Part shown: positions 1 through 64,000 of the stretch, in pieces
How the letters are laid out: each line of letters begins with the position of its first letter
Numbering within the stretch: position 1 is the first letter of the stretch
From: a virus
IMG/VR virus record: IMGVR_UViG_3300035492_000103
Coordinates: 10,019 to 74,018 of that record
Length of the DNA: 64,000 nucleotides
Direction: 5' to 3' (one strand)
Translations under genes and position numbers: made by a program
Notes under the pieces: generated by a model
The model's input: the letters and a program-made list of their open reading frames with translations, nothing else
What the model was told of the DNA's origin: nothing
Database searches by the model: none

Positions 1-57
1 AACTGAGCGGTATATTTTTTCATAATGTAAGATTCCTCATTCACGTTGTTAGTTTGT

Positions 58-114
58 ATTATAACAGACAAAATCCATCTGTAAACACATAAATTCATCT
101 GTAAACACATAAAT
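58..114 (-). promoter_or_regulatory. Early sigma70-type promoter (TTTACA-N16-TATAAT) with 20-bp tandem repeat
   Basis: -35 at 80-85, -10 at 58-63; unit aaat(c/t)catctgtaaacacat at 71-90 and 91-110; shared AACGTGAA...ATG leader downstream. Confidence 0.7.
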
Positions 115-145
115 AGTAAATTTATCGAACAAAGGTGACAATTTA

Positions 146-2050
146 ATGGCCATACTTGAAGATGTAATTGCCAATATCAGAGCCGGACGTAGAAACATAA
201 AACTGCGCGGAGAATCTGATCCACAAGCTGCATTGGCCGAATTACAGGCCATTTTAATTGAGGCTATTCATGTACAGAATTCTGGTTCAAAGGGAATGCA
301 GAAACGTGCACTGGAAGAATTGAAACAGATTCGTCGTGATATGGTTGCAGGTCACATCAGCGCTGGATCAAAAACCAACCAAGCAGTTGGAACATACACT
401 CACGTTATTGACCAAGTTGAATCCATGTTAGACCAGACACGTCAGAATAACCAGGTATATGAGGGCGCAATAGACTCTATTAAAAATTCTATTCCATCAG
501 CAGATTCACTTGTTGCGGCTCTGATGACTGCCAATCCTTTGGTAGGATACGGTGTTAAAATCTTTAGGGATATGTCAAAGTCCAGACAAGAAGCAAGACA
601 GAAAGCTAGACAAATTGAATCTGAAAGACTTAAAGTCCTTTCAGAACAAGAAAATGTGGCCAGAGAACAGTTATCTTGGACAGAAGAACAAAGACAGGAA
701 GCAGAAAAAGAAAAAGGTCCTATGGGTGAAAAACAGAGGGCAAAACCTTATTCTAAAATGACTCAAGTCCTCTACGAAATTAAGGATATCCTTCTTGAGC
801 GTGTTGGTACAAACCAAAGTCCAGAAGATGAATCAAAGATTGTTAAAGTTGATTCTGATAATGATGAAGTGGAAAACAAATTACAGAGAGTTGAAGAACA
901 ACTCGAAAATGTGAATAACAGCATCATAGAAACTGCATCTGAACAAATTGCTCACGAAGAGCGTATGGAGAAGCGCCGTGAAAGGAATTCACGTTTAACC
1001 AGAATGAAAGAACCTACTGGCGGATTACCAACTGGTCCTACTCCAGTTGAACCTAAAGGTGTAACACAAGGTAAGAAAGGTGGTTTTCTAGGTGCATTAC
1101 TTAGAGGTCTTGGATTATTGTCTTTAAAGGGTACAGGACTTCTGTCAATATTCAAACCTTTAACTATGATTATAGGATTCATAAAAGGGTTTGGTGCAAT
1201 GGCACTTAAAATTGGCTCAAAAGTCCTATTACCACTTGCAGTTTTAAAAGGTATCTATGACTTCTTTGATGGGTTTTTTAGTGCTGCAGATTGGTTAGGT
1301 AGAGCAGACTCCGAACTGAGCATCCTTGATAGAATTAAAATGGGTGTCATGAGTGCAATTTCTGGGTTTATTAGTTTATTCACAGGTGCATTTAGTTGGA
1401 TTACAGGAATAACGACTCCTTCCAAAGAGGAAATGGCAGTTGCTATGTTCAAATTTGTTGAAGATATACAGACTGCTGTTGTTGACTGGGTATCCAATGC
1501 ATATGACAAAATTGTAAATTTCTTTTCATCTATTCCAGAAACTGTAATGAATTTATTGGATGGTATGGGGAATGCAATAGTTGCAGGTTATGATATTGCA
1601 ATCAATAAAGTGACAGAAGTATTTAACAAAATCACAGATACATTTAAGTCTATCTACCAAGCTATTGAAGATAAGTTAAGCAGTTGGAGACAATCACTTT
1701 CTGAAATACCTGGTATTGGTAGATTATTTAAGACAGATGAAGAGGAAGCTGCAGAAGCTCAAAAAATGAGGGAAGCTAATGCATCTGGTGCAGCCGTTCT
1801 TGCTCAAGGTAGACGATTAGAAATGACTACGGGTATTCCTGTCACTTCTGGTGCTCTAGCTAATATTGAACGTGTTTCTAATCAGATGGATTCTGAAAGA
1901 AGGGCTAAAGAGTTATCTAGTGTAAATAACATAGTTGCACCTAATACAACCAATGTTAACAGTAACCAAACAATATTTGAAAATAGAACTTCAAATAACC
2001 CTAACACTAGGTTATATAATAAAGCAATGCAGAATAGGTATGCATATTAA
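146..2050 (+). CDS. Baseplate hub / tail length determinator (T4 gp29-like)
   Basis: 634 aa helical/coiled-coil protein with central Gly-rich hydrophobic segment; size and composition fit gp29. Confidence 0.65.
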   Translation: MAILEDVIANIRAGRRNIKLRGESDPQAALAELQAILIEAIHVQNSGSKGMQKRALEELKQIRRDMVAGHISAGSKTNQAVGTYTHVIDQVESMLDQTRQNNQVYEGAIDSIKNSIPSADSLVAALMTANPLVGYGVKIFRDMSKSRQEARQKARQIESERLKVLSEQENVAREQLSWTEEQRQEAEKEKGPMGEKQRAKPYSKMTQVLYEIKDILLERVGTNQSPEDESKIVKVDSDNDEVENKLQRVEEQLENVNNSIIETASEQIAHEERMEKRRERNSRLTRMKEPTGGLPTGPTPVEPKGVTQGKKGGFLGALLRGLGLLSLKGTGLLSIFKPLTMIIGFIKGFGAMALKIGSKVLLPLAVLKGIYDFFDGFFSAADWLGRADSELSILDRIKMGVMSAISGFISLFTGAFSWITGITTPSKEEMAVAMFKFVEDIQTAVVDWVSNAYDKIVNFFSSIPETVMNLLDGMGNAIVAGYDIAINKVTEVFNKITDTFKSIYQAIEDKLSSWRQSLSEIPGIGRLFKTDEEEAAEAQKMREANASGAAVLAQGRRLEMTTGIPVTSGALANIERVSNQMDSERRAKELSSVNNIVAPNTTNVNSNQTIFENRTSNNPNTRLYNKAMQNRYAY

Positions 2051-2080
2051 AAAGAGGGGCTAAATTTAGCCCCTCTCGTT
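2051..2080. terminator. Intrinsic terminator between convergent genes
   Basis: 10-bp stem agaggggcta/tagcccctct with A-tract on the left. Confidence 0.8.
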
Positions 2081-3023
2081 ATTCTTTAAATTCCCAACAA
2101 GTATGATTAGGAACTAATTGTCGATGTTGAACCCAATGTCGGAAATTACCTGACCAGAAATTATTTTTCCGGTCCATGTGTGTTACACCAGACTCCCATT
2201 CAAATGTTTCACCTTGTTTGCGATATAACTCTAATGTCCATTCTGGTAATACCATAGGAGTTGCTTGATGTTCAAGTGGGCTCGCATGGCAAGGTTCATC
2301 ATTATCTTGATTAACATTCAACTTGTCAAAAACTGCAGCTGCTTTTTCTAATGTATCATCAAGTTTGCGATATGAAACTTGAGCACAACATGAACTGCTA
2401 ATCATCAGAGCTTCTGATAATGTGTGTCCATGGACGTCCTTACCATCACTAGCAGGTGTCCAATAACCATCTTGGTAATATGGTACATGCCATTCACCTG
2501 GAAGTAACAGACGGGGTTCACTGGCTTTAAATGCTTCTAGCATTGTAACAGCCAACATATGAATTGTTGGATCTGCCATTTCATGAACACGCAATTTAAA
2601 GAAGTTATCAAATTCAGTTGCAGTGACTACTGCTTTAATATGCAGAAAAGGTTCCATAATACGATTGTATACCTGCTTATGATAACCTGCATCGCTCATA
2701 GCTTCTGCAAACTTTGCTGCAGATTTAGCTGCTAAGTCCCACCATTCATCCGGAGTATAACCTTCAATTAAAGCATCTAATTCTTCAAATGCTTGCATAC
2801 CGGGTTGATTTTTGCCCCAGTGAAATGGTCTTGCAGCTTCTTCCATAATTTGTTTCAGAGTAGTTTTAAATGGAATTGCACGAGATGAAGATGCATTACG
2901 AGAAAATAACCGATGGGTCATAAATTCTGACCAGATTAATCTTGGAGTTTCAATCTCAAAAGTTGTGATACGTTGACCCGATTCAGAAATTGAATCAGCA
3001 ATCACTTGAGCAGTAATTGTCAT
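2079..3023 (-). CDS. thyX: Flavin-dependent thymidylate synthase
   Basis: EFMTHRLFSRNASSSR ThyX signature variant; HASPLEHQA C-terminal motif. Confidence 0.85.
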   Translation of the reverse strand: MTITAQVIADSISESGQRITTFEIETPRLIWSEFMTHRLFSRNASSSRAIPFKTTLKQIMEEAARPFHWGKNQPGMQAFEELDALIEGYTPDEWWDLAAKSAAKFAEAMSDAGYHKQVYNRIMEPFLHIKAVVTATEFDNFFKLRVHEMADPTIHMLAVTMLEAFKASEPRLLLPGEWHVPYYQDGYWTPASDGKDVHGHTLSEALMISSSCCAQVSYRKLDDTLEKAAAVFDKLNVNQDNDEPCHASPLEHQATPMVLPEWTLELYRKQGETFEWESGVTHMDRKNNFWSGNFRHWVQHRQLVPNHTCWEFKE

Positions 3024-3032
3024 AATATATCC

Positions 3033-3584
3033 TTAGGTAGTTTTAATGAAATAATCGACCATAGCAAAAGAGTCTACAATATCAGATATAGGACTTGCTC
3101 CAGCTTTGGTACCGATTAACTGTTCCAAATCTAACATATTTTCCCTTTCTTGTAAACTCTGATACATTAATTCTTTTCTGGCATTTCCTTTACCGGTAAA
3201 TGTCTTTTTAACAGCAGTGGGAGCAGGTGTGATAAACTCAATTTTTGCTTTCCACATCTTGTATTTCAACAAGCCGATGTTTTCTGCAATGTTGAAAATG
3301 CGGCCAGCCGAGGACCCCATCGAATAGCCTTCTAAACATGCTTGTTTTACACCATGTTTGGTTAGAATTGTCATTGCCCATTCTGAAATGTTGTCAAATC
3401 TTTCTTGTTCTGTCTGATACAACTGAGCTTTGAATCCATGAATATTACCATAGGATTTATCAAATTTTTTATTATCTATGTAAAAATAGAAAACACAATT
3501 AGCAAATGTAAATGGTTTCTTTTTGTCCCAGATGCATATTGCAGGGCATGACATACTCCAGTCTAATCCTGCAATACAAGTCAT
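3033..3584 (-). CDS. RuvC-like Holliday junction resolvase/nuclease
   Basis: GLDWSMS, CLEGYSMG, VKKTFTGKGNA.K and DIVDSF acidic motifs; likely start MTCIAG at 3584. Confidence 0.7.
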   Translation of the reverse strand: MTCIAGLDWSMSCPAICIWDKKKPFTFANCVFYFYIDNKKFDKSYGNIHGFKAQLYQTEQERFDNISEWAMTILTKHGVKQACLEGYSMGSSAGRIFNIAENIGLLKYKMWKAKIEFITPAPTAVKKTFTGKGNARKELMYQSLQERENMLDLEQLIGTKAGASPISDIVDSFAMVDYFIKTT

Positions 3585-3727
3585 ACTTCTTCCTCTGGTT
3601 CTGCAACAGCAGTTTCTGAACCACAGAAAGGACAACAAGTTACAAATTTAATATCTTTTTGTTTTACGACAAGAATATAATGTTTACCACAATCGGGACA
3701 GATTGTTTCAAATTTTGTTAATGACAT
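3581..3727 (-). CDS. Small zinc-ribbon protein (48 aa, not in ORF track)
   Basis: MSLTKFETICPDCGK...CCPFCGS...EEEV; GAGGA RBS; stop overlaps next start (ATGA). Confidence 0.7.
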   Translation of the reverse strand: MSLTKFETICPDCGKHYILVVKQKDIKFVTCCPFCGSETAVAEPEEEV

Positions 3728-3790
3728 GGAAATTCCTCTACTAAAATGATTCCGTTAATCCAATTTAGTAGAGGAAATTTTGAATGGTTT

Positions 3791-5389
3791 TTACAATCTC
3801 CACTTACCGTTTTTGATTGTTATGATACACCGTTTACCATTTGGATATGTACAAATTGCAGAGTGTGACCAACTTGAACCACCCTTATTATATCCCATAT
3901 CCATTTTAGAGAATGTACCAGCTTGATACACACCATCTACAATGTTTGCAGAATGACTATGTCCAATATTGTATCTATTACCAAGATATGTATATGCTTT
4001 TATTGAACCTTTTGCACCATTATTTCCTAGATGTCCATGTGAACCACATTCAACACCATCAGGACCACAAACTTTAAAACTTTCATCGGTCAATAAAAAT
4101 TTAACATTGACCAATTCTTTGCAGAGAGTTTTTACAGCATGTTCAAATATAGAAAAATTTGAATAACCAGCTTCAATTGCTCTATATTGTGTCAACTGTA
4201 ATTCAAGGAATATGATAGCATTTGCTGGGTCTGTTTTATAGTCTGCAGTTTTTAGCCATCGCTTTAATGCTAAATCGTGATTAGATTCAACCACTATCAA
4301 TTTACTGAAATGTCTCTGCATTTGTTTCATGACCTCACACACTTTCAGAATATCATCTTTTACAGTGTCATTACCAGAGATATACTTCTGAAATCTTGAA
4401 TAAGGATCTTGAATCGAATGATGATTCCTTGCAGAAAAATCCATTACATCATGAATTAATTGATATTTGGGTTTTAGTGTATCTAAAATACCGTTTTTTC
4501 CGAATGCAGTATATGCAACAACTTCATCAATCTTTTCTGCATGTATATCACCCCAGTTCATAGCTTCGACAATCTGTTGATTTTTCCAACCAAAAGGTGA
4601 ATATAATGTATCCAAGTCCTGAATTTCTCCAGTATTTGTATCTGCAATAAGTTGTCTACAGAACCAATCACCACTTGAATCTATTTCAACAATTAAAGCA
4701 CCAAAAACATGATGGAATGATGCTTTCTGACCTGCTTTCTTTAAAATATAATTCCGTTGAGTTACTGTACCCGTGGTATATAACATCCGTACTGGATTAC
4801 CATTTGCACCAGGTAAACTTTCTAATTGTACTTTGACGTGTGGAAAGATACCGGATGCCTGTTTTGTATATGACTGTAGGCCACTTAATGGATTTACAGC
4901 GGTTGGTAAAATATTCATTTCACCACAATAAATCAGATCATCTGCCAATTTAACTGGTTCATCTACAATATAGTCAGTTATCTTAGGATCAAACCATTCA
5001 CCATCGCCCTTCTGTAGATTCTGAAACCCATTTGTATTATAGGAGAATGTCCCTACAATAAGTCTGGCATTTCTATGAATTTGAATTTGTTTTAGAGTTT
5101 CTAAGACTTTAGAATGAACATAAGTATTATTCTGTGCAGATGTGATAATAAAAACAGATTCTGTAAATGTTTTTACTTTATCATAATGGTCGTGTATTGT
5201 ACCCGATGCAATAGGTTTTTTAAACGTATTCCACCAAGATTGATATGTTTTCTTTCTGAGAAAATCGTGAATTGATGATTTGCTAATTCCAGTTTTTTCT
5301 GAAATAGCTCTTACAGAAAATTGCTCATTGTGTAATCTTAACACTTCTAGTTTTACATTGTCGTCGTTTAAAATCATAGCTTCTTCCAT
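3791..5389 (-). CDS. HTH plus metallophosphoesterase protein (T5 A1-like family)
   Basis: N-terminal HTH (SVRAISEKTGISKSSIHDFL); GDIH, HD..DF..RNHH, SNHD, HGH, GHSH motifs. Confidence 0.65.
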   Translation of the reverse strand: MEEAMILNDDNVKLEVLRLHNEQFSVRAISEKTGISKSSIHDFLRKKTYQSWWNTFKKPIASGTIHDHYDKVKTFTESVFIITSAQNNTYVHSKVLETLKQIQIHRNARLIVGTFSYNTNGFQNLQKGDGEWFDPKITDYIVDEPVKLADDLIYCGEMNILPTAVNPLSGLQSYTKQASGIFPHVKVQLESLPGANGNPVRMLYTTGTVTQRNYILKKAGQKASFHHVFGALIVEIDSSGDWFCRQLIADTNTGEIQDLDTLYSPFGWKNQQIVEAMNWGDIHAEKIDEVVAYTAFGKNGILDTLKPKYQLIHDVMDFSARNHHSIQDPYSRFQKYISGNDTVKDDILKVCEVMKQMQRHFSKLIVVESNHDLALKRWLKTADYKTDPANAIIFLELQLTQYRAIEAGYSNFSIFEHAVKTLCKELVNVKFLLTDESFKVCGPDGVECGSHGHLGNNGAKGSIKAYTYLGNRYNIGHSHSANIVDGVYQAGTFSKMDMGYNKGGSSWSHSAICTYPNGKRCIITIKNGKWRL

Positions 5390-6423
5390 TGTGTGAATTT
5401 AGCCTTGGCCATTAGACCAGAGTATGTACATCTGTTTATAAGTGACATAAGTTGATTCCTGTTCATACCACCTAGAATCATATCGTTTATGTCAAGTTTT
5501 TTATTAGGAATAAATGGCCAAATAACAACAGATTTACCAGCTTCTATTGCATTGTCCATGTACCTAATTATATCTTTCTGCCTAGGTTGACAATCCCAGC
5601 AATATCTGTCCGCTTCGACTCTTGTTAAATTTGCATCACAAGTAGCAATTGCATTATCAACAAATAATGAATCCAAAGGTCCTTCCACACAAGTTACAAT
5701 TTCTGTTTCATCTAATTCATAACGTCCATAAACTTTTTCAACATCATCATTTGCTTTAATAGAAATGTATCTGAGTTTTGATTCTGGGTCTAATGACCTA
5801 CCTTGTAACATTTCAACTCTACCTTGCGGAGTTGTGAATGGTATTAAAATTCTAGGCTCAGATTCTTTTAATTTTGTTGTGGTCGTAGAATTTAATTTCT
5901 CTGCTACAGATTTAAAATCATCTGTATAATACAGACGATTCATTTCCCTTACAGACATACCTCTATTGACCAACATCATTCTTGCAGGATGTTTTTTATC
6001 TAACGAAATAATAGGTGTACATATAGACTGGAAAACATCTATAGGAATCCCTGGAATCGTCTCCAGTGATTTATTTTCTGTAGGACTATCTAACCTATTA
6101 ACTACAGATTTTGGTTTATCTGGAGTAGACCTGGTAAATGAATCAAATAACGTCTCACGTTTGTATTCATCAAACAAACTAGGAAACTTGTCTTTCATAA
6201 ATCCATAAAATGATTTTGAATATCCACATTTGTGACAATAGACAGACAATTTACCTTTACGGACCAATAAATAGAACCGCTTTTTCTTTGGATCTCTTGT
6301 TGAATCTCCACAGATAGGACAACGACAATTATAAACAGAATCACTATTTTTACTAAACCTATCCAAACTGTAAGAAATTCTGTTCATCCACGTCAAATCA
6401 ACGTGTAATTTTGGTTGAATCAT
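5374..6423 (-). CDS. 61: DNA primase (T4 gp61)
   Basis: CPICGDS...CHKCG zinc finger; QGRSL; TOPRIM VEGPLDSLF. Confidence 0.92.
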   Translation of the reverse strand: MIQPKLHVDLTWMNRISYSLDRFSKNSDSVYNCRCPICGDSTRDPKKKRFYLLVRKGKLSVYCHKCGYSKSFYGFMKDKFPSLFDEYKRETLFDSFTRSTPDKPKSVVNRLDSPTENKSLETIPGIPIDVFQSICTPIISLDKKHPARMMLVNRGMSVREMNRLYYTDDFKSVAEKLNSTTTTKLKESEPRILIPFTTPQGRVEMLQGRSLDPESKLRYISIKANDDVEKVYGRYELDETEIVTCVEGPLDSLFVDNAIATCDANLTRVEADRYCWDCQPRQKDIIRYMDNAIEAGKSVVIWPFIPNKKLDINDMILGGMNRNQLMSLINRCTYSGLMAKAKFTQWKKL

Positions 6424-6436
6424 AACTCACAACCTC

Positions 6437-6444
6437 TATAAATA
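6437..6444 (+). promoter_or_regulatory. T4-type late promoter TATAAATA
   Basis: Exact match upstream of the 6487 ORF; gp55 is present in the window. Confidence 0.7.
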
Positions 6445-6486
6445 AATGTAGAAGATTTTAACATATTTGGACTAGGATTCAACACG

Positions 6487-6942
6487 ATGGACATAACATT
6501 TATCGAACTATTAGTGGGACTATTCGCTATCTGTACTGCTTTGGTTGGTTCGACCATTTGGTTTTTAAAATGGTATAGTGGCAAAGTTGCAACAGATAAT
6601 GAAAAAATCATCTTTGAAATTAAAAATAATAATATGCTCACGTTTACCTCACTGAAAGATGATTTAAAAGAGTTCAGAAGTCATTTTGATACTCGGATAG
6701 GTGATGTATATAGTGCAGTGGACTCCAAGAACAGAGAATTGAAAGATTTTGTTTCCAAAGAGTTAGATTATATCCGTAGTCATGTTGATACCATCGAAGG
6801 TAAAATTACTCAGACTAGAGATCACACTCACGAACTCGAAAAAGAAATCTTGCGTGTTCAATCAACAATTGGTAAAGATTACATAACGAAGGATGACCTT
6901 CGGGATTATTTAAAATCCCGAAGAGAATCAGATGTCAAGTAA
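6487..6942 (+). CDS. Membrane-anchored coiled-coil protein, possible holin/lysis component
   Basis: One N-terminal TM helix, coiled-coil C-terminus, late promoter, isolated plus-strand gene. Confidence 0.35.
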   Translation: MDITFIELLVGLFAICTALVGSTIWFLKWYSGKVATDNEKIIFEIKNNNMLTFTSLKDDLKEFRSHFDTRIGDVYSAVDSKNRELKDFVSKELDYIRSHVDTIEGKITQTRDHTHELEKEILRVQSTIGKDYITKDDLRDYLKSRRESDVK

Positions 6943-8256
6943 ATCTGTACTGTATAGTTGTTCAATACTGGTGGAGATTAAGGTCTCCACTTGTTTTTCT
7001 AATTTTTGAATTTGTTCTAATAACTCATCCATCTTTTGTTTTGTTAGTGACCTGATTGGCAATGCCATTAACCTGTCAATATAACTGACATCAACAATAC
7101 CATCCAGTGCCTTTGTAATTTCATCTTCTGACATTAAATGTGGATTCTTGAGTTTGTTATTCCACTGATTAATAAACTCAGCTTTGTTCTGTAGCCATCT
7201 AATATCAATACCATACAATTCTAAGAGTTTATCTTTGCGAACTTGATACTTAGTTAACCGAAACGAAATAAATTCTTGTAGGGCTTCATAGACAGAATCA
7301 TATCTTTGTAAGAGACCTTTTGAATTCCATAACGTGACATTCTCACCAACTTTTGTTTGCAGTTTGAAAACGTTAATTAACTCAGATTCAGATTTACGGC
7401 CAACTTCACGAGGTACAGTAATAACAAAATCAAATGATTCTTCATTAGAGTTGTTATCAAAATCTTTGACAATACCTTTATCCATTAAACCAATTAGGAT
7501 ATCTTTGTACTTGTTAACTCCGTATGTGACAGGAAGTTCGGTAACACGGATTGTTGTGGTATTAACTTTTTCCAGTTTACCAGTTAAAATCCATTGACTG
7601 TCGGATTCTCCTTTGGCGACTGTACCTTTCCAACCATTAAAACTTGGTAACATAGCTTGGTCGATGGTTTTCTGATGTGGAGTAGTTCCACTAATAATAC
7701 TATTGATTAATTTAACAACAGTTTTGTAGTCACGTGGAAGAATTGTTACACTATGTCCTGTACCAATACCAACAGCGCCATTCACCAACCAAAGTGGAAT
7801 AATAGGAAAATATGAGATTGGTTCAAGATTGATACCTTCTTCCATTCTTGATTCTAAAATCAAATCATCATCAATTTTAAGAATCTTGCGCATAAATTTG
7901 CTATGCTTGGTGAATATGTAACGAGTAGATGCAGAAGCAGAATTTAAAATGGAACCGAACTGACCAATAGGTTCCAATAGATTAACATTATTAGAACCTG
8001 GGAAATTCTGAGCCAGACCAACAATAGTGCTACCTAGCGATGCTTCACCATGAGCATAATGAGTTATTTGAGCTACATATGAACCAGCCTGTGATACTTT
8101 GATTTCACTGGTACCATGTTGCAACATACCATAGATAACTTTTCTCTGAGAATCTTTGAACCCATCCACTAAGGATGGGATTGATCGGACGTTATCCAGA
8201 TTTGAAAACACTTTCAAATCGTTGTTGATGAAATCTCGTAAAGCATAATTCTGCAT
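6928..8256 (-). CDS. 52: DNA topoisomerase II subunit (gp52, GyrA/ParC-like)
   Basis: RSIPSLVDGFKDSQRK, YAHGEASL, ASTRYI catalytic Tyr. Confidence 0.95.
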   Translation of the reverse strand: MQNYALRDFINNDLKVFSNLDNVRSIPSLVDGFKDSQRKVIYGMLQHGTSEIKVSQAGSYVAQITHYAHGEASLGSTIVGLAQNFPGSNNVNLLEPIGQFGSILNSASASTRYIFTKHSKFMRKILKIDDDLILESRMEEGINLEPISYFPIIPLWLVNGAVGIGTGHSVTILPRDYKTVVKLINSIISGTTPHQKTIDQAMLPSFNGWKGTVAKGESDSQWILTGKLEKVNTTTIRVTELPVTYGVNKYKDILIGLMDKGIVKDFDNNSNEESFDFVITVPREVGRKSESELINVFKLQTKVGENVTLWNSKGLLQRYDSVYEALQEFISFRLTKYQVRKDKLLELYGIDIRWLQNKAEFINQWNNKLKNPHLMSEDEITKALDGIVDVSYIDRLMALPIRSLTKQKMDELLEQIQKLEKQVETLISTSIEQLYSTDLLDI

Positions 8257-8537
8257 TACTCAGCTCCTGGTGCATTTAAGTCTGGTAGTTTAATAATGAC
8301 TACGGGACTATTGGGATTTCTGTAAAAAGCATGGACCAAGAAGCCTTCTTTTTGTAATTCTGATACAACTAGAGTCCTTAATTTAGGACTAATGCGACTC
8401 AAATCAGCGGAAATCTGTGTTGTTTTTGAAGTGATAAAATCATCACATATCTGAGATAACACTTCCTGTACAGCTTTTGAATAATCAGATTTTTTTGATT
8501 CTTCAATCTGTTTTGCAATATCGTGAGCAATTCCCAT
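8256..8537 (-). CDS. Hypothetical protein
   Basis: 93 aa, RBS, coupled between topoisomerase genes. Confidence 0.6.
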   Translation of the reverse strand: MGIAHDIAKQIEESKKSDYSKAVQEVLSQICDDFITSKTTQISADLSRISPKLRTLVVSELQKEGFLVHAFYRNPNSPVVIIKLPDLNAPGAE

Positions 8538-8552
8538 ATCAATTCTCCTAAT

Positions 8553-10397
8553 TTAATTTAATAACCAGTCTTTGCGAGCATCTGCTTTGGATTTATCGAA
8601 TGCTATATCTAATGCTTCAAAGTCTGCTTTATCCGTAGCAGTTATTTTAACAGAATATTTTGAATCTACAAGGAACCTTTTAAAATCTTTGGTTGCATAA
8701 CTACCAAGACCTTTAAAATATTTGTGACTATGTTTCCCAGCAGTTTCACTCCATACAGTATATTCAGATGTTCCGAAAAATTCTACAGTATTTTTACCTT
8801 GTTGGGCTATAATTAACGGCGGGTTCAATTTACAAATAACACCCATTGTGATTAATTCTGGCCAAAACTCATTAATCATATTAATGATAAGACCGAATAT
8901 GTGTTGACCATCAGGGTCTGCATCTGTAGCAACTAGAATTTTACCGAACCGAAGTTCATCTACAGAATTAACTTTTGTACCAACTTTCAATCCCATAATT
9001 GCCATGATGTTTTGGAATTCTTCATTGTTGGCCAATTTCTTCACTTCAATATCACGGACGTTAATGAACTTGCCTCTCAGAGGAAATACGCCCATTGTCT
9101 GAGGATCACGTGCAGATAGAATTGTTGTGGCAGCACTATCACCCTCTGTTAAAATCAGTGAACACAATGACCTATCTTTACTTGTAGCATCATCAAATTT
9201 GGTGATTCGTTTCAGAAAGTTATTATTCTGAGTTTGTTTGTTCAATTTGCGCAGTTCTGCCAATTCATCTTTTCGTTTTTCTGCGGCTACCCAGTCCAAT
9301 ACTTTTTCTACAACTGGTGAATCAAATAACCTTTTGATGAATTTATCAGAAGGTGTGTATGATGTACCGAAATCTCTGACTTCGGAACACATAAATTCTT
9401 TGGTTTGTGAATTGAAGTTAGGAGCATTAATCCTACATTTCATAATCACCATCATCTGTTGTCGAATCACGTTTGGTTTTACTTCTATTTTATGCTTCTT
9501 TTTAATTAATTCACGGAGTTTGTAAATAATCTGATTTGAAACATAATCAACGTGTGTACCACCATTATAGGTATCAATGCCGTTAACAAAAGACACATGT
9601 CTAAACTGACCATCTTCAACAGCAGTTAATGCTACTGAGTAATCGTCTGTTTCTTCAATAACATATTCAGATGTAAATAGTTCTACATAGTCCTTAAATG
9701 ACTTAATATTGATCCGTTTTCCATATAGGTGAACATTGATACCTGGGTTACAACCAGCTACATCATAAACACGACGTTCAATCTTTGCAATATTATCAGA
9801 GTCCAATTCACAATCTAATCGCTTATAATCTGGTGTAAAAGTGATTGTTGTACCATTATCTTTGGAAGGTTGTATAACAGATTTACCTCGGTCCTGTGTG
9901 TTATTCCTAAATGTTTGAACAAATCTGTTTTTACCATCGCAAGTATCAACTTTAAACTCTGTTGAATAAATACTGGTCAATTTTGCACCAAGGCCATTCA
10001 GACCAGCTGTAATCCGTTCTTCGTCATTAAAATTTGAACCTGTACGGAGTTCACCAAAAATCATTTCTGGAATATATGTACCATATTCAGGATGTTTTGC
10101 TACAGGAATACCACCATCGTCACGGATCTGAATTTCACCGGTCATAGGGAAAATATCAACCCAGATGTTTTTAACTGAACCCTTTCTGATGTGTTCATCT
10201 ACAGAATTTGAAATAATTTCATCAAATAGTTTTAATAGACCTGGATTATATGTGACTTCAGATTCTGTCATGTTATCATCAGACAAAAGCCAAGTTTTTG
10301 TATTTGTATTTGATACGTTACCGATATAGATACCAGGTCTTGCGAGGATATGTTCAACCTCTGATAATTTTTTAAATTTACTTAATTCTGTAGTCAT
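8553..10397 (-). CDS. 39: DNA topoisomerase II large subunit (fused gp39+gp60)
   Basis: GHKL ATPase (EIISNSVDE, GLNGLGAK) plus TOPRIM (LTEGDSA, PLRGK, DADPDG, KGLGS). Confidence 0.95.
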   Translation of the reverse strand: MTTELSKFKKLSEVEHILARPGIYIGNVSNTNTKTWLLSDDNMTESEVTYNPGLLKLFDEIISNSVDEHIRKGSVKNIWVDIFPMTGEIQIRDDGGIPVAKHPEYGTYIPEMIFGELRTGSNFNDEERITAGLNGLGAKLTSIYSTEFKVDTCDGKNRFVQTFRNNTQDRGKSVIQPSKDNGTTITFTPDYKRLDCELDSDNIAKIERRVYDVAGCNPGINVHLYGKRINIKSFKDYVELFTSEYVIEETDDYSVALTAVEDGQFRHVSFVNGIDTYNGGTHVDYVSNQIIYKLRELIKKKHKIEVKPNVIRQQMMVIMKCRINAPNFNSQTKEFMCSEVRDFGTSYTPSDKFIKRLFDSPVVEKVLDWVAAEKRKDELAELRKLNKQTQNNNFLKRITKFDDATSKDRSLCSLILTEGDSAATTILSARDPQTMGVFPLRGKFINVRDIEVKKLANNEEFQNIMAIMGLKVGTKVNSVDELRFGKILVATDADPDGQHIFGLIINMINEFWPELITMGVICKLNPPLIIAQQGKNTVEFFGTSEYTVWSETAGKHSHKYFKGLGSYATKDFKRFLVDSKYSVKITATDKADFEALDIAFDKSKADARKDWLLN

Positions 10398-10455
10398 TAA
10401 TAAAACCCATTTGTTTTTAATTTGTCAGGAATCCTAATTTATATATGAATTTCTG

Positions 10456-10680
10456 TCAACACAAGTCACGGAAAATTTCCAATCTGTCTCTTTCTGCTTG
10501 AGGTAGATGTAATGTTTCTTCGTGTTTTTCTAGTGCATAAATTGCAATAGCTCTTGTTTTATAACGGCCATGTTCCAAACCTGCTTCATCGAAAGCGACA
10601 AATTCTTGAGTCTCTACATCAAATAAAATATGATTATCTGTCCAATGTCCAGATTCTGGTAATTTTTTTAATTCTGTCAT
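10456..10680 (-). CDS. Hypothetical protein
   Basis: 74 aa ORF with RBS. Confidence 0.55.
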   Translation of the reverse strand: MTELKKLPESGHWTDNHILFDVETQEFVAFDEAGLEHGRYKTRAIAIYALEKHEETLHLPQAERDRLEIFRDLC

Positions 10681-10695
10681 TTGAATTCTCTTCCT

Positions 10696-11559
10696 TTAAA
10701 AATTTTTAATAATAAGTTCAGTTGTTTTGTGTAAACTTTTATACCTAGAAGAGTTACTATAAGTTCCGGTTATCTCTATTTGTTCATATTTTCTATTATT
10801 TAACCAATCTAGTAGTATGTTATTTGTTTTTCCTCTATTATGTATAGTATTAGTTAACATAAATTTAATACCTCTTTCATTTAAAGAGTCTATTATTGTT
10901 AATAATTGATATTCTGAAGATTCGTTCCAAATACTGTTATATGTCGCTGTAGTGTTCAAATATGGAGGGTCAAAGAATACAAAATCATCTTCGTCTACAT
11001 CATTAATTATGTTTTTATAGTGGTTTTTGTATAATAAAAATTCACCAAACTTAATATCTTTTAATGACTCTACCCTTGTTATATCTAAAAAATTCCTTTC
11101 TCCATAGGGCATGTTGAACTCCCCATGTTTGTTGAATCTTAGGTCGTTCGAAAAAGATTTACTGATCAAAACATAAAGGATAGCAATTCGTCCAATGCCA
11201 TATTCTTTTACATTAGGATTCCTCATCATTAAGTTAAATCTGGACCTCAATTCCAAGTATTTAAGTTTATCTGGTTTAGAATCATTATTAACAAATTTTT
11301 CTTCTTCTAATAAAACTTTTTTTATAAAATCTGAATTATTGTGTACTATATGATACATTAAAGCAAACACATATTCATTAATTTCATTATAAACTACAGA
11401 TTCGCATTTATTAGTTTTTAAAACATTTAACCCAACAACACCACTTCCACCGAACATATCATAAAATGTTTTATGTTCCGGTATATGTTTTAGAATTTGT
11501 TCAATTCTTTTAAATTTATTTCCTATGTAATGAAAAGGAGGTCTAACTAATTCTGTCAT
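10696..11559 (-). CDS. dam: DNA adenine methyltransferase (Dam family)
   Basis: YIGNK, DMFGGSG, RFNKHGEFNMPYG and DPPY motifs. Confidence 0.9.
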   Translation of the reverse strand: MTELVRPPFHYIGNKFKRIEQILKHIPEHKTFYDMFGGSGVVGLNVLKTNKCESVVYNEINEYVFALMYHIVHNNSDFIKKVLLEEEKFVNNDSKPDKLKYLELRSRFNLMMRNPNVKEYGIGRIAILYVLISKSFSNDLRFNKHGEFNMPYGERNFLDITRVESLKDIKFGEFLLYKNHYKNIINDVDEDDFVFFDPPYLNTTATYNSIWNESSEYQLLTIIDSLNERGIKFMLTNTIHNRGKTNNILLDWLNNRKYEQIEITGTYSNSSRYKSLHKTTELIIKNF

Positions 11560-11765
11560 TGTAGTTCCTCTTTAACAATTTCAACTAATGCATATGCATT
11601 TACAACAGGAATAATTGAACCCAAGAGATAAAACAAAACATCACGTTTTCGGATTTCATGTTCATTTTTCTTGTCTTGATAAGTTCCGTAAATGATATAA
11701 CACCACATAAACAAAACCGGAAATATATAGGCTATAACAAAAATCACATTAATTGTCGTTTGCAT
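11556..11765 (-). CDS. Small membrane protein
   Basis: 69 aa, two hydrophobic segments. Confidence 0.55.
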   Translation of the reverse strand: MQTTINVIFVIAYIFPVLFMWCYIIYGTYQDKKNEHEIRKRDVLFYLLGSIIPVVNAYALVEIVKEELQ

Positions 11766-12007
11766 CTCATCTTCTCCAGTGCTAATTTTGTGAATACTTC
11801 TTTTATATATTCAGAAACAGAGTCTGTTACGTCTTTGTCTTCATCGTCAAAAATTTTGATTTCTATTTCTTCTTGGTCGTCTGGTGACCAATTGTCGATG
11901 TGACCACGGCGGTTATATCTATATGGAGTGTAATTGACAACTTCAACTACGAATTGGATATCATCATAATAAGCGTAAAATTCTTCCATCACATTCACCT
12001 TTTTCAT
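11744..12007 (-). CDS. Hypothetical acidic protein
   Basis: ORF in operon context. Confidence 0.55.
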   Translation of the reverse strand: MKKVNVMEEFYAYYDDIQFVVEVVNYTPYRYNRRGHIDNWSPDDQEEIEIKIFDDEDKDVTDSVSEYIKEVFTKLALEKMRCKRQLM

Positions 12008-12024
12008 ACTATATAGGTAGTATA

Positions 12025-12414
12025 TTAATAATCGTCGTGGATTTTGTCAACAGATTTTATCCTATACTTCATAGCAGCGGCACATGGGAATTGCTCATTA
12101 ACAGTAAATAACTTACCATTTAACTTAAATTCAGATAAAACATAATCCCCGTTGGACCATCCCCTTTCTGTCTTAATTAACCCTTTGTGTTCTAACATAT
12201 CCCTCAATGCAGTGAATCCTGGGTGGTCTACATAAGATATTATACCACCAGAATTACCTTTTTCATCTATCCATTTAAGTCCTGTTGGGATATCTGTAAA
12301 ATATGATTCAGGGACTTCAAATTCTGGAATGTAAAAAGGTAGAGATTCTTGGAACCCTATACCTTGTTGTCTTTGTAACTCTATTAAAATTCCTATATCA
12401 ATTGCGCCAAACAT
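12025..12414 (-). CDS. Hypothetical protein
   Basis: 129 aa, GGAG RBS. Confidence 0.6.
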   Translation of the reverse strand: MFGAIDIGILIELQRQQGIGFQESLPFYIPEFEVPESYFTDIPTGLKWIDEKGNSGGIISYVDHPGFTALRDMLEHKGLIKTERGWSNGDYVLSEFKLNGKLFTVNEQFPCAAAMKYRIKSVDKIHDDY

Positions 12415-12431
12415 ATCTTACTCCTAAAGTG

Positions 12432-12453
12432 AAGGGACCGTTAAGGTCCCTTG
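12432..12453. terminator. Stem-loop terminator after vWA gene
   Basis: aagggacc/ggtccctt stem. Confidence 0.55.
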
Positions 12454-12458
12454 TTATT

Positions 12459-14498
12459 TTAGATTTTAATTTCTTTACGTTGTTTGAACAGTGTTAGGGG
12501 TACTGCTTGTCCGTAAATGTCAATATCTGTCACATATTCATCTTGGTCTGGATCATCTGTGAACCAGATACGGCCCAGGATAATCGTGTACACCATATCA
12601 GACAATTCAGATTCCAACATCCGTTTGACTTTAGTTAAAGCTGTTTTGTTTGTTTCTAAATCTTCCTTGGACATATTGCCGTAATGTTCCAAGAAATCTT
12701 TAATGACAGTATCACCAAGGTTCAGTTTTTTCTTTTCTGCCAGTTTCTTGCGAACAGCTTCAATAGTCGGGAAACTTGATAAACCTTTTAGTTTGTAGTC
12801 AACTTCAACAGAGATGTAAGCATCTGTTGCTTCTACAGTTTTCGTATTAACAGAACCGAATCCATAATCACGAACACCAATTGAAGATAACCAGTTTGCT
12901 GCTTCTTGACCATATTGTTCAATTAGACCAGCAATTTTAACCTCTGAACCACCATGTTCTTTGATTAAAGCATTAATTACTTTTAATCGAGCTTTCTGTA
13001 ATTCAAGATTAACGATTGTTGATTTCAGGTATTCAACATCGAAACCTTCAACTCGTTTCCGATTCACAACAGGAATTTGTGATAACTCAAACACAACATA
13101 AGTTTGTTCCGGTGTCTGTTCAATAACTGTATTGGCAAACTTGTCTGACAGATTGTCAAATACATCTGTTGGGACAACAACGGGAAGTTGTTTCACATTC
13201 TTAATACCATCACGAATGATTGTATAGTTACGGAAGATATGAGATGGAACAGATGTTAGTCCAAAATCATTCTCCGGTAGCTCTACTGTACCATTCTGTG
13301 TAATACCAATACTGATATTAGGCCGAGAAGAGTTAAACACTAAACCACGCATAGAAGCTCTACTCATTGGAGATTTAATGAACCGTGGTAATGGATCTTG
13401 AGCTTCACTGGCTTTTGTTGTTCGGTTATATTTCCAGAAAGGACTATCCAAAACAAGCTGAGCACTAGATTCTGATAGAATGTTCAACAAATCAGGAATA
13501 GTTGGAACGTCTTTCTTAGGAACTGCATTTTCAGACTTACCATCTGCATAGCGGCGACTTGGATTCAGAACACATGCTTCCACAACAGATAAAAATTCTG
13601 ATAATTCCTGTTTGGTGAAAGCATTTTGGTATGTTTCTACCAGAGCCACATCACCTAGGACTTGTAAACAATCCCATACCAACTTGACATTATTTGTTTT
13701 TGCTGCATAGAACAGAATCAGATACAAGTGTTCTTCACTTAAATGTTTACTCAGTACATCACTCGGCACGATTGAGTGAACCTGGTCTACATCTTCTGGA
13801 ACTTTAGCAACACCATTGTCAACATTAACAATACGGATATTTCCGTTGTAAACAAAGACAACGTGTTTTGCTTTCTTGTTAACCGACACTTCAATATTTG
13901 TTGACCGTGCTGTACCAGAGATTGCAGATTCCATAACATCTTCATAGTTTGTATAACCTTCTGCAAATAAATGCATACCGTTAACAGATTCTGCCATTTT
14001 AGCCAACATATCACGATCTGCATAATAACCATATTCGATAAATGTGACACTGTCAAATACGGTTTTAAGTTCTGCAGTTCGATCAAGGATTTTTTGTTTC
14101 TGATTTTGGTTATCATAACCATCAGTCAGCATCACAAAATTTCCTAAATTACCAGGTTTTAGACTTAATGTCATAGCTAGGTCAATAGGATCAACAAATG
14201 ATGTTAGACAAACTGGAACCAGGAAGCGGTCAATAGCTTTATGCATCATAGCTAATGAACTTGCATCAGACACTGGCATGTTTTCAAATACAACACCACA
14301 TTGATTTCTACCACTAAACCAAATAACACTGAATGTATCTGCTGGTTGAGTTACAACAGAAACAATATTTTTCAAATGTTGACGAATTTTTGGTAAGTCA
14401 TAGCTCATGGAACCAGAACAGTCCACAACATAAACATGATTTACCGACTGTTTTGAAGTTACAGTCTTTGTACCACCTACATTAATTACTTCGAACAT
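12459..14498 (-). CDS. von Willebrand factor A (vWA) domain protein
   Basis: MIDAS motif VVDCSGSM, T, and LTDG. Confidence 0.85.
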   Translation of the reverse strand: MFEVINVGGTKTVTSKQSVNHVYVVDCSGSMSYDLPKIRQHLKNIVSVVTQPADTFSVIWFSGRNQCGVVFENMPVSDASSLAMMHKAIDRFLVPVCLTSFVDPIDLAMTLSLKPGNLGNFVMLTDGYDNQNQKQKILDRTAELKTVFDSVTFIEYGYYADRDMLAKMAESVNGMHLFAEGYTNYEDVMESAISGTARSTNIEVSVNKKAKHVVFVYNGNIRIVNVDNGVAKVPEDVDQVHSIVPSDVLSKHLSEEHLYLILFYAAKTNNVKLVWDCLQVLGDVALVETYQNAFTKQELSEFLSVVEACVLNPSRRYADGKSENAVPKKDVPTIPDLLNILSESSAQLVLDSPFWKYNRTTKASEAQDPLPRFIKSPMSRASMRGLVFNSSRPNISIGITQNGTVELPENDFGLTSVPSHIFRNYTIIRDGIKNVKQLPVVVPTDVFDNLSDKFANTVIEQTPEQTYVVFELSQIPVVNRKRVEGFDVEYLKSTIVNLELQKARLKVINALIKEHGGSEVKIAGLIEQYGQEAANWLSSIGVRDYGFGSVNTKTVEATDAYISVEVDYKLKGLSSFPTIEAVRKKLAEKKKLNLGDTVIKDFLEHYGNMSKEDLETNKTALTKVKRMLESELSDMVYTIILGRIWFTDDPDQDEYVTDIDIYGQAVPLTLFKQRKEIKI

Positions 14499-14512
14499 AC
14501 AGTTCTCCTCGG

Positions 14513-14818
14513 TTAAACACTTAGCAGATAGCCAGTGTGATTTTCAAAAACTTGCTTTAACCCTGATACTTGAATACCATCTAACTTGTTGATAGTCTCA
14601 AATACGAATTTTGTTGGTTGGAATTTGTAGAATGAAACCGAATAAGTATCATCATTAGTCAATTCAATTTTAACCATATTGATTTTATTTTTCAGAGCTT
14701 TTGGAAGTCTGAAAGACAGATTATTTCCTTGTGAAGTCAGGTTTTTTGCACCTGTCATCATTAAGAATTTTGAGCCACCAAGTTGATTATAAATTGTCTC
14801 TGATACTAATTTGTTCAT
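14513..14818 (-). CDS. Conserved phage hypothetical protein
   Basis: MNKLVSETIYNQLGGSKFLMMTGAK; start at 14818 follows the shared early leader. Confidence 0.65.
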   Translation of the reverse strand: MNKLVSETIYNQLGGSKFLMMTGAKNLTSQGNNLSFRLPKALKNKINMVKIELTNDDTYSVSFYKFQPTKFVFETINKLDGIQVSGLKQVFENHTGYLLSV

Positions 14819-14886
14819 GATATAAATTCCTTCACGTTGTCTAACTGGAACCAATTATAACAATCGGTTCCAGTCTTGTCTACAAA
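14819..14886 (-). promoter_or_regulatory. Early promoter cassette TAGACA-N17-TATAAT with hairpin and shared leader
   Basis: -35 at 14877-82, -10 at 14854-59 inside 9-bp IR; leader AACGTGAAGGAATTTATATC-ATG. Confidence 0.8.
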
Positions 14887-14887
14887 T

Positions 14888-15403
14888 TTATTCAGATTTT
14901 AATTTAATTAGTGGACAAATTTTCTGCTTCTTTGCTTTGAGAAATTCTAACACAAGATTTGGTTCAGATTTTACTTGTTTTGGTTGACTTGATGCTTTGT
15001 CTGTTATCCAGTTCCATAGTTTAGGTATAGGCAACCATTTAGGAAAGACCTTCATATGTCCATCCTTTGCTAACAAAATACCAATAAGTGTAACAATCAC
15101 CAAATCGAGATAGAGTATAATCAAACCTAATTGTAATTCATCTACACCAGACACGATCCATCCACTGTGTAGTTGGATCAAAGTAGATAAAGGATTACCA
15201 ACAAGAAGCCAGAATACAACTAGACACACAATTGATATACCAACCCATTTAACGCAACTACCGATTAAACAGATTAAACTCCACACTGTAGCCCAGAAAT
15301 ATTCACATAATGTTACATTACAGCCTTGTTTTAAATATCCAATAACATTACGGTCATATAGATTATTTAATTTAAAGTGCCAACTATTTTCACTAATTTG
15401 CAT
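14888..15403 (-). CDS. Membrane protein, hypothetical
   Basis: 2-3 TM segments, TLCEYFW motif. Confidence 0.6.
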   Translation of the reverse strand: MQISENSWHFKLNNLYDRNVIGYLKQGCNVTLCEYFWATVWSLICLIGSCVKWVGISIVCLVVFWLLVGNPLSTLIQLHSGWIVSGVDELQLGLIILYLDLVIVTLIGILLAKDGHMKVFPKWLPIPKLWNWITDKASSQPKQVKSEPNLVLEFLKAKKQKICPLIKLKSE

Positions 15404-15415
15404 ATCAATTTCCTC

Positions 15416-15775
15416 TTATTTGTATAAAGCAATTGGTTGGATACCTTTTTCTAACAGAAGCTGTTCAAAGTCAGAAACATATCTGTCATCAAAAGATGAA
15501 TATTTTGATTTTCGGATTGTCATTTTATCTGTGGTAGAAACTGTTTCGTAAGCATCATCTGGCTTAATATCCAAATTCCAACCAGCTACAATACATAGGA
15601 ACGGTTTGTAAGTCTGTTGGATTCCAAACAGATTTCTACCACCTTTCTTTTTAAATTTAACGAATGGTGCATGTGTATATTGAGCATATTGACGAGTACC
15701 ATGTTCTACCACAGTAACCTCGATTGATTTGATATCACCTAAAAATTCTGACTTGTAAAATACTGTTGCTTTCAT
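15416..15775 (-). CDS. Hypothetical protein
   Basis: Start MKATVFY after shared leader. Confidence 0.6.
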   Translation of the reverse strand: MKATVFYKSEFLGDIKSIEVTVVEHGTRQYAQYTHAPFVKFKKKGGRNLFGIQQTYKPFLCIVAGWNLDIKPDDAYETVSTTDKMTIRKSKYSSFDDRYVSDFEQLLLEKGIQPIALYK

Positions 15776-15825
15776 GATATAAGATTCCTTCACGTTGTTG
15801 ATATGTACAGAATAACATATCAAAT

Positions 15826-16371
15826 TTATAAGTCAACAAAAACTTCCAATTTTTCTTTCCAGTCTGGATAGAGCATATTGAAACAAGGGATATTCATCTT
15901 CCTAGCTAAATTCACAGCTGTTGCTGTACCACCTTGAACTTTACCTTTGACTTCTTCTGCATAAAAGAGAACAAAGGATGATGGAGTGTTGAAATCATCG
16001 CCAAGCACTTGACAGACATTTCTACCGTGCAGAGCTTTTGCACCTGGTTTTAATCTATACCATGCTGGGTGAATTGTAGCTGCAATTCCACATGCAGCAC
16101 TCATATTTGATGGAACAATATTCAATTCCTTATTCAGAAATGACTCAGATGAAAATCCCCGCCATGGTACATATATCTCACTTAACTTGAATGGATCCTT
16201 ATTCCAGGTCTTACAACATTCTTGCATCCCATATTGAAATGCAGCATCTGCACCACTTGCTCCACCAGACCTTAGAATATGACCATTCAGAGTCATGTTA
16301 AAAGCAAATAGTGACATCTGTTCCAGAATATGTTCGGGAGTATTTCTACTCCCTATGCCAGTGTAAATCAT
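15826..16371 (-). CDS. DprA/SLOG-family nucleotide-binding protein
   Basis: YTGIGSRNTP, LRSGGASGADAAF, GGTATAV motifs. Confidence 0.75.
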   Translation of the reverse strand: MIYTGIGSRNTPEHILEQMSLFAFNMTLNGHILRSGGASGADAAFQYGMQECCKTWNKDPFKLSEIYVPWRGFSSESFLNKELNIVPSNMSAACGIAATIHPAWYRLKPGAKALHGRNVCQVLGDDFNTPSSFVLFYAEEVKGKVQGGTATAVNLARKMNIPCFNMLYPDWKEKLEVFVDL

Positions 16372-16766
16372 TTACGAGTGTTCCGCATTGTTAATTCTTT
16401 GTCAATTTGTTGAATTAAATAATTCACCAAATCCATTCTAAATACCAGTCCTTTGTCTGTCCATTCATCACCTGTCGTATATGGAACAGGATATGTATAT
16501 GAGCCAGTGTGATGTTTCCAACCTTTTGAATAAACATTAACAAAATCATAACAGGATAATCTTTTATTTACACCAGTTTTCTTTACATTAATAGAGTCAA
16601 ACCATGGTTTTTTAACAAGTTCACTCAGATTAAAACATAAACCACAATAATCGCTATGGAGTTCTTTTACACCATTTTTCTGAATTCGTAATAGAACGTC
16701 TTTAATCATGCGCAGTTGTAAAGCAGGGAAATTTGATTTTTTAGGTTTAACTTCTGATTTTTTCAT
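16368..16766 (-). CDS. Hypothetical protein
   Basis: 132 aa after shared leader. Confidence 0.6.
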   Translation of the reverse strand: MKKSEVKPKKSNFPALQLRMIKDVLLRIQKNGVKELHSDYCGLCFNLSELVKKPWFDSINVKKTGVNKRLSCYDFVNVYSKGWKHHTGSYTYPVPYTTGDEWTDKGLVFRMDLVNYLIQQIDKELTMRNTRK

Positions 16767-16799
16767 AATATATCACCTCACGTTGTTGATAGGAACAGA

Positions 16800-17315
16800 T
16801 TAACAGAACACTCTATATTCTGTCAACCAACTTGGAACATTTTTCTGAAATTCAACTTTCATAGGCTTTAATCTTGTTTTCCATTCAAGGAATTTCCAAG
16901 ATAAGTATTTCTGATATGCTACTACAGAACCATCTGTAACTTCAATAGCTTTAAACTGGTCCGGTGCGGCCACTGGTGGTTGCTTGAATATAGCAACAGG
17001 AATATTTTTTGGTGGTTCTTTGAGTTCCATTAATACAGATGAAGTTTTGTGACATTTACCAGTGTTTTCATGATATAACCGACAAAGTTCAGTAGCACAC
17101 ATCCATACCCATTGATAATGATATGTTGATTCACGAACCCAAATCGCACTTGGATGATTTTTGTGTGTCGGTTTGTAACCAACAATATTGCCATCCAACT
17201 CAAAATGTGCAGTAGATAATAACTGAGCATATTCTACAATCATTTTGCGCTGGTGAACCAAACAATGTTCACCAGCTGCAACAATAGGATTTATATTTGT
17301 GAAAAATACATTCAT
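16800..17315 (-). CDS. Pyrimidine-dimer DNA glycosylase-like protein (DenV/PDG family)
   Basis: MNVFF...H..KMIVEYAQLLSTAH, YKPTHKNHPSAIWVR. Confidence 0.7.
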   Translation of the reverse strand: MNVFFTNINPIVAAGEHCLVHQRKMIVEYAQLLSTAHFELDGNIVGYKPTHKNHPSAIWVRESTYHYQWVWMCATELCRLYHENTGKCHKTSSVLMELKEPPKNIPVAIFKQPPVAAPDQFKAIEVTDGSVVAYQKYLSWKFLEWKTRLKPMKVEFQKNVPSWLTEYRVFC

Positions 17316-17836
17316 TATATACCTACCTTGATACCTAGATTTGTTAGACTACCACCACATCTGCACTTGCACTGTGAAAGGAATGCAATTTGCTTAGGAG
17401 TTGCTTTATGTTTTGCTCCACATGAATTACATTGTACCAGTGTCCGTGTTTTGCGTACAGGTTTAACATAACCGATTGCTTCAATTTTATCTTTTGAAGC
17501 ATACTGTTCAGCTTTCTGACCCATTAACCGCATATATTTTGACCATGTTGAACCGTGGTCAAGTTTACCATCTAGTTGATATTGAGCGATGTGAGCAATT
17601 TCGTGTAAAACTGTTTCACGAAGTTCTGGAGAATCTGTAATGAATGCTTTTGCGTTAATTTCTACGGTATATGTTTTAATGCCGGTACGTGCATCTGTCT
17701 TAATAACTGCACGACCTAATGACCGAGTTAACCGACGATTCATTTTAATTTGTGGTCTGGTTAGATTGTAGCCTTTAGAGGCTAAGATTTGAAGACCTTC
17801 GGCTAAATATGTGTAAACTGCGGATGTTACGTTCAT
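17315..17836 (-). CDS. SprT-like zinc metalloprotease
   Basis: HEIAH, HGSTWSKYM, C-terminal CxxC...CxCxCGG. Confidence 0.85.
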   Translation of the reverse strand: MNVTSAVYTYLAEGLQILASKGYNLTRPQIKMNRRLTRSLGRAVIKTDARTGIKTYTVEINAKAFITDSPELRETVLHEIAHIAQYQLDGKLDHGSTWSKYMRLMGQKAEQYASKDKIEAIGYVKPVRKTRTLVQCNSCGAKHKATPKQIAFLSQCKCRCGGSLTNLGIKVGI

Positions 17837-17905
17837 AATATAAAATTCCTTCACGTTGTCTAACTGTAACCAATTATAACACTAGGAAATCACATGTCTA
17901 CAACT
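17837..17905 (-). promoter_or_regulatory. Early promoter cassette TAGACA-N16-TATAAT with shared leader
   Basis: -35 at 17895-17900, -10 at 17873-78; leader near-identical to 14819-14850. Confidence 0.75.
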
Positions 17906-18051
17906 TTGTTCATATTTTTTCTGGTATATGAACCTTTACCTTTTTTAGATTTGAATTGCTTGGCTTTGAACATGGGAGAGGTTACCAAAGCAGCAATCGC
18001 ATTATCTGTTATCTTACCTCTACCATGTTCATGTTTCATCTGAATAACCTC

Positions 18052-18498
18052 TTAAACCAATTCAACAGTATTCCGTTCCACGTCGGGAAAATATCCTGGA
18101 AATGCACGTTTAAAAACGGCTTTCGATACCCCCTCTACTTTACCACCTTTAAATACTTGAACCAATAATTCTGCTTCATCTGCAGAGATACTTTCAAGCA
18201 CCAACTTTAGATTCCGTTCATAAATCTTGGGGTTATTTCTGTGTTGTAATGCTGATTGGATTTGAGTTAAAGCTGTACCAATAGTCATATAATTCAATCC
18301 TACTGGTTTCCGACTAGGTGTAAACTCTGGTACAGTCAGACCTTCCTTGTTGGTATTATACATAAAATCTACAAACCAAAGAACATCTCGGCGACCAAAC
18401 TGTTTTAGAAATTTAGCTTTATCATCTAATGTACCTTCCATCTTTGAGATTACGTTGAACAATTCCGGAAGTGTTAAATTTTTATTTACATATTTCAT
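18052..18498 (-). CDS. Conserved T4-like hypothetical protein
   Basis: 148 aa, coupled to dCMP deaminase. Confidence 0.6.
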   Translation of the reverse strand: MKYVNKNLTLPELFNVISKMEGTLDDKAKFLKQFGRRDVLWFVDFMYNTNKEGLTVPEFTPSRKPVGLNYMTIGTALTQIQSALQHRNNPKIYERNLKLVLESISADEAELLVQVFKGGKVEGVSKAVFKRAFPGYFPDVERNTVELV

Positions 18499-18965
18499 TG
18501 TAATTCCTCTATGGACACCAATTCTGTCCCAAACAGATTACAGAAGAATTTCTGCTCTGTCAACAATTCATTTGTGGTGTGTCTATGTACTTCATTATAT
18601 ATAATCCGATTAATTTGGTGATATTCAGACCTTAAAGCCATTATATGCTTTAGACAGTTTGAACATGGACTATGAGTAACATAAACATCTAATTTTGAAA
18701 ATTGGACCTGATTTCTAGCTAGTTCAATTATAGAATTTAGTTCTGCATGGATTTCATAACGTTGACTCCATTCTGTATGTTCTGCAGATCTTTCTGAAAA
18801 TTTATCACAACAATTTTCATGACCAGGAATAGAACCATTAACACCGGTGGACACTATTCTATTTCTTTCGTTAACTAATAAGCAACCAACTTTTAACGAA
18901 ATACATTTTGAAGATTCGGCTAAATTAAGAGCCATGTTCATAAAAATTTGTTCTTTATGCATCAT
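18495..18965 (-). CDS. cd: dCMP deaminase
   Basis: SKC..LKVGC, STGVNG, HAELN, SPCSNC. Confidence 0.9.
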   Translation of the reverse strand: MMHKEQIFMNMALNLAESSKCISLKVGCLLVNERNRIVSTGVNGSIPGHENCCDKFSERSAEHTEWSQRYEIHAELNSIIELARNQVQFSKLDVYVTHSPCSNCLKHIMALRSEYHQINRIIYNEVHRHTTNELLTEQKFFCNLFGTELVSIEELQ

Positions 18966-19072
18966 TTAGTGTCCTAAATATATTAAAAATCCATAGTACA
19001 TAATCTCACTTTCAATTTCACTGGGGTAAACGGCTTTGGCGCCAGTATACCATGGTTGGAAAACTTGTCAAC
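18955..19072 (-). repeat. Promoter-leader cassette, copy 1 of dispersed ~118-bp repeat
   Basis: TTGACA-N16-TATACT plus leader; nearly identical to 62991-63107. Confidence 0.9.
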
Positions 19073-19120
19073 CAATTTTTTCACTAAATAGAAAATAAAT
19101 TTAAATCGGTTAAAAATTGA

Positions 19121-19585
19121 ATGGCTAGAGCATTTAAACAAGGAAAATACAAACCACAGAATCCAAAGAAATATATTGGTGATCCCACTGATATAGTTTA
19201 TAGAAGTTCGTGGGAGATGAGACTGATGAAAAAATTTGACGAATCTGAAAATGTCCTTGCTTGGTCTAGTGAATCTGTCATTATACCATATTTTTCTCCT
19301 GTTGATAATAAGATGCACAGGTATTTTATGGATTTTCTTGTTGTTGCAAAGGGTCCTAATGATACAAAGGTCGTTTCATTAATAGAAGTAAAACCTTATG
19401 CTCAGACTTTACCACCTAAAGTATCAAAAGGTAGAAAAAAACAAACCATAATCAATGAAACTATGACATACCTAGTTAACCAAGCGAAATGGAAAGCTGC
19501 AGAAGAATATTGCAGAAAAAAAGGTTGGCATTTTAAAGTTGTAACAGAAAAAGAATTACCACAGTTTGTAGGAGCTTCTAAGTGA
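19121..19585 (+). CDS. 4: Head completion nuclease (T4 gp4)
   Basis: FKQGKYKPQNPKKYIGD, YRSSWE, HRYFMDF, EVKP, NQAKW. Confidence 0.92.
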   Translation: MARAFKQGKYKPQNPKKYIGDPTDIVYRSSWEMRLMKKFDESENVLAWSSESVIIPYFSPVDNKMHRYFMDFLVVAKGPNDTKVVSLIEVKPYAQTLPPKVSKGRKKQTIINETMTYLVNQAKWKAAEEYCRKKGWHFKVVTEKELPQFVGASK

Positions 19586-20496
19586 AATCAAGAGCACAGA
19601 CATTAGCTGAGAAGCTAGATTCAAATAAAAGAGGTTACAAATTTCTGAAATATCCTATGGACATTGAAACAGAGGGTACTCAGAACATTATGTTGATTAA
19701 TATCAATGCAATGTCCGGTTCAAAATTTAGCGGACAAAAATATCGCCAAATTGAAGGTGATACAGCAGTTATGCAACAACAGGGGTCCAATTCTCTTGCT
19801 AGATCATTTACTGGCAATACTGTTAGAATTGATACTGCAATAGCTTTACATATGCCAGCATCAGTAGAGGCTTCATATCAATCAAACTGGTCGGCTACAA
19901 ATCTAGGTACAGTCGGTGCTGTTATGGATGCTTGGCAAGGTTCCGGTGATATAGGTGATTTTCAAGCCTGGAAAAATAACTGGATGACAATAAAAGAAAC
20001 TTTACCCGAAATCCTAAAGATGACTGGTGTAAAAGTTGCAGATACATTATTACCAGGTGAAATCAAAGGTGCTTATACTTGGGCTAACCGAATGGTAGAA
20101 AACCCTTATGTAGAAGTGTTATTTGAAGGTGTATCAAATAGGACATTCAACTTTACATTTAAGATGATTGCTAAATCAAAACAAGAACAAGAGATGATTA
20201 AGCAGATTATCAACACATTAAAGTTTCATCGTGCACCAGAGAAAAAACTGGGTAGAGCTAATCTATATTGGTCATATCCATCAACGTTCGATATTTCTTT
20301 CCTAAAGAAAAATGGACAGAAAAATGATTGGTTGTTCAATATTTCAACTTGCGCACTTACAGAATTGAATATTAGCCAAGGTGGTGATGGACATTTTGCA
20401 TCACATGAAGATGGTAGTCCTTTTATGACTACCATCACACTGGCATTTACAGAACTTGAAGTGTTGACAAAAGAACGTATTCAACAGGGATTTTAA
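19582..20496 (+). CDS. 48: Baseplate tail-tube cap (gp48-like)
   Basis: NPYVEVLFEGVSNRTFNFTF, YPSTFDI, LAFTELEVLTK. Confidence 0.85.
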   Translation: MKSRAQTLAEKLDSNKRGYKFLKYPMDIETEGTQNIMLININAMSGSKFSGQKYRQIEGDTAVMQQQGSNSLARSFTGNTVRIDTAIALHMPASVEASYQSNWSATNLGTVGAVMDAWQGSGDIGDFQAWKNNWMTIKETLPEILKMTGVKVADTLLPGEIKGAYTWANRMVENPYVEVLFEGVSNRTFNFTFKMIAKSKQEQEMIKQIINTLKFHRAPEKKLGRANLYWSYPSTFDISFLKKNGQKNDWLFNISTCALTELNISQGGDGHFASHEDGSPFMTTITLAFTELEVLTKERIQQGF

Positions 20497-20498
20497 TT

Positions 20499-20984
20499 AT
20501 GGCATATTTTAGTAATTTTCCTTTAGTGAATTATAACAACGACCTTCAAGTGAATTTGACTAGGAGAGTGGATGTAATGGGGTTTTATAAGGGTGATGTC
20601 AGATATTATTTGGATTATTCTGTCAGAGACGGTGAAACACCAGAAATGATTGCAGATAGGTTCTATGATGATGCAGAATTACATTGGTTGATTTTGCAAA
20701 TGAATAATATAGTAAACCCTTTCATTGATTGGCCTATGTCTCAGAACGCATTGGAAAGTTATATCATGGAGAAATATGAAAATCCTAATGGGATACATCA
20801 TTACATTTCTATTTCAAGTGGTTCTATTGTTGATCCGAATTTAAACCCTACATACGATACTTTACCAATAACAAATTATGAATATGAAACTCAGGAGAAT
20901 GACTCTAAGAGAAATATCAAATTGTTATTACCTGAATATGTTGGTCTCGTTGTTTCAAGACATAAAGAACTGATGAGGGTTTAA
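20499..20984 (+). CDS. 53: Baseplate wedge gp53 (LysM-like)
   Basis: YFSNFP, DGETPEMIA..FY, WLILQMNNI.NPF.DWP. Confidence 0.9.
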   Translation: MAYFSNFPLVNYNNDLQVNLTRRVDVMGFYKGDVRYYLDYSVRDGETPEMIADRFYDDAELHWLILQMNNIVNPFIDWPMSQNALESYIMEKYENPNGIHHYISISSGSIVDPNLNPTYDTLPITNYEYETQENDSKRNIKLLLPEYVGLVVSRHKELMRV

Positions 20985-20985
20985 T

Positions 20986-22191
20986 ATGTCAAAATACAGT
21001 CGTAGTGGTCAATATCAACTTGTACGTTGTGTTGTAACAACACAGGGAGATAAACCAACAGAATTGGACCTAGCAAACTCATTTAGTGACATAACAGTAT
21101 ATGAATCCATTATCGACAAAACTATGTCCGGATCAGTTAGTTTTGTAGATACAAATAACATTGTGAATATCTATGGTTTAGGTCATGGTGAATTAGTTGA
21201 ATTGGAATGGTTTACAATGGGTATGGACAGTAATCCAATAAAATATTCTGGTAGGGTATATGATATTACTGGTCCTGGTCCAATAAACGACCATGCTTCT
21301 GGATTTACTCTACATTTCATGTCGGAAGAGGTTTATAAATCACTATCAGAAAGAGCTTATTCTGGTCATAATGACACGATTGACAATATAATCAAAGAAC
21401 TATTCAAGAAAGTGAAATCTGAAAAACCTATTGTAATTGAACCAACAAAATACCTAGAGAATATTGTATTCACTGGAGATAGAATTTTTGACGCGATATC
21501 TGATTGTGCAAAAATGTCTGTATCTTCATCTGGTGATTACAGTTATACATTCTTTGAAAACAATCAACAGTTCAATTTTGTCCCTTTAGCTAATTTGTAC
21601 AAACAGGAACCAGTTGTTGAATTTACATATCAGAGTCAACCTGCATATGATAATGTAAAGAATGCTCAAGAGGAGTCATTTACAGTCTTTCAGGATTTTG
21701 AATTACAAGATAACAATAAGCATATAGATGACATCATGTCTGGTTTGCATGGTGTTACATCTAATCATATTTCATTGAAACATAAATTTGTAGAGACATA
21801 TACGGATTCAAGATCGGAAACTCATAAACCTAATTTGAGTAAATATCCGTTTCACTTGAATATGAAACCAAATTATAATTATGTCATTAATGTTTCTGCT
21901 AATGTTCTACCGAGACAAGCTGAAGTAGATGGAGCAAAAAACTTCATTGATAGATTTGCAATAGGCACAATAACCATCTCTGCTGGTATATATGGTAATT
22001 CATCATTAAAGGTTGGTGATATATGCATAGCAAATATTCCTTCATATTCAAGTAAAGATTTCACTCAAGAACATTTTGACCCCATTTCAGGTAAATTCCT
22101 AATTGCAGAGATTAAACATCTATTGACGTCCAAAATATATAACCAAAGATTGTTATTATTAAAAGATGGATTCGAGGAGACATTAGGATGA
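20986..22191 (+). CDS. Baseplate hub (gp27-like)
   Basis: Position between gp53 and gp5; YESI....SG, GNSSLKVGD, SGKFLIAEIKH. Confidence 0.75.
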   Translation: MSKYSRSGQYQLVRCVVTTQGDKPTELDLANSFSDITVYESIIDKTMSGSVSFVDTNNIVNIYGLGHGELVELEWFTMGMDSNPIKYSGRVYDITGPGPINDHASGFTLHFMSEEVYKSLSERAYSGHNDTIDNIIKELFKKVKSEKPIVIEPTKYLENIVFTGDRIFDAISDCAKMSVSSSGDYSYTFFENNQQFNFVPLANLYKQEPVVEFTYQSQPAYDNVKNAQEESFTVFQDFELQDNNKHIDDIMSGLHGVTSNHISLKHKFVETYTDSRSETHKPNLSKYPFHLNMKPNYNYVINVSANVLPRQAEVDGAKNFIDRFAIGTITISAGIYGNSSLKVGDICIANIPSYSSKDFTQEHFDPISGKFLIAEIKHLLTSKIYNQRLLLLKDGFEETLG

Positions 22192-23144
22192 TTAATCACT
22201 TAAATGGGACATTGTTCTTTGGTAAAGTTGAAGATGTAAATGATCCAGACAAGTTAGGTCGTGTTAGAGTTAGGGTATTTGTATACAATAGTCCTAACAA
22301 AGGCATATTGCCAACAGAAGTATTAAAATGGTTTCCTATTGTTAATTCCAATACAGAATCATTGAATGGTGTTGGTACAAGTCCAACAGGTTTCTCTGTA
22401 GATTCATTTGTGTTTGGTTTTTATATTGACGAATTTAGACAACAGGGTTTAATTATTGGTTCAATCTCTGGAATATCAGAAGATGGTACTATTAATGATG
22501 TGAATGTTCTTGCTAGAGGAGAACAATCTGAACATATTGACAGTTTAAAACAGACAGTTAAAACAGATGTTCCAACTGCATCTGGTTCATCGTGGTCAGA
22601 GCCAGAAACTCCTTATGCAACCGTTTATCCGATGAATAAAGTAATACAGACAAAATCTGGTCATATTATTGAATTGGATGACACTGATGGTGCAGAACGA
22701 TTAAAAATATTTCACAAATCTGGAACCATGAGTGAAATACACATGGATGGTACATCTGTCAACAGAGTTGTTTCAGATAACTATGATATCATTACTGGTT
22801 CAAATTATGTTGCAATAGATGGTAATTGTAATGTATTTGTATTAGGCGACAATGATGTAAAAATTGAAGGTAAATCAACACATGATATTGCCGGAGATAC
22901 TGTAATTCGGGCACCAAAGATTCAATTAGGGGAAGATGGTAATGTTGAACCTTCTGTATTAGGAAATCAACTTGCAAATTGGATAGAATCTGAACTGGTA
23001 CCTTGGTTAAATAAACACAATCATATCAGTTCAAGTCCAGGGTCACCTACTTCACCAGCCAGAGTTGGTCCAGCGGGTAGATTTTTCCCTGGTACGGGAG
23101 GTAAAGGTGGCGGAGTATATTCTAAAGTTAATACGAATCAGTAG
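22188..23144 (+). CDS. 5: Baseplate spike gp5-like (OB fold plus beta-helix, no lysozyme domain)
   Basis: VEDVNDPDKLGRVRVRV; YPMNKV..TKSGHIIELDDT.G.ER; C-terminal HNH..PGSPT. Confidence 0.85.
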   Translation: MINHLNGTLFFGKVEDVNDPDKLGRVRVRVFVYNSPNKGILPTEVLKWFPIVNSNTESLNGVGTSPTGFSVDSFVFGFYIDEFRQQGLIIGSISGISEDGTINDVNVLARGEQSEHIDSLKQTVKTDVPTASGSSWSEPETPYATVYPMNKVIQTKSGHIIELDDTDGAERLKIFHKSGTMSEIHMDGTSVNRVVSDNYDIITGSNYVAIDGNCNVFVLGDNDVKIEGKSTHDIAGDTVIRAPKIQLGEDGNVEPSVLGNQLANWIESELVPWLNKHNHISSSPGSPTSPARVGPAGRFFPGTGGKGGGVYSKVNTNQ

Positions 23145-23205
23145 GAAACTACTGACATCAATAAATAGACCAAAATATAGACAGGAAGATTCCGAGGATT
23201 TTAAG

Positions 23206-23634
23206 ATGAATACAATTATATTAGAAAGAGCTTATACCGATATTGCAACAATAGGTAAAATGCGATTTCCATCTGGACTTGTTTTAGATACCATTGAGTT
23301 ACCATGGAAAGATAATGAACAAATGGTTTCATGTATTCCACCTGGTCAATATGTTATGTCAAAAAGACAATCTGGTGTTGTTAATCGTACATCTAAAGGT
23401 AAATATACTATTGGATGGGAAGTGACAAAAGTCCAAAATAGAACATTTATTATGGTGCATATTGGAAACACTGCATCAAATTTTGAAGGTTGTATTGGTG
23501 TTGGTTTAGGTCTTGGTGTTGTTAATGGTACTTGGGCAATATTAAATAGTGCAAAAGCGTTTGACTTATTCATGGACGAAATGACCAAACATGAAGATTG
23601 GAATATTATAATCAGAACAAGGACTGTAGAATGA
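23206..23634 (+). CDS. DUF5675-like protein
   Basis: TIELPW..N...SCIPPG.Y, R.FI..H.GN......GCI.VG; start MNTIIL at 23206. Confidence 0.75.
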   Translation: MNTIILERAYTDIATIGKMRFPSGLVLDTIELPWKDNEQMVSCIPPGQYVMSKRQSGVVNRTSKGKYTIGWEVTKVQNRTFIMVHIGNTASNFEGCIGVGLGLGVVNGTWAILNSAKAFDLFMDEMTKHEDWNIIIRTRTVE

Positions 23635-23999
23635 AAGATATAGACTTTTCATTTAAACCACATCCATTAACCGGTGATATTGCCACAAAATCTGGTAATT
23701 CTGCTGTGCAACAATCCTTGAGGAATTTGATTAGGACAAATTTCTATGATAGAGGATTTAATGTTGAAGTTGGTTCAAATATTGATTTTTCTTTATTCGA
23801 GAACATAACATCTTTAACACAACAACAGTTGAAAGATAATATCACCAATGTGATTCAAAACTTTGAACCAAGAGTTTCATTAATTGATGTAGCAGTAAAA
23901 CAAGTTGGTGATAATGACTTGTCAGTTACTCTATATTATACTGTTTTGAATAATCCTTCTGAACAAGTACTAACTATAGATTTGTCTGTGATAAGGTAA
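23631..23999 (+). CDS. 25: Baseplate wedge gp25
   Basis: DIDFSFKPHPLTGDI, QNFEPRV; start at 23631. Confidence 0.9.
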   Translation: MKDIDFSFKPHPLTGDIATKSGNSAVQQSLRNLIRTNFYDRGFNVEVGSNIDFSLFENITSLTQQQLKDNITNVIQNFEPRVSLIDVAVKQVGDNDLSVTLYYTVLNNPSEQVLTIDLSVIR

Positions 24000-24035
24000 T
24001 AAATAGTCATAGTTGAGATAAATCGGATTCCTACT

Positions 24036-25763
24036 ATGACTACAAATATCAATTTAACAAGCTATGATCCAGACGACCTGAAGGCAAGTCTGATTGAATT
24101 TTATCAGTCAAGACCGGGGTTCGAGGACATCAATTACGAAGGTTCTGCGATCAACACGATCATAGACAACCTTGTAAGAAACACTCACTATATTGCATAT
24201 ATGGCAAATATTGTTGCTACTGAGTCATTTTTAGATTCTGCAATCATTCGTTCAAATATTGTGAGTCATGCACAAAAATTGTCATATACTCCTAAATCAA
24301 GAACTGCATCGACAATTATTTGTGATTTAACCGTTATTCCTTCAAATACGCCGTCATTAGCATCTATTGTTGCTCCTAAAGGCTCAACATTTATCAATAC
24401 TGTTGCAGGTATCGCATATTCCTTTATTAATACTGATGATGTTATTCTGTCTTTGAACAGTGAAGGTAGATATGTAGCAAAAAATGTTGAATTAAAACAG
24501 GGTAACTTATCACGTGAACAATTTCTTTATAATAGACAATTAGGTAAAGTTGTCATTAGTAATAAAGATGTTGATACGTCAACTCTAAGAGTTTTTTACA
24601 AACCTAGCCAATCAAGTGTTTCAAGAATTGAATTAAATCTGAATAGAAATATCACAGAATTAAATGAAACGAGTTCAGTTTATTTCTTACATGAAAACAC
24701 TCGCGGTAATTATGAAATTGAATTTGGTAAAGATATTCTAGGTTTTGAACCACTTGAATTATCTGTTATAGAAGTTGAATATGTTGTAGTTGAACAGGAC
24801 CACGCAAATGGTTTAAACACATTATTTGCAGCTTCATCTATTAGTGGTTATGCAAATATTCAAGTGTCAGTGAAAACTCCTGCTTTTGGTGGTGCAGAGA
24901 AAGCAAGTAATGACATGATTAAATTTCTTGCTCCTAAAATTTATGAAGCTCAAGAAAGAGCAGTTAGAGCTCAAGATTTTGCTAGCTTGATGTTACGAGA
25001 TTTTCCATTTTTGAAATCTGCAATAGCTTGGGGTGGTGAAGATAATGTTCCACCTTATTATGGTAGAGTATTCCTTTCCGCTGTTCCACAAGAAGGTTTC
25101 ACAGTTGTAGATAGTATCAAATCTGTTATTCAAAACAGAATGAAACAATACAGTATGTTACAGACTGAATTGGTTGACGTCCAGTATATCGGAGTCGATT
25201 TAAGTATTGGTATCATATATCTACCATCAAGGACAAACAAGACGTTCACACAGTTATCTGCAGATATTTTAGCGGTTGTTGATGACTACAAAGATGAGAT
25301 TAAAACATTTGATAAATGGTTCAACAACAGTTTATTAGTTGGTAAGATCAAGGCTAAAATACCTGCTATCCAATCAGTAGAAATTATACCAAGTATGTTT
25401 CTTGAGCATTCTATTCAAGTTGCTCAGGATACATTGTACACATTAGAGTTCAACAATAAAGTTGTACCTAAAACATTCTTAATTGAAAATATTAATTTGG
25501 ATGCTTTTGGATCAGACCAAAAAATCTATGATGATGGTAATGGAAATATCATATCAAGTGTTATTGTTAATAACATCCAAAGAGTGAATACAATAGGTTC
25601 AATTAACTATGAAACTGGTTATGTTTCATTTAATACATTATTTGTATCTGGAACAGTATTTAAAGCTACAGTAAAATGTAATACAGATAACGTATACACT
25701 GTGAGAAACAGTGTTGTGAATATCAATAGTTCATCTGTATATGTTATGCGCCAAGGGAGTTAA
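24036..25763 (+). CDS. 6: Baseplate wedge gp6
   Basis: DYNFEGS-like DINYEGSA, ESFLDSA..RSNIVSHA..LSYTPKS, RAVRAQDF, WGGED. Confidence 0.92.
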   Translation: MTTNINLTSYDPDDLKASLIEFYQSRPGFEDINYEGSAINTIIDNLVRNTHYIAYMANIVATESFLDSAIIRSNIVSHAQKLSYTPKSRTASTIICDLTVIPSNTPSLASIVAPKGSTFINTVAGIAYSFINTDDVILSLNSEGRYVAKNVELKQGNLSREQFLYNRQLGKVVISNKDVDTSTLRVFYKPSQSSVSRIELNLNRNITELNETSSVYFLHENTRGNYEIEFGKDILGFEPLELSVIEVEYVVVEQDHANGLNTLFAASSISGYANIQVSVKTPAFGGAEKASNDMIKFLAPKIYEAQERAVRAQDFASLMLRDFPFLKSAIAWGGEDNVPPYYGRVFLSAVPQEGFTVVDSIKSVIQNRMKQYSMLQTELVDVQYIGVDLSIGIIYLPSRTNKTFTQLSADILAVVDDYKDEIKTFDKWFNNSLLVGKIKAKIPAIQSVEIIPSMFLEHSIQVAQDTLYTLEFNNKVVPKTFLIENINLDAFGSDQKIYDDGNGNIISSVIVNNIQRVNTIGSINYETGYVSFNTLFVSGTVFKATVKCNTDNVYTVRNSVVNINSSSVYVMRQGS

Positions 25764-25766
25764 TAA

Positions 25767-27362
25767 ATGTCTACAATAATTCAGCATAACATTTCTGGTC
25801 AGTTGTCCTCTTATATTCAAGAGGACTATCCTCTTTTTGTAGATTTTCTCAAAGGATACTATGAATGGTTAGAACAAGAAGGGAATCCAGCATCTGTTAT
25901 AAACAATCATTTATCATATTTGGATTTTCAAGAAACAGTAGATGAATATGTTGAATTATTAAAACGTGAATATATTGCTTCTGTACCAGAGTCTGTAATT
26001 GCAGATAAAAGTCTACTGATTAGATATTCAAGGCAGTTTTTTCAAAAAATTGGTACAGAACAATCATTTAAGTTTGTGTTTAAAATTCTGTACGGCGAGG
26101 ACATTGAAATTTATTATCCTCGTGAAGATATGCTTAAACCATCAAACGGTAAATGGTTTGGTACAGAACAGTTGATGCTTATTTCTGATAGAGGTAATGC
26201 TGAACAGCTTCTGTATAGAAATATTGAACAAGTAGTCGAAATAAGTCCTGGTAATATCACTCGTGCTACAGCATCTGTTTCTAAAGTATCAAAGCGTTAT
26301 GTTAATGGTTTTATCTTTGTAGAATTATTCTTAACGGATTTGGTAGGGACATTTGATTACAACTATCCTATTATATCTGGTGAAATTCAAGAATGGATTT
26401 TACCTATAGGTTCAAGTTATAATATCATTTCTGCTGGTATGTCGTATGATATTGACAACAGACTTGAATATAACGGTTCACCTACTTTTACCATTAATTC
26501 TATTTCTCAAAGAGATGGAGAAGTTTCTGGTAGATACACAACAATTTTACAACCATCTGACATTACTGTATTAAAAAATTCTATTCCATTGATTGGTTTT
26601 GAATATAACGGTGAACTAATCAAACATCCAGATATTTTATTGGGTGATACTATTCAAATTGTTTATCCGATTTATTCTGGTTATGTAATAGGAAATGGTT
26701 TAACCAATTCTGGTGGTTTTACAGAAATCAAATTTTTAGATGTACCTTTTGGTATATTAGAACCACAAGAATATTTAGGTTCAAATGGTGGTTCTGGTGC
26801 AGTGATTGAAATATTACCAGGTTCAACAAAAGCAGTAGATGGATATTATGTGGGTTCGGACGGTTTTCTTTCTGATAAAGATAAACTACAGGATTCTGAA
26901 TATTATCAAGACTTTTCTTACGTTATTAAATCAAGTAGAGATATCCAACAATACAGAGACTTGATAACTAATTTAATTCATCCTGCAGGTATGAAGTTGA
27001 TTGGTGAAGTGAATATTCTTGAAATTATCAGATTATTAATCAGAGAGCACACTTTTGATATAAATGTTTTACCTAAATTGGTCACAGTGAATGCAACAGA
27101 CAATAATTTATACACTAGATTGTCATATATTGATGATATGAAATATAAATTAAGTTGTTTTGAATATAGGACACAACACTTCTTAGATGTTATTCCAGGT
27201 GATATTTTTGAAGATTATACTCTACCAGATACAGAACCGTATAATATTGCATTCACCATAGTAGATAGGATCATTGCTGGTGAATACATAGACCCTGGTT
27301 ATATTGTAGATGGTTATTTTGGTAATACAATTTACGAGCGTGATATTTGCGCCCTGAACTAA
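25767..27362 (+). CDS. Baseplate wedge gp7-like
   Basis: FVDFLKGYYEWLE, IGTEQSFKFVFKILYG, QDSEYYQDFSYVIKS, HPAG. Confidence 0.8.
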   Translation: MSTIIQHNISGQLSSYIQEDYPLFVDFLKGYYEWLEQEGNPASVINNHLSYLDFQETVDEYVELLKREYIASVPESVIADKSLLIRYSRQFFQKIGTEQSFKFVFKILYGEDIEIYYPREDMLKPSNGKWFGTEQLMLISDRGNAEQLLYRNIEQVVEISPGNITRATASVSKVSKRYVNGFIFVELFLTDLVGTFDYNYPIISGEIQEWILPIGSSYNIISAGMSYDIDNRLEYNGSPTFTINSISQRDGEVSGRYTTILQPSDITVLKNSIPLIGFEYNGELIKHPDILLGDTIQIVYPIYSGYVIGNGLTNSGGFTEIKFLDVPFGILEPQEYLGSNGGSGAVIEILPGSTKAVDGYYVGSDGFLSDKDKLQDSEYYQDFSYVIKSSRDIQQYRDLITNLIHPAGMKLIGEVNILEIIRLLIREHTFDINVLPKLVTVNATDNNLYTRLSYIDDMKYKLSCFEYRTQHFLDVIPGDIFEDYTLPDTEPYNIAFTIVDRIIAGEYIDPGYIVDGYFGNTIYERDICALN

Positions 27363-27400
27363 TAAATAATGAATAATGTACAGAATTAGGAAATATTCCG

Positions 27401-28969
27401 ATGTTTAGTAATAAAAATAATGTAACAATTCGTGAAGATATTGGTCGTGCAATCACTTATCTTGAAGCGGATAATAATTTCAGAGAATTAAAAAATGTTA
27501 TTGATGATACTTCAATAGCTGCTTCTGCAAGTAAAGTTGTGGCGGCTGGTTATAATGTCGTTCGTAGTTTTGAGTCTGGTGCAACATTAAACGGACCAGG
27601 TGAAGCATTGGTTCAAGTATCTAATCTGAGATTTTATGTTTGGCAAGGCACGTTCCCTAAAACTGTAGGCACAGGTTCCACTCCAGCATCAACTGGTGGT
27701 ATCGGTGCTGGTGCATGGTTAGATGTTACGGAGTCTGAATCTATCCAATCAGGCCAAAAATTAAGCCACTCCCTGTTAATTGGAAGAAATTCTGCAGGTG
27801 CACATAGTGCAGAGGCAATTTCATATTCATCAGGTTCTGTTAAAGATAGATTGGATGCATTAGGTAATGCAGCAAACAGAAATGTTGCTGTGGCAAATGG
27901 TGTTGCATCTTTAGATAGTAATGCAAAAATTCCAACATCACAATTACCAGATACATTCGGTTCTAATGTCCGGAGAGTTGGTTCATGGAATGCTGCTTCT
28001 AATACACCCGCTTTACCAGCCGCTGGTTCAAATACAGGTGCTTATTATGAAGTAACAACCCAAGGTACTTATAACAGTGTCTTATACCGTGTAGGGGATT
28101 GGGTTGTTAGTAATGGTACGTCTTGGAACAGAGTGGTTTCTAATCCGAATGTCCAAACTGTAAATGGTAAAGGTGGTGGCAATGTATCTTTAAATTATAC
28201 GGATTTAGGACTAGGTACAGCATCTTTAGTTAATTTAGGAACCGCGAGTGGTGCAGCAAGTTTAGATTCATCTGGCAGACTTCCAGAGTCGCAATTACCA
28301 ACTTCTGCAGTTTTAACAAGTGGTAACCAATCAATAGCTGGAACTAAAACATTTACATCAACTATTTCTGGTTCTATTTCTGGTAATGCAGCTACAGCTT
28401 CTCAGTTACAAAATTCTGTAACAATTAATGGTATTACATTTACAGGATCTTCAAGTATAACATTACCAACATTGAATACGTCTGGTGATCAATCTGCATC
28501 CGGAATTAAAACATTTACTGATGCCATTGCAATTACAGGTACTGCAAAAGCTGCCGGTAGATTTTATTCTGGAACTACTAACCCAACAAATACTACCAGA
28601 TTAAACTATGATGGTTATTTTTATGCTACCAGACTCTATGCATTATCATCTTTAAGGTATAAAAATGTTGAATTTGTAGACCAACTGGACGAATCATTGC
28701 GTAGAGTTGTTGAAATAGGTTCAAAGGGTGTCTCAGTCGGTCAATATAAATCACACGGTAGAAATCAACAAAATAAAAAGAACCGTTGGTTGATTGCAGA
28801 AGATGTTGCTAAAATTAGTCCAGAAGTCGTTTCATATGACCAAGATGGACAAGTTGGTGCAATGGACTATAGTCAATTAGTTCCAGACCTATACGCTGCT
28901 GTTGCTATGCAACAGAGAATTATAAATGATCTAGTTGAAAGATTACAAGAATTGGAAAATAAAGTATGA
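27401..28969 (+). CDS. Tail fibre with C-terminal intramolecular chaperone
   Basis: EADNNF anchor, internal repeats, SSLRYK cleavage motif, MDYSQL and terminal coiled coil. Confidence 0.85.
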   Translation: MFSNKNNVTIREDIGRAITYLEADNNFRELKNVIDDTSIAASASKVVAAGYNVVRSFESGATLNGPGEALVQVSNLRFYVWQGTFPKTVGTGSTPASTGGIGAGAWLDVTESESIQSGQKLSHSLLIGRNSAGAHSAEAISYSSGSVKDRLDALGNAANRNVAVANGVASLDSNAKIPTSQLPDTFGSNVRRVGSWNAASNTPALPAAGSNTGAYYEVTTQGTYNSVLYRVGDWVVSNGTSWNRVVSNPNVQTVNGKGGGNVSLNYTDLGLGTASLVNLGTASGAASLDSSGRLPESQLPTSAVLTSGNQSIAGTKTFTSTISGSISGNAATASQLQNSVTINGITFTGSSSITLPTLNTSGDQSASGIKTFTDAIAITGTAKAAGRFYSGTTNPTNTTRLNYDGYFYATRLYALSSLRYKNVEFVDQLDESLRRVVEIGSKGVSVGQYKSHGRNQQNKKNRWLIAEDVAKISPEVVSYDQDGQVGAMDYSQLVPDLYAAVAMQQRIINDLVERLQELENKV

Positions 28970-29598
28970 GTTCTGGATTATTCACATCATCTGGTGCAGA
29001 TTTAGATAACGTATTTGAATTTTATTCGAGTGGAACTAAAGTGAGTTCCACCAATATCTTTCACGCGAACGGTAATGATTTGGCTAATGTTTATGCACCA
29101 CTAAGTCAAGGTTCTGCAACTTCTGCTACAAATATCTTTACTGGTAATAGTGACTTATCATCAGTTTTTGCAGCTAAAGGAACTGTATCTGTTTGGGATG
29201 GTAGTCTTGCTTCTGCCACAGATGTATCAGATTCAAGACAAGATGGTGAATTTCCTGGGTACTCTTTGGCAGAAATTCTATTCTTTGCTGATGGTACAAT
29301 TAGGCGCAGAACTGCAGATTCTGAATTAACTTTGGGCAATTGGTCTGGTCTTGTTGCTAATTCAAGTAATACTGAAATTAGATTTGAATTATTATCTTGG
29401 AATGGTATTGGTGGTACAAGCGGTTCTAGTACATCTTATGGTCAAATAAACTCTACCAGAGCATTCTCAATATCTACATCAAGGGGTTTAGCTATGTGCT
29501 CGATTAGAATTTATTTGAAAGAAATTGGAAAAGCTACAACCGTTACAAAAGATATAACATTAACTGCTGCATACACTAGTAGAGATCTTGAACCATAA
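28966..29598 (+). CDS. Tail-fibre-associated protein
   Basis: Three N-terminal G.DL..VF repeats; coupled to fibre. Confidence 0.6.
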   Translation: MSSGLFTSSGADLDNVFEFYSSGTKVSSTNIFHANGNDLANVYAPLSQGSATSATNIFTGNSDLSSVFAAKGTVSVWDGSLASATDVSDSRQDGEFPGYSLAEILFFADGTIRRRTADSELTLGNWSGLVANSSNTEIRFELLSWNGIGGTSGSSTSYGQINSTRAFSISTSRGLAMCSIRIYLKEIGKATTVTKDITLTAAYTSRDLEP

Positions 29599-29622
29599 AA
29601 ATGGGACTTTAAAGTCCCATTT
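29596..29622. terminator. Bidirectional terminator
   Basis: aaatgggact/agtcccattt stem between convergent genes. Confidence 0.75.
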
Positions 29623-30187
29623 GAACAGCTACACAATACCAAGTATCTGCATACAGAACTCTACTGATATCCAATTCTTCAAATTGCGTCCACTTTGTCT
29701 TAAATTTGAATTTGACAGATGCTTTAGACATATTCAAATATTCGTTCCTATCATCTATGAACACATCATTTCCTGTACCAGAATTCACTTTACACTTTTC
29801 TTTGGTTGCAATAAATGAATAAGGTGCTGTGATAAATCTACGCAGGAAGTTGTGCTTTGATTTTGAGTGTTGTCCCTTACAATGACTAACAAATACAATT
29901 TCATAACCCCTGTTATACATTTTCTGTATAACTTCTACTGCACCTGGTAGTGGTTGCATCCAGTCATATATACCAGGATACCGCCACCAATCCATAGGAT
30001 CAATTTTTAATTTGGCTAAATCTTCTTTATAAAATTTACCAATATTATAATCCCAGTTCAGATCATCAGCTGTATCAGTTCTATTTGTCATAGCATTCAA
30101 CCAAGCTAACCAACCATTAGGTCCTGTAACAGAATCAACAACAGTAAGGTCTATATCTACTATGAAATAAGGTTTACTCTGATTCAT
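29609..30187 (-). CDS. 5'(3')-deoxyribonucleotidase (HAD)
   Basis: VDIDLTVVD, PLPGAVEV, FIDDR. Confidence 0.8.
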   Translation of the reverse strand: MNQSKPYFIVDIDLTVVDSVTGPNGWLAWLNAMTNRTDTADDLNWDYNIGKFYKEDLAKLKIDPMDWWRYPGIYDWMQPLPGAVEVIQKMYNRGYEIVFVSHCKGQHSKSKHNFLRRFITAPYSFIATKEKCKVNSGTGNDVFIDDRNEYLNMSKASVKFKFKTKWTQFEELDISRVLYADTWYCVAVQMGL

Positions 30188-30446
30188 TTGGATTACTCTG
30201 CTTTAACGATTGGAGTGCAGTTATCATTTCATCAATAGCTGCTTCATATTTGAATGCAATAACAGTAAAAAATGTTGGTTCACCATCTACCATTTTACTG
30301 ATGATGATACCTGGTAGATTTAACACATCAGAACCTTCGCTCCTAAAATGTGTAGTCAGTAACAAATCCGATGTATCCAATAAGATACCAGACTCATTTT
30401 CTTTCATTTGTTCTACAATATTATCCAATATTTCTTTATCAATCAT
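30174..30446 (-). CDS. Hypothetical protein
   Basis: 90 aa in operon. Confidence 0.55.
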   Translation of the reverse strand: MIDKEILDNIVEQMKENESGILLDTSDLLLTTHFRSEGSDVLNLPGIIISKMVDGEPTFFTVIAFKYEAAIDEMITALQSLKQSNPNESE

Positions 30447-30448
30447 TG

Positions 30449-30859
30449 TTATTGCTCCTTTAATCGTTTACGGAGTTCTGAACTGGAAAATCTATGTCGC
30501 CGTTTGTTGAAATAGAATTCCATATCCAGGTCATTTCCGGAGAAATTCGTATTTTTGTACTCTTCTCCCAAAATTCGAATATTTACAGATTTTAATTTAA
30601 TAATATCGAGTAAATCTTCTTCTGTTTCATAAGGAATTACCTCATCCACAAATTTAACAGCAGCTAGTTGAATATACCTTTCAACTACAGATTGGATAGG
30701 TTTATTTTTTGTCTGCCTTTCTACTGCTGGATTCACGTGTAAAGCAGCAATTAGATAATCACATTGCTCTTTTGCTTCGCGAAGCATTTCTACGTGACCA
30801 ACATGTAGTAAATCGAATGCTGATGCAGTAATACCTATTTTCATTCTACAGTATTCCAA
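30449..30859 (-). CDS. Cytidylyltransferase (TagD / glycerol-3-phosphate CT-like)
   Basis: AFDLLHVGH, ERYIQL..VKFVDEVIPY, SSSELR. Confidence 0.85.
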   Translation of the reverse strand: MEYCRMKIGITASAFDLLHVGHVEMLREAKEQCDYLIAALHVNPAVERQTKNKPIQSVVERYIQLAAVKFVDEVIPYETEEDLLDIIKLKSVNIRILGEEYKNTNFSGNDLDMEFYFNKRRHRFSSSELRKRLKEQ

Positions 30860-31272
30860 ATTTGAGATGCAACTTTACGGCCAACAATTAAATTATTCTG
30901 AATGGACCAATCTGCAATATATGACATAAACTGACCAATCTTAGCATCTGGATTACTGATTTTATAACCAATAATCATATGTTCAAGACGCATATTGTCC
31001 AATTCTGCAGGCATATATGAATTGATTTTATTCAACTCTGTAGTTAATTGTGCAACAGAACGTCCATTCTGTTGATAGATGTCAATAGTTTGTTCAATAG
31101 TACCTTTGTACTTTTTCAACATTCTAATGACACCTTGGTCGTCTGTAGTTTTATTTTGTTGTAAATCACCCAATAGTGTTGTTAGTAGATTTACCGTTAC
31201 TGTATCTTTTGTTTTACGAGCTTCAATTTGCTCAGTTTTAATTCTTTCGTAAATGCTCATATTATTATCCAA
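30841..31272 (-). CDS. YqeY/GatB-like protein
   Basis: IK.EQIEARK.KD, ELNKINSYMP.EL. Confidence 0.65.
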   Translation of the reverse strand: MDNNMSIYERIKTEQIEARKTKDTVTVNLLTTLLGDLQQNKTTDDQGVIRMLKKYKGTIEQTIDIYQQNGRSVAQLTTELNKINSYMPAELDNMRLEHMIIGYKISNPDAKIGQFMSYIADWSIQNNLIVGRKVASQIWNTVE

Positions 31273-32218
31273 TTATATAATGACGTTTCTGAATACCATA
31301 CACAAGTTGATAGATTTTGTCTTTATCGACAGAATCTGGTAGTGATGATTTTAAAGCTGCTTTGTTAACATTGTCAATCAATTCTTCCAAAGCAGGTTGA
31401 ATCCAAGTTTTGAAATCACGTTCACCTGTTTTAATCGGTAAAATAATATCCCGAACTTCCTTTGAAAGAGGTAATGTCATTTTATGATTTTCAAACATAT
31501 CCAATAATTGATAACCAGCTCTGAATGCATGACTCAATGCTTTAAAATCCACACCTTCATTGATTTCGGCTTGTAATGCTCTATGACCATAATCATTTAA
31601 AGCAGAACTGATACGGTTGATTAACTCTTCAATGGTTATTGTCCATTGATGTAATTTACCCAATACTTCATAACCTGTTTCGTATTTGAAAACATATTCA
31701 TTTTCTGGTAATTTGTCTTTGATTAAATGAATTTTATGTTTAGGTGACATATGGGATAGGTTGCGCAGCGACTCCAACACTTCTCGGAGAGCGTGGATTC
31801 TTGTACCTTTAATACCATACTTCGCAGCCTGTTTCCTTACATACCCGATATATGCACGCATATCCTTACAATAGAATAGTGAACGGTTATCATATAAATC
31901 TATGAATGCTTCTGCACCAGGATATAAAGTTGTATATTGCTCTGTAAGTGGAGCGTGAATCATATCCATAGCAACCATTTCACCCTTAATCAACATTTTT
32001 ACAAATGTCATTAGTGAAAAATGCATATGATCTGTATCTGCACTTGTATTTTTACTACGATTATCACCAGTACCGGTTGAATATGTATCCTTAGCGGTTC
32101 CCATCAATACTTCTTCTAATGTAGGAATAAAAATTGATTTGTAATCCATATCAGAATTAGGTGTGTTGAGACCGTAAAGATGGCTACCGTGAAGAATTGT
32201 AACAATTGGTGGATTCAT
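31265..32218 (-). CDS. Pol-beta-superfamily nucleotidyltransferase (RlaP/NrdC.11-like)
   Basis: HGSHLYGLNTPNSDMDYK, GYVRKQAAKYG, KALSHAFR. Confidence 0.8.
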   Translation of the reverse strand: MNPPIVTILHGSHLYGLNTPNSDMDYKSIFIPTLEEVLMGTAKDTYSTGTGDNRSKNTSADTDHMHFSLMTFVKMLIKGEMVAMDMIHAPLTEQYTTLYPGAEAFIDLYDNRSLFYCKDMRAYIGYVRKQAAKYGIKGTRIHALREVLESLRNLSHMSPKHKIHLIKDKLPENEYVFKYETGYEVLGKLHQWTITIEELINRISSALNDYGHRALQAEINEGVDFKALSHAFRAGYQLLDMFENHKMTLPLSKEVRDIILPIKTGERDFKTWIQPALEELIDNVNKAALKSSLPDSVDKDKIYQLVYGIQKRHYIIG

Positions 32219-32363
32219 TAATTAGTTCCTCAATTAGGGTCATTGCACTCTATAACAGATGCTTTTGACCTATGTATAAAGTCACCATTCACTGTAACCC
32301 ACCCGTAGCCGTAGCTACGGGCCTTGACAATCATTCCATTACGCAGTTTGATTGTCACATATT

Positions 32364-32663
32364 TCATTGTTTTGCTGCTCCGATCATAACTAACATTTTT
32401 GTTAGAGCTGCATTATCATTGCCGAACATTTCAACAGGAACCTTAGTTGTGAAATTATCAACAGGAACACCTTGAATGAGTTGTTCTAATCGTGCCAGTG
32501 CATATTCACGACCAACTTTTTTGTTATAGTTGTCTTTCAATGAACAGAAAGCATAACCTGCATAGACTTTATCACCAATTGTTGTATATGCAACAGTGAA
32601 TTCTTTGAAGTTGTATGCTTTTAATTGTGGGTGAACCCGTTTATGAATATATTTGATTGTCAT
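32364..32663 (-). CDS. Conserved phage hypothetical protein
   Basis: FCSLKDNYNKKVGREYA motif. Confidence 0.6.
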   Translation of the reverse strand: MTIKYIHKRVHPQLKAYNFKEFTVAYTTIGDKVYAGYAFCSLKDNYNKKVGREYALARLEQLIQGVPVDNFTTKVPVEMFGNDNAALTKMLVMIGAAKQ

Positions 32664-32695
32664 GATAAGCTCCTAAATGGAAGTAAGTTGGGTCC

Positions 32696-32881
32696 TTATT
32701 GGACCCGTTGTTGTAAACCTGATTCAAGAATATCTACACATTCTTGAACAAATTCTTGTGGGTAAAAAGTTGACTGTTTTACAGCTTGGATTTCTAGCTC
32801 AATCCGATACACCGGAGTATCTTTACAAGCTAACATATTGCGGTAGAAATTTGTAACTCTGTCTTTGGCTGATTGTTGCAT
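32696..32881 (-). CDS. Hypothetical protein
   Basis: 61 aa downstream of TAGACA/TATAAT promoter near 32920-32950. Confidence 0.55.
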   Translation of the reverse strand: MQQSAKDRVTNFYRNMLACKDTPVYRIELEIQAVKQSTFYPQEFVQECVDILESGLQQRVQ

Positions 32882-32937
32882 GATGTATTTCCTTCTTCAC
32901 GTTTGGTTTCTATGTTACCTATTATAACACGACAATT

Positions 32938-33828
32938 TCACTTGTCTACAACTTTTTCTAAAATTTTTGTTTTTGTTGGTCTTTTACCAAAACCGATAAA
33001 ATGTTTCTTGTCACTTTTAACTATATTTGCAGAAAAAGATACAGTATCACCCTTATTACAATCTTCGAATGCAGTTGGACGGTTGCACATAATTATCCAA
33101 CCTTGTTCAGTTTTAACTGTCATCTTCCAGTTTTCATAAAATTCGTCATATTTTAAACTGATAATTTTACCAACAACATCCATTCTACCCGATGCTAGTT
33201 CTGGAATCATTGATTCCATATTGTATTTTTCTTCAATCTTTTCTTTGTTGTTTTTAAGTTCATTACATAATTTTTCGAATAAGCCGAACTGTTTATTGGA
33301 AATTGAACCATATTTTACCAATTTAGAAACTAACTCATTTGAAACATTTACTGCAAAAGTGAACTCTTTAATGACATCTTGTGTTACAACATCTGTTTTA
33401 TGTTTAAAATGTTCATCGAAAACAGAGGAAACAACATCTTTAATTTTATGTTCTTGGAGTAGTCCCCATGCCTTCATTTTGCCAGCTTTAGCTTTTTTAA
33501 CTGCTTCTTGTTCAGTTCTTGCTCTTTTAAATGTGTCTTCCAATCCAGATTCCATCTTTGCTGCACAATCTAAACCAATTTTTAGATATTCATTTGATGG
33601 ATGGTGATAAAACACTGCATGGTGTACACAATGTGCACCACAAATGTCACAACCAGAATTTTTTGAATGAGTGGCAAAATTACCCTTTGTTTGTTCTCTA
33701 TGAGCTATAAAAATTTTTCTTTGAACAGCTAAAAACAAAGAGTTATATGCATCAAAAACATATACAGCTATAAATGAATAATCATCTAAAATAAGATTTG
33801 AAGGTAGGTGGATATCTGTTCTTTTCAT
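32938..33828 (-). CDS. Hypothetical protein with CxxC motif and possible C-terminal OB fold
   Basis: CDICGAHC...GLDCA; start MKRTD at 33828 after promoter cassette. Confidence 0.6.
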   Translation of the reverse strand: MKRTDIHLPSNLILDDYSFIAVYVFDAYNSLFLAVQRKIFIAHREQTKGNFATHSKNSGCDICGAHCVHHAVFYHHPSNEYLKIGLDCAAKMESGLEDTFKRARTEQEAVKKAKAGKMKAWGLLQEHKIKDVVSSVFDEHFKHKTDVVTQDVIKEFTFAVNVSNELVSKLVKYGSISNKQFGLFEKLCNELKNNKEKIEEKYNMESMIPELASGRMDVVGKIISLKYDEFYENWKMTVKTEQGWIIMCNRPTAFEDCNKGDTVSFSANIVKSDKKHFIGFGKRPTKTKILEKVVDK

Positions 33829-33881
33829 AATAAAATCTCTCACTATCACGATTTGATAGTGAGATTATAAACACTAAAAAT

Positions 33882-34118
33882 TCACTTGTCTACACTTTCA
33901 TGCAACATATTTACAGAAATTCTGTGCCACATCTTTTCTGTTGCAATAACAAGAATCGTGTTTTCTATGAATTCACGTAACTCATAATGGTCGATACATT
34001 CATCTATAGAACCAGGAAAAGTTTTAACAAGATTTGTATTACCAAACTGTATCATAAGACCTGTTCTAGCTATGAACTTATCGTGTTCATTTGGATATTG
34101 ATTATCAGACATTTTCAA
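33882..34118 (-). CDS. Hypothetical protein
   Basis: 78 aa in operon. Confidence 0.5.
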   Translation of the reverse strand: MKMSDNQYPNEHDKFIARTGLMIQFGNTNLVKTFPGSIDECIDHYELREFIENTILVIATEKMWHRISVNMLHESVDK

Positions 34119-34407
34119 TAGTCTTCAATACTACATTAATATGAAATCTGAATTTGTAGATCATCATACGCTCTTTACAGTGGCAAAACATACAACCTTT
34201 ATCTGCACCCATACAACCACATGCCATCACTAGTGGTTCTTTCATGAAATCATATACCAAATTTGATTTTTGTTTTTCTTTGACTCTTTGAACTAGGTGA
34301 TTCAAAGTGTTTGTGTCAATAAGATATTCTGATTCTGGAATATTTTGAAGTTGACAACTTTCGATATGATTTGTAAATAATTTTGAAGCGATTTCAAATT
34401 CTGTCAT
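34105..34407 (-). CDS. Hypothetical protein (Cys cluster)
   Basis: ACGCMG...CMFCHC; shared leader. Confidence 0.6.
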   Translation of the reverse strand: MTEFEIASKLFTNHIESCQLQNIPESEYLIDTNTLNHLVQRVKEKQKSNLVYDFMKEPLVMACGCMGADKGCMFCHCKERMMIYKFRFHINVVLKTIENV

Positions 34408-34476
34408 GATATAAATTCCTTCACTTTAAAATGCTTAAACTGGAGCGTTGAAAGGTGTTATCAACGCAAATAATAT

Positions 34477-34758
34477 TTATGTTGGAAGTTTGACTAAGAA
34501 CTCAACAGTTTCTTTGTCAGAAATTTTCTTCTTAGATAAATTATACACTACTTGTATTGGTACATAATACCCGTACAACACAAAGCCAGTAACATTGTCT
34601 TTTTCTAAATCGTACTGTTCATGTTCCTTTAATGACATCAACGAGTCGATAATAGTTCTAACAATAAAATCTTCACGCATTACCCAGCCGATGTTAACAC
34701 GCATTGTTTTAACGATAATATCACCAGACAATAAATCACATTTCGACGGTAGGCTCAT
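34477..34758 (-). CDS. Hypothetical protein
   Basis: 93 aa ORF. Confidence 0.5.
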   Translation of the reverse strand: MSLPSKCDLLSGDIIVKTMRVNIGWVMREDFIVRTIIDSLMSLKEHEQYDLEKDNVTGFVLYGYYVPIQVVYNLSKKKISDKETVEFLVKLPT

Positions 34759-34795
34759 ATTTAAATACCATATCTACAGTGCTTGTTTTATAAAA

Positions 34796-34871
34796 TGGCA
34801 GGGTGACTAGGATTCGAACCCAGATCACACGGCTTTGGAGGCCGGCATAATAACCATTATACTATCACCCT
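34796..34871 (-). tRNA. tRNA-Trp(CCA)
   Basis: Cloverleaf, AGGGTGA/TCACCCT, encoded CCA. Confidence 0.92.
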
Positions 34872-34872
34872 A

Positions 34873-34954
34873 TGGCGCACCAGGAGGGACTCGAACCCCC
34901 ATACTCCAATTACTCGATTAACGACGGTTTAGAAGACCGTTGAGATACTGGCGC
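34873..34954 (-). tRNA. Atypical tRNA-Arg(TCT)-like RNA lacking a canonical D arm
   Basis: Acceptor, anticodon and T arms plus CCA; only 7 nt between acceptor and anticodon stems; 23-nt variable region. Confidence 0.7.
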
Positions 34955-34958
34955 ATTT

Positions 34959-35110
34959 AACAGACCTATACCATCTTTAAGTCAATTACACTGGAGTCCG
35001 AGAACATTTTATGTAATCTAAATTTGCAGAGCTATCAACCTCTGTTTTACAATGATGGATTAACTCCATCTACCGTTTAGTATGTTTTTTGTTGCCGCAA
35101 TAGGTCTTTG
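34959..35110 (-). ncRNA. Y-RNA-like family member 1 (three internal hairpins)
   Basis: AGACCUAU/AUAGGUCU stem, A.G mismatch, UGCGGCAAC+A6. Confidence 0.65.
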
Positions 35111-35156
35111 AAACTGTATATTAAACTAAACTTGTAACAAAGTAAACAATTATTTT

Positions 35157-35231
35157 TGGAGCATCTAATCGGATTCGAACCGATAATTCCGACTTGGAAG
35201 GACGGCGTGTTACCATTAACACCATAGACGC
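35157..35231 (-). tRNA. tRNA-Gly(TCC)
   Basis: Cloverleaf plus CCA. Confidence 0.93.
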
Positions 35232-35277
35232 ATATTACATGTTCGGCGTTTATATTTAAACTGCCGTGGTAATTAAA

Positions 35278-35383
35278 TTTGTACTTAGCGTGGAATCGAA
35301 CCACTTACTCATCCAGAGCCCAAACAGGAATCGAACCTGTATAACGATAGCTAACCGTGCACCCAATGCTTACCAAGTACAAA
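35278..35383 (-). ncRNA. tRNA-like RNA with two T-arms
   Basis: Terminal stem GUACUUGG/CUAAGUAC; ACAGG-UUCGAUU-CCUGU and GUGG-UUCGAUU-CCAC. Confidence 0.6.
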
Positions 35384-35385
35384 AT

Positions 35386-35473
35386 TGGAGGAAAGTGTAG
35401 GATTCGAACCTATGGAGCTGTTACACCCTAGTGGTTAGCAACCACCTGCATTCGTCCACTCTGCCAACTTTCC
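35386..35473 (-). tRNA. tRNA-Ser(GCT)
   Basis: Cloverleaf with long variable arm plus CCA. Confidence 0.93.
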
Positions 35474-35595
35474 AGATTTCGATGTTATATGAACAATTTT
35501 ACCAGATTTCCGAGCCTTTATATAGGCATCTGCTAACTTTTTCATGTTTTCTTTTTTTTTTTCTTTCTAGTACTGTCATATAATTCTCGGTATTT

Positions 35596-35683
35596 TGGTG
35601 GGGATGGAGAGACTCGAACTCTCACGCCCATTACAGGCCACGGAGTCTAAATCCGTGATGACTACCAATTCCAACACATCCCC
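35596..35683 (-). tRNA. tRNA-Leu(TAG)
   Basis: Cloverleaf with variable arm plus CCA. Confidence 0.93.
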
Positions 35684-35691
35684 GAATTTTT

Positions 35692-35798
35692 TGCAGTACA
35701 AAATCTCAATCTTGACTAAGCGAACTTTGCTAGAAGCTACATTGGCAGCTAATGTACACTCGCACTTCCGAACCCTAGCTCAGCTTAGTTATACTGCA
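35692..35798 (-). ncRNA. Unknown structured RNA
   Basis: Nested stems UGCAGUA/UACUGCA, ACUAAGC/GCUUAGU, GCUAG/CUAGC; no ORF. Confidence 0.45.
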
Positions 35799-35809
35799 TA
35801 ATGAGCTAA

Positions 35810-35920
35810 TTAAACACCTGTGAATCCGTTAGTACAAACCCAAGTTTCATCTTCAAGACCACAGTCTTGTTCGACATTGAAACTGCCGCCACCAACATGG
35901 ACAGGTTTAATAATTGTCAT
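35810..35920 (-). CDS. Small peptide (36 aa)
   Basis: MTIIKPVHVGGGSFNVEQDCGLEDETWVCTNGFTGV; directly after 46-aa ORF. Confidence 0.45.
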   Translation of the reverse strand: MTIIKPVHVGGGSFNVEQDCGLEDETWVCTNGFTGV

Positions 35921-35928
35921 CGTACTGC

Positions 35929-36069
35929 TCATCCCATGTACCCTTCTGATTTAGTGACACCACCAATTTTAATAGGAGATTCGGTATTGGAAATACCTTC
36001 ACCCGTACCGACTCCTAAAAGCTTTTCATCCCATACACCGTGAATATCCCAAATACCTACACTCTTCAT
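35929..36069 (-). CDS. Small Gly-rich peptide (46 aa)
   Basis: MKSVGIWDIHGVWDEKLLGVGTGEG...; GAGGGA RBS. Confidence 0.5.
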   Translation of the reverse strand: MKSVGIWDIHGVWDEKLLGVGTGEGISNTESPIKIGGVTKSEGYMG

Positions 36070-36090
36070 GACTTGTCCCTCTTATTAAAC

Positions 36091-36166
36091 TGGTGGACCG
36101 TACCGGATTCGAACCGATGACTTCTCCGTGCAAGGGAGACGTTTTACCAATTATCACTAACAGCCC
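36091..36166 (-). tRNA. tRNA-Ala(TGC)
   Basis: Cloverleaf, G3.U70, CCA. Confidence 0.93.
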
Positions 36167-36181
36167 AAATTATTCATAAAT

Positions 36182-36258
36182 TGGCAGGAATGACGAGATT
36201 CGAACTCGCGGCCTCCACCGTGACAGGGTGGCGTTCTAACCAACTGAACTACATTCCT
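36182..36258 (-). tRNA. tRNA-Asp(GTC)
   Basis: Cloverleaf plus CCA. Confidence 0.93.
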
Positions 36259-36265
36259 ATAAATC

Positions 36266-37005
36266 TGGAGGGCAGTCTGAGACTTGAACTCAGTGGCTTA
36301 AAAGACACCGAGTTCTTTCAAATCGCTCTCAAACAAGACTTTTAAAGTTCTATAAGAAGGAAACTGTGACCATTTGGCGGCATCTTTCTCTGTCTTATAT
36401 CCCTTTATTTCTATATACTCATCAGAATCTACTAAGTAAAAGTCTGGAGTATATCTTCTAATCTTACCTTCAAACTCGTATGGAAAAGAATCCTTACATC
36501 TTTGCCATTTAATTTGATTTTTATCTAACCATTTAGCGTATTCAAGTTCCCATTTACCATGAAGGTCTACTCCATTATAGTTGTAATGCAGGTTTTTAGT
36601 AAGTGAAACATGCCATTCTCCACTTTCAACCCTTTTGGCAATAGTCGCTTTACGTTTCGCCTTTGTTTCCTCAGATTCATTAGCATTACGTTTTTTGGTG
36701 CCTTCCGATAGTTTCTTTCTGGTTTCATCAGACAGTACATAACTATCATTAGACCATTGATTCACAACACCATTTTCTTTTCTAAGTTTTGCTATCTCTT
36801 TTTGCTTCTCAATATCTTGAAATGGTGTAAATTGTCTTTCAGGATTGAGCTTACAAAATCTTTGATGAGCACTTAAAGAATTGTTATTTTTACATTCTTT
36901 CATACAAAACTTACATTTCATAACAGTAGTCACTTTTGGTAAATACTATTATTTATAAAATATAAGTTTTTAGTCTGCTGCTCTAACCAACTGAGCTAAC
37001 TACCC
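36266..37005 (-). pseudogene. tRNA (probably Lys) split by endonuclease insertion: 5' half 36972-37005, 3' half 36266-36297
   Basis: GGGTAGT pairs ACTGCCC-T-CCA; D arm in one half, T arm in the other. Confidence 0.8.
36298..36921 (-). mobile_element. Putative homing endonuclease (Zn finger + NUMOD3-like + PD-(D/E)XK)
   Basis: CKFC...H.RFC, ETRKKLSE repeats, YTPDFYL..EYIEIKG; own TATAAATA at 36950-57. Confidence 0.8.
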
Positions 37006-37014
37006 ATTAAAATC

Positions 37015-37102
37015 TGGCAGAAGATGTGAGATTCGAACTCACGACCCCCGAAGGAGTGCCGGTTTTCAAGACCGGTGCCTTAAACCTCTCGGCCAATCTT
37101 CT
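37015..37102 (-). tRNA. tRNA-Ser(TGA)
   Basis: Cloverleaf with variable arm plus CCA. Confidence 0.93.
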
Positions 37103-37103
37103 T

Positions 37104-37195
37104 TGGTGGGTGCGGTAGGATTCGAACCTACAATGTTTACCCTGTGGGAACGGATTTACAGTCCGTTGCAACACCACCGTCGTTGCCGCACACCC
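37104..37195 (-). tRNA. tRNA-Tyr(GTA)
   Basis: Cloverleaf with variable arm plus CCA. Confidence 0.9.
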
Positions 37196-37202
37196 TTAAA
37201 CT

Positions 37203-37278
37203 TGGTGGAACCGACTGGAGTCGAACCAGTGACCTTTCCCTTATCAAGAGAATGCTCTACCTATTGAGCTACAGTTCC
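37203..37278 (-). tRNA. tRNA-Ile(GAT)
   Basis: Cloverleaf plus CCA. Confidence 0.93.
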
Positions 37279-37347
37279 GTCCATCGATACTAACGATTCA
37301 TTGGACTTACAGTATGTCACGCCAATTACTGAGCATCAATGGGTGTT

Positions 37348-37422
37348 TGGTACACCATAGCGGAATCGAACCGCTCTTGCAAGGTTGAAAACCTTGAGTC
37401 CTAACCGATAGACGAATGGTGC
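37348..37422 (-). tRNA. tRNA-Glu(TTC)
   Basis: Cloverleaf plus CCA. Confidence 0.93.
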
Positions 37423-37430
37423 ATCAATTC

Positions 37431-37505
37431 TGGTCCGTTGTGAAGGATTCGAACCTTCGTGATCTGCGCCCCAAACGCAGTGGACAACCACTATCCCAAC
37501 AACGG
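37431..37505 (-). tRNA. tRNA-Pro(TGG)
   Basis: Cloverleaf plus CCA. Confidence 0.9.
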
Positions 37506-37515
37506 AAATATATTT

Positions 37516-37589
37516 TGATGCGGGTTGTGAAATCGAATCACATTCTTCTGGCTTATGAGACCAGCAAGATACCTTACCTCCCACCCGCA
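37516..37589 (-). tRNA. tRNA-Met(CAT), initiator-like acceptor, 3' TCA
   Basis: TGCGGGT/ACCCGCA, CTGGT-CTCATAA-GCCAG. Confidence 0.75.
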
Positions 37590-37739
37590 TCAAAATATAC
37601 TTAGAATAAATTTATCGGTCAGAGGTAAGTTACTTCTCACTACACCGTCAAACGGATAACCGAAAATTTATTTATATACCGACAAACCATTTAGATTCTA
37701 CACAAAATTTAACTGGTCACTTCTTGTCGGTATATGTAT

Positions 37740-37768
37740 ATATTAAACTGTTAATTCTACTCTGTCAA
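37740..37768 (-). promoter_or_regulatory. Promoter of the tRNA cluster (TTGACA-N17-TAATAT)
   Basis: -35 at 37763-68, -10 at 37740-45. Confidence 0.75.
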
Positions 37769-37779
37769 CAACTATTTCA

Positions 37780-39180
37780 TTAAATTGTATATCTGTCAAC
37801 ATCTACAACTTTTAACATCATTTCATATGGGTTATATTCTGTTCCACATACTACAGATTTCAACAGAGATGGACTAAAACCAGAAACCAATAGGGCACCA
37901 GTATCATCTTTTTGTACTGGGAAATTATCGTTCCGAGCATTTAGGTTCCAGAATACAACTTGCGGTAAAGTATAACCTTTCTTGGTAAATTCCTTTTTTG
38001 CCCATTCAAAGTTGGTTGAGTTCTTGTTAACATTATAGCCACTAATTCGATTAAATTCCATATCAGAGAAAATCAACAACTGTTCCGGTAAATCTTCCTG
38101 GCTTAATTTGTGTTTCACTGCTGCATCCAAGATTAGTTGGAATGTTGCTTGTAAATTTGTAGAACCACCCCAAGGAGCTGCATAAATTCCTCTGATACGG
38201 TTAGCAAATGTACCTTTAATTTGCATCATCTTAGGACTTTCATCGAAAGTTATAAACTGATCCTTAAAAACACCTTCATTTCGTTCTGCTACATAAAGAC
38301 CTAATGATACCGCAACATCCATACATGAAACTGAACTACCGCCAGCAGAACAATTCATAGATGATGAAACATCAATGACAGGTAAAATCCTAGTCTGTTT
38401 CCCTTCCATGTAATTTGGAAGTGCTTTCCATTGTGCTTCTGCAACAGATTCATTATTAACCATACCATATCTTAATGATTTTACAATATCATAAGGATAA
38501 ACAGCGCCAGCATTGATTTTTGTTTCACCTTTTGATAATGCTTGTTTGTATGCTTCATAACGAACTGCGTCATTTCGATGAAAAGCTGTCATATATCGAG
38601 CAGATGCAACTGATGGTAATTTTGCATAGTCAATTTCTGACCAATTACCAGCAGACATTTTCTGCTCTACAGTATTTGACAAATTCACCAACATTTTACG
38701 TAATGATTTAGGATCCAATCCCATTTTCTTGCGCAGTAAATTAAACATAGGACCTTTGCGAGGTGTCCACTTTGCTGCTAATGCGTTACCTTCCATTAAA
38801 GCATCTGCAGTAATAGAAACAGCTAAATCTTGATACGGTGTATTGATGAACACATGTAAATCATCCCAACGACCAACTTCAACAGTCTTTGCCATAACAC
38901 GGAAAGCATTTTCTTTGTTGATAACCGTCATAACGTTATCACGGAATAACTGTCGTTCACCTGAACCACCACGGATATCACGTGCATGAAATAAAATCTG
39001 ACTTGTCAGTTTTGGATTTTCACCGTATGCTTTCATAACATTATGAGAAATATTCTTTCCACGAGAAGCACCAATTTTGAAAAACAGATCCAGACAAGCA
39101 TCAAGTGTTGAACCATGAGTAACAGCACCATTTTCTGTCAATGACATAGATGTTTGAGTTGCATTGAATAATTTTGACAT
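37780..39180 (-). CDS. TROVE/Ro60-like protein (DUF2828-type) with C-terminal vWA
   Basis: LTENGA, LDLFF, RDIRGGSGER, GRWDDL, AAKWTPR, EAQW, MIDAS DVSSSM, SDMEF, VFWNL, SGFS. Confidence 0.85.
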   Translation of the reverse strand: MSKLFNATQTSMSLTENGAVTHGSTLDACLDLFFKIGASRGKNISHNVMKAYGENPKLTSQILFHARDIRGGSGERQLFRDNVMTVINKENAFRVMAKTVEVGRWDDLHVFINTPYQDLAVSITADALMEGNALAAKWTPRKGPMFNLLRKKMGLDPKSLRKMLVNLSNTVEQKMSAGNWSEIDYAKLPSVASARYMTAFHRNDAVRYEAYKQALSKGETKINAGAVYPYDIVKSLRYGMVNNESVAEAQWKALPNYMEGKQTRILPVIDVSSSMNCSAGGSSVSCMDVAVSLGLYVAERNEGVFKDQFITFDESPKMMQIKGTFANRIRGIYAAPWGGSTNLQATFQLILDAAVKHKLSQEDLPEQLLIFSDMEFNRISGYNVNKNSTNFEWAKKEFTKKGYTLPQVVFWNLNARNDNFPVQKDDTGALLVSGFSPSLLKSVVCGTEYNPYEMMLKVVDVDRYTI

Positions 39181-39224
39181 AACATTTCACTCCATTCGGG
39201 CCCAGGATTAGGCCGTTAAAATTA

Positions 39225-39254
39225 AAAAGCCTAGATATAATAACCTAGGCTTTT
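39225..39254. terminator. Intrinsic terminator
   Basis: aaaagcctag/ctaggctttt. Confidence 0.75.
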
Positions 39255-39273
39255 GTTCATGTAAACACTTTTA

Positions 39274-39465
39274 TTATTTTAATAAATCTAATGAAATAAC
39301 AGATTTACCAGATGAATCCTTTACATCTATTGTTACACCAGTAAAGGTACTTTTTGTTGTGAAAGATAAACCTGTATGTGTACCATTTCCACCGGAAATT
39401 TTTACATTACATTTACCATTATCTTTTACTGTAGCTTCGGTTAAAAAATCTTTAAAACTTTTCAT
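39274..39465 (-). CDS. Putative internal head protein
   Basis: MKSFKDFLTE resembles T4 capsid-targeting sequence MKTYQEFIAE; TATAAATA at about 39487-94. Confidence 0.65.
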   Translation of the reverse strand: MKSFKDFLTEATVKDNGKCNVKISGGNGTHTGLSFTTKSTFTGVTIDVKDSSGKSVISLDLLK

Positions 39466-47442: not shown

Positions 47443-50046
47443 CTAGCCAAAGAAACTGTCTAGTGAAATAATCGGTTCATCTGACCAACTAATCGCAGAT
47501 AGGAATAGCCTTAGTGGTTGTAAGAAACAGGATTTAAAAACTGAATCCCTATCAACATATTGATCCAATCCAAATTCTGGTGGTAAATGGGTTGTAAAGC
47601 CTACAACAGGTTGATTAATAGGATTAGGCATCTTTAGTTCAATATACTTAATCTTACTACTACTTGTTATTTTCTCAATATTAGTTAAACCCTTTTTATC
47701 AACCAACCAGTTATGAACCAGTGCAGCACGAACGTGTTTAGGAGTACCCTTAGTACAAATTGCGACTGGATCAGAATATTTTTCTAAACCATTAACACCA
47801 CGAGGTGAAGCTATCTCACTAGGGGCAAATTTACCAAATTGACTCTGAACATATGAAACATATTCCTGTAAATCAACTTCTGATTTAGTCAAACATACTT
47901 CATATGCTTTCTTGAGATAACCTCTAGCCCATTCTGGATATGCAGATGCTTTAATTGCTTCTAAACCAACCATTTTCAGTTTTGGTTTTTCATATCTAAC
48001 ACCTTCAGAATCAATTACCATCATAGCATATTTTTTCTTTGCTACATAGATTGCAGAAGATGCTATAACTTCACGTTCCCATACCATCTTATTTTCAACT
48101 GCATTCATATAAGATGCTAATTCCAAACACCATTCTTTAATCTTAGGTTCAAGAATTGTTTTGTGGAATTCATCCAGTTTATTAGCAATTTCATCATCGG
48201 ATAAATGGTCAATCTTCATATATTTCACAACATCATCCAAACACAAATAAAGAGAATCTGTGTCTCCAGCTACCGTGCGACTAATTGATTTGTCCGTACC
48301 GAGTAACTCATTCAATAAATGATTAACCCTAACGTGAGTCCATTTATTAATTAACTGACCAGATAATGTAATTGATGCAGCATTCTGTAACAAATAGTAT
48401 AAAAATGAAGAATTTGCCACAGCACCATAGCCCCCATTCAAAACAATTTTCAACGATTGTTGAATATTATTATTCAATACTGCTATGGATTCTTGTTTCT
48501 TTAATTCGAATTGATCTGCTTTTTCTGCTTTGAGTTTTTCAACAACACTTTCTGCAGCCAACATACGCTTTTTATACATTTTTCTATCTGAGTACAAAAC
48601 ATCTTTGATTTCTGCAACACAACTTTTAATATCTCTACGATAGAATTCAAAAAATCCAGTCATACAAACATTATATTTCTGTAGAACAGATAAATCTACC
48701 CGCTTATGAACCAAATCATCCAATGTATATTTTGATTTCAGAAGTTTCAATTCTGGCGGAAGTTTGTCTACCGGAATATAAGTCTCTGGACCAATGTTAT
48801 ATTGAATTTCGTTCATAGGATAAAGTGAATTCAAGTCAATAGATAAAACCCATTGACAGTATCCTACTTGAGTTGGGTGTACAAAGGCACCCTCGAAAGG
48901 TTCATCTTTTGTATTAGCTACACGACGGAATGGAGGGACTTTACCTGTACTATACAAGTGTTTAGCAAGTAATTGTTCCCACATCTTTACCGTTCCGAGT
49001 GTGTCTACATAGTTCGATAACGAGTAATAAGCTATGATGTAGGTAATTGACAGGAATCCTAACTTATCATCTAAGTCCTTGATGATTCGAACGTCTGTTA
49101 TATTATATTCATAGAATTTTTGTGGATCTGTATGATACAGCTTTGATAATGTACCAGCTTCTTCATAACTGACTTTTGCTTTACCTAATTCGACGTGAGC
49201 AATGTAATCAAGTTTATATGATTCACGTGATTTGAAATTGTGTTTCTTGTACAGTTCAAGATAATCAATGTGTGGTGAACCGAAAATTTCAAATGTCACA
49301 GATTCTTGACCAAAATCATCATATCCCGATTTTTCTTTGATGATGCCGAAAGGTGAGATACTGTTATTCGTTTTATCTTCACCGATAAGTGAATAACATC
49401 GACGAATAATATAAGGTATATCGAATTTTTCTGAGTTCCAACCAGTTGTTACATCATAGTTAAATGTTTTAAAGTGATTTAACATATTATTTAACAGATC
49501 AATTTCATCTGTACATAACATATATTCAACTTTAAGGTCACCAACATATTCGTTTTGTTTGTTGTGGATATAAGGTTTATCGCCGAAACAATAATAGGTA
49601 TCAGTGAAAGTATCATAAAAGGTGATACCATTAATAGGCCATTTGGCTACAGATGGTTCGGGGAATTCATTTGGACTATCTACCTCGATGTCAAGATAAC
49701 CAACTCGAATCATATCTGGAGTAAAGTCGGGCATTTTGCCTTCATATAACTCAATTATGAATTGATTTGCATAGTTTGAATTACCATGAATTTCAAAACC
49801 TTCAACGTCTTTGTACATAGAAGCAAAATCTTTGGCTTCTCTGATACCGTTGAATGTTTTTCTTGTTAGAGGAAATCCATAAATCGAATTTGCATCACCT
49901 TCATCATTATCGCATCTGGTGAATAAACTTGGTTGGTAGAAATCAACTTGTTTTGAATACGACTTACCGTTTTTTCTGTATCTGAATAGAATTTTATTAC
50001 CATATTGTCTGTAATATGTATAAAGTGCGCCGTTTGCTAGGCTCAT
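47443..50046 (-). CDS. 43: Family B DNA polymerase (gp43)
   Basis: DIEV exo I, DLNSLYP, KIVLNGGYG, GDTDS, KKKYA. Confidence 0.97.
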   Translation of the reverse strand: MSLANGALYTYYRQYGNKILFRYRKNGKSYSKQVDFYQPSLFTRCDNDEGDANSIYGFPLTRKTFNGIREAKDFASMYKDVEGFEIHGNSNYANQFIIELYEGKMPDFTPDMIRVGYLDIEVDSPNEFPEPSVAKWPINGITFYDTFTDTYYCFGDKPYIHNKQNEYVGDLKVEYMLCTDEIDLLNNMLNHFKTFNYDVTTGWNSEKFDIPYIIRRCYSLIGEDKTNNSISPFGIIKEKSGYDDFGQESVTFEIFGSPHIDYLELYKKHNFKSRESYKLDYIAHVELGKAKVSYEEAGTLSKLYHTDPQKFYEYNITDVRIIKDLDDKLGFLSITYIIAYYSLSNYVDTLGTVKMWEQLLAKHLYSTGKVPPFRRVANTKDEPFEGAFVHPTQVGYCQWVLSIDLNSLYPMNEIQYNIGPETYIPVDKLPPELKLLKSKYTLDDLVHKRVDLSVLQKYNVCMTGFFEFYRRDIKSCVAEIKDVLYSDRKMYKKRMLAAESVVEKLKAEKADQFELKKQESIAVLNNNIQQSLKIVLNGGYGAVANSSFLYYLLQNAASITLSGQLINKWTHVRVNHLLNELLGTDKSISRTVAGDTDSLYLCLDDVVKYMKIDHLSDDEIANKLDEFHKTILEPKIKEWCLELASYMNAVENKMVWEREVIASSAIYVAKKKYAMMVIDSEGVRYEKPKLKMVGLEAIKASAYPEWARGYLKKAYEVCLTKSEVDLQEYVSYVQSQFGKFAPSEIASPRGVNGLEKYSDPVAICTKGTPKHVRAALVHNWLVDKKGLTNIEKITSSSKIKYIELKMPNPINQPVVGFTTHLPPEFGLDQYVDRDSVFKSCFLQPLRLFLSAISWSDEPIISLDSFFG

Positions 50047-50145
50047 TGAGGTACTCCTGAAACACTTGGTGGGATTTATATTCTAAAACACAAAGATGAG
50101 TTTGTCTAGCAAGGGAGTCCTAAAATTTAGAACTCCCTGTTGGGT

Positions 50146-50856
50146 TTAAACTTTAAAATTTGGTTCTGCGAATGTAGAAGGTTTCATGATTTTGCCTTGG
50201 CCATGATCATCACGGAAGACAATATACATTTTATCACCAGACTGAACAATAGAAGCCGCAACATTGTTCTTCTTGCGATGAATCTCAATCCAGCGACATT
50301 CTTGTTCAATTTGAGCTGGAGTCTGGTCTGTCAGTAACGGGAATTTACTCCAATTAGATTCCAGAATAGCATCAATTGCACCATATAGGTCAACATTCGG
50401 GTAAGCTAATCTCATTAATTCCAGAAGTCCTACCAATTCTTCTAAAATTTCATCACGGGGGTAAATCGTTTCATCGTCCATTTCCAGCAAATAATTTGCC
50501 ATATTCACAAGGTCTGTTACTTGACTAACCAATTGTGACCAATGGATTTTTTGAGTATCATCAATATAATTTGCATAATCATATTTGATTCGATTTAACA
50601 GTTCAGCAGTGATTTCTTGCTCTGGGTTACACAGAAAACAGAGATATGAATATGTTACTAGGATGTCACCTGTTCCGTCAAAGATTTCTTGTAGGTCTTT
50701 TGTTGCGATTGCTGCAATAGTCTCCATTGCTTCTTCTTCGACGTAGTCATTCTGTTTAACTTTTTTCTCATTAGAAAAATCATGGCTCCCATTCTGTGAA
50801 ACAAAATTCCAACGGATAACTTCATTAATCTGTTCTGCAAGTTTATTAAAATTCAT
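50146..50856 (-). CDS. MazG-like nucleotide pyrophosphohydrolase
   Basis: EEEAME...EIFDGTGD, ESNWSK, GKIMKP..F.EP. Confidence 0.7.
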   Translation of the reverse strand: MNFNKLAEQINEVIRWNFVSQNGSHDFSNEKKVKQNDYVEEEAMETIAAIATKDLQEIFDGTGDILVTYSYLCFLCNPEQEITAELLNRIKYDYANYIDDTQKIHWSQLVSQVTDLVNMANYLLEMDDETIYPRDEILEELVGLLELMRLAYPNVDLYGAIDAILESNWSKFPLLTDQTPAQIEQECRWIEIHRKKNNVAASIVQSGDKMYIVFRDDHGQGKIMKPSTFAEPNFKV

Positions 50857-50916
50857 TTATTTTCCTCTATGTAAAAAGGACGTACAAAATATACCTCCTT
50901 TGTTTGACAAACGATA

Positions 50917-51444
50917 TTACTTAACTTTTAAATTCAGTAATGCTTGTAGTGAATCAATTTGCTCGTTTGATAACTGAGCGGACGTGATCATTTTTACCAA
51001 AGCAACATAACTAACTGGTTGATCAGATACTTTAACTGGTTGCGGAATTTCCACTTCGCGAGGTTTCATATCCAATTCAACATTATCAAAAATTGTACTC
51101 TGAACTGCCACTGTATCTTTGACAACATAGTTTAAATGTGGATGAACAGTTAGTACATATTTGCCACAATGTGATTTAACTGTAAACTTATTGAAAGGAC
51201 GACCACTTTTAATCACTTCATAAAAGTGAGCCGCAATGATAGCTGCATCCAATTCTTGTAAAACAAAACCTTTAGAACGAATTGTTTTTGTTGTACCGGT
51301 ATAATCTTGAACAGATACAATCCAAATATCTTTACCGTGAGCAGATGGTGCTGTTGTGACACCCCAATATTTTGATTTACCGCGACCATTCACATAGCCA
51401 TATTGATCTTTTTTCAGAGATAATGTTTTAATTTTCCGTTCCAT
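50917..51444 (-). CDS. Hypothetical protein with possible AP2-like DNA-binding domain
   Basis: SKYWGVT...W.V.V...ELDAAIIA. Confidence 0.45.
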   Translation of the reverse strand: MERKIKTLSLKKDQYGYVNGRGKSKYWGVTTAPSAHGKDIWIVSVQDYTGTTKTIRSKGFVLQELDAAIIAAHFYEVIKSGRPFNKFTVKSHCGKYVLTVHPHLNYVVKDTVAVQSTIFDNVELDMKPREVEIPQPVKVSDQPVSYVALVKMITSAQLSNEQIDSLQALLNLKVK

Positions 51445-51463
51445 AATATTTCACCTCGCTACA

Positions 51464-51733
51464 TTAATTTAATTGATCAAACATAAATTCATTAACAATT
51501 TTCTTGTTTTCTAGGTATAATCCTAAACTGTTCTGACATTTTGTCAACAAAACTTTTTCGTCGAACTGTAAAGTTGTTGATTTTAATAAAAACTGCATCA
51601 GATTTTCCGCTGTAACATCATCACAATTGTGTAGAAAATCGAATGCAATGTTATCATAGGATGAATCTGATAAAGGTTGTAATTCGAGTGGATTTATCAT
51701 CCACAAAGATGTAGAAAGTAGTTTTGCAGACAT
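51464..51733 (-). CDS. Hypothetical protein
   Basis: 89 aa, GAGG RBS. Confidence 0.55.
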   Translation of the reverse strand: MSAKLLSTSLWMINPLELQPLSDSSYDNIAFDFLHNCDDVTAENLMQFLLKSTTLQFDEKVLLTKCQNSLGLYLENKKIVNEFMFDQLN

Positions 51734-51746
51734 AAATCACCTCTGT

Positions 51747-52829
51747 TCATATTGTAAATAGATTTACAGGCTTTTTGTTGCCTTTATAAATCTCTATTGT
51801 CTTATCAATAAGGTTATGTAGATTTTTAATCCATAAATCCTTACTATGCTTCTCTTTTGTCATTTGAGATAGTGCAAGTCTATCTATATTTCTGAGTTTG
51901 TCAACAGCTAATACAAATTCTTCTGTTTTAATTGAGCCTATTGTGGCGTAAAATTCTGAACTAGGAGCAATAGCTTGGGATGCATGTTCATATTTGTTTT
52001 CTGCATTATTTAACAAAATCACAGGAACACCGTGCGAAAATGCTTCCAATGCTGTTATACCCCAAGTTTCCCTTGCACAGGTAGAAAAATAAGCACCAGA
52101 TTCTGACAAATGTTTCAATACTTCTACGTGAGGTAGATTGTACAACACATGTCTAGGAGCTTGCCAGTGTTGATTGGATTCATAATATTTTTGGTTAGAT
52201 GGAGATAATTCTTGGCCAACAGCTGTTATCACCAGTGTATTCAGATTAGAGCTACCAGCACATTTGTGTAATAGGAATGGCTTTTTGCAAGCATCCATTC
52301 TACCTATTGTTATCACATCTCGTGCTATATTATTTGTAGGTTGTTCTAATCCAGAACAAAATGCAGAATTAATAAAACCTCCATTAAGAGTAAAAGGTCT
52401 ACCTAGAACTCTTTTGGACATTTCATCCATTCCTTTAAACTGCCACTGACTAACCATGGCCATTGTACCACCATTATCAACAAACTTCTGCATGAATTCC
52501 ATTTGGGGAATCTTGAAAATTCCACCTGATGCTGAATGGGTAATGTATAGAATTGGAACATCTATAATTTTTTGTAGATTTACTGTTAATGTAGCACTGT
52601 CTAAATTAACAATAACTATATCTGGTTGTTCATTATGAATAAAAGCAGCAAGTTGTTTTGTGACTACTCTAGCATCTCGTTCTTTGGTAGTATAATAGAA
52701 AGGAACAACTTCTGCATTTGCATGACGATAAATGAGTTGAATAAACCGTTCAATACCACCATAAACAGATTTTGCATCCAATTTATTACCGTCATAGATT
52801 AAAAATGGAACAACAATTTTCATATTCAA
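51747..52829 (-). CDS. GT-B (GT4-like) glycosyltransferase
   Basis: YGGIERF, IGRM...KKP, ETWGITALEAFSHGVPVI. Confidence 0.88.
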   Translation of the reverse strand: MNMKIVVPFLIYDGNKLDAKSVYGGIERFIQLIYRHANAEVVPFYYTTKERDARVVTKQLAAFIHNEQPDIVIVNLDSATLTVNLQKIIDVPILYITHSASGGIFKIPQMEFMQKFVDNGGTMAMVSQWQFKGMDEMSKRVLGRPFTLNGGFINSAFCSGLEQPTNNIARDVITIGRMDACKKPFLLHKCAGSSNLNTLVITAVGQELSPSNQKYYESNQHWQAPRHVLYNLPHVEVLKHLSESGAYFSTCARETWGITALEAFSHGVPVILLNNAENKYEHASQAIAPSSEFYATIGSIKTEEFVLAVDKLRNIDRLALSQMTKEKHSKDLWIKNLHNLIDKTIEIYKGNKKPVNLFTI

Positions 52830-52844
52830 ACTCCAAAAATAACA

Positions 52845-52881
52845 ATGGGAACATTTTAACCTATGTTCCCATGTTTGTAAA
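52845..52881 (-). promoter_or_regulatory. Hairpin-embedded promoter TTTACA-N17-TAAAAT
   Basis: IR atgggaaca/tgttcccat flanks -10 (52853-58). Confidence 0.6.
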
Positions 52882-52892
52882 CAAGAAAATTG

Positions 52893-53243
52893 TTAGTGAT
52901 TTTCTTTGTGATACCTACCATAGATACAATGTAGAAACTCATGACCAAGTGTCAACGTATGTTGATCATCAATCCTATTAGGTCTCACAATGAATAATTC
53001 GCAGAATGTATCATCTGGACTCATAATAGCCATACCTTCTAAGTTAGGGTCAATATCTCTATCTAACCTAACAGAAAGAGCTTTATGCATATCACGTTTA
53101 TTGTCGAAAACAAACGGGGTTGTTTGAATTTCGACATTTTCTCGATTCCATTCTGGTTCAATATTTGATTTTCTCGGTTCGCATCCAACTAATAGAACCA
53201 TCACAAAAATCAAAAATAACTTATTCACCAGAGGTACCATCAT
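52893..53243 (-). CDS. Putative lipoprotein with HExxH motif
   Basis: Lipobox LVGC; TLGHEFLHCIYGRYH. Confidence 0.65.
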   Translation of the reverse strand: MMVPLVNKLFLIFVMVLLVGCEPRKSNIEPEWNRENVEIQTTPFVFDNKRDMHKALSVRLDRDIDPNLEGMAIMSPDDTFCELFIVRPNRIDDQHTLTLGHEFLHCIYGRYHKENH

Positions 53244-53574
53244 CTTGAAGAGCTTCCCACTCACGCGTACCTTGAATGTCATCATTTGCCCAAGCATATG
53301 ATTCCATATCATATAGGTCATCTTCTTCAAAGTCAAATAACTCTAAAGCCATTTCAATTGCAACATCTTCATCTGGATATTCAACACTACCTAGTGGCTC
53401 ACCAGCTTCATCGTAAATATGCAGTTTTGTTCCACCGCTAACTGGGTTCCATTTTAACTCAAAATATTCAGCTTTTTCTAATTGCTCATCTGTGAATTGA
53501 GTTTGTTCTGATTCTAGGACCAAATCCAAATCTTCATTGATGTCAATAAATTCTTGTAATTGTAACAGTGACAT
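53221..53574 (-). CDS. Acidic hypothetical protein (late)
   Basis: TATAAATA at about 53607-14; very acidic. Confidence 0.6.
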   Translation of the reverse strand: MSLLQLQEFIDINEDLDLVLESEQTQFTDEQLEKAEYFELKWNPVSGGTKLHIYDEAGEPLGSVEYPDEDVAIEMALELFDFEEDDLYDMESYAWANDDIQGTREWEALQDDGTSGE

Positions 53575-53619
53575 ATTATTGCCTTTAATAGTTAATGAAC
53601 ACTAACTATTTATAGGTTT

Positions 53620-54267
53620 TTAAATCCAATCACAATCTTCAAGATCGGGTAAGTCTTGAGTACCATTTGCATATCTTAATACAGTTTGTAATAAAATTGC
53701 ATCTTTACAACAGTCATGAATAGCATTGTGTTTTACAAAACCATCAAATGTACCCCTTTCGACAGGGATTTTACGCACTTTAGGGTCAAGCATAGCATAT
53801 GTTAAAGCTGTGCGAATATCACGTTGATTATAGAAAGCACAAGGAAACATAGAGTAACCTAAAGACCAGGTATCAAATAATCTATGAGCCGCATCTGCAA
53901 GAATAGGAAAATCAAAAGACTGACCACGACAATATGCAATATCATATTTTAAACTGAACCGTTTCATTTCCAACCAGTTTTTCAAATCCATCAGAGCAAC
54001 TTGTAATGATACATCTTCATCAGATTTTTTTAAAATTTTCCTTGCTTCTGGTTCTTGTTTACTCCACCAATCAATAGTAGATTCAGAAACTGTTCTTCCT
54101 CCGTCTTGTGATAATACATCCAATTTACGATAGAAATGTCTGTTTGTATCAGCAACCAAATCAGAAAATTTGTCATTATCCTTTTCTTCAAATTTAACCA
54201 CGGCTATATCGAGTATCAAAGCAGTAGGTTTGTTATCTAATGTTTCTAAGTCAATTAAAATAGCCAT
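53620..54267 (-). CDS. dexA: DexA-like 3'-5' exonuclease
   Basis: IDLET, STIDWW, RGQSFDFPIL, HNAIHDC. Confidence 0.85.
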   Translation of the reverse strand: MAILIDLETLDNKPTALILDIAVVKFEEKDNDKFSDLVADTNRHFYRKLDVLSQDGGRTVSESTIDWWSKQEPEARKILKKSDEDVSLQVALMDLKNWLEMKRFSLKYDIAYCRGQSFDFPILADAAHRLFDTWSLGYSMFPCAFYNQRDIRTALTYAMLDPKVRKIPVERGTFDGFVKHNAIHDCCKDAILLQTVLRYANGTQDLPDLEDCDWI

Positions 54268-54269
54268 TG

Positions 54270-55004
54270 TTAAATCTCAACTATGAAATTAGGATTGTAT
54301 ACACCGGCACATTCACGTTTATAACCATGTTGGTTCGTATATACTGGTGTGTTATAGATTTGTTTTGCTACATTACCATGAGTATGGCCATAAATCCAAG
54401 CCTTAGGCTCAAGATAGAACAACTCCGGATATTCATTTTGAAAATAAGCAGTTATATCTGTGATTGGAAATCTTTGGTTTCCTAGACATAACAAAGGACT
54501 AAAATGAGTAATAACAACAGAATCTTTTGTTATGTTTTGCTCCAAAAATTCATATGCTTCTTTTGCAAGTTGCCTCATTTTATCCAAAGACATATCTCGA
54601 ATTAAACTAAAATCTGCAATACTTCGCCTAATGATATTACCATGAAAATCGTCATAATGTGAATTTACAGATTCCATGTTTGTCCATAGAGTAGAACCAA
54701 CAAAGTTTACACCTTGAATATCAATACTTCTATTATTCAAAACTTGAACATCGAACTTGTCGCAGATTTCGGTGAAATCATAATCAATGTGATTGTCATA
54801 ATATTCATGGTTACCAGGTACAAATAGAATAGGTTTATTTGGACAAACATCGCGTATGCTACCAAAACCATAATATTGGTTGTCAATGTCACCATCAACT
54901 ATATCACCAGCCAATATTAAAACATCGAAACTTTCGTCGAATAAAAATTGTTCTGGTAAATCCTGCATTTCCAGATGTAAATCCGAATGAACTGCTAGTC
55001 GCAT
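54270..55004 (-). CDS. Calcineurin-like metallophosphoesterase
   Basis: SDLHLE, AGDI, GNHEYY, THFSP, GHTH. Confidence 0.88.
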   Translation of the reverse strand: MRLAVHSDLHLEMQDLPEQFLFDESFDVLILAGDIVDGDIDNQYYGFGSIRDVCPNKPILFVPGNHEYYDNHIDYDFTEICDKFDVQVLNNRSIDIQGVNFVGSTLWTNMESVNSHYDDFHGNIIRRSIADFSLIRDMSLDKMRQLAKEAYEFLEQNITKDSVVITHFSPLLCLGNQRFPITDITAYFQNEYPELFYLEPKAWIYGHTHGNVAKQIYNTPVYTNQHGYKRECAGVYNPNFIVEI

Positions 55005-55213
55005 AAAATTTCCAAAATTTCTTGTGAATGATTCCGATATTCCCAGTAATTAGGGAAGATACTCTCAAATTCGTCATATCTCAAATCATCAGATGCCATT
55101 CTATGGCCATTAAAGAGAAAAAATGAGATTTCTTCATTTGAAAAGATCTGTTGTGACTGGTAATAGACGTGTAAGCCAGTAATTAATTCATTTGCTAAAG
55201 TTTTTGCATTCAT
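54995..55213 (-). CDS. Hypothetical protein
   Basis: Probable start MNAKT after GAGG leader. Confidence 0.5.
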   Translation of the reverse strand: MNAKTLANELITGLHVYYQSQQIFSNEEISFFLFNGHRMASDDLRYDEFESIFPNYWEYRNHSQEILEILCD

Positions 55214-55342
55214 GATATACCTCACTTGTTAATCACATTGTCGATAGGCGCAACTCCCATAATTGCTATTTCCTAGATACATATTCATAATAACAAAAAA
55301 GGACGGTGGTGTAAACCGTCCTTTGTAAAATTTATTGAATTT

Positions 55343-57799
55343 TTATTCTGGTTGAACTTCTAACTCAACTCCAAACTCTTCTGCGATATCCCTTAGTACA
55401 AATTCAGTCAAACCTAATTTGAACATAATATCATCAAGTGGTTCGGTTACTTCATTGATCCGCTGTAAGAATTTCTTATATTCTATAGGCAAAGATTCTA
55501 ACAGAGATTCCTTATCAACTACAGAGAATTTACCATACCACTTACCTAATGTTTCATCGTGACTTGTTTTACCGATTTGAACAACTTTATGGTCTTTACG
55601 ACACTTAATCATTGTACCACGATTCAAAATTAGTTCAAGTTCGGCTTTATGTTGTGAAGCCATAGAGATAAAAATACCTAAACATCTATCTAGGCGATCA
55701 ATCTCCATGAAAATCTTATTACCTTGATTTGAACCATCATTACCTAGATTTGGTAATGTTTCACCATCTTTACTCAAGTAAGTACCAAATTCATGTGGCT
55801 GAATTTTAGCAAAGTTATGAGCAATAGCAGATTTAACAGAAGTAGACGAATATGCACTCATTTCATAGACACCACCAGCATTCAGTTCGTCAATCTCTTG
55901 TCTTGAAATTGAGCCACCACGATAAACTTTTAGATGCTCCGGAAATCTAATACCATGATTGTCGAATAATTTATCAATATCTGATATTTGTTTTGTTACA
56001 TATTCTTTATAATTATCGTGCATACCATTTGGATTTGAATCACTATAAACTCCAAACCTTAGGTATTTGTTAATTTGTTTATAATCATTACCTGTATAAC
56101 CTTTCAATGCAGAAATACCTTTCACGCCAGATTTTATCTCTAATCCTGCTTTCTGTATTTCCTCTGCAACAATTTCACCCATTTTATTTGATAGACGTTC
56201 TACACTATTAATAGCTTTAACAACATATGAACGAGTTGTTTCTCTATCAACACCAGACAACATTTTACGCACACTTTCAAGTTTTTCTGTAATATCAACT
56301 ATAGAATATGAAGCGACATCCAATGTTAGAGGTCCAATCTCTACTTTTGTTATTGCTGCATAATAATCACTAGATAAAACTTCTGACTTAAACAGTTGAT
56401 CTTGAGTTGGTAAGTTTGCAATAGGTTTATTTGATAAATTAGCTGTACTATTCTTTTTATTAAATTCCGATTTCGCTGCTTCAAACTCCTTTTCGACTTC
56501 ATCAATAAAATCATATGAATAATTCAGATCAGATTTACTTAAAGTGACATAAGTTCCTTTGTGTTTGTCTGGTTCTATGATATAAGCATCTTTCATACCT
56601 TTGCTGTAACCGCTCATATTGTACATCTGAATATGTTCTTCGGTCACTTCTGCAACATCTGCAACTATGACACCAATATATCCTTTTTTAAATCTACTTG
56701 AACCAGAGTTAATTAAAGCTCGAACCCGTTTACCAACATTAGTTTTAACGGATTCAACATCTACATAAGAATCCTGTGGTTCAACTATACTACTTGTTGT
56801 AGTTTCTTCCGATTTAACTTCATCATTATTCTGTTTAAGGAAATTCTGAATTTTAATTTTTGCAGATTCAACATCAACACGTTTCATACCATATTCAAGA
56901 TCATCTTGGTAAATAATCATATTATCAACAACATCGGATTTTCCAGATGGATAATATAACCTTACACCTTCCATAGTGATTTTATTTGTGTTGAATGCTT
57001 TAGAGAATTCAATTTTCACCTTTGTTGCATAGACTCTAATAATTGAGCCTAACTCCAAGTATGGTGCACCTATAAATGAAGCAGTATGGGTTATTTCATA
57101 ATAACCATAGATATCAGGTAATTCATCAACTGTTTTTGGAGTTACTTCTGTATCAATTTCAACAGTTTCAGATTCTTCCGCTTCTGGTGATTTCTCTAGG
57201 CCGGATAACTTATAAAACATATCATTTGAAGTGATAGCAGTATAGTCAAAATCTTTACCATTAAATGCTGGATACGGACTTGCTTTGATTTCATAGAATA
57301 AGTCTACAATATTACCTGGTGCATCAGGATTAACACCTACCAAACTTAGACGTTTCTTTGGTTCAGATTTAAATGCACGTTTCATTGCACGTACAATTAA
57401 TGGAGCATATTTGCTGATACCTTTCTGTAAAGCCACAACATAACCAGATGATTTCATACCATCTTCTGTTGACTTATATGCTTCATAAATTCGTAAAAAT
57501 GTAACAAGAGCTTTTTTGAATGTAGATGGATCCATAGTTAAGTTCTGACTTGCTTTACCTACAGAACTTTTCTTATATGAAAACATGATTTGACGTGCAT
57601 GAATACCGTATTCTTTTGCTCTGCGGACACGGAACAAATATTCTTTACCAGATTCATTGGTAAATGTAGCTTCGAATGTAGTGATACCCTTCCATACCCA
57701 GTCAGAAGGATCTGTTATAGTAAAATCATAACCTTTAGCTGTTTTAAGGTTAAACATCTCTGTTAAAAATTCAACATCGCTCATAGAAAATAGACCCAT
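55343..57799 (-). CDS. alt: Alt-like ADP-ribosyltransferase
   Basis: YTG.DY..IN.YLR, VYRG, YSSTS, ELELILNRG (R-STS-E). Confidence 0.8.
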   Translation of the reverse strand: MGLFSMSDVEFLTEMFNLKTAKGYDFTITDPSDWVWKGITTFEATFTNESGKEYLFRVRRAKEYGIHARQIMFSYKKSSVGKASQNLTMDPSTFKKALVTFLRIYEAYKSTEDGMKSSGYVVALQKGISKYAPLIVRAMKRAFKSEPKKRLSLVGVNPDAPGNIVDLFYEIKASPYPAFNGKDFDYTAITSNDMFYKLSGLEKSPEAEESETVEIDTEVTPKTVDELPDIYGYYEITHTASFIGAPYLELGSIIRVYATKVKIEFSKAFNTNKITMEGVRLYYPSGKSDVVDNMIIYQDDLEYGMKRVDVESAKIKIQNFLKQNNDEVKSEETTTSSIVEPQDSYVDVESVKTNVGKRVRALINSGSSRFKKGYIGVIVADVAEVTEEHIQMYNMSGYSKGMKDAYIIEPDKHKGTYVTLSKSDLNYSYDFIDEVEKEFEAAKSEFNKKNSTANLSNKPIANLPTQDQLFKSEVLSSDYYAAITKVEIGPLTLDVASYSIVDITEKLESVRKMLSGVDRETTRSYVVKAINSVERLSNKMGEIVAEEIQKAGLEIKSGVKGISALKGYTGNDYKQINKYLRFGVYSDSNPNGMHDNYKEYVTKQISDIDKLFDNHGIRFPEHLKVYRGGSISRQEIDELNAGGVYEMSAYSSTSVKSAIAHNFAKIQPHEFGTYLSKDGETLPNLGNDGSNQGNKIFMEIDRLDRCLGIFISMASQHKAELELILNRGTMIKCRKDHKVVQIGKTSHDETLGKWYGKFSVVDKESLLESLPIEYKKFLQRINEVTEPLDDIMFKLGLTEFVLRDIAEEFGVELEVQPE

Positions 57800-57835
57800 T
57801 AAAGTTATTAATCAGTAATAGGTCTATTTAGTTTG

Positions 57836-58072
57836 TTATATAAACTGTAGATAATCTGTAGGACTAACTTTTATTGTTCCAAATTTACCAGGTTTTTGAA
57901 TTTCATTTATCTTCCGCTCGATTTTCTCACATTGGACAAGATTCAAAGAAGTAATTTGTTCTAACACTTCTGATGCCAAGATAGCATTCTGCTGTTCATA
58001 AACCTTTGGAGAATATTCATTATCAGAAATAAATTGTTTAAGAGTTTCAATTAGGCGAGTCTTTGCAGTCAT
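57836..58072 (-). CDS. Hypothetical early protein
   Basis: Preceded by promoter cassette 58073-58136. Confidence 0.6.
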   Translation of the reverse strand: MTAKTRLIETLKQFISDNEYSPKVYEQQNAILASEVLEQITSLNLVQCEKIERKINEIQKPGKFGTIKVSPTDYLQFI

Positions 58073-58133
58073 AATATAAATTCCTTCACGATGTTTAGTT
58101 GGAACCGATTATAACAACCGGTTCCAATCTTGT

Positions 58134-59837
58134 CTACAGTTTTTCTGTAAAACCATCCTTTAGGATAAATTTAATTTCTGACCTGAACAAATCTGCAAAT
58201 TCATCAGCACGCTGTGTGATAACAAACAGATTCTTGTGACCAAATTTCTCTCTGAACAACTTAACAACCAACTGAACACCCACAGAGTCAAGGTTTTCGA
58301 GGATTTCATCTATGCAAATTATATTTGTCACCACTGAATTTTTCAGAGATGCAACTTCTAACAAAGCAAGATAAACTGCAAGTGATACTCTTGTTTTCTG
58401 ACCGGTTGATAAATTGTCATAAACAAATCCTTCTCGGTTAACAGCTTTAATAGAGTCATTGAAATTTTCATCTAGTTGAATATTCAGATAAAATTCCATT
58501 GTTGCCAAGTATTCATTTACACGTTGGTTGATGAACTGAATATAATCACGTACAATAGATACTTTTATACCATCATCTTTTAGTATTGATTTCACTTTAT
58601 CATAGACTTCTTTTGTCTTCATTAGACTTTCTAATAAATCTGACCTATCTTTGAACTCTTCTTGATATTGCTCCAGTTCAGTTTCATAATCACCAACTTT
58701 AGATTCACGAGTCAATAAATCCAATTCACGTTCTTTGGCAGAAATGTCTCTGTCAATTCTTGAAATTGTATTCATATGAACCCGGATATCATTTTTAATC
58801 TCTTGGATTTTATTAACAGTTTGTTTTAAATCATTTAACTCTGCAATAACTTTAGAATATTCTACAGATAACAGTTTAGCATGACCAGCAATATCACCTA
58901 TTTTTGTATTGCACTCATGTGATTTTTCTTGTTTAAGAGTTTCTTCAATTTCTTGGCCGCATGTTGGACAATTATCATGTCTTGTGAAAAACTCTAGTGT
59001 CTTTTTAATTGAATCGCTGTTTGCTACAAATTTGGCACTAATTTGTTCAAATTCACGTTTCCTTTTTTCTGTAGCAGATACTTCATTTGAAACATCACCT
59101 AGGTTATCTAATTCCTTATTCAGAGTTTCTAGGAGTGATTCTGCTTCACTTTTGTCTGTTTGTAGTAGGGAGATATTGGTTTTAATTGATTCCACTTGTG
59201 CATCGACATTGGAGTTAGCCTCTGCAATCAGGCGTTGTTGACCAACAATCTTTGTTTCAATCTTTGCACGTTCATACTTCAAATCTTCAATATCATTATT
59301 CAGAGTAGATGTACGCAATTTTAATTCATCTGACATATATGAGAATACTGCAATATCCAGAATATCCTCAACAATTTTTCTCCGATCTGCAGCACCAAGT
59401 TCCATGAATGGAACATATTTTTCTTTGTTCAATACAACAATCTGAGTGAACAGTTTGTAATCCATTCCTAATACATATTCAATCTTTGCTTGATAATCAC
59501 GAGCATTTGCAGATTGGTCAACAAGTTGATCATTTACCCAAAATTCTAATACAGATGGTTTTTGACCTCGTATGACTTTGTACGTGATACCTTGTTTCTT
59601 GAATACAACTTCTACCAATAAATTTTTCTTGTTTATTGTATTGATTAGGCCACCTATTGTAACCTTCTTTAAAGGTTTGCCGAATAGACCATAAGTCAAT
59701 GCTTCCAAAACTTGAGATTTACCAGATCCATTTTGACCTGAAATCATAGTGGATTGTGATCTGTTAAGGTCAATTTGAATTGGTTGATTTCCAGCAGATT
59801 GGAAATTCTTGTAATTTACATATTGGAATTCAATCAT
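58134..59837 (-). CDS. 46: Recombination ATPase gp46 (Rad50/SbcC-like)
   Basis: GQNGSGKS, CPTCGQ hook, LSTGQK signature, DEILE. Confidence 0.95.
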   Translation of the reverse strand: MIEFQYVNYKNFQSAGNQPIQIDLNRSQSTMISGQNGSGKSQVLEALTYGLFGKPLKKVTIGGLINTINKKNLLVEVVFKKQGITYKVIRGQKPSVLEFWVNDQLVDQSANARDYQAKIEYVLGMDYKLFTQIVVLNKEKYVPFMELGAADRRKIVEDILDIAVFSYMSDELKLRTSTLNNDIEDLKYERAKIETKIVGQQRLIAEANSNVDAQVESIKTNISLLQTDKSEAESLLETLNKELDNLGDVSNEVSATEKRKREFEQISAKFVANSDSIKKTLEFFTRHDNCPTCGQEIEETLKQEKSHECNTKIGDIAGHAKLLSVEYSKVIAELNDLKQTVNKIQEIKNDIRVHMNTISRIDRDISAKERELDLLTRESKVGDYETELEQYQEEFKDRSDLLESLMKTKEVYDKVKSILKDDGIKVSIVRDYIQFINQRVNEYLATMEFYLNIQLDENFNDSIKAVNREGFVYDNLSTGQKTRVSLAVYLALLEVASLKNSVVTNIICIDEILENLDSVGVQLVVKLFREKFGHKNLFVITQRADEFADLFRSEIKFILKDGFTEKL

Positions 59838-60213
59838 ATTTCACCTTATCTGCTTTATTAATAGCATCTTCCATAGTTTCTATTGTGTTTGGTACATTAA
59901 CATCATTAAGTAAAAACATGTGAACACCTAATTCACAAGCAAGTTTTAAATTTAATACTATATCATATAATTCTGAATATGAAGGCATGTCTTTAACTCG
60001 TTCATATAATTGACGTAATGCAATACTTCTGTTTTTGTATTGATTTCTTTCAGAATCGACAATAACAGATACACCTGTACCTATATGAGTTATTTGCACA
60101 CCAACTTCCGTTCTAAAAATAGACATACCACCTTTTTCACCAACCCTAGGATATGTAGAAACTATTATTTTTCCAAGTTTTTCTGCAATTTCATCATCTG
60201 TCATTTTATTCAC
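59830..60213 (-). CDS. RF-1 peptidyl-tRNA-hydrolase-like domain protein
   Basis: GGMS...VQITHIGTGVSV..DSERNQYKNRSIAL; GGQ replaced by GGM. Confidence 0.65.
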   Translation of the reverse strand: MNKMTDDEIAEKLGKIIVSTYPRVGEKGGMSIFRTEVGVQITHIGTGVSVIVDSERNQYKNRSIALRQLYERVKDMPSYSELYDIVLNLKLACELGVHMFLLNDVNVPNTIETMEDAINKADKVKYD

Positions 60214-61285
60214 CCTTAGCCATATTTTTCATAGCTGATTCATACAAATCTTGTACAAGTGTTTTAATCTCTGTGGTATTCAAATCTTGCCTTTCTTCAA
60301 TATAAGAAGTGATGTAATCTGCAGTTGATTTTGCAGTTTTTGATTCAACTTGTTCCTCTGTCTCTGATTCACCATTCACCAGGCTATCATTTATTACCTG
60401 TAAATCATGTGGTTTTGACCGATTAATTTTTGTAATCGTGTCCATTAAAGCAACTTTACTATAATCACCAGTAACAGTCAACCGAACAAACATACCTTCA
60501 AAAAGGTCAGAATATTCTTTATCTGACATCTTTGAGAAAACATCTTCCTCAAATGTGACATGTGTGAATAGACAATGTTCGTTTGGTACAAATTCTAATA
60601 GAGTTCCATCATAAAAATGGAACCCCCTATCATCATTATAATCTTGCCAGTTTAGATGGAATGCAGAACCCATATATCTTGCATTACCAATTTTTGACTT
60701 ATGATGGAAGTGACCCGACCAAAGTTCTTTAAAATCTTTGAATAAAGATGCATCTAATCCGTGTGTAGCAGGAATTGAATTTTTATAATGTAAAAATCCA
60801 GACAGTTCAAAATGTCCAGCTACAATCACATCACCTTTATCCGGAGTATTGGAAATTTTTGACATCGTGTCTTGGTAATTTTCTGCATTAATCCATGGGA
60901 CTAGCAGATATCTGTTACCGTCAAATAAGTATTCATTGGCTTCTTCAATAACTGTTACATTATTAGGTGCAGCTGCTTTTAAGATTGACAGAGAGTGAAT
61001 TCTGTTGGTATTTTTAAATGCTACATCGTGATTACCTAATGTGACATAAAACTGAATACCATCATCGACCAATCTTTTGGCAAACCAGTTCACAACAAAA
61101 TCAATATCTTGAACTGATATTGTAGTTCTATTATCGAAGAAATCACCTAAGTGTAAAATGGTTTTGCAATCTTGTTCCATTAACTTTGGAAAGAAAACAG
61201 TATCATACCAAAACTTCATGTAATCACGAAAAATTGATGAACTTGACCTTGCTCCAACATGTGTATCTGTAATTATTGCTAGCAT
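60206..61285 (-). CDS. 47: Recombination nuclease gp47 (Mre11/SbcD-like)
   Basis: TDTHVG, LGDFFD.R, GNHD, GHFE, SGHFH. Confidence 0.95.
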   Translation of the reverse strand: MLAIITDTHVGARSSSSIFRDYMKFWYDTVFFPKLMEQDCKTILHLGDFFDNRTTISVQDIDFVVNWFAKRLVDDGIQFYVTLGNHDVAFKNTNRIHSLSILKAAAPNNVTVIEEANEYLFDGNRYLLVPWINAENYQDTMSKISNTPDKGDVIVAGHFELSGFLHYKNSIPATHGLDASLFKDFKELWSGHFHHKSKIGNARYMGSAFHLNWQDYNDDRGFHFYDGTLLEFVPNEHCLFTHVTFEEDVFSKMSDKEYSDLFEGMFVRLTVTGDYSKVALMDTITKINRSKPHDLQVINDSLVNGESETEEQVESKTAKSTADYITSYIEERQDLNTTEIKTLVQDLYESAMKNMAKGE

Positions 61286-61774
61286 TTGTAAAATTCCTTA
61301 ATTGATTCAAAGGACACAGGTGAATATTTGTGATGTTCAGGACAAACTGGAAAATATCTCTTATCTGGACTACCGTCACCCAACAAAATTCTTTGGTTAT
61401 GAGTATGACCATGAATATTTGGTTTATTGTATAATTCTTGTTGGTGGATAGGATGGTGAGATAACCAAAAACCTTTATATTTCATTGGACCAACAATATC
61501 ATCAAAAACAGTTAACAACTCACTAGCTTTGAGGTAATCATGATTACCAAGAATCAGAATCTTTGAACCCTTCAAATACTTAAGTTTTTCCAGACCTTCG
61601 GTTGTAAAAAACCATATCACCTAAAAAGTAAACAATGTCACGTTTTGAAATTAATGATTGGTAATTCTCTATAAGAGTAGCATCGTGCTCATCTGTTGAT
61701 TGGAATCCATCTCTGTATTTCAGAATGTTTTTGTGGCCAATGTGCCAATCTGACGTAAACCATACATTACTCAT
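61279..61774 (-). pseudogene. Metallophosphoesterase with apparent 1-nt frameshift
   Basis: SDWHIGH...LGD in one frame, GNHD...HHP...HGHTH in the other; A6 run at 61606-11. Confidence 0.8.
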
Positions 61775-61794
61775 TATTATTCTCCATGATAAAA

Positions 61795-62442
61795 TTAATC
61801 ACTATCAGATAGGAATTCTAACAGACCGTCTGTAGATTTGTCTACCTGTTTTTTCACATCTTGTTTTTCTTCATATTCTGCAATATATTCTAGGTAACCT
61901 TGATACATTTCAGATGCTTCATTGAAATTTTCAACTCCTAAATCCTCTACATTTTCATCAGAGAATGCTTGGAATCCACCCATATTGTCAAATGACTTAT
62001 ATTTGGTATAAATTTCTTTTTTCTCACGTTTAATTCTTTGAATCAAAGCATTTGTAACAAGCTGTGTGATATATGCGAAAGGATTGTTATATTTTTCTGG
62101 ATTATAGTTATGAGCATACTTCACACAACATTCTATAGCATCACCAATCATTTCTTCTTTCCAGTTTGAAGTATATCCTATAAACTGTCTGGAATATGTT
62201 CTTCGTGTTGCTATATCAAGAATTGCTTGACCTATTTTATGAGTTAAAGGTGGATTACCTGGTTTACCGTCAGCAATCCATTGTTTCTTTAATTCATAAT
62301 ATTTTACAAACTCTGCTTGTAATTCTTTATTGTTAACATATTCTGTTTTTCTTGGTTGAAATACCTGTTCTGGTTGTTCTTCCAATTCAAACTCTAAACT
62401 GTCTATTTCAAGATCCGTAATATTTTTGGTTATCTGATTCAT
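61795..62442 (-). CDS. 55: Late-transcription sigma factor gp55
   Basis: EYVNNKEL, F.GY...WKEEMIGDAIE, NPFAYITQ. Confidence 0.93.
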   Translation of the reverse strand: MNQITKNITDLEIDSLEFELEEQPEQVFQPRKTEYVNNKELQAEFVKYYELKKQWIADGKPGNPPLTHKIGQAILDIATRRTYSRQFIGYTSNWKEEMIGDAIECCVKYAHNYNPEKYNNPFAYITQLVTNALIQRIKREKKEIYTKYKSFDNMGGFQAFSDENVEDLGVENFNEASEMYQGYLEYIAEYEEKQDVKKQVDKSTDGLLEFLSDSD

Positions 62443-62915
62443 CTTCTATATACCTGCAATGGAATGTTGGTCAATTTATCAACCTGTTCGTTCAAGTCAA
62501 TACCAGCATGACCCTTGACCCAGTGCATATTAATTTGCTTAAAATCAAGATATAATGAATGAATCTGTTTCCATAGATCCAAATTTTGCTTATCCACATT
62601 CCACGATTTCTTAGCCCAACCGTGCATCCAAGTTTTAATGGTATTTACACAATATTGAGAATCAGAATAGATGTCAAGAGTTATTTTTTTGGTGATTTGA
62701 TTATTAGAATTGCATAGATCATATTTAACACATTCTAATAATTTAAGAATGGCCATGATTTCTGACACTTGAGAAGTTTGTTTATGGTGATCAGTTAAAG
62801 CATATCTTTCTATTCTGTAATCTGTTTTTTGATTTAACAGAATAAAAGCCCATGAACCAATAGATTCATGATAACTAAATCCCCCGTCTGTCCAAGCTAC
62901 TAAATTCATAATCAA
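62439..62915 (-). CDS. RNase H (RnhA type)
   Basis: WTDGG, E..A, SDSQYCVN, NLDLW, WVKGHAG...NE.VD. Confidence 0.92.
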   Translation of the reverse strand: MIMNLVAWTDGGFSYHESIGSWAFILLNQKTDYRIERYALTDHHKQTSQVSEIMAILKLLECVKYDLCNSNNQITKKITLDIYSDSQYCVNTIKTWMHGWAKKSWNVDKQNLDLWKQIHSLYLDFKQINMHWVKGHAGIDLNEQVDKLTNIPLQVYRR

Positions 62916-62990
62916 GTCATATCATTAAATGCCAATATGACTTAATTTTAATCTATTAATAAATTTTTGTCAACACTTTAATGAACGTAT

Positions 62991-63107
62991 TTATGCATCA
63001 TTTAGTGTCCTAAATATATTAAAAATCCAAGTACAGAATTTCACTTAAAACAATTTCACTGGCAAACGGCTTGGCGCCAGTATACCAACCCTGGCAGAGT
63101 TGTCAAC
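62991..63107 (-). repeat. Promoter-leader cassette, copy 2
   Basis: Near-identical to 18955-19072 including ATGATGCATAAA. Confidence 0.9.
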
Positions 63108-63130
63108 ACTTTTTTGCAATTTTTGTGAAA

Positions 63131-64000
63131 TTATTTTTCTGTAAGATTCACTGTCAAGAATTTGACTGGGTGTTGCTCTTTTGAATAATGTTTAATCCTT
63201 TCTTCCACGTGTTTCAGAGTGAAATTAGGAATACCATTATAGTCCAGTTTATCTACCAAATCTATCATTGTGGCAGTAGTCTTGGTTTCATGCAGACGCA
63301 TTAGGCGTCCAATGGTCTGTAAAATCCTGATTTTAGATTTACTTGAACTAGCTAGAACAATATTATGCAAATTTTTAATATTCACACCTGTTGACATAAT
63401 CTGACTTGTTGCATAGACAATCGCATTATTAAATGTTTCAAGATTTAATCTGATTTCTTCACGTTCCTCACCATAAACTCCACCTATAATCAGAAATGTG
63501 TTTTCATGTTTTGATTTCATATCTTCATAAAGCGGAACTCCGTAATCGTCTACACGATCAAATAATACTATCGTATTACCCTTAAGAGTTCTAACAATAC
63601 CTTGGATAAAATCAAACCTCGATTTCAGATTATTGATGAAATTGACTTCAGATTGGTATTTTAATTGTGACCTATGAGGTGGTACATTACATTGGTCATT
63701 GTGGTATGCTTTCTTTGTTTCTGAATCATAGTCAAGAATAATACATTTAACATTAACCTTGGTTGCTCTACCTGCATCAATGATTTCCTTAGCAGAAACA
63801 ATTTTAACCGCTGGTCCCATTAATCCTTGTGCTGCTAACTCATTACATTCAAAACCATCCAGAGTACCGGTTAATCCATGTCTAATTGGACAGTTAACTG
63901 CCATTTCCATTAGATTCGTTAAAACAGAACCATTTACTGTGTGAACTTCATCTACAAATATTGCACCGGCATCAGTTACAACAGTTGGGCTCATATTTTT
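63131..64000 (-). CDS. uvsW: UvsW helicase (C-terminal part; begins beyond window)
   Basis: VDEVH, GLTGT, STGVNIKNLHN, QTIGR..R. Confidence 0.9.
   Translation of the reverse strand, partial: KNMSPTVVTDAGAIFVDEVHTVNGSVLTNLMEMAVNCPIRHGLTGTLDGFECNELAAQGLMGPAVKIVSAKEIIDAGRATKVNVKCIILDYDSETKKAYHNDQCNVPPHRSQLKYQSEVNFINNLKSRFDFIQGIVRTLKGNTIVLFDRVDDYGVPLYEDMKSKHENTFLIIGGVYGEEREEIRLNLETFNNAIVYATSQIMSTGVNIKNLHNIVLASSSKSKIRILQTIGRLMRLHETKTTATMIDLVDKLDYNGIPNFTLKHVEERIKHYSKEQHPVKFLTVNLTEK

What the first reader, a model, noticed from the sequence alone, without database searches (positions are those of the whole stretch)
34873..34954. tRNA-Arg(UCU)-like RNA with relocated D-loop and G3.U70
Seen: only UAUCUCA lies between the acceptor and anticodon stems. 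After the anticodon arm comes CGUUAAUC-GAG-UAAUUGGA-GUAU, where GAG can pair with CUC and UAAUUGG looks like a D-loop. The acceptor has G3.U70, the AlaRS identity element (known), with G73 and encoded CCA. Inference: a rewired tRNA topology that might resist host anticodon nucleases, be mischarged, or be a decoy.
Basis: partly seen in the sequence, partly recalled or inferred. Interest (0 to 1): 0.65.

Follow-up and report, generated by a model that had tools for sequence, protein, structure and literature searches.

The report
Phage arginine tRNA with rewired core
This 82-base phage gene is most likely a working arginine tRNA whose D-arm is split, with half of it placed after the anticodon arm, a layout shared by over a hundred phage sequences, missed by tRNA finders, and at odds with the published statement that all bacterial tRNAs are cloverleaves.

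Summary
Window 34873-34954 (minus strand) has a normal acceptor stem, anticodon arm (UCU), T arm and encoded CCA, but no D hairpin. CUC before the anticodon arm pairs with GAG after it, followed by a D-loop copy (UAAUUGGA). I found 139 distinct phage and metagenome sequences with this layout. The relocated stem covaries (78 of 79 fully paired where only its outer pair was fixed), and so does the 15:48 pair. The base at the '20' position follows the anticodon: A in Arg members (ArgRS determinant), never A in Ile members. The gene sits in the exact slot of a canonical tRNA-Arg(UCU) in a sister phage. It is this contig's only Arg tRNA, and AGA is its top Arg codon (43%). G3.U70 is not a family feature (10 of 126), so alanine mischarging is unlikely. 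The anticodon loop is host-like, so nuclease resistance is untested. A short variable stem crosses the D stem, giving a pseudoknot. No expression or charging data were available. I found no paper on it. This scan reported the same family before in at least 14 other genomes.

The parts
34873..34954 (-). Whole rewired tRNA-Arg(UCU) gene, 82 nt, G1 to encoded CCA
   Evidence: model R1 102.6 bits, the only strong hit in the contig
34948..34954 (-). Acceptor stem 5' strand (1-7); G3 at 34952
   Evidence: 99.2% paired, all 7 pairs change on both sides in 54 homologues
34945..34947 (-). U8, A9 and a pyrimidine that stands in for position 22
   Evidence: invariant in A1 (partly fixed by search patterns); U in 129 and C in 10 of 139
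34941..34944 (-). CUC-A: D-stem 3' strand equivalent (23-25) plus position 26, now 5' of the anticodon arm
   Evidence: pairs with GAG at 34913-34915
34924..34940 (-). Anticodon arm, loop CUUCUAA, anticodon UCU at 34933-34931; same arm sequence as the canonical tRNA-Arg(UCU) of phage Sf14
34916..34923 (-). Linker CGUUAAUC; its G-U (34922-34921) is the 5' strand of a short variable stem
   Evidence: helix 4; longer versions in relatives
34913..34915 (-). GAG: D-stem 5' strand equivalent (10-12), relocated 3' of the anticodon arm
34905..34912 (-). Relocated D loop UAAUUGGA (13-20): A14, A15, G18 G19 (34907-34906), A20 (34905)
   Evidence: GGA in 57 of 57 sequences whose search pattern did not fix it; A20 follows the anticodon class
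34901..34904 (-). GUAU: variable-stem 3' strand, a nearly invariant A, and U48 (Levitt partner of A15)
   Evidence: 15:48 is A-U in 137 and G-C in 2 of 139
34884..34900 (-). T arm, loop UUCGAGU
34873..34883 (-). Acceptor 3' strand (U70 at 34879), discriminator G73 (34876), CCA
34796..34871 (-). Canonical tRNA-Trp(CCA), 1 nt downstream; last gene of the tRNA cluster (context)

Best explanation
It is a working phage tRNA-Arg(UCU) that reads AGA (and probably AGG) and builds the usual L-shaped tRNA from differently connected strands. The chain runs: acceptor, U8-A9, D-stem 3' strand, anticodon arm, short linker, D-stem 5' strand, D loop, position 48, T arm. The D stem therefore encloses the anticodon arm instead of closing its own hairpin. 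It can still stack on the anticodon stem, and the D loop can still reach the T loop (G18/G19), position 48 (A15) and ArgRS (A20). A 2-bp variable stem (3-5 bp in relatives) crosses the D stem, which makes the core a pseudoknot. Shown here: the sequence, the covarying relocated stem, the 15:48 covariation, the link between position 20 and the anticodon, and the syntenic replacement. Inferred: the 3D fold, transcription with the tRNA cluster, processing by host enzymes, arginylation by host ArgRS and use on the ribosome. Its likely benefit is supplying Arg for AGA-rich phage genes. Why the rewired form is kept is open.
For: Relocated stem: 162/162 cells paired, 31 double changes against 7.0 +/- 1.9 in shuffles; column pair 12:41 ranks sixth in corrected mutual information, among the acceptor and anticodon pairs; 78 of 79 fully paired with only the outer pair fixed, in at least nine triplet pairs. 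Pair 15:48 is A-U 137, G-C 2. Position 20, in loci new to a pattern that fixed neither it nor the anticodon: A in 9 of 10 Arg members, 0 of 12 Ile-type members; GGA in 57 of 57. A20, C35, U/G36 and A/G73 are the bacterial Arg determinants (PMC9976931); the discriminator is A or G in 55 of 57. Exact slot replacement between Sf14 (canonical) and VSe102 (rewired), with near-identical flanks. The Felix O1 genome paper notes that an expected tRNA for AGA is missing (PMC3185647). Only 1 of 43 tRNA clusters with the rewired gene also shows a canonical UCU tRNA in the fetched DNA. It is the only Arg tRNA in this contig, where AGA is 43% of Arg codons. [quoted passage not shown]
Against: No RNA, charging, structure or decoding data were available. 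The relocated stem is only 3 bp, and neither RNAfold nor RNAalifold predicts it. Related phages share changes, so cell counts overstate independent events. The contig is about 67% complete, so another Arg tRNA could be missing. One locus (L065) carries both forms side by side. Ile members have A73 but mostly G4-C69, not the E. coli C4-G69 determinant.
Confidence: 0.78

Rival explanations
1. Non-translating tRNA mimic: it folds as described and may bind ArgRS or be charged, but serves as a decoy or inhibitor for a tRNA-targeting host defence or toxin rather than as an adaptor.
For: The core (82-nt positions 8-54) is far more conserved in sequence than the stems across unrelated phages (95% identity over positions 7-73 to rV5-like phages), which suggests a specific protein partner. 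The same contig carries other tRNA-like RNAs (YrlA-like matches at 39643-39874). Host nucleases that cut tRNA-Arg exist (PMC12916289). L065 has both forms.
Against: A full set of adaptor features is kept (7/5 acceptor branch, 7-nt loop with U33 and purine 37, CCA in 89 of 139). It replaces the canonical gene in place. Identity elements switch with the anticodon.
Confidence: 0.13
2. Missense tRNA: AlaRS charges it through G3.U70, so AGA is read as alanine.
For: G3.U70 is present here. It can confer alanine acceptance on other tRNAs (PMC9976931). Natural allo-tRNAs with G3.U70 exist (PMC5389517). Felix O1-type members combine G3.U70 with G2-C71, G4-C69 and A73.
Against: 3:70 is a freely covarying pair: G-C 59, C-G 32, A-U 16, G.U 10, U-A 9. 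This copy has C2-G71, C4-G69, G73 and A20, not the Ala set. G.U is as common at 1:72 and 2:71.
Confidence: 0.05
3. A D-arm-less tRNA with a long variable hairpin (for example UUAAU/AUUGG), without a relocated D stem.
For: That hairpin can form in this single sequence. D-arm-less tRNAs exist in mitochondria (PMC7609411).
Against: The cross-arm stem and the 15:48 pair covary. A subtype has a 5-6 bp relocated stem. The G18 G19 A20 motif is kept.
Confidence: 0.03
4. Decayed tRNA pseudogene or assembly artefact.
For: Low Rfam score and no ARAGORN call.
Against: 139 distinct intact homologues. All stems show compensatory changes. It is one uninterrupted contig in run X1, and an identical 82-nt piece with diverged flanks occurs in a second study (X3).
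Confidence: 0.01

Closest known systems
Canonical bacterial and phage tRNA-Arg(UCU) (Rfam RF00005), e.g. Shigella phage Sf14 tRNA-Arg at L358:4812-4888
   Same: 7-bp acceptor, 5-bp T stem, same anticodon arm sequence, D-loop GGA with A20, G73, CCA; same genomic slot as the rewired gene in a sister genus
   Different: No D hairpin: the D-stem strands lie on opposite sides of the anticodon arm, the D loop follows the anticodon arm, and a short variable stem crosses the D stem
D-arm-less mitochondrial tRNA-Ser, and the engineered D-arm-less mini HisT of E. coli (PMC7609411, PMC11551756)
   Same: No hairpin between acceptor and anticodon stems
   Different: Those have lost the D stem and loop; here both are kept but reconnected. 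This one is natural and phage-encoded for bacterial hosts
Allo-tRNAs with 8/4 or 9/3 acceptor branch (Mukai et al., PMC5389517)
   Same: Non-standard tRNAs, some in phages, some with G3.U70
   Different: Allo-tRNAs are still cloverleaves with a changed acceptor/T split; this one is 7/5 with a rewired D region, and G3.U70 is sporadic
Circularly permuted tRNA genes and YrlA-type tRNA-like Y RNAs (permuted genes from my own knowledge; YrlA RF02553)
   Same: tRNA modules in an unusual linear order
   Different: Circular permutation keeps the cyclic order of arms and matures to a cloverleaf; here the order itself is changed. YrlA lacks an anticodon arm and CCA

Membership tests
Canonical cloverleaf tRNA (RF00005) | 7-bp acceptor stem with discriminator and CCA | tested here: met
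Canonical cloverleaf tRNA (RF00005) | 5-bp anticodon stem, 7-nt loop with U33 and purine 37 | tested here: met
Canonical cloverleaf tRNA (RF00005) | 5-bp T stem with UUCRANY loop | tested here: met
Canonical cloverleaf tRNA (RF00005) | D hairpin between acceptor and anticodon stems | tested here: not met
   only 7 nt there; Rfam alignment deletes the D arm
Canonical cloverleaf tRNA (RF00005) | L-shaped fold with 15:48, 18:55 and 19:56 contacts | tested here: inconclusive
   15:48 covaries and the GG and T-loop bases are conserved; no structure could be computed
Arginine-accepting tRNA (bacterial ArgRS) | C35, U/G36, A/G73 | tested here: met
   PMC9976931
Arginine-accepting tRNA (bacterial ArgRS) | A20 after G18 G19 | tested here: met
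   present in the relocated loop; follows the anticodon class
Arginine-accepting tRNA (bacterial ArgRS) | Charged with arginine and decodes AGA | not testable with these tools
   needs biochemistry
Alanine-accepting tRNA (AlaRS) | G3.U70 | tested here: met
   present in this copy, but only in 10 of 126 family members
Alanine-accepting tRNA (AlaRS) | A73, G2-C71, G4-C69, G20 | tested here: not met
   G73, C2-G71, C4-G69, A20 (PMC9976931)
Allo-tRNA (8/4, 9/3) | 8/4 or 9/3 acceptor/T-stem split | tested here: not met
   7/5
D-arm-less (mitochondrial type) tRNA | D stem and D loop lost | tested here: not met
   both kept, relocated and covarying

The most novel reading that the evidence does not exclude
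Phages carry a natural class of pseudoknotted, non-cloverleaf Arg and Ile tRNAs that bacterial synthetases and ribosomes use, and the rewired core is kept because it hides the tRNA from host enzymes that recognise the normal tRNA body (defence nucleases, toxins) while leaving the anticodon loop unchanged.
Probability: 0.3. Interest if true: 0.92.

Novelty: new variant of a known kind. Interest (0 to 1): 0.8.

Why it matters
[quoted passage not shown] This family would be a natural exception used in bacterial cells. It is present in lab-tractable phage groups (Felix O1-like, rV5-like, Sugarland, 121Q), so it can be tested at once. It would show that the tRNA core can be rebuilt with different strand connections, explain the 'missing' AGA tRNA of Felix O1, and correct phage tRNA inventories: ARAGORN called 4 of 121 distinct UCU members. 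It may also offer a new scaffold for tRNA engineering and a new route of escape from tRNA-targeting defences.

Tried and rejected
One search was a mis-specified pattern (0 hits, no meaning). Single-sequence and consensus folding do not recover the 3-bp relocated stem, so support comes from covariation only. Sequencing runs: no RNA holder listed. In run X3 (kind unknown) a contig of exactly these 82 nt has no differences. It overlaps neighbouring contigs by 30 nt, as an assembly-graph branch point would, so I read it as conservation to the exact gene ends and not as evidence of expression. BLAST hits in Flavobacterium phage FL-1 (L008) and Enterococcus phage EfsSzw-1 (L009) are not members. About half of the loose-pattern hits were chance or other elements and were filtered by stem pairing. 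A20 counts are biased because the patterns fixed GGA, so I rely and 68/70. The exclusivity control (7 of 24 clusters with canonical UCU; Fisher p 0.002) is a convenience sample and weak. Among G3.U70 members G73 is not enriched (5 of 10). Promoter scans are at chance level overall. No match in E. coli genomes or plasmids. Nine literature searches found no description. The library lacks most subscription journals and the older T5/T4 tRNA papers.

Full report
Observation. On the minus strand, 34873-34954 reads as a 7-bp acceptor stem with G3.U70, the 7-nt linker UAUCUCA, a 5-bp anticodon stem with loop CUUCUAA (anticodon UCU), a 23-nt segment CGUUAAUC-GAG-UAAUUGGA-GUAU, a 5-bp T arm, G73 and CCA. 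ARAGORN finds 13 tRNAs in the window but not this one. Rfam scores it 34.2 bits with the D arm deleted.

Context. The window lies in a 106-kb virus record, about 67% complete. It is T4-like: UvsX is 53-57% identical to that of T4-like phages, and DNA polymerase B, a DnaB-like helicase and a baseplate wedge gene are present. The best DNA holders are tar-pit metagenomes, which may be the source. The element is the next-to-last gene of a minus-strand tRNA cluster, 1 nt upstream of tRNA-Trp. It is the only Arg tRNA found in the contig, and AGA makes up 43% of Arg codons in the long ORFs. Two TTGACA-type promoter matches and a TATAAATA box lie just upstream of the cluster, but such sites are no more frequent than chance overall.

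Family. BLAST finds near-identical cores in phages of very different groups: rV5-like (UPEC06), jumbo Asteriusvirus (121Q), Sugarlandvirus, Felixounavirus, Justusliebigvirus, a Streptomyces phage and a Limnohabitans phage. Most are unannotated; some are labelled tRNA-OTHER or tRNA-Leu. Pattern scans of viral and metagenome contigs gave 139 distinct sequences with this layout: 121 UCU, 2 UCG, 2 CCU, 1 ACG, 12 UAU and 1 GAU. ARAGORN called 4 of the 121. There is no match in E. coli genomes or plasmids. The capped GTDB scan gave three real hits on short MAG contigs, so I have no evidence for a cellular copy.

Structure. In a 54-sequence MAFFT alignment the acceptor, anticodon and T stems all show compensatory changes. 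The proposed stem across the anticodon arm (columns 11-13 with 40-42) is paired in 162 of 162 cells, with 31 double-sided changes against 7.0 in shuffles; slid controls pair 12-43%. Pair 12:41 ranks sixth of all column pairs in corrected mutual information. With a pattern that fixed only the outer C-G pair, 78 of 79 sequences pair at all three positions, in nine different triplet pairs. Relatedness inflates these counts, but so many distinct pair types cannot come from one event. Numbered as in a canonical tRNA, GAG-UAAUUGGA is 10-12 and 13-20, and CUC-A is 23-26. The predicted Levitt pair 15:48 is A-U in 137 and G-C in 2 sequences. A further 2-bp helix (33-34 with 51-52) varies on one side only in the main type. 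It is 3-5 bp in some relatives (L179, L141, L042), and 3-4 bp in a second subtype whose relocated stem is 5-6 bp. This helix crosses the D stem, so the core is formally a pseudoknot. RNAfold and RNAalifold do not predict the short relocated stem, so it rests on covariation. Whether A9 or the nearly invariant A before U48 plays the part of A21 could not be resolved.

Identity. Bacterial ArgRS reads A20, C35, U/G36 and A/G73 (PMC9976931). All are present here. In 57 metagenome sequences whose pattern stopped before the D loop, all 57 have GGA and 55 have A or G at 73. In loci new to a pattern that fixed neither the anticodon nor position 20, 9 of 10 Arg members have A there and none of 12 Ile-type members do (11 U, 1 G); U20 is listed among the Ile determinants. 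That link between a base in the relocated loop and the anticodon is the best sign that synthetases read this loop as a D loop. G3.U70 is not a family trait: 10 of 126 Arg members, against 12 and 8 G.U pairs at 1:72 and 2:71. This copy lacks the other Ala determinants. Some alanylation in vitro is not excluded, least of all in Felix O1-type copies, which also have G2-C71, G4-C69 and A73.

Replacement of a normal tRNA. Shigella phage Sf14 (Mooglevirus) has a canonical tRNA-Arg(UCU) between tRNA-Ile and tRNA-Ser. Salmonella phage VSe102 (Felixounavirus) has the rewired gene at exactly that position, with near-identical flanks. The Felix O1 genome paper remarks that a tRNA for the frequent AGA codon would have been expected (PMC3185647). 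Only 1 of 43 tRNA clusters with the rewired UCU gene also shows a canonical one in the fetched DNA; the control for this is weak. In a second study (run X3) the 82 nt are identical while the flanks diverge on both sides; this shows conservation, not expression.

How it probably works. Inferred: the gene is transcribed with the cluster and trimmed by host RNases. It folds into an L shape in which the rebuilt D stem stacks on the anticodon stem and the relocated loop docks on the T loop. Host ArgRS charges it, and it decodes AGA/AGG. E. coli EF-Tu and ribosomes accept even an artificial tRNA with no D arm (PMC11551756), so the step is plausible. Confidence 0.78. Why phages keep this form is open. 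The published evasion model relies on anticodon-loop changes (PMC10264068), but this loop matches the Shigella host's (PMC12482277) in 46 of 54 members. Evasion, if real, would act through the body. Rivals: non-translating decoy 0.13, alanine missense 0.05, plain D-arm-less tRNA 0.03, pseudogene 0.01.

Comparison and novelty. It works like a tRNA-Arg but fails the cloverleaf test. It is not an allo-tRNA (7/5 branch; PMC5389517) and not a mitochondrial-type arm-less tRNA (PMC7609411). Nine literature searches and two reviews of non-canonical tRNAs gave no description; coverage of subscription and older journals is poor. This scan's own notes report the same family in at least 14 other genomes. 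They agree with my reading but are not independent evidence; the counts above are my own. I rate it a new variant of a known kind, interest 0.8.

Noticed in passing
L017, L045, L074, L084, L090, L099, L104, L116, L121, L299 (UCU hits): A second rewired tRNA-Arg(UCU) subtype with a 5-6 bp relocated stem, a very short loop before GGA and a 3-4 bp crossing variable stem.
   Followed up: partly
L182, L187, L188, L191, L194, L195, L200, L207, L221, L222, L227, L231; L141:4054-4133: Rewired tRNAs with Ile anticodons (UAU, GAU, one CAU), all with A73 and mostly U at position 20. An unmodified UAU anticodon is unusual in bacteria (own knowledge).
   Followed up: partly
L004:1177-1258, L097:7635-7716, L123, L393, L430: Felix O1-type copies carry G2-C71, G3.U70, G4-C69 and A73, nearly the full Ala acceptor set but with C1-G72: the best candidates for a mischarging test.
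   Followed up: partly
L209:3788-4170; L047:11434-11596; L153:12999-13429; L179: Single phages carry two rewired Arg isoacceptors (UCG+UCU, CCU+UCU, ACG+UCU).
   Followed up: partly
L065:1522-1692: A rewired and a canonical tRNA-Arg(UCU) lie side by side, the only such case among 43 clusters.
   Followed up: no
L134:3085-3170 and L161:7830-7920: Odd tRNA-like elements with a CCCGAAA loop and GUAAGAUGGAGU before the T arm; not parsed by my detector.
   Followed up: no
window 36266-37005 (-): A tRNA 5' half and a T-arm/acceptor 3' half with CCA flank a 211-aa endonuclease-like ORF; also noted earlier as e1-5325220.
   Followed up: no
window 37780-39180 and 39643-39874 (-): DUF2828/DUF7788 'RNA-binding protein' gene next to YrlA-like RNAs, upstream of the tRNA cluster. 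Sf14 also has a DUF2828 gene just before its tRNA cluster.
   Followed up: no
window 35278-35383 (-): tRNA-like element with two T-loop motifs between tRNA-Ser and tRNA-Gly.
   Followed up: no
window 31265-32218 (-): RlaP-like nucleotidyltransferase gene about 2.6 kb downstream of the tRNA cluster; possible RNA repair role.
   Followed up: no
window 36182-36258 (-): tRNA-Asp(GUC) starts with A1-U72 instead of the usual G1-C72.
   Followed up: no

Follow-up and report, generated by a model that had tools for sequence, protein, structure and literature searches.

A free-standing, ribozyme-less homing-endonuclease cassette has very probably (roughly 85% in our estimate) invaded and killed the tRNA-Asn(GUU) gene of an uncultured T4-like phage. 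The locus lies in a window of 64,000 nt that was analysed from IMG/VR record IMGVR_UViG_3300035492_000103, which comprises 106,024 nt with an estimated completeness of 67%. The cassette would combine a T4-type late promoter, a translation-silencing hairpin and an ORF for a 207-aa, T7-endonuclease-I-like PD-(D/E)XK nuclease with a CCHC zinc finger. It would begin right after U33 of the tRNA gene and take the place of nt 34-48, which would leave the tRNA a dead relic. The features of the region are, in their order of reading:

37015-37102, minus strand: tRNA-Ser(TGA), upstream neighbour in the tRNA array, called by ARAGORN and partly covered by the insert-less contig of run X4 (see below).
36972-37005, minus strand: 5' relic of tRNA-Asn (nt 1-33) with acceptor 5' strand GGGTAGT, D arm, GCAGA, C32 and U33, from direct reading.
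36294-36971, minus strand: putative homing-endonuclease cassette of 678 nt in place of tRNA nt 34-48, skipped by the X4 contig.
36906-36970, minus strand: long hairpin predicted with RNAfold, the promoter region being paired with the start codon and first codons.
36950-36957, minus strand: TATAAATA, a match to the T4 late-promoter consensus, from sequence reading.
36298-36921, minus strand: endonuclease ORF of 207 aa from ATG 36921 (211 aa from GTG 36933), ending in GTC TTT TAA, with CCHC zinc finger, helical linker and PD..ExK domain.
36266-36293, minus strand: 3' relic of tRNA-Asn with T arm, acceptor 3' strand ACTGCCC, U73 and CCA, from direct reading.
36182-36258, minus strand: tRNA-Asp(GTC), downstream neighbour (ARAGORN; Rfam 72.3 bits), its first 16 nt covered by the X4 contig.

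The DNA polymerase of the record shares 56.5% identity with its counterpart in Pseudomonas phage pf16 and about 38% with the enzymes of T4-like cyanophages, and the record was therefore assigned to an uncultured T4-like phage. ARAGORN called an array of 12 tRNA genes on the minus strand (34796-37589) and a 13th gene at 42423-42498. No tRNA-Asn is found among these 13 tRNA genes of the window, and the full 106,024-nt record contains the same 13. An Rfam tRNA match adjoining tRNA-Trp (34876-34954, minus strand, 34.2 bits, E 0.00031), which was not called by ARAGORN, may represent a degenerate or unusual tRNA.

Both tRNA halves, the late promoter and the endonuclease ORF of the original prediction were present at the coordinates given there, all on the minus strand. 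The D arm of the 5' relic has the canonical form by direct reading, the T arm of the 3' relic reads CTGAG-TTCAAGT-CTCAG, and the acceptor strands of the two relics are paired at 7/7 positions, one pair being G.U. Both acceptor strands also pair in the minimum free energy fold of the entire 740-nt element. Such perfectly complementary acceptor strands fit a recent insertion and also allow a residual RNA-level role. The cassette has a GC content of 0.32 and is occupied by the ORF over 624 of its 678 nt, with 50 and 4 nt of non-coding sequence, and the T-arm hairpin begins 4 nt past the endonuclease stop codon. As had been predicted, the 3' strand of the anticodon stem is missing, with neither TCTGC nor TCCGC anywhere in the insert. 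We considered whether TCTAC/TTTAC, a stretch some 30 nt inside the insert, could be the 3' strand of the anticodon stem in a displaced position (perfect in relative L006, 4/5 in the window) and rejected this, as the motif belongs to the cassette hairpin and is missing from other relatives. The suggestion that AGAC/GUCU could close the insertion as a giant loop carries no weight, since GTCT occurs 4 times in the insert. With introns allowed, ARAGORN picked exactly 36266-37005, as a 96-nt 'tRNA-Phe(aaa)' with a forced poor anticodon stem; wide intron limits gave many spurious joins between neighbouring tRNAs and were used for hand-checked cases only.

To define the uninterrupted gene, contigs from four public runs were aligned to positions 35900-37500 with a likeness threshold of 85%. 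The insert-less allele is represented by one short contig of low depth (178 nt, depth 4.2) from a single run, X4, an aquatic metagenome of another study than that of the likely source runs X1 and X2, with a shorter side of 51 nt. This contig does not differ from the window in any of 51 letters at 36243-36293 (100%) and shows 4 differences in 112 nt at 36972-37083 (96%). It joins 36972 to 36293, skips 678 nt (36294-36971) and carries 15 other letters there, which on the plus strand read GACCTGCGGATTAAC. The contig reaches into tRNA-Ser(TGA) on one side and into the first nucleotides of tRNA-Asp on the other; it thus covers the same neighbours as in the window and therefore derives from a relative with the same gene order.

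Placed between the window flanks, the 15 letters of X4 yielded a 77-nt tRNA-Asn(gtt) in ARAGORN, with one A.C mismatch in the anticodon stem. The broken gene is therefore a tRNA-Asn(GUU) and not the tRNA-Lys that had originally been proposed; the supposed Lys anticodon loop CUUUUAA encodes the conserved C-terminal residues V-F of the endonuclease (V-I in relatives), and the anticodon of the empty allele is GTT. The contig bridged both halves into a clean tRNA-Asn(GTT), so that the halves come from one tRNA, a check that had been suggested beforehand. A cloverleaf with GUU anticodon is formed only by the insert-less allele and not by the window copy, from which nt 34-48, i.e. the anticodon, the two next loop bases, the 3' anticodon-stem strand and the variable loop, are absent. 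The predicted insertion of about 670 nt at the anticodon loop thus held for size and place (678 nt, right after U33) and failed as a pure insertion: judged from the aligned alleles, 678 nt have taken the place of nt 34-48. As these nucleotides are gone from the DNA, no excision could restore a decoding tRNA. The discriminator base of the tRNA-Asn relic is U, where G73 is the usual base in bacterial tRNA-Asn. When IMG/VR was scanned with exact patterns of either half of the tRNA and of the uninterrupted version, 0 loci were returned for each, and blastn of the region against cultured phages gave matches to the neighbouring tRNAs only.

The endonuclease ORF belongs to a large protein family. In a large protein collection 350 of 446 candidates were homologous at E<=1e-5, the closest non-self sequence being 83% identical, and PHROG 15137 'endonuclease' matched the window ORF (8.4e-18). 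An alignment of 38 sequences showed invariance in 38/38 for C3, C6, H19 and C23, which form the CCHC zinc finger, and for E125, P159 and D160, and E171-x-K173; the window protein retains all 36 invariant columns. By sequence and predicted structure, the window protein presents an E...PD...(D/E)xK catalytic motif on a restriction-endonuclease-like fold. The original description as a Zn-finger/NUMOD3/PD-(D/E)XK protein was correct with regard to the invariant CCHC and PD..ExK motifs; NUMOD3 was a sub-threshold match in the window protein, as were DUF7487 and TnsA_N, and was found in 2 of 38 members. In the same per-member Pfam scan zf-C2H2_jaz was found in 23, DUF7487 in 20 and Phage_endo_I (PF05367) in 16 of the 38 sequences, the latter at E<=0.01 with a best value of 1.8e-06, while the window protein had no Pfam match at E<=0.01.

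A phmmer search of the window protein against PDB sequences gave nothing meaningful (best E 1.2), and a Foldseek search with its AlphaFold2 model (pLDDT 87.7, pTM 0.50) gave no match at E<=0.001. The top row in Foldseek was the catalytic domain of I-Bth0305I (3r3p; E 0.03, probability 0.99), followed by Bax1 and T7 endonuclease I. With VIA-align, residues 105-207 aligned to TnsA (Z 7.2), VRR-NUC (Z 6.7) and I-Bth0305I (Z 6.6), and also to Bax1, Vsr and Hjc; TnsA, VRR-NUC, I-Bth0305I, Vsr and Hjc ranged from Z 4.3 to 7.2, and the top row was an unrelated mitoribosomal protein (Z 8.4). These fold matches of the model are middling in strength and agree with the PD..ExK motif. The fold resembles 3r3p, yet the invariant residues read PD..ExK. 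Comparison with the L006 copy (82.9% nucleotide identity, 207 codons) gave a dN/dS of 0.147, and the endonuclease gene is therefore maintained by selection. On these sequence comparisons the ORF is an intact predicted nuclease under purifying selection.

The protein search retrieved 19 loci from IMG/VR and 27 from JGI metagenomes, which without duplicates and together with three cultured phages and the window made up 34 distinct loci. By script, 14/34 loci showed a tRNA 5' half with its end 25-53 nt upstream of the start codon, and by eye one was also seen in L010, L015, L016 and L034. In relatives the last letters of this half are ..ACT (U33), and the late-promoter motif comes next; in many phages the insertion point lies just after nt 33-36 of tRNA genes. 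Downstream of the ORF, a 7/7-complementary acceptor 3' strand with NCCA was recognised by script in the window, L004, L005, L006, L027 and L030 and by eye in L010. The split layout of L006 is the same as in the window, with a different yet complementary acceptor stem. The 3' side varied: L030 lacks nt 34-36 only and forms a perfect 76-nt cloverleaf once 786 nt are removed, L006 lacks nt 34-43, the remnant starts at about the T loop in L010 and L027, and L008, L011 and L029 have no remnant. A common 3' junction of the window and L006 was considered and rejected; the deletions differ, nt 34-48 being absent from the window and AGGTC being kept in L006, and to judge from the two sequences they are probably independent decay events. 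Identical cassettes are found in L010 and L029 beside different 5' halves. The fixed left junction together with a decaying right side therefore points to a target-site relic, as in spliced exons both sides would be conserved.

Within about 11 nt of the endonuclease stop codon, 16/34 loci carry a complete tRNA-Asn(GTT), positioned anywhere between a 2-nt overlap (L016) and 11 nt downstream of the stop; these loci include L008, L010, L011, L014-L016, L021, L023, L029-L031, L034, L035, L037 and L038. An unusual D arm is frequent in the adjoining tRNA-Asn(GTT), and flanking inverted repeats extend its acceptor helix to 12-16 bp in L010 and L030. From this arrangement many cassettes seem to carry a spare tRNA-Asn, which is not present in the window, L006, L007 and L027.

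Several further observations were made among the relatives. A tRNA-Asn(GTT) of 84-87 nt with a long, type II-like variable arm, which is unusual for Asn, occurs in L008 (3120-3204), L023 (2671-2757) and L021 (2733-2816). C-terminal endonuclease fragments only (e.g. query residues 101-206, 135-207, 154-207) lie beside tRNA-Asn in L017-L019, L021-L023, L038 and L044; such copies have decayed, as homing endonuclease genes are expected to do at a late stage of their life cycle. Distant homologues with 33-41% identity adjoin tRNA-Ser genes in L042 (about 850-1700) and L045-L048, and in L042 the ORF lies between a tRNA 5' half and a Ser(TGA)-like tRNA that is complete, both with the acceptor 5' strand GGAAGAT. 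Downstream of a 38%-identical homologue in L043 (about 2067-2300), a tRNA with GTA anticodon is apparently broken directly after the anticodon by a short non-coding insert. ARAGORN also called TTA-anticodon tRNAs, which read the stop codon UAA, in phage tRNA arrays of L017-L019 (3380-3454) and L035 (855-926).

Counterparts were also found in cultured phages, where tblastn returned 43 records, all of them less than 60% identical. In Acinetobacter phage AM101 (L005, MH165274.2, 2417-3159) an unannotated tRNA(CAT) is split by the homologue, with a 5' part that ends in ..CTCAT and a 3' part that starts with ATAATCC... Megablast of the AM101 region found the insert in 9 records; among the matches listed, 26 of 40 span 293-295 nt with an annotated tRNA-Met/Ile between tRNA-Pyl and tRNA-Cys. 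The difference between insert-plus and insert-minus versions is 666 nt, a clean insertion. Presence/absence polymorphism at one locus was thus found both with the X4 contig (flanks 100% and 96%) and with the AM101 homologue. In Citrobacter phage CkP1 the ORF extends into the 3' part of a tRNA that resembles Arg(CCT). In Escherichia phage vB_Eco_F25 (L003, OP870144.1, 2450-3209) the ORF carries the annotation 'endonuclease I' and overlaps a tRNA-Arg(TCT) that is intact and unannotated; the stop codon TAA of the ORF consists of the final base of this anticodon plus the next two bases of the loop, and a truncated tRNA 5' relic ending in ..CT-TCT lies just upstream. The accessible portion of the report on phages AB-Navy1 and AB-Navy97 (PMC9247103) makes no mention of a tRNA insertion; AB-Navy1 is a cultured phage that lacks the AM101 insert.

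The putative expression signals resemble those of T4-type endonuclease genes. According to an excerpt of PMC1524935, TATAAATA is the T4 late-promoter consensus at -13 to -6, and the same sequence precedes the ORF in L006, L007, L008, L010, L011, L016, L027 and L030; we infer that it would be used as a late promoter also in the window. RNAfold gave -21.1 kcal/mol for the 72 nt from 36971 to 36900 that include the hairpin, and hairpins of different sequence occupy the equivalent position in L027, L030, AM101 and CkP1. For I-TevI, I-TevII, I-TevIII, SegB and Aeh1 mobE, the available part of PMC2988022 describes a hairpin that blocks translation of read-through transcripts, and late transcripts that start inside the hairpin and are translated. 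By analogy, the window hairpin would silence translation on read-through transcripts.

On the preferred reading, the enzyme would be active late in mixed infections, where it would meet a co-infecting relative with an intact tRNA-Asn allele and cut that allele in the DNA of the anticodon loop or close to it. Repair of the break would then copy the cassette from the carrier genome, and the carrier, with its own site split, would be immune to the enzyme. The anatomy of the locus, the insert-less allele, the conservation of the nuclease and its recurrence at one insertion point were observed directly; cleavage specificity, homing, promoter use and control by the hairpin are inferred. Of the two options in the original prediction, the first, an invasion by a homing endonuclease that killed the tRNA, is supported by the insert-less allele, the intact and constrained ORF, the lack of a ribozyme and the loss of nt 34-48.

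Alternatively, the insert might be removed at the RNA level by protein enzymes, i.e. a nuclease and an RtcB, Rnl1 or Rnl2 ligase, to give a working tRNA. The intact acceptor strands, which are paired in the minimum free energy fold, are compatible with such splicing, as is the outer tRNA that is complete after removal of 666 nt in AM101 and 786 nt in L030. We nevertheless regard it as very improbable for the window copy, where nt 34-48 are absent from the DNA and no excision yields an anticodon arm, and the varying decay of the 3' side among relatives is unexpected for spliced exons. Neither RtcB nor an Rnl2-type ligase was found in the 106,024-nt record, which at 67% completeness makes this a weak point; in the Rnl1 search of the record the control gave no match anywhere. 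The rescue by cleavage and ligation that had been envisaged in the original prediction thus finds neither the anticodon and 3' stem strand in the DNA nor an RtcB or Rnl2 gene in the record. In a related scenario the window copy would be a decayed member of an undescribed, widespread and ribozyme-free cassette lineage with a specialisation for phage tRNA anticodon loops, the clean-insertion members of which (AM101, L030) are restored at the RNA level by protein enzymes. We consider this improbable; if true, it would represent a third, enzyme-dependent kind of bacterial or phage tRNA intron. For the window copy, splicing by proteins as envisaged for the clean-insertion relatives is impossible. 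Bacterial tRNA anticodon loops are classic sites of group I introns, one of which encodes the PD-(D/E)XK endonuclease I-Ssp6803I, and this precedent speaks for a self-splicing group I or II intron with an unrecognised ribozyme core. Such an intron can hardly be reconciled with exons that are unable to rebuild the tRNA, with an ORF that takes up 624/678 nt and with the Rfam scans at E<=1, in which none of the 22 matches in window positions 34000-43000 and none of the 29 matches in the four relatives L004, L005, L006 and L030 belonged to an intron family. That no group I core is recognisable had already been noted in the original prediction and was confirmed by these scans. The cassette does not lie within a self-splicing intron or an intein, the latter being impossible since the host gene is an RNA gene.

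Two other readings concern the tRNA halves themselves. The tRNA might be dead as a decoder and its halves kept for another use: they could serve homing as homology arms, supply RNase P or 3'-processing signals for the release of the neighbouring tRNAs, or stabilise the endonuclease mRNA through a 3' hairpin. Well-formed 5' halves that in many relatives stop precisely at nt 33 alongside decaying 3' sides, the identical cassettes of L010 and L029 beside different 5' halves, and the T-arm hairpin so close behind the stop codon would all fit a retained function. The intact flanks (51/51 identical to the empty allele) can just as well be explained by a recent insertion, and retention of the halves appears unlikely to us. 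Only the missing middle part would favour the idea that the insertion joined halves of two tRNA genes that are unrelated. Acceptor strands that pair 7/7 stand against this, and the X4 contig connects the halves by way of a normal anticodon arm and variable loop, which refutes such an origin unless the contig is chimeric; we give it practically no credence. 

The original prediction had further pointed to a nearby Ro60-like gene in connection with tRNA repair, for which nothing beyond adjacency was found. This gene (37780-39180, minus strand) matches PHROG 850 'RNA-binding protein' (4.5e-153) and contains DUF2828 and DUF7788 with a weak Ro60-vWA match; a search of IMG/VR with the DUF2828 protein gave one relative, cut off at the contig end. 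Upstream of it (39643-39874, minus strand) are two sub-threshold matches to YrlA, a Y RNA-like family (39.1 and 29.6 bits, gathering threshold 69), and near these is a 128-nt tRNA-like match of 40.3 bits, which ARAGORN reads as a tRNA with a 34-nt insert. The Ro60-like gene and the YrlA-like matches possibly form a phage Ro/Y-RNA module.

Among known systems, I-Ssp6803I is a PD-(D/E)XK-type homing endonuclease of a group I intron in the anticodon loop of Synechocystis tRNA-fMet. It shares with the window element the type of endonuclease gene and its location in a tRNA anticodon loop; however, its self-splicing intron keeps the tRNA functional, whereas the window has no ribozyme and part of the tRNA is deleted. 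T7 endonuclease I and I-Bth0305I share with the window family a nuclease core of the restriction-endonuclease-like fold, but T7 endonuclease I is a junction resolvase without zinc finger. I-Bth0305I, as far as described in the excerpted PMC3239194, has a composite EDxHD (Vsr-like) catalytic motif and NUMOD2 repeats; these and its encoding within an intron would distinguish it from the window family with CCHC and E..PD..ExK motifs. Phage T4 SegB, following the accessible sections of PMC2330249 and PMC2988022, is encoded by a free-standing endonuclease gene that likewise lies within a tRNA array of a T4-like phage, targets conserved tRNA-gene DNA as the window enzyme would do, has a late promoter and a start-sequestering hairpin, and is present or absent among related phages. 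The same sections describe SegB as a GIY-YIG enzyme that lies between tRNA genes and recognises a T-psi-C stem-loop motif, whereas the window enzyme is of the zinc-finger/PD-(D/E)XK type and lies inside a tRNA gene at the anticodon loop, destroying the tRNA. Host genes split by a ribozyme-less endonuclease gene are also known from Aeh1 nrdA/mobE and phage 25 gene 43, where, in the part of PMC2988022 at hand, the split protein genes still yield a working enzyme from two polypeptides; unlike these, the window tRNA without anticodon arm cannot decode. In the literature we found no account of an endonuclease gene that lacks a ribozyme and lies within the anticodon loop of a phage tRNA. The window element is most probably a free-standing homing endonuclease gene; its zinc-finger/PD-(D/E)XK family is uncharacterised and would target the anticodon loops of tRNA genes.

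Taken by itself, the window copy is an ordinary outcome, a dead tRNA-Asn. Free-standing homing endonuclease genes are known between phage genes and occasionally split protein genes, whereas here a large family (350 homologues) recurs inside tRNA genes at one structural position, with no ribozyme to render the insertion harmless and with a spare tRNA beside the cassette in many lineages. Such broken genes are overlooked by tRNA finders, and annotators label the ORF as 'endonuclease I' or 'hypothetical'. The enzymes are likely long-site nucleases, whose targets, the DNA of tRNA anticodon arms, can be read from pairs of insert-plus and insert-minus sequences. The tRNA arrays of T4-like phages are battlegrounds of selfish elements, which bears on the gain, loss and shuffling of genes in these arrays.
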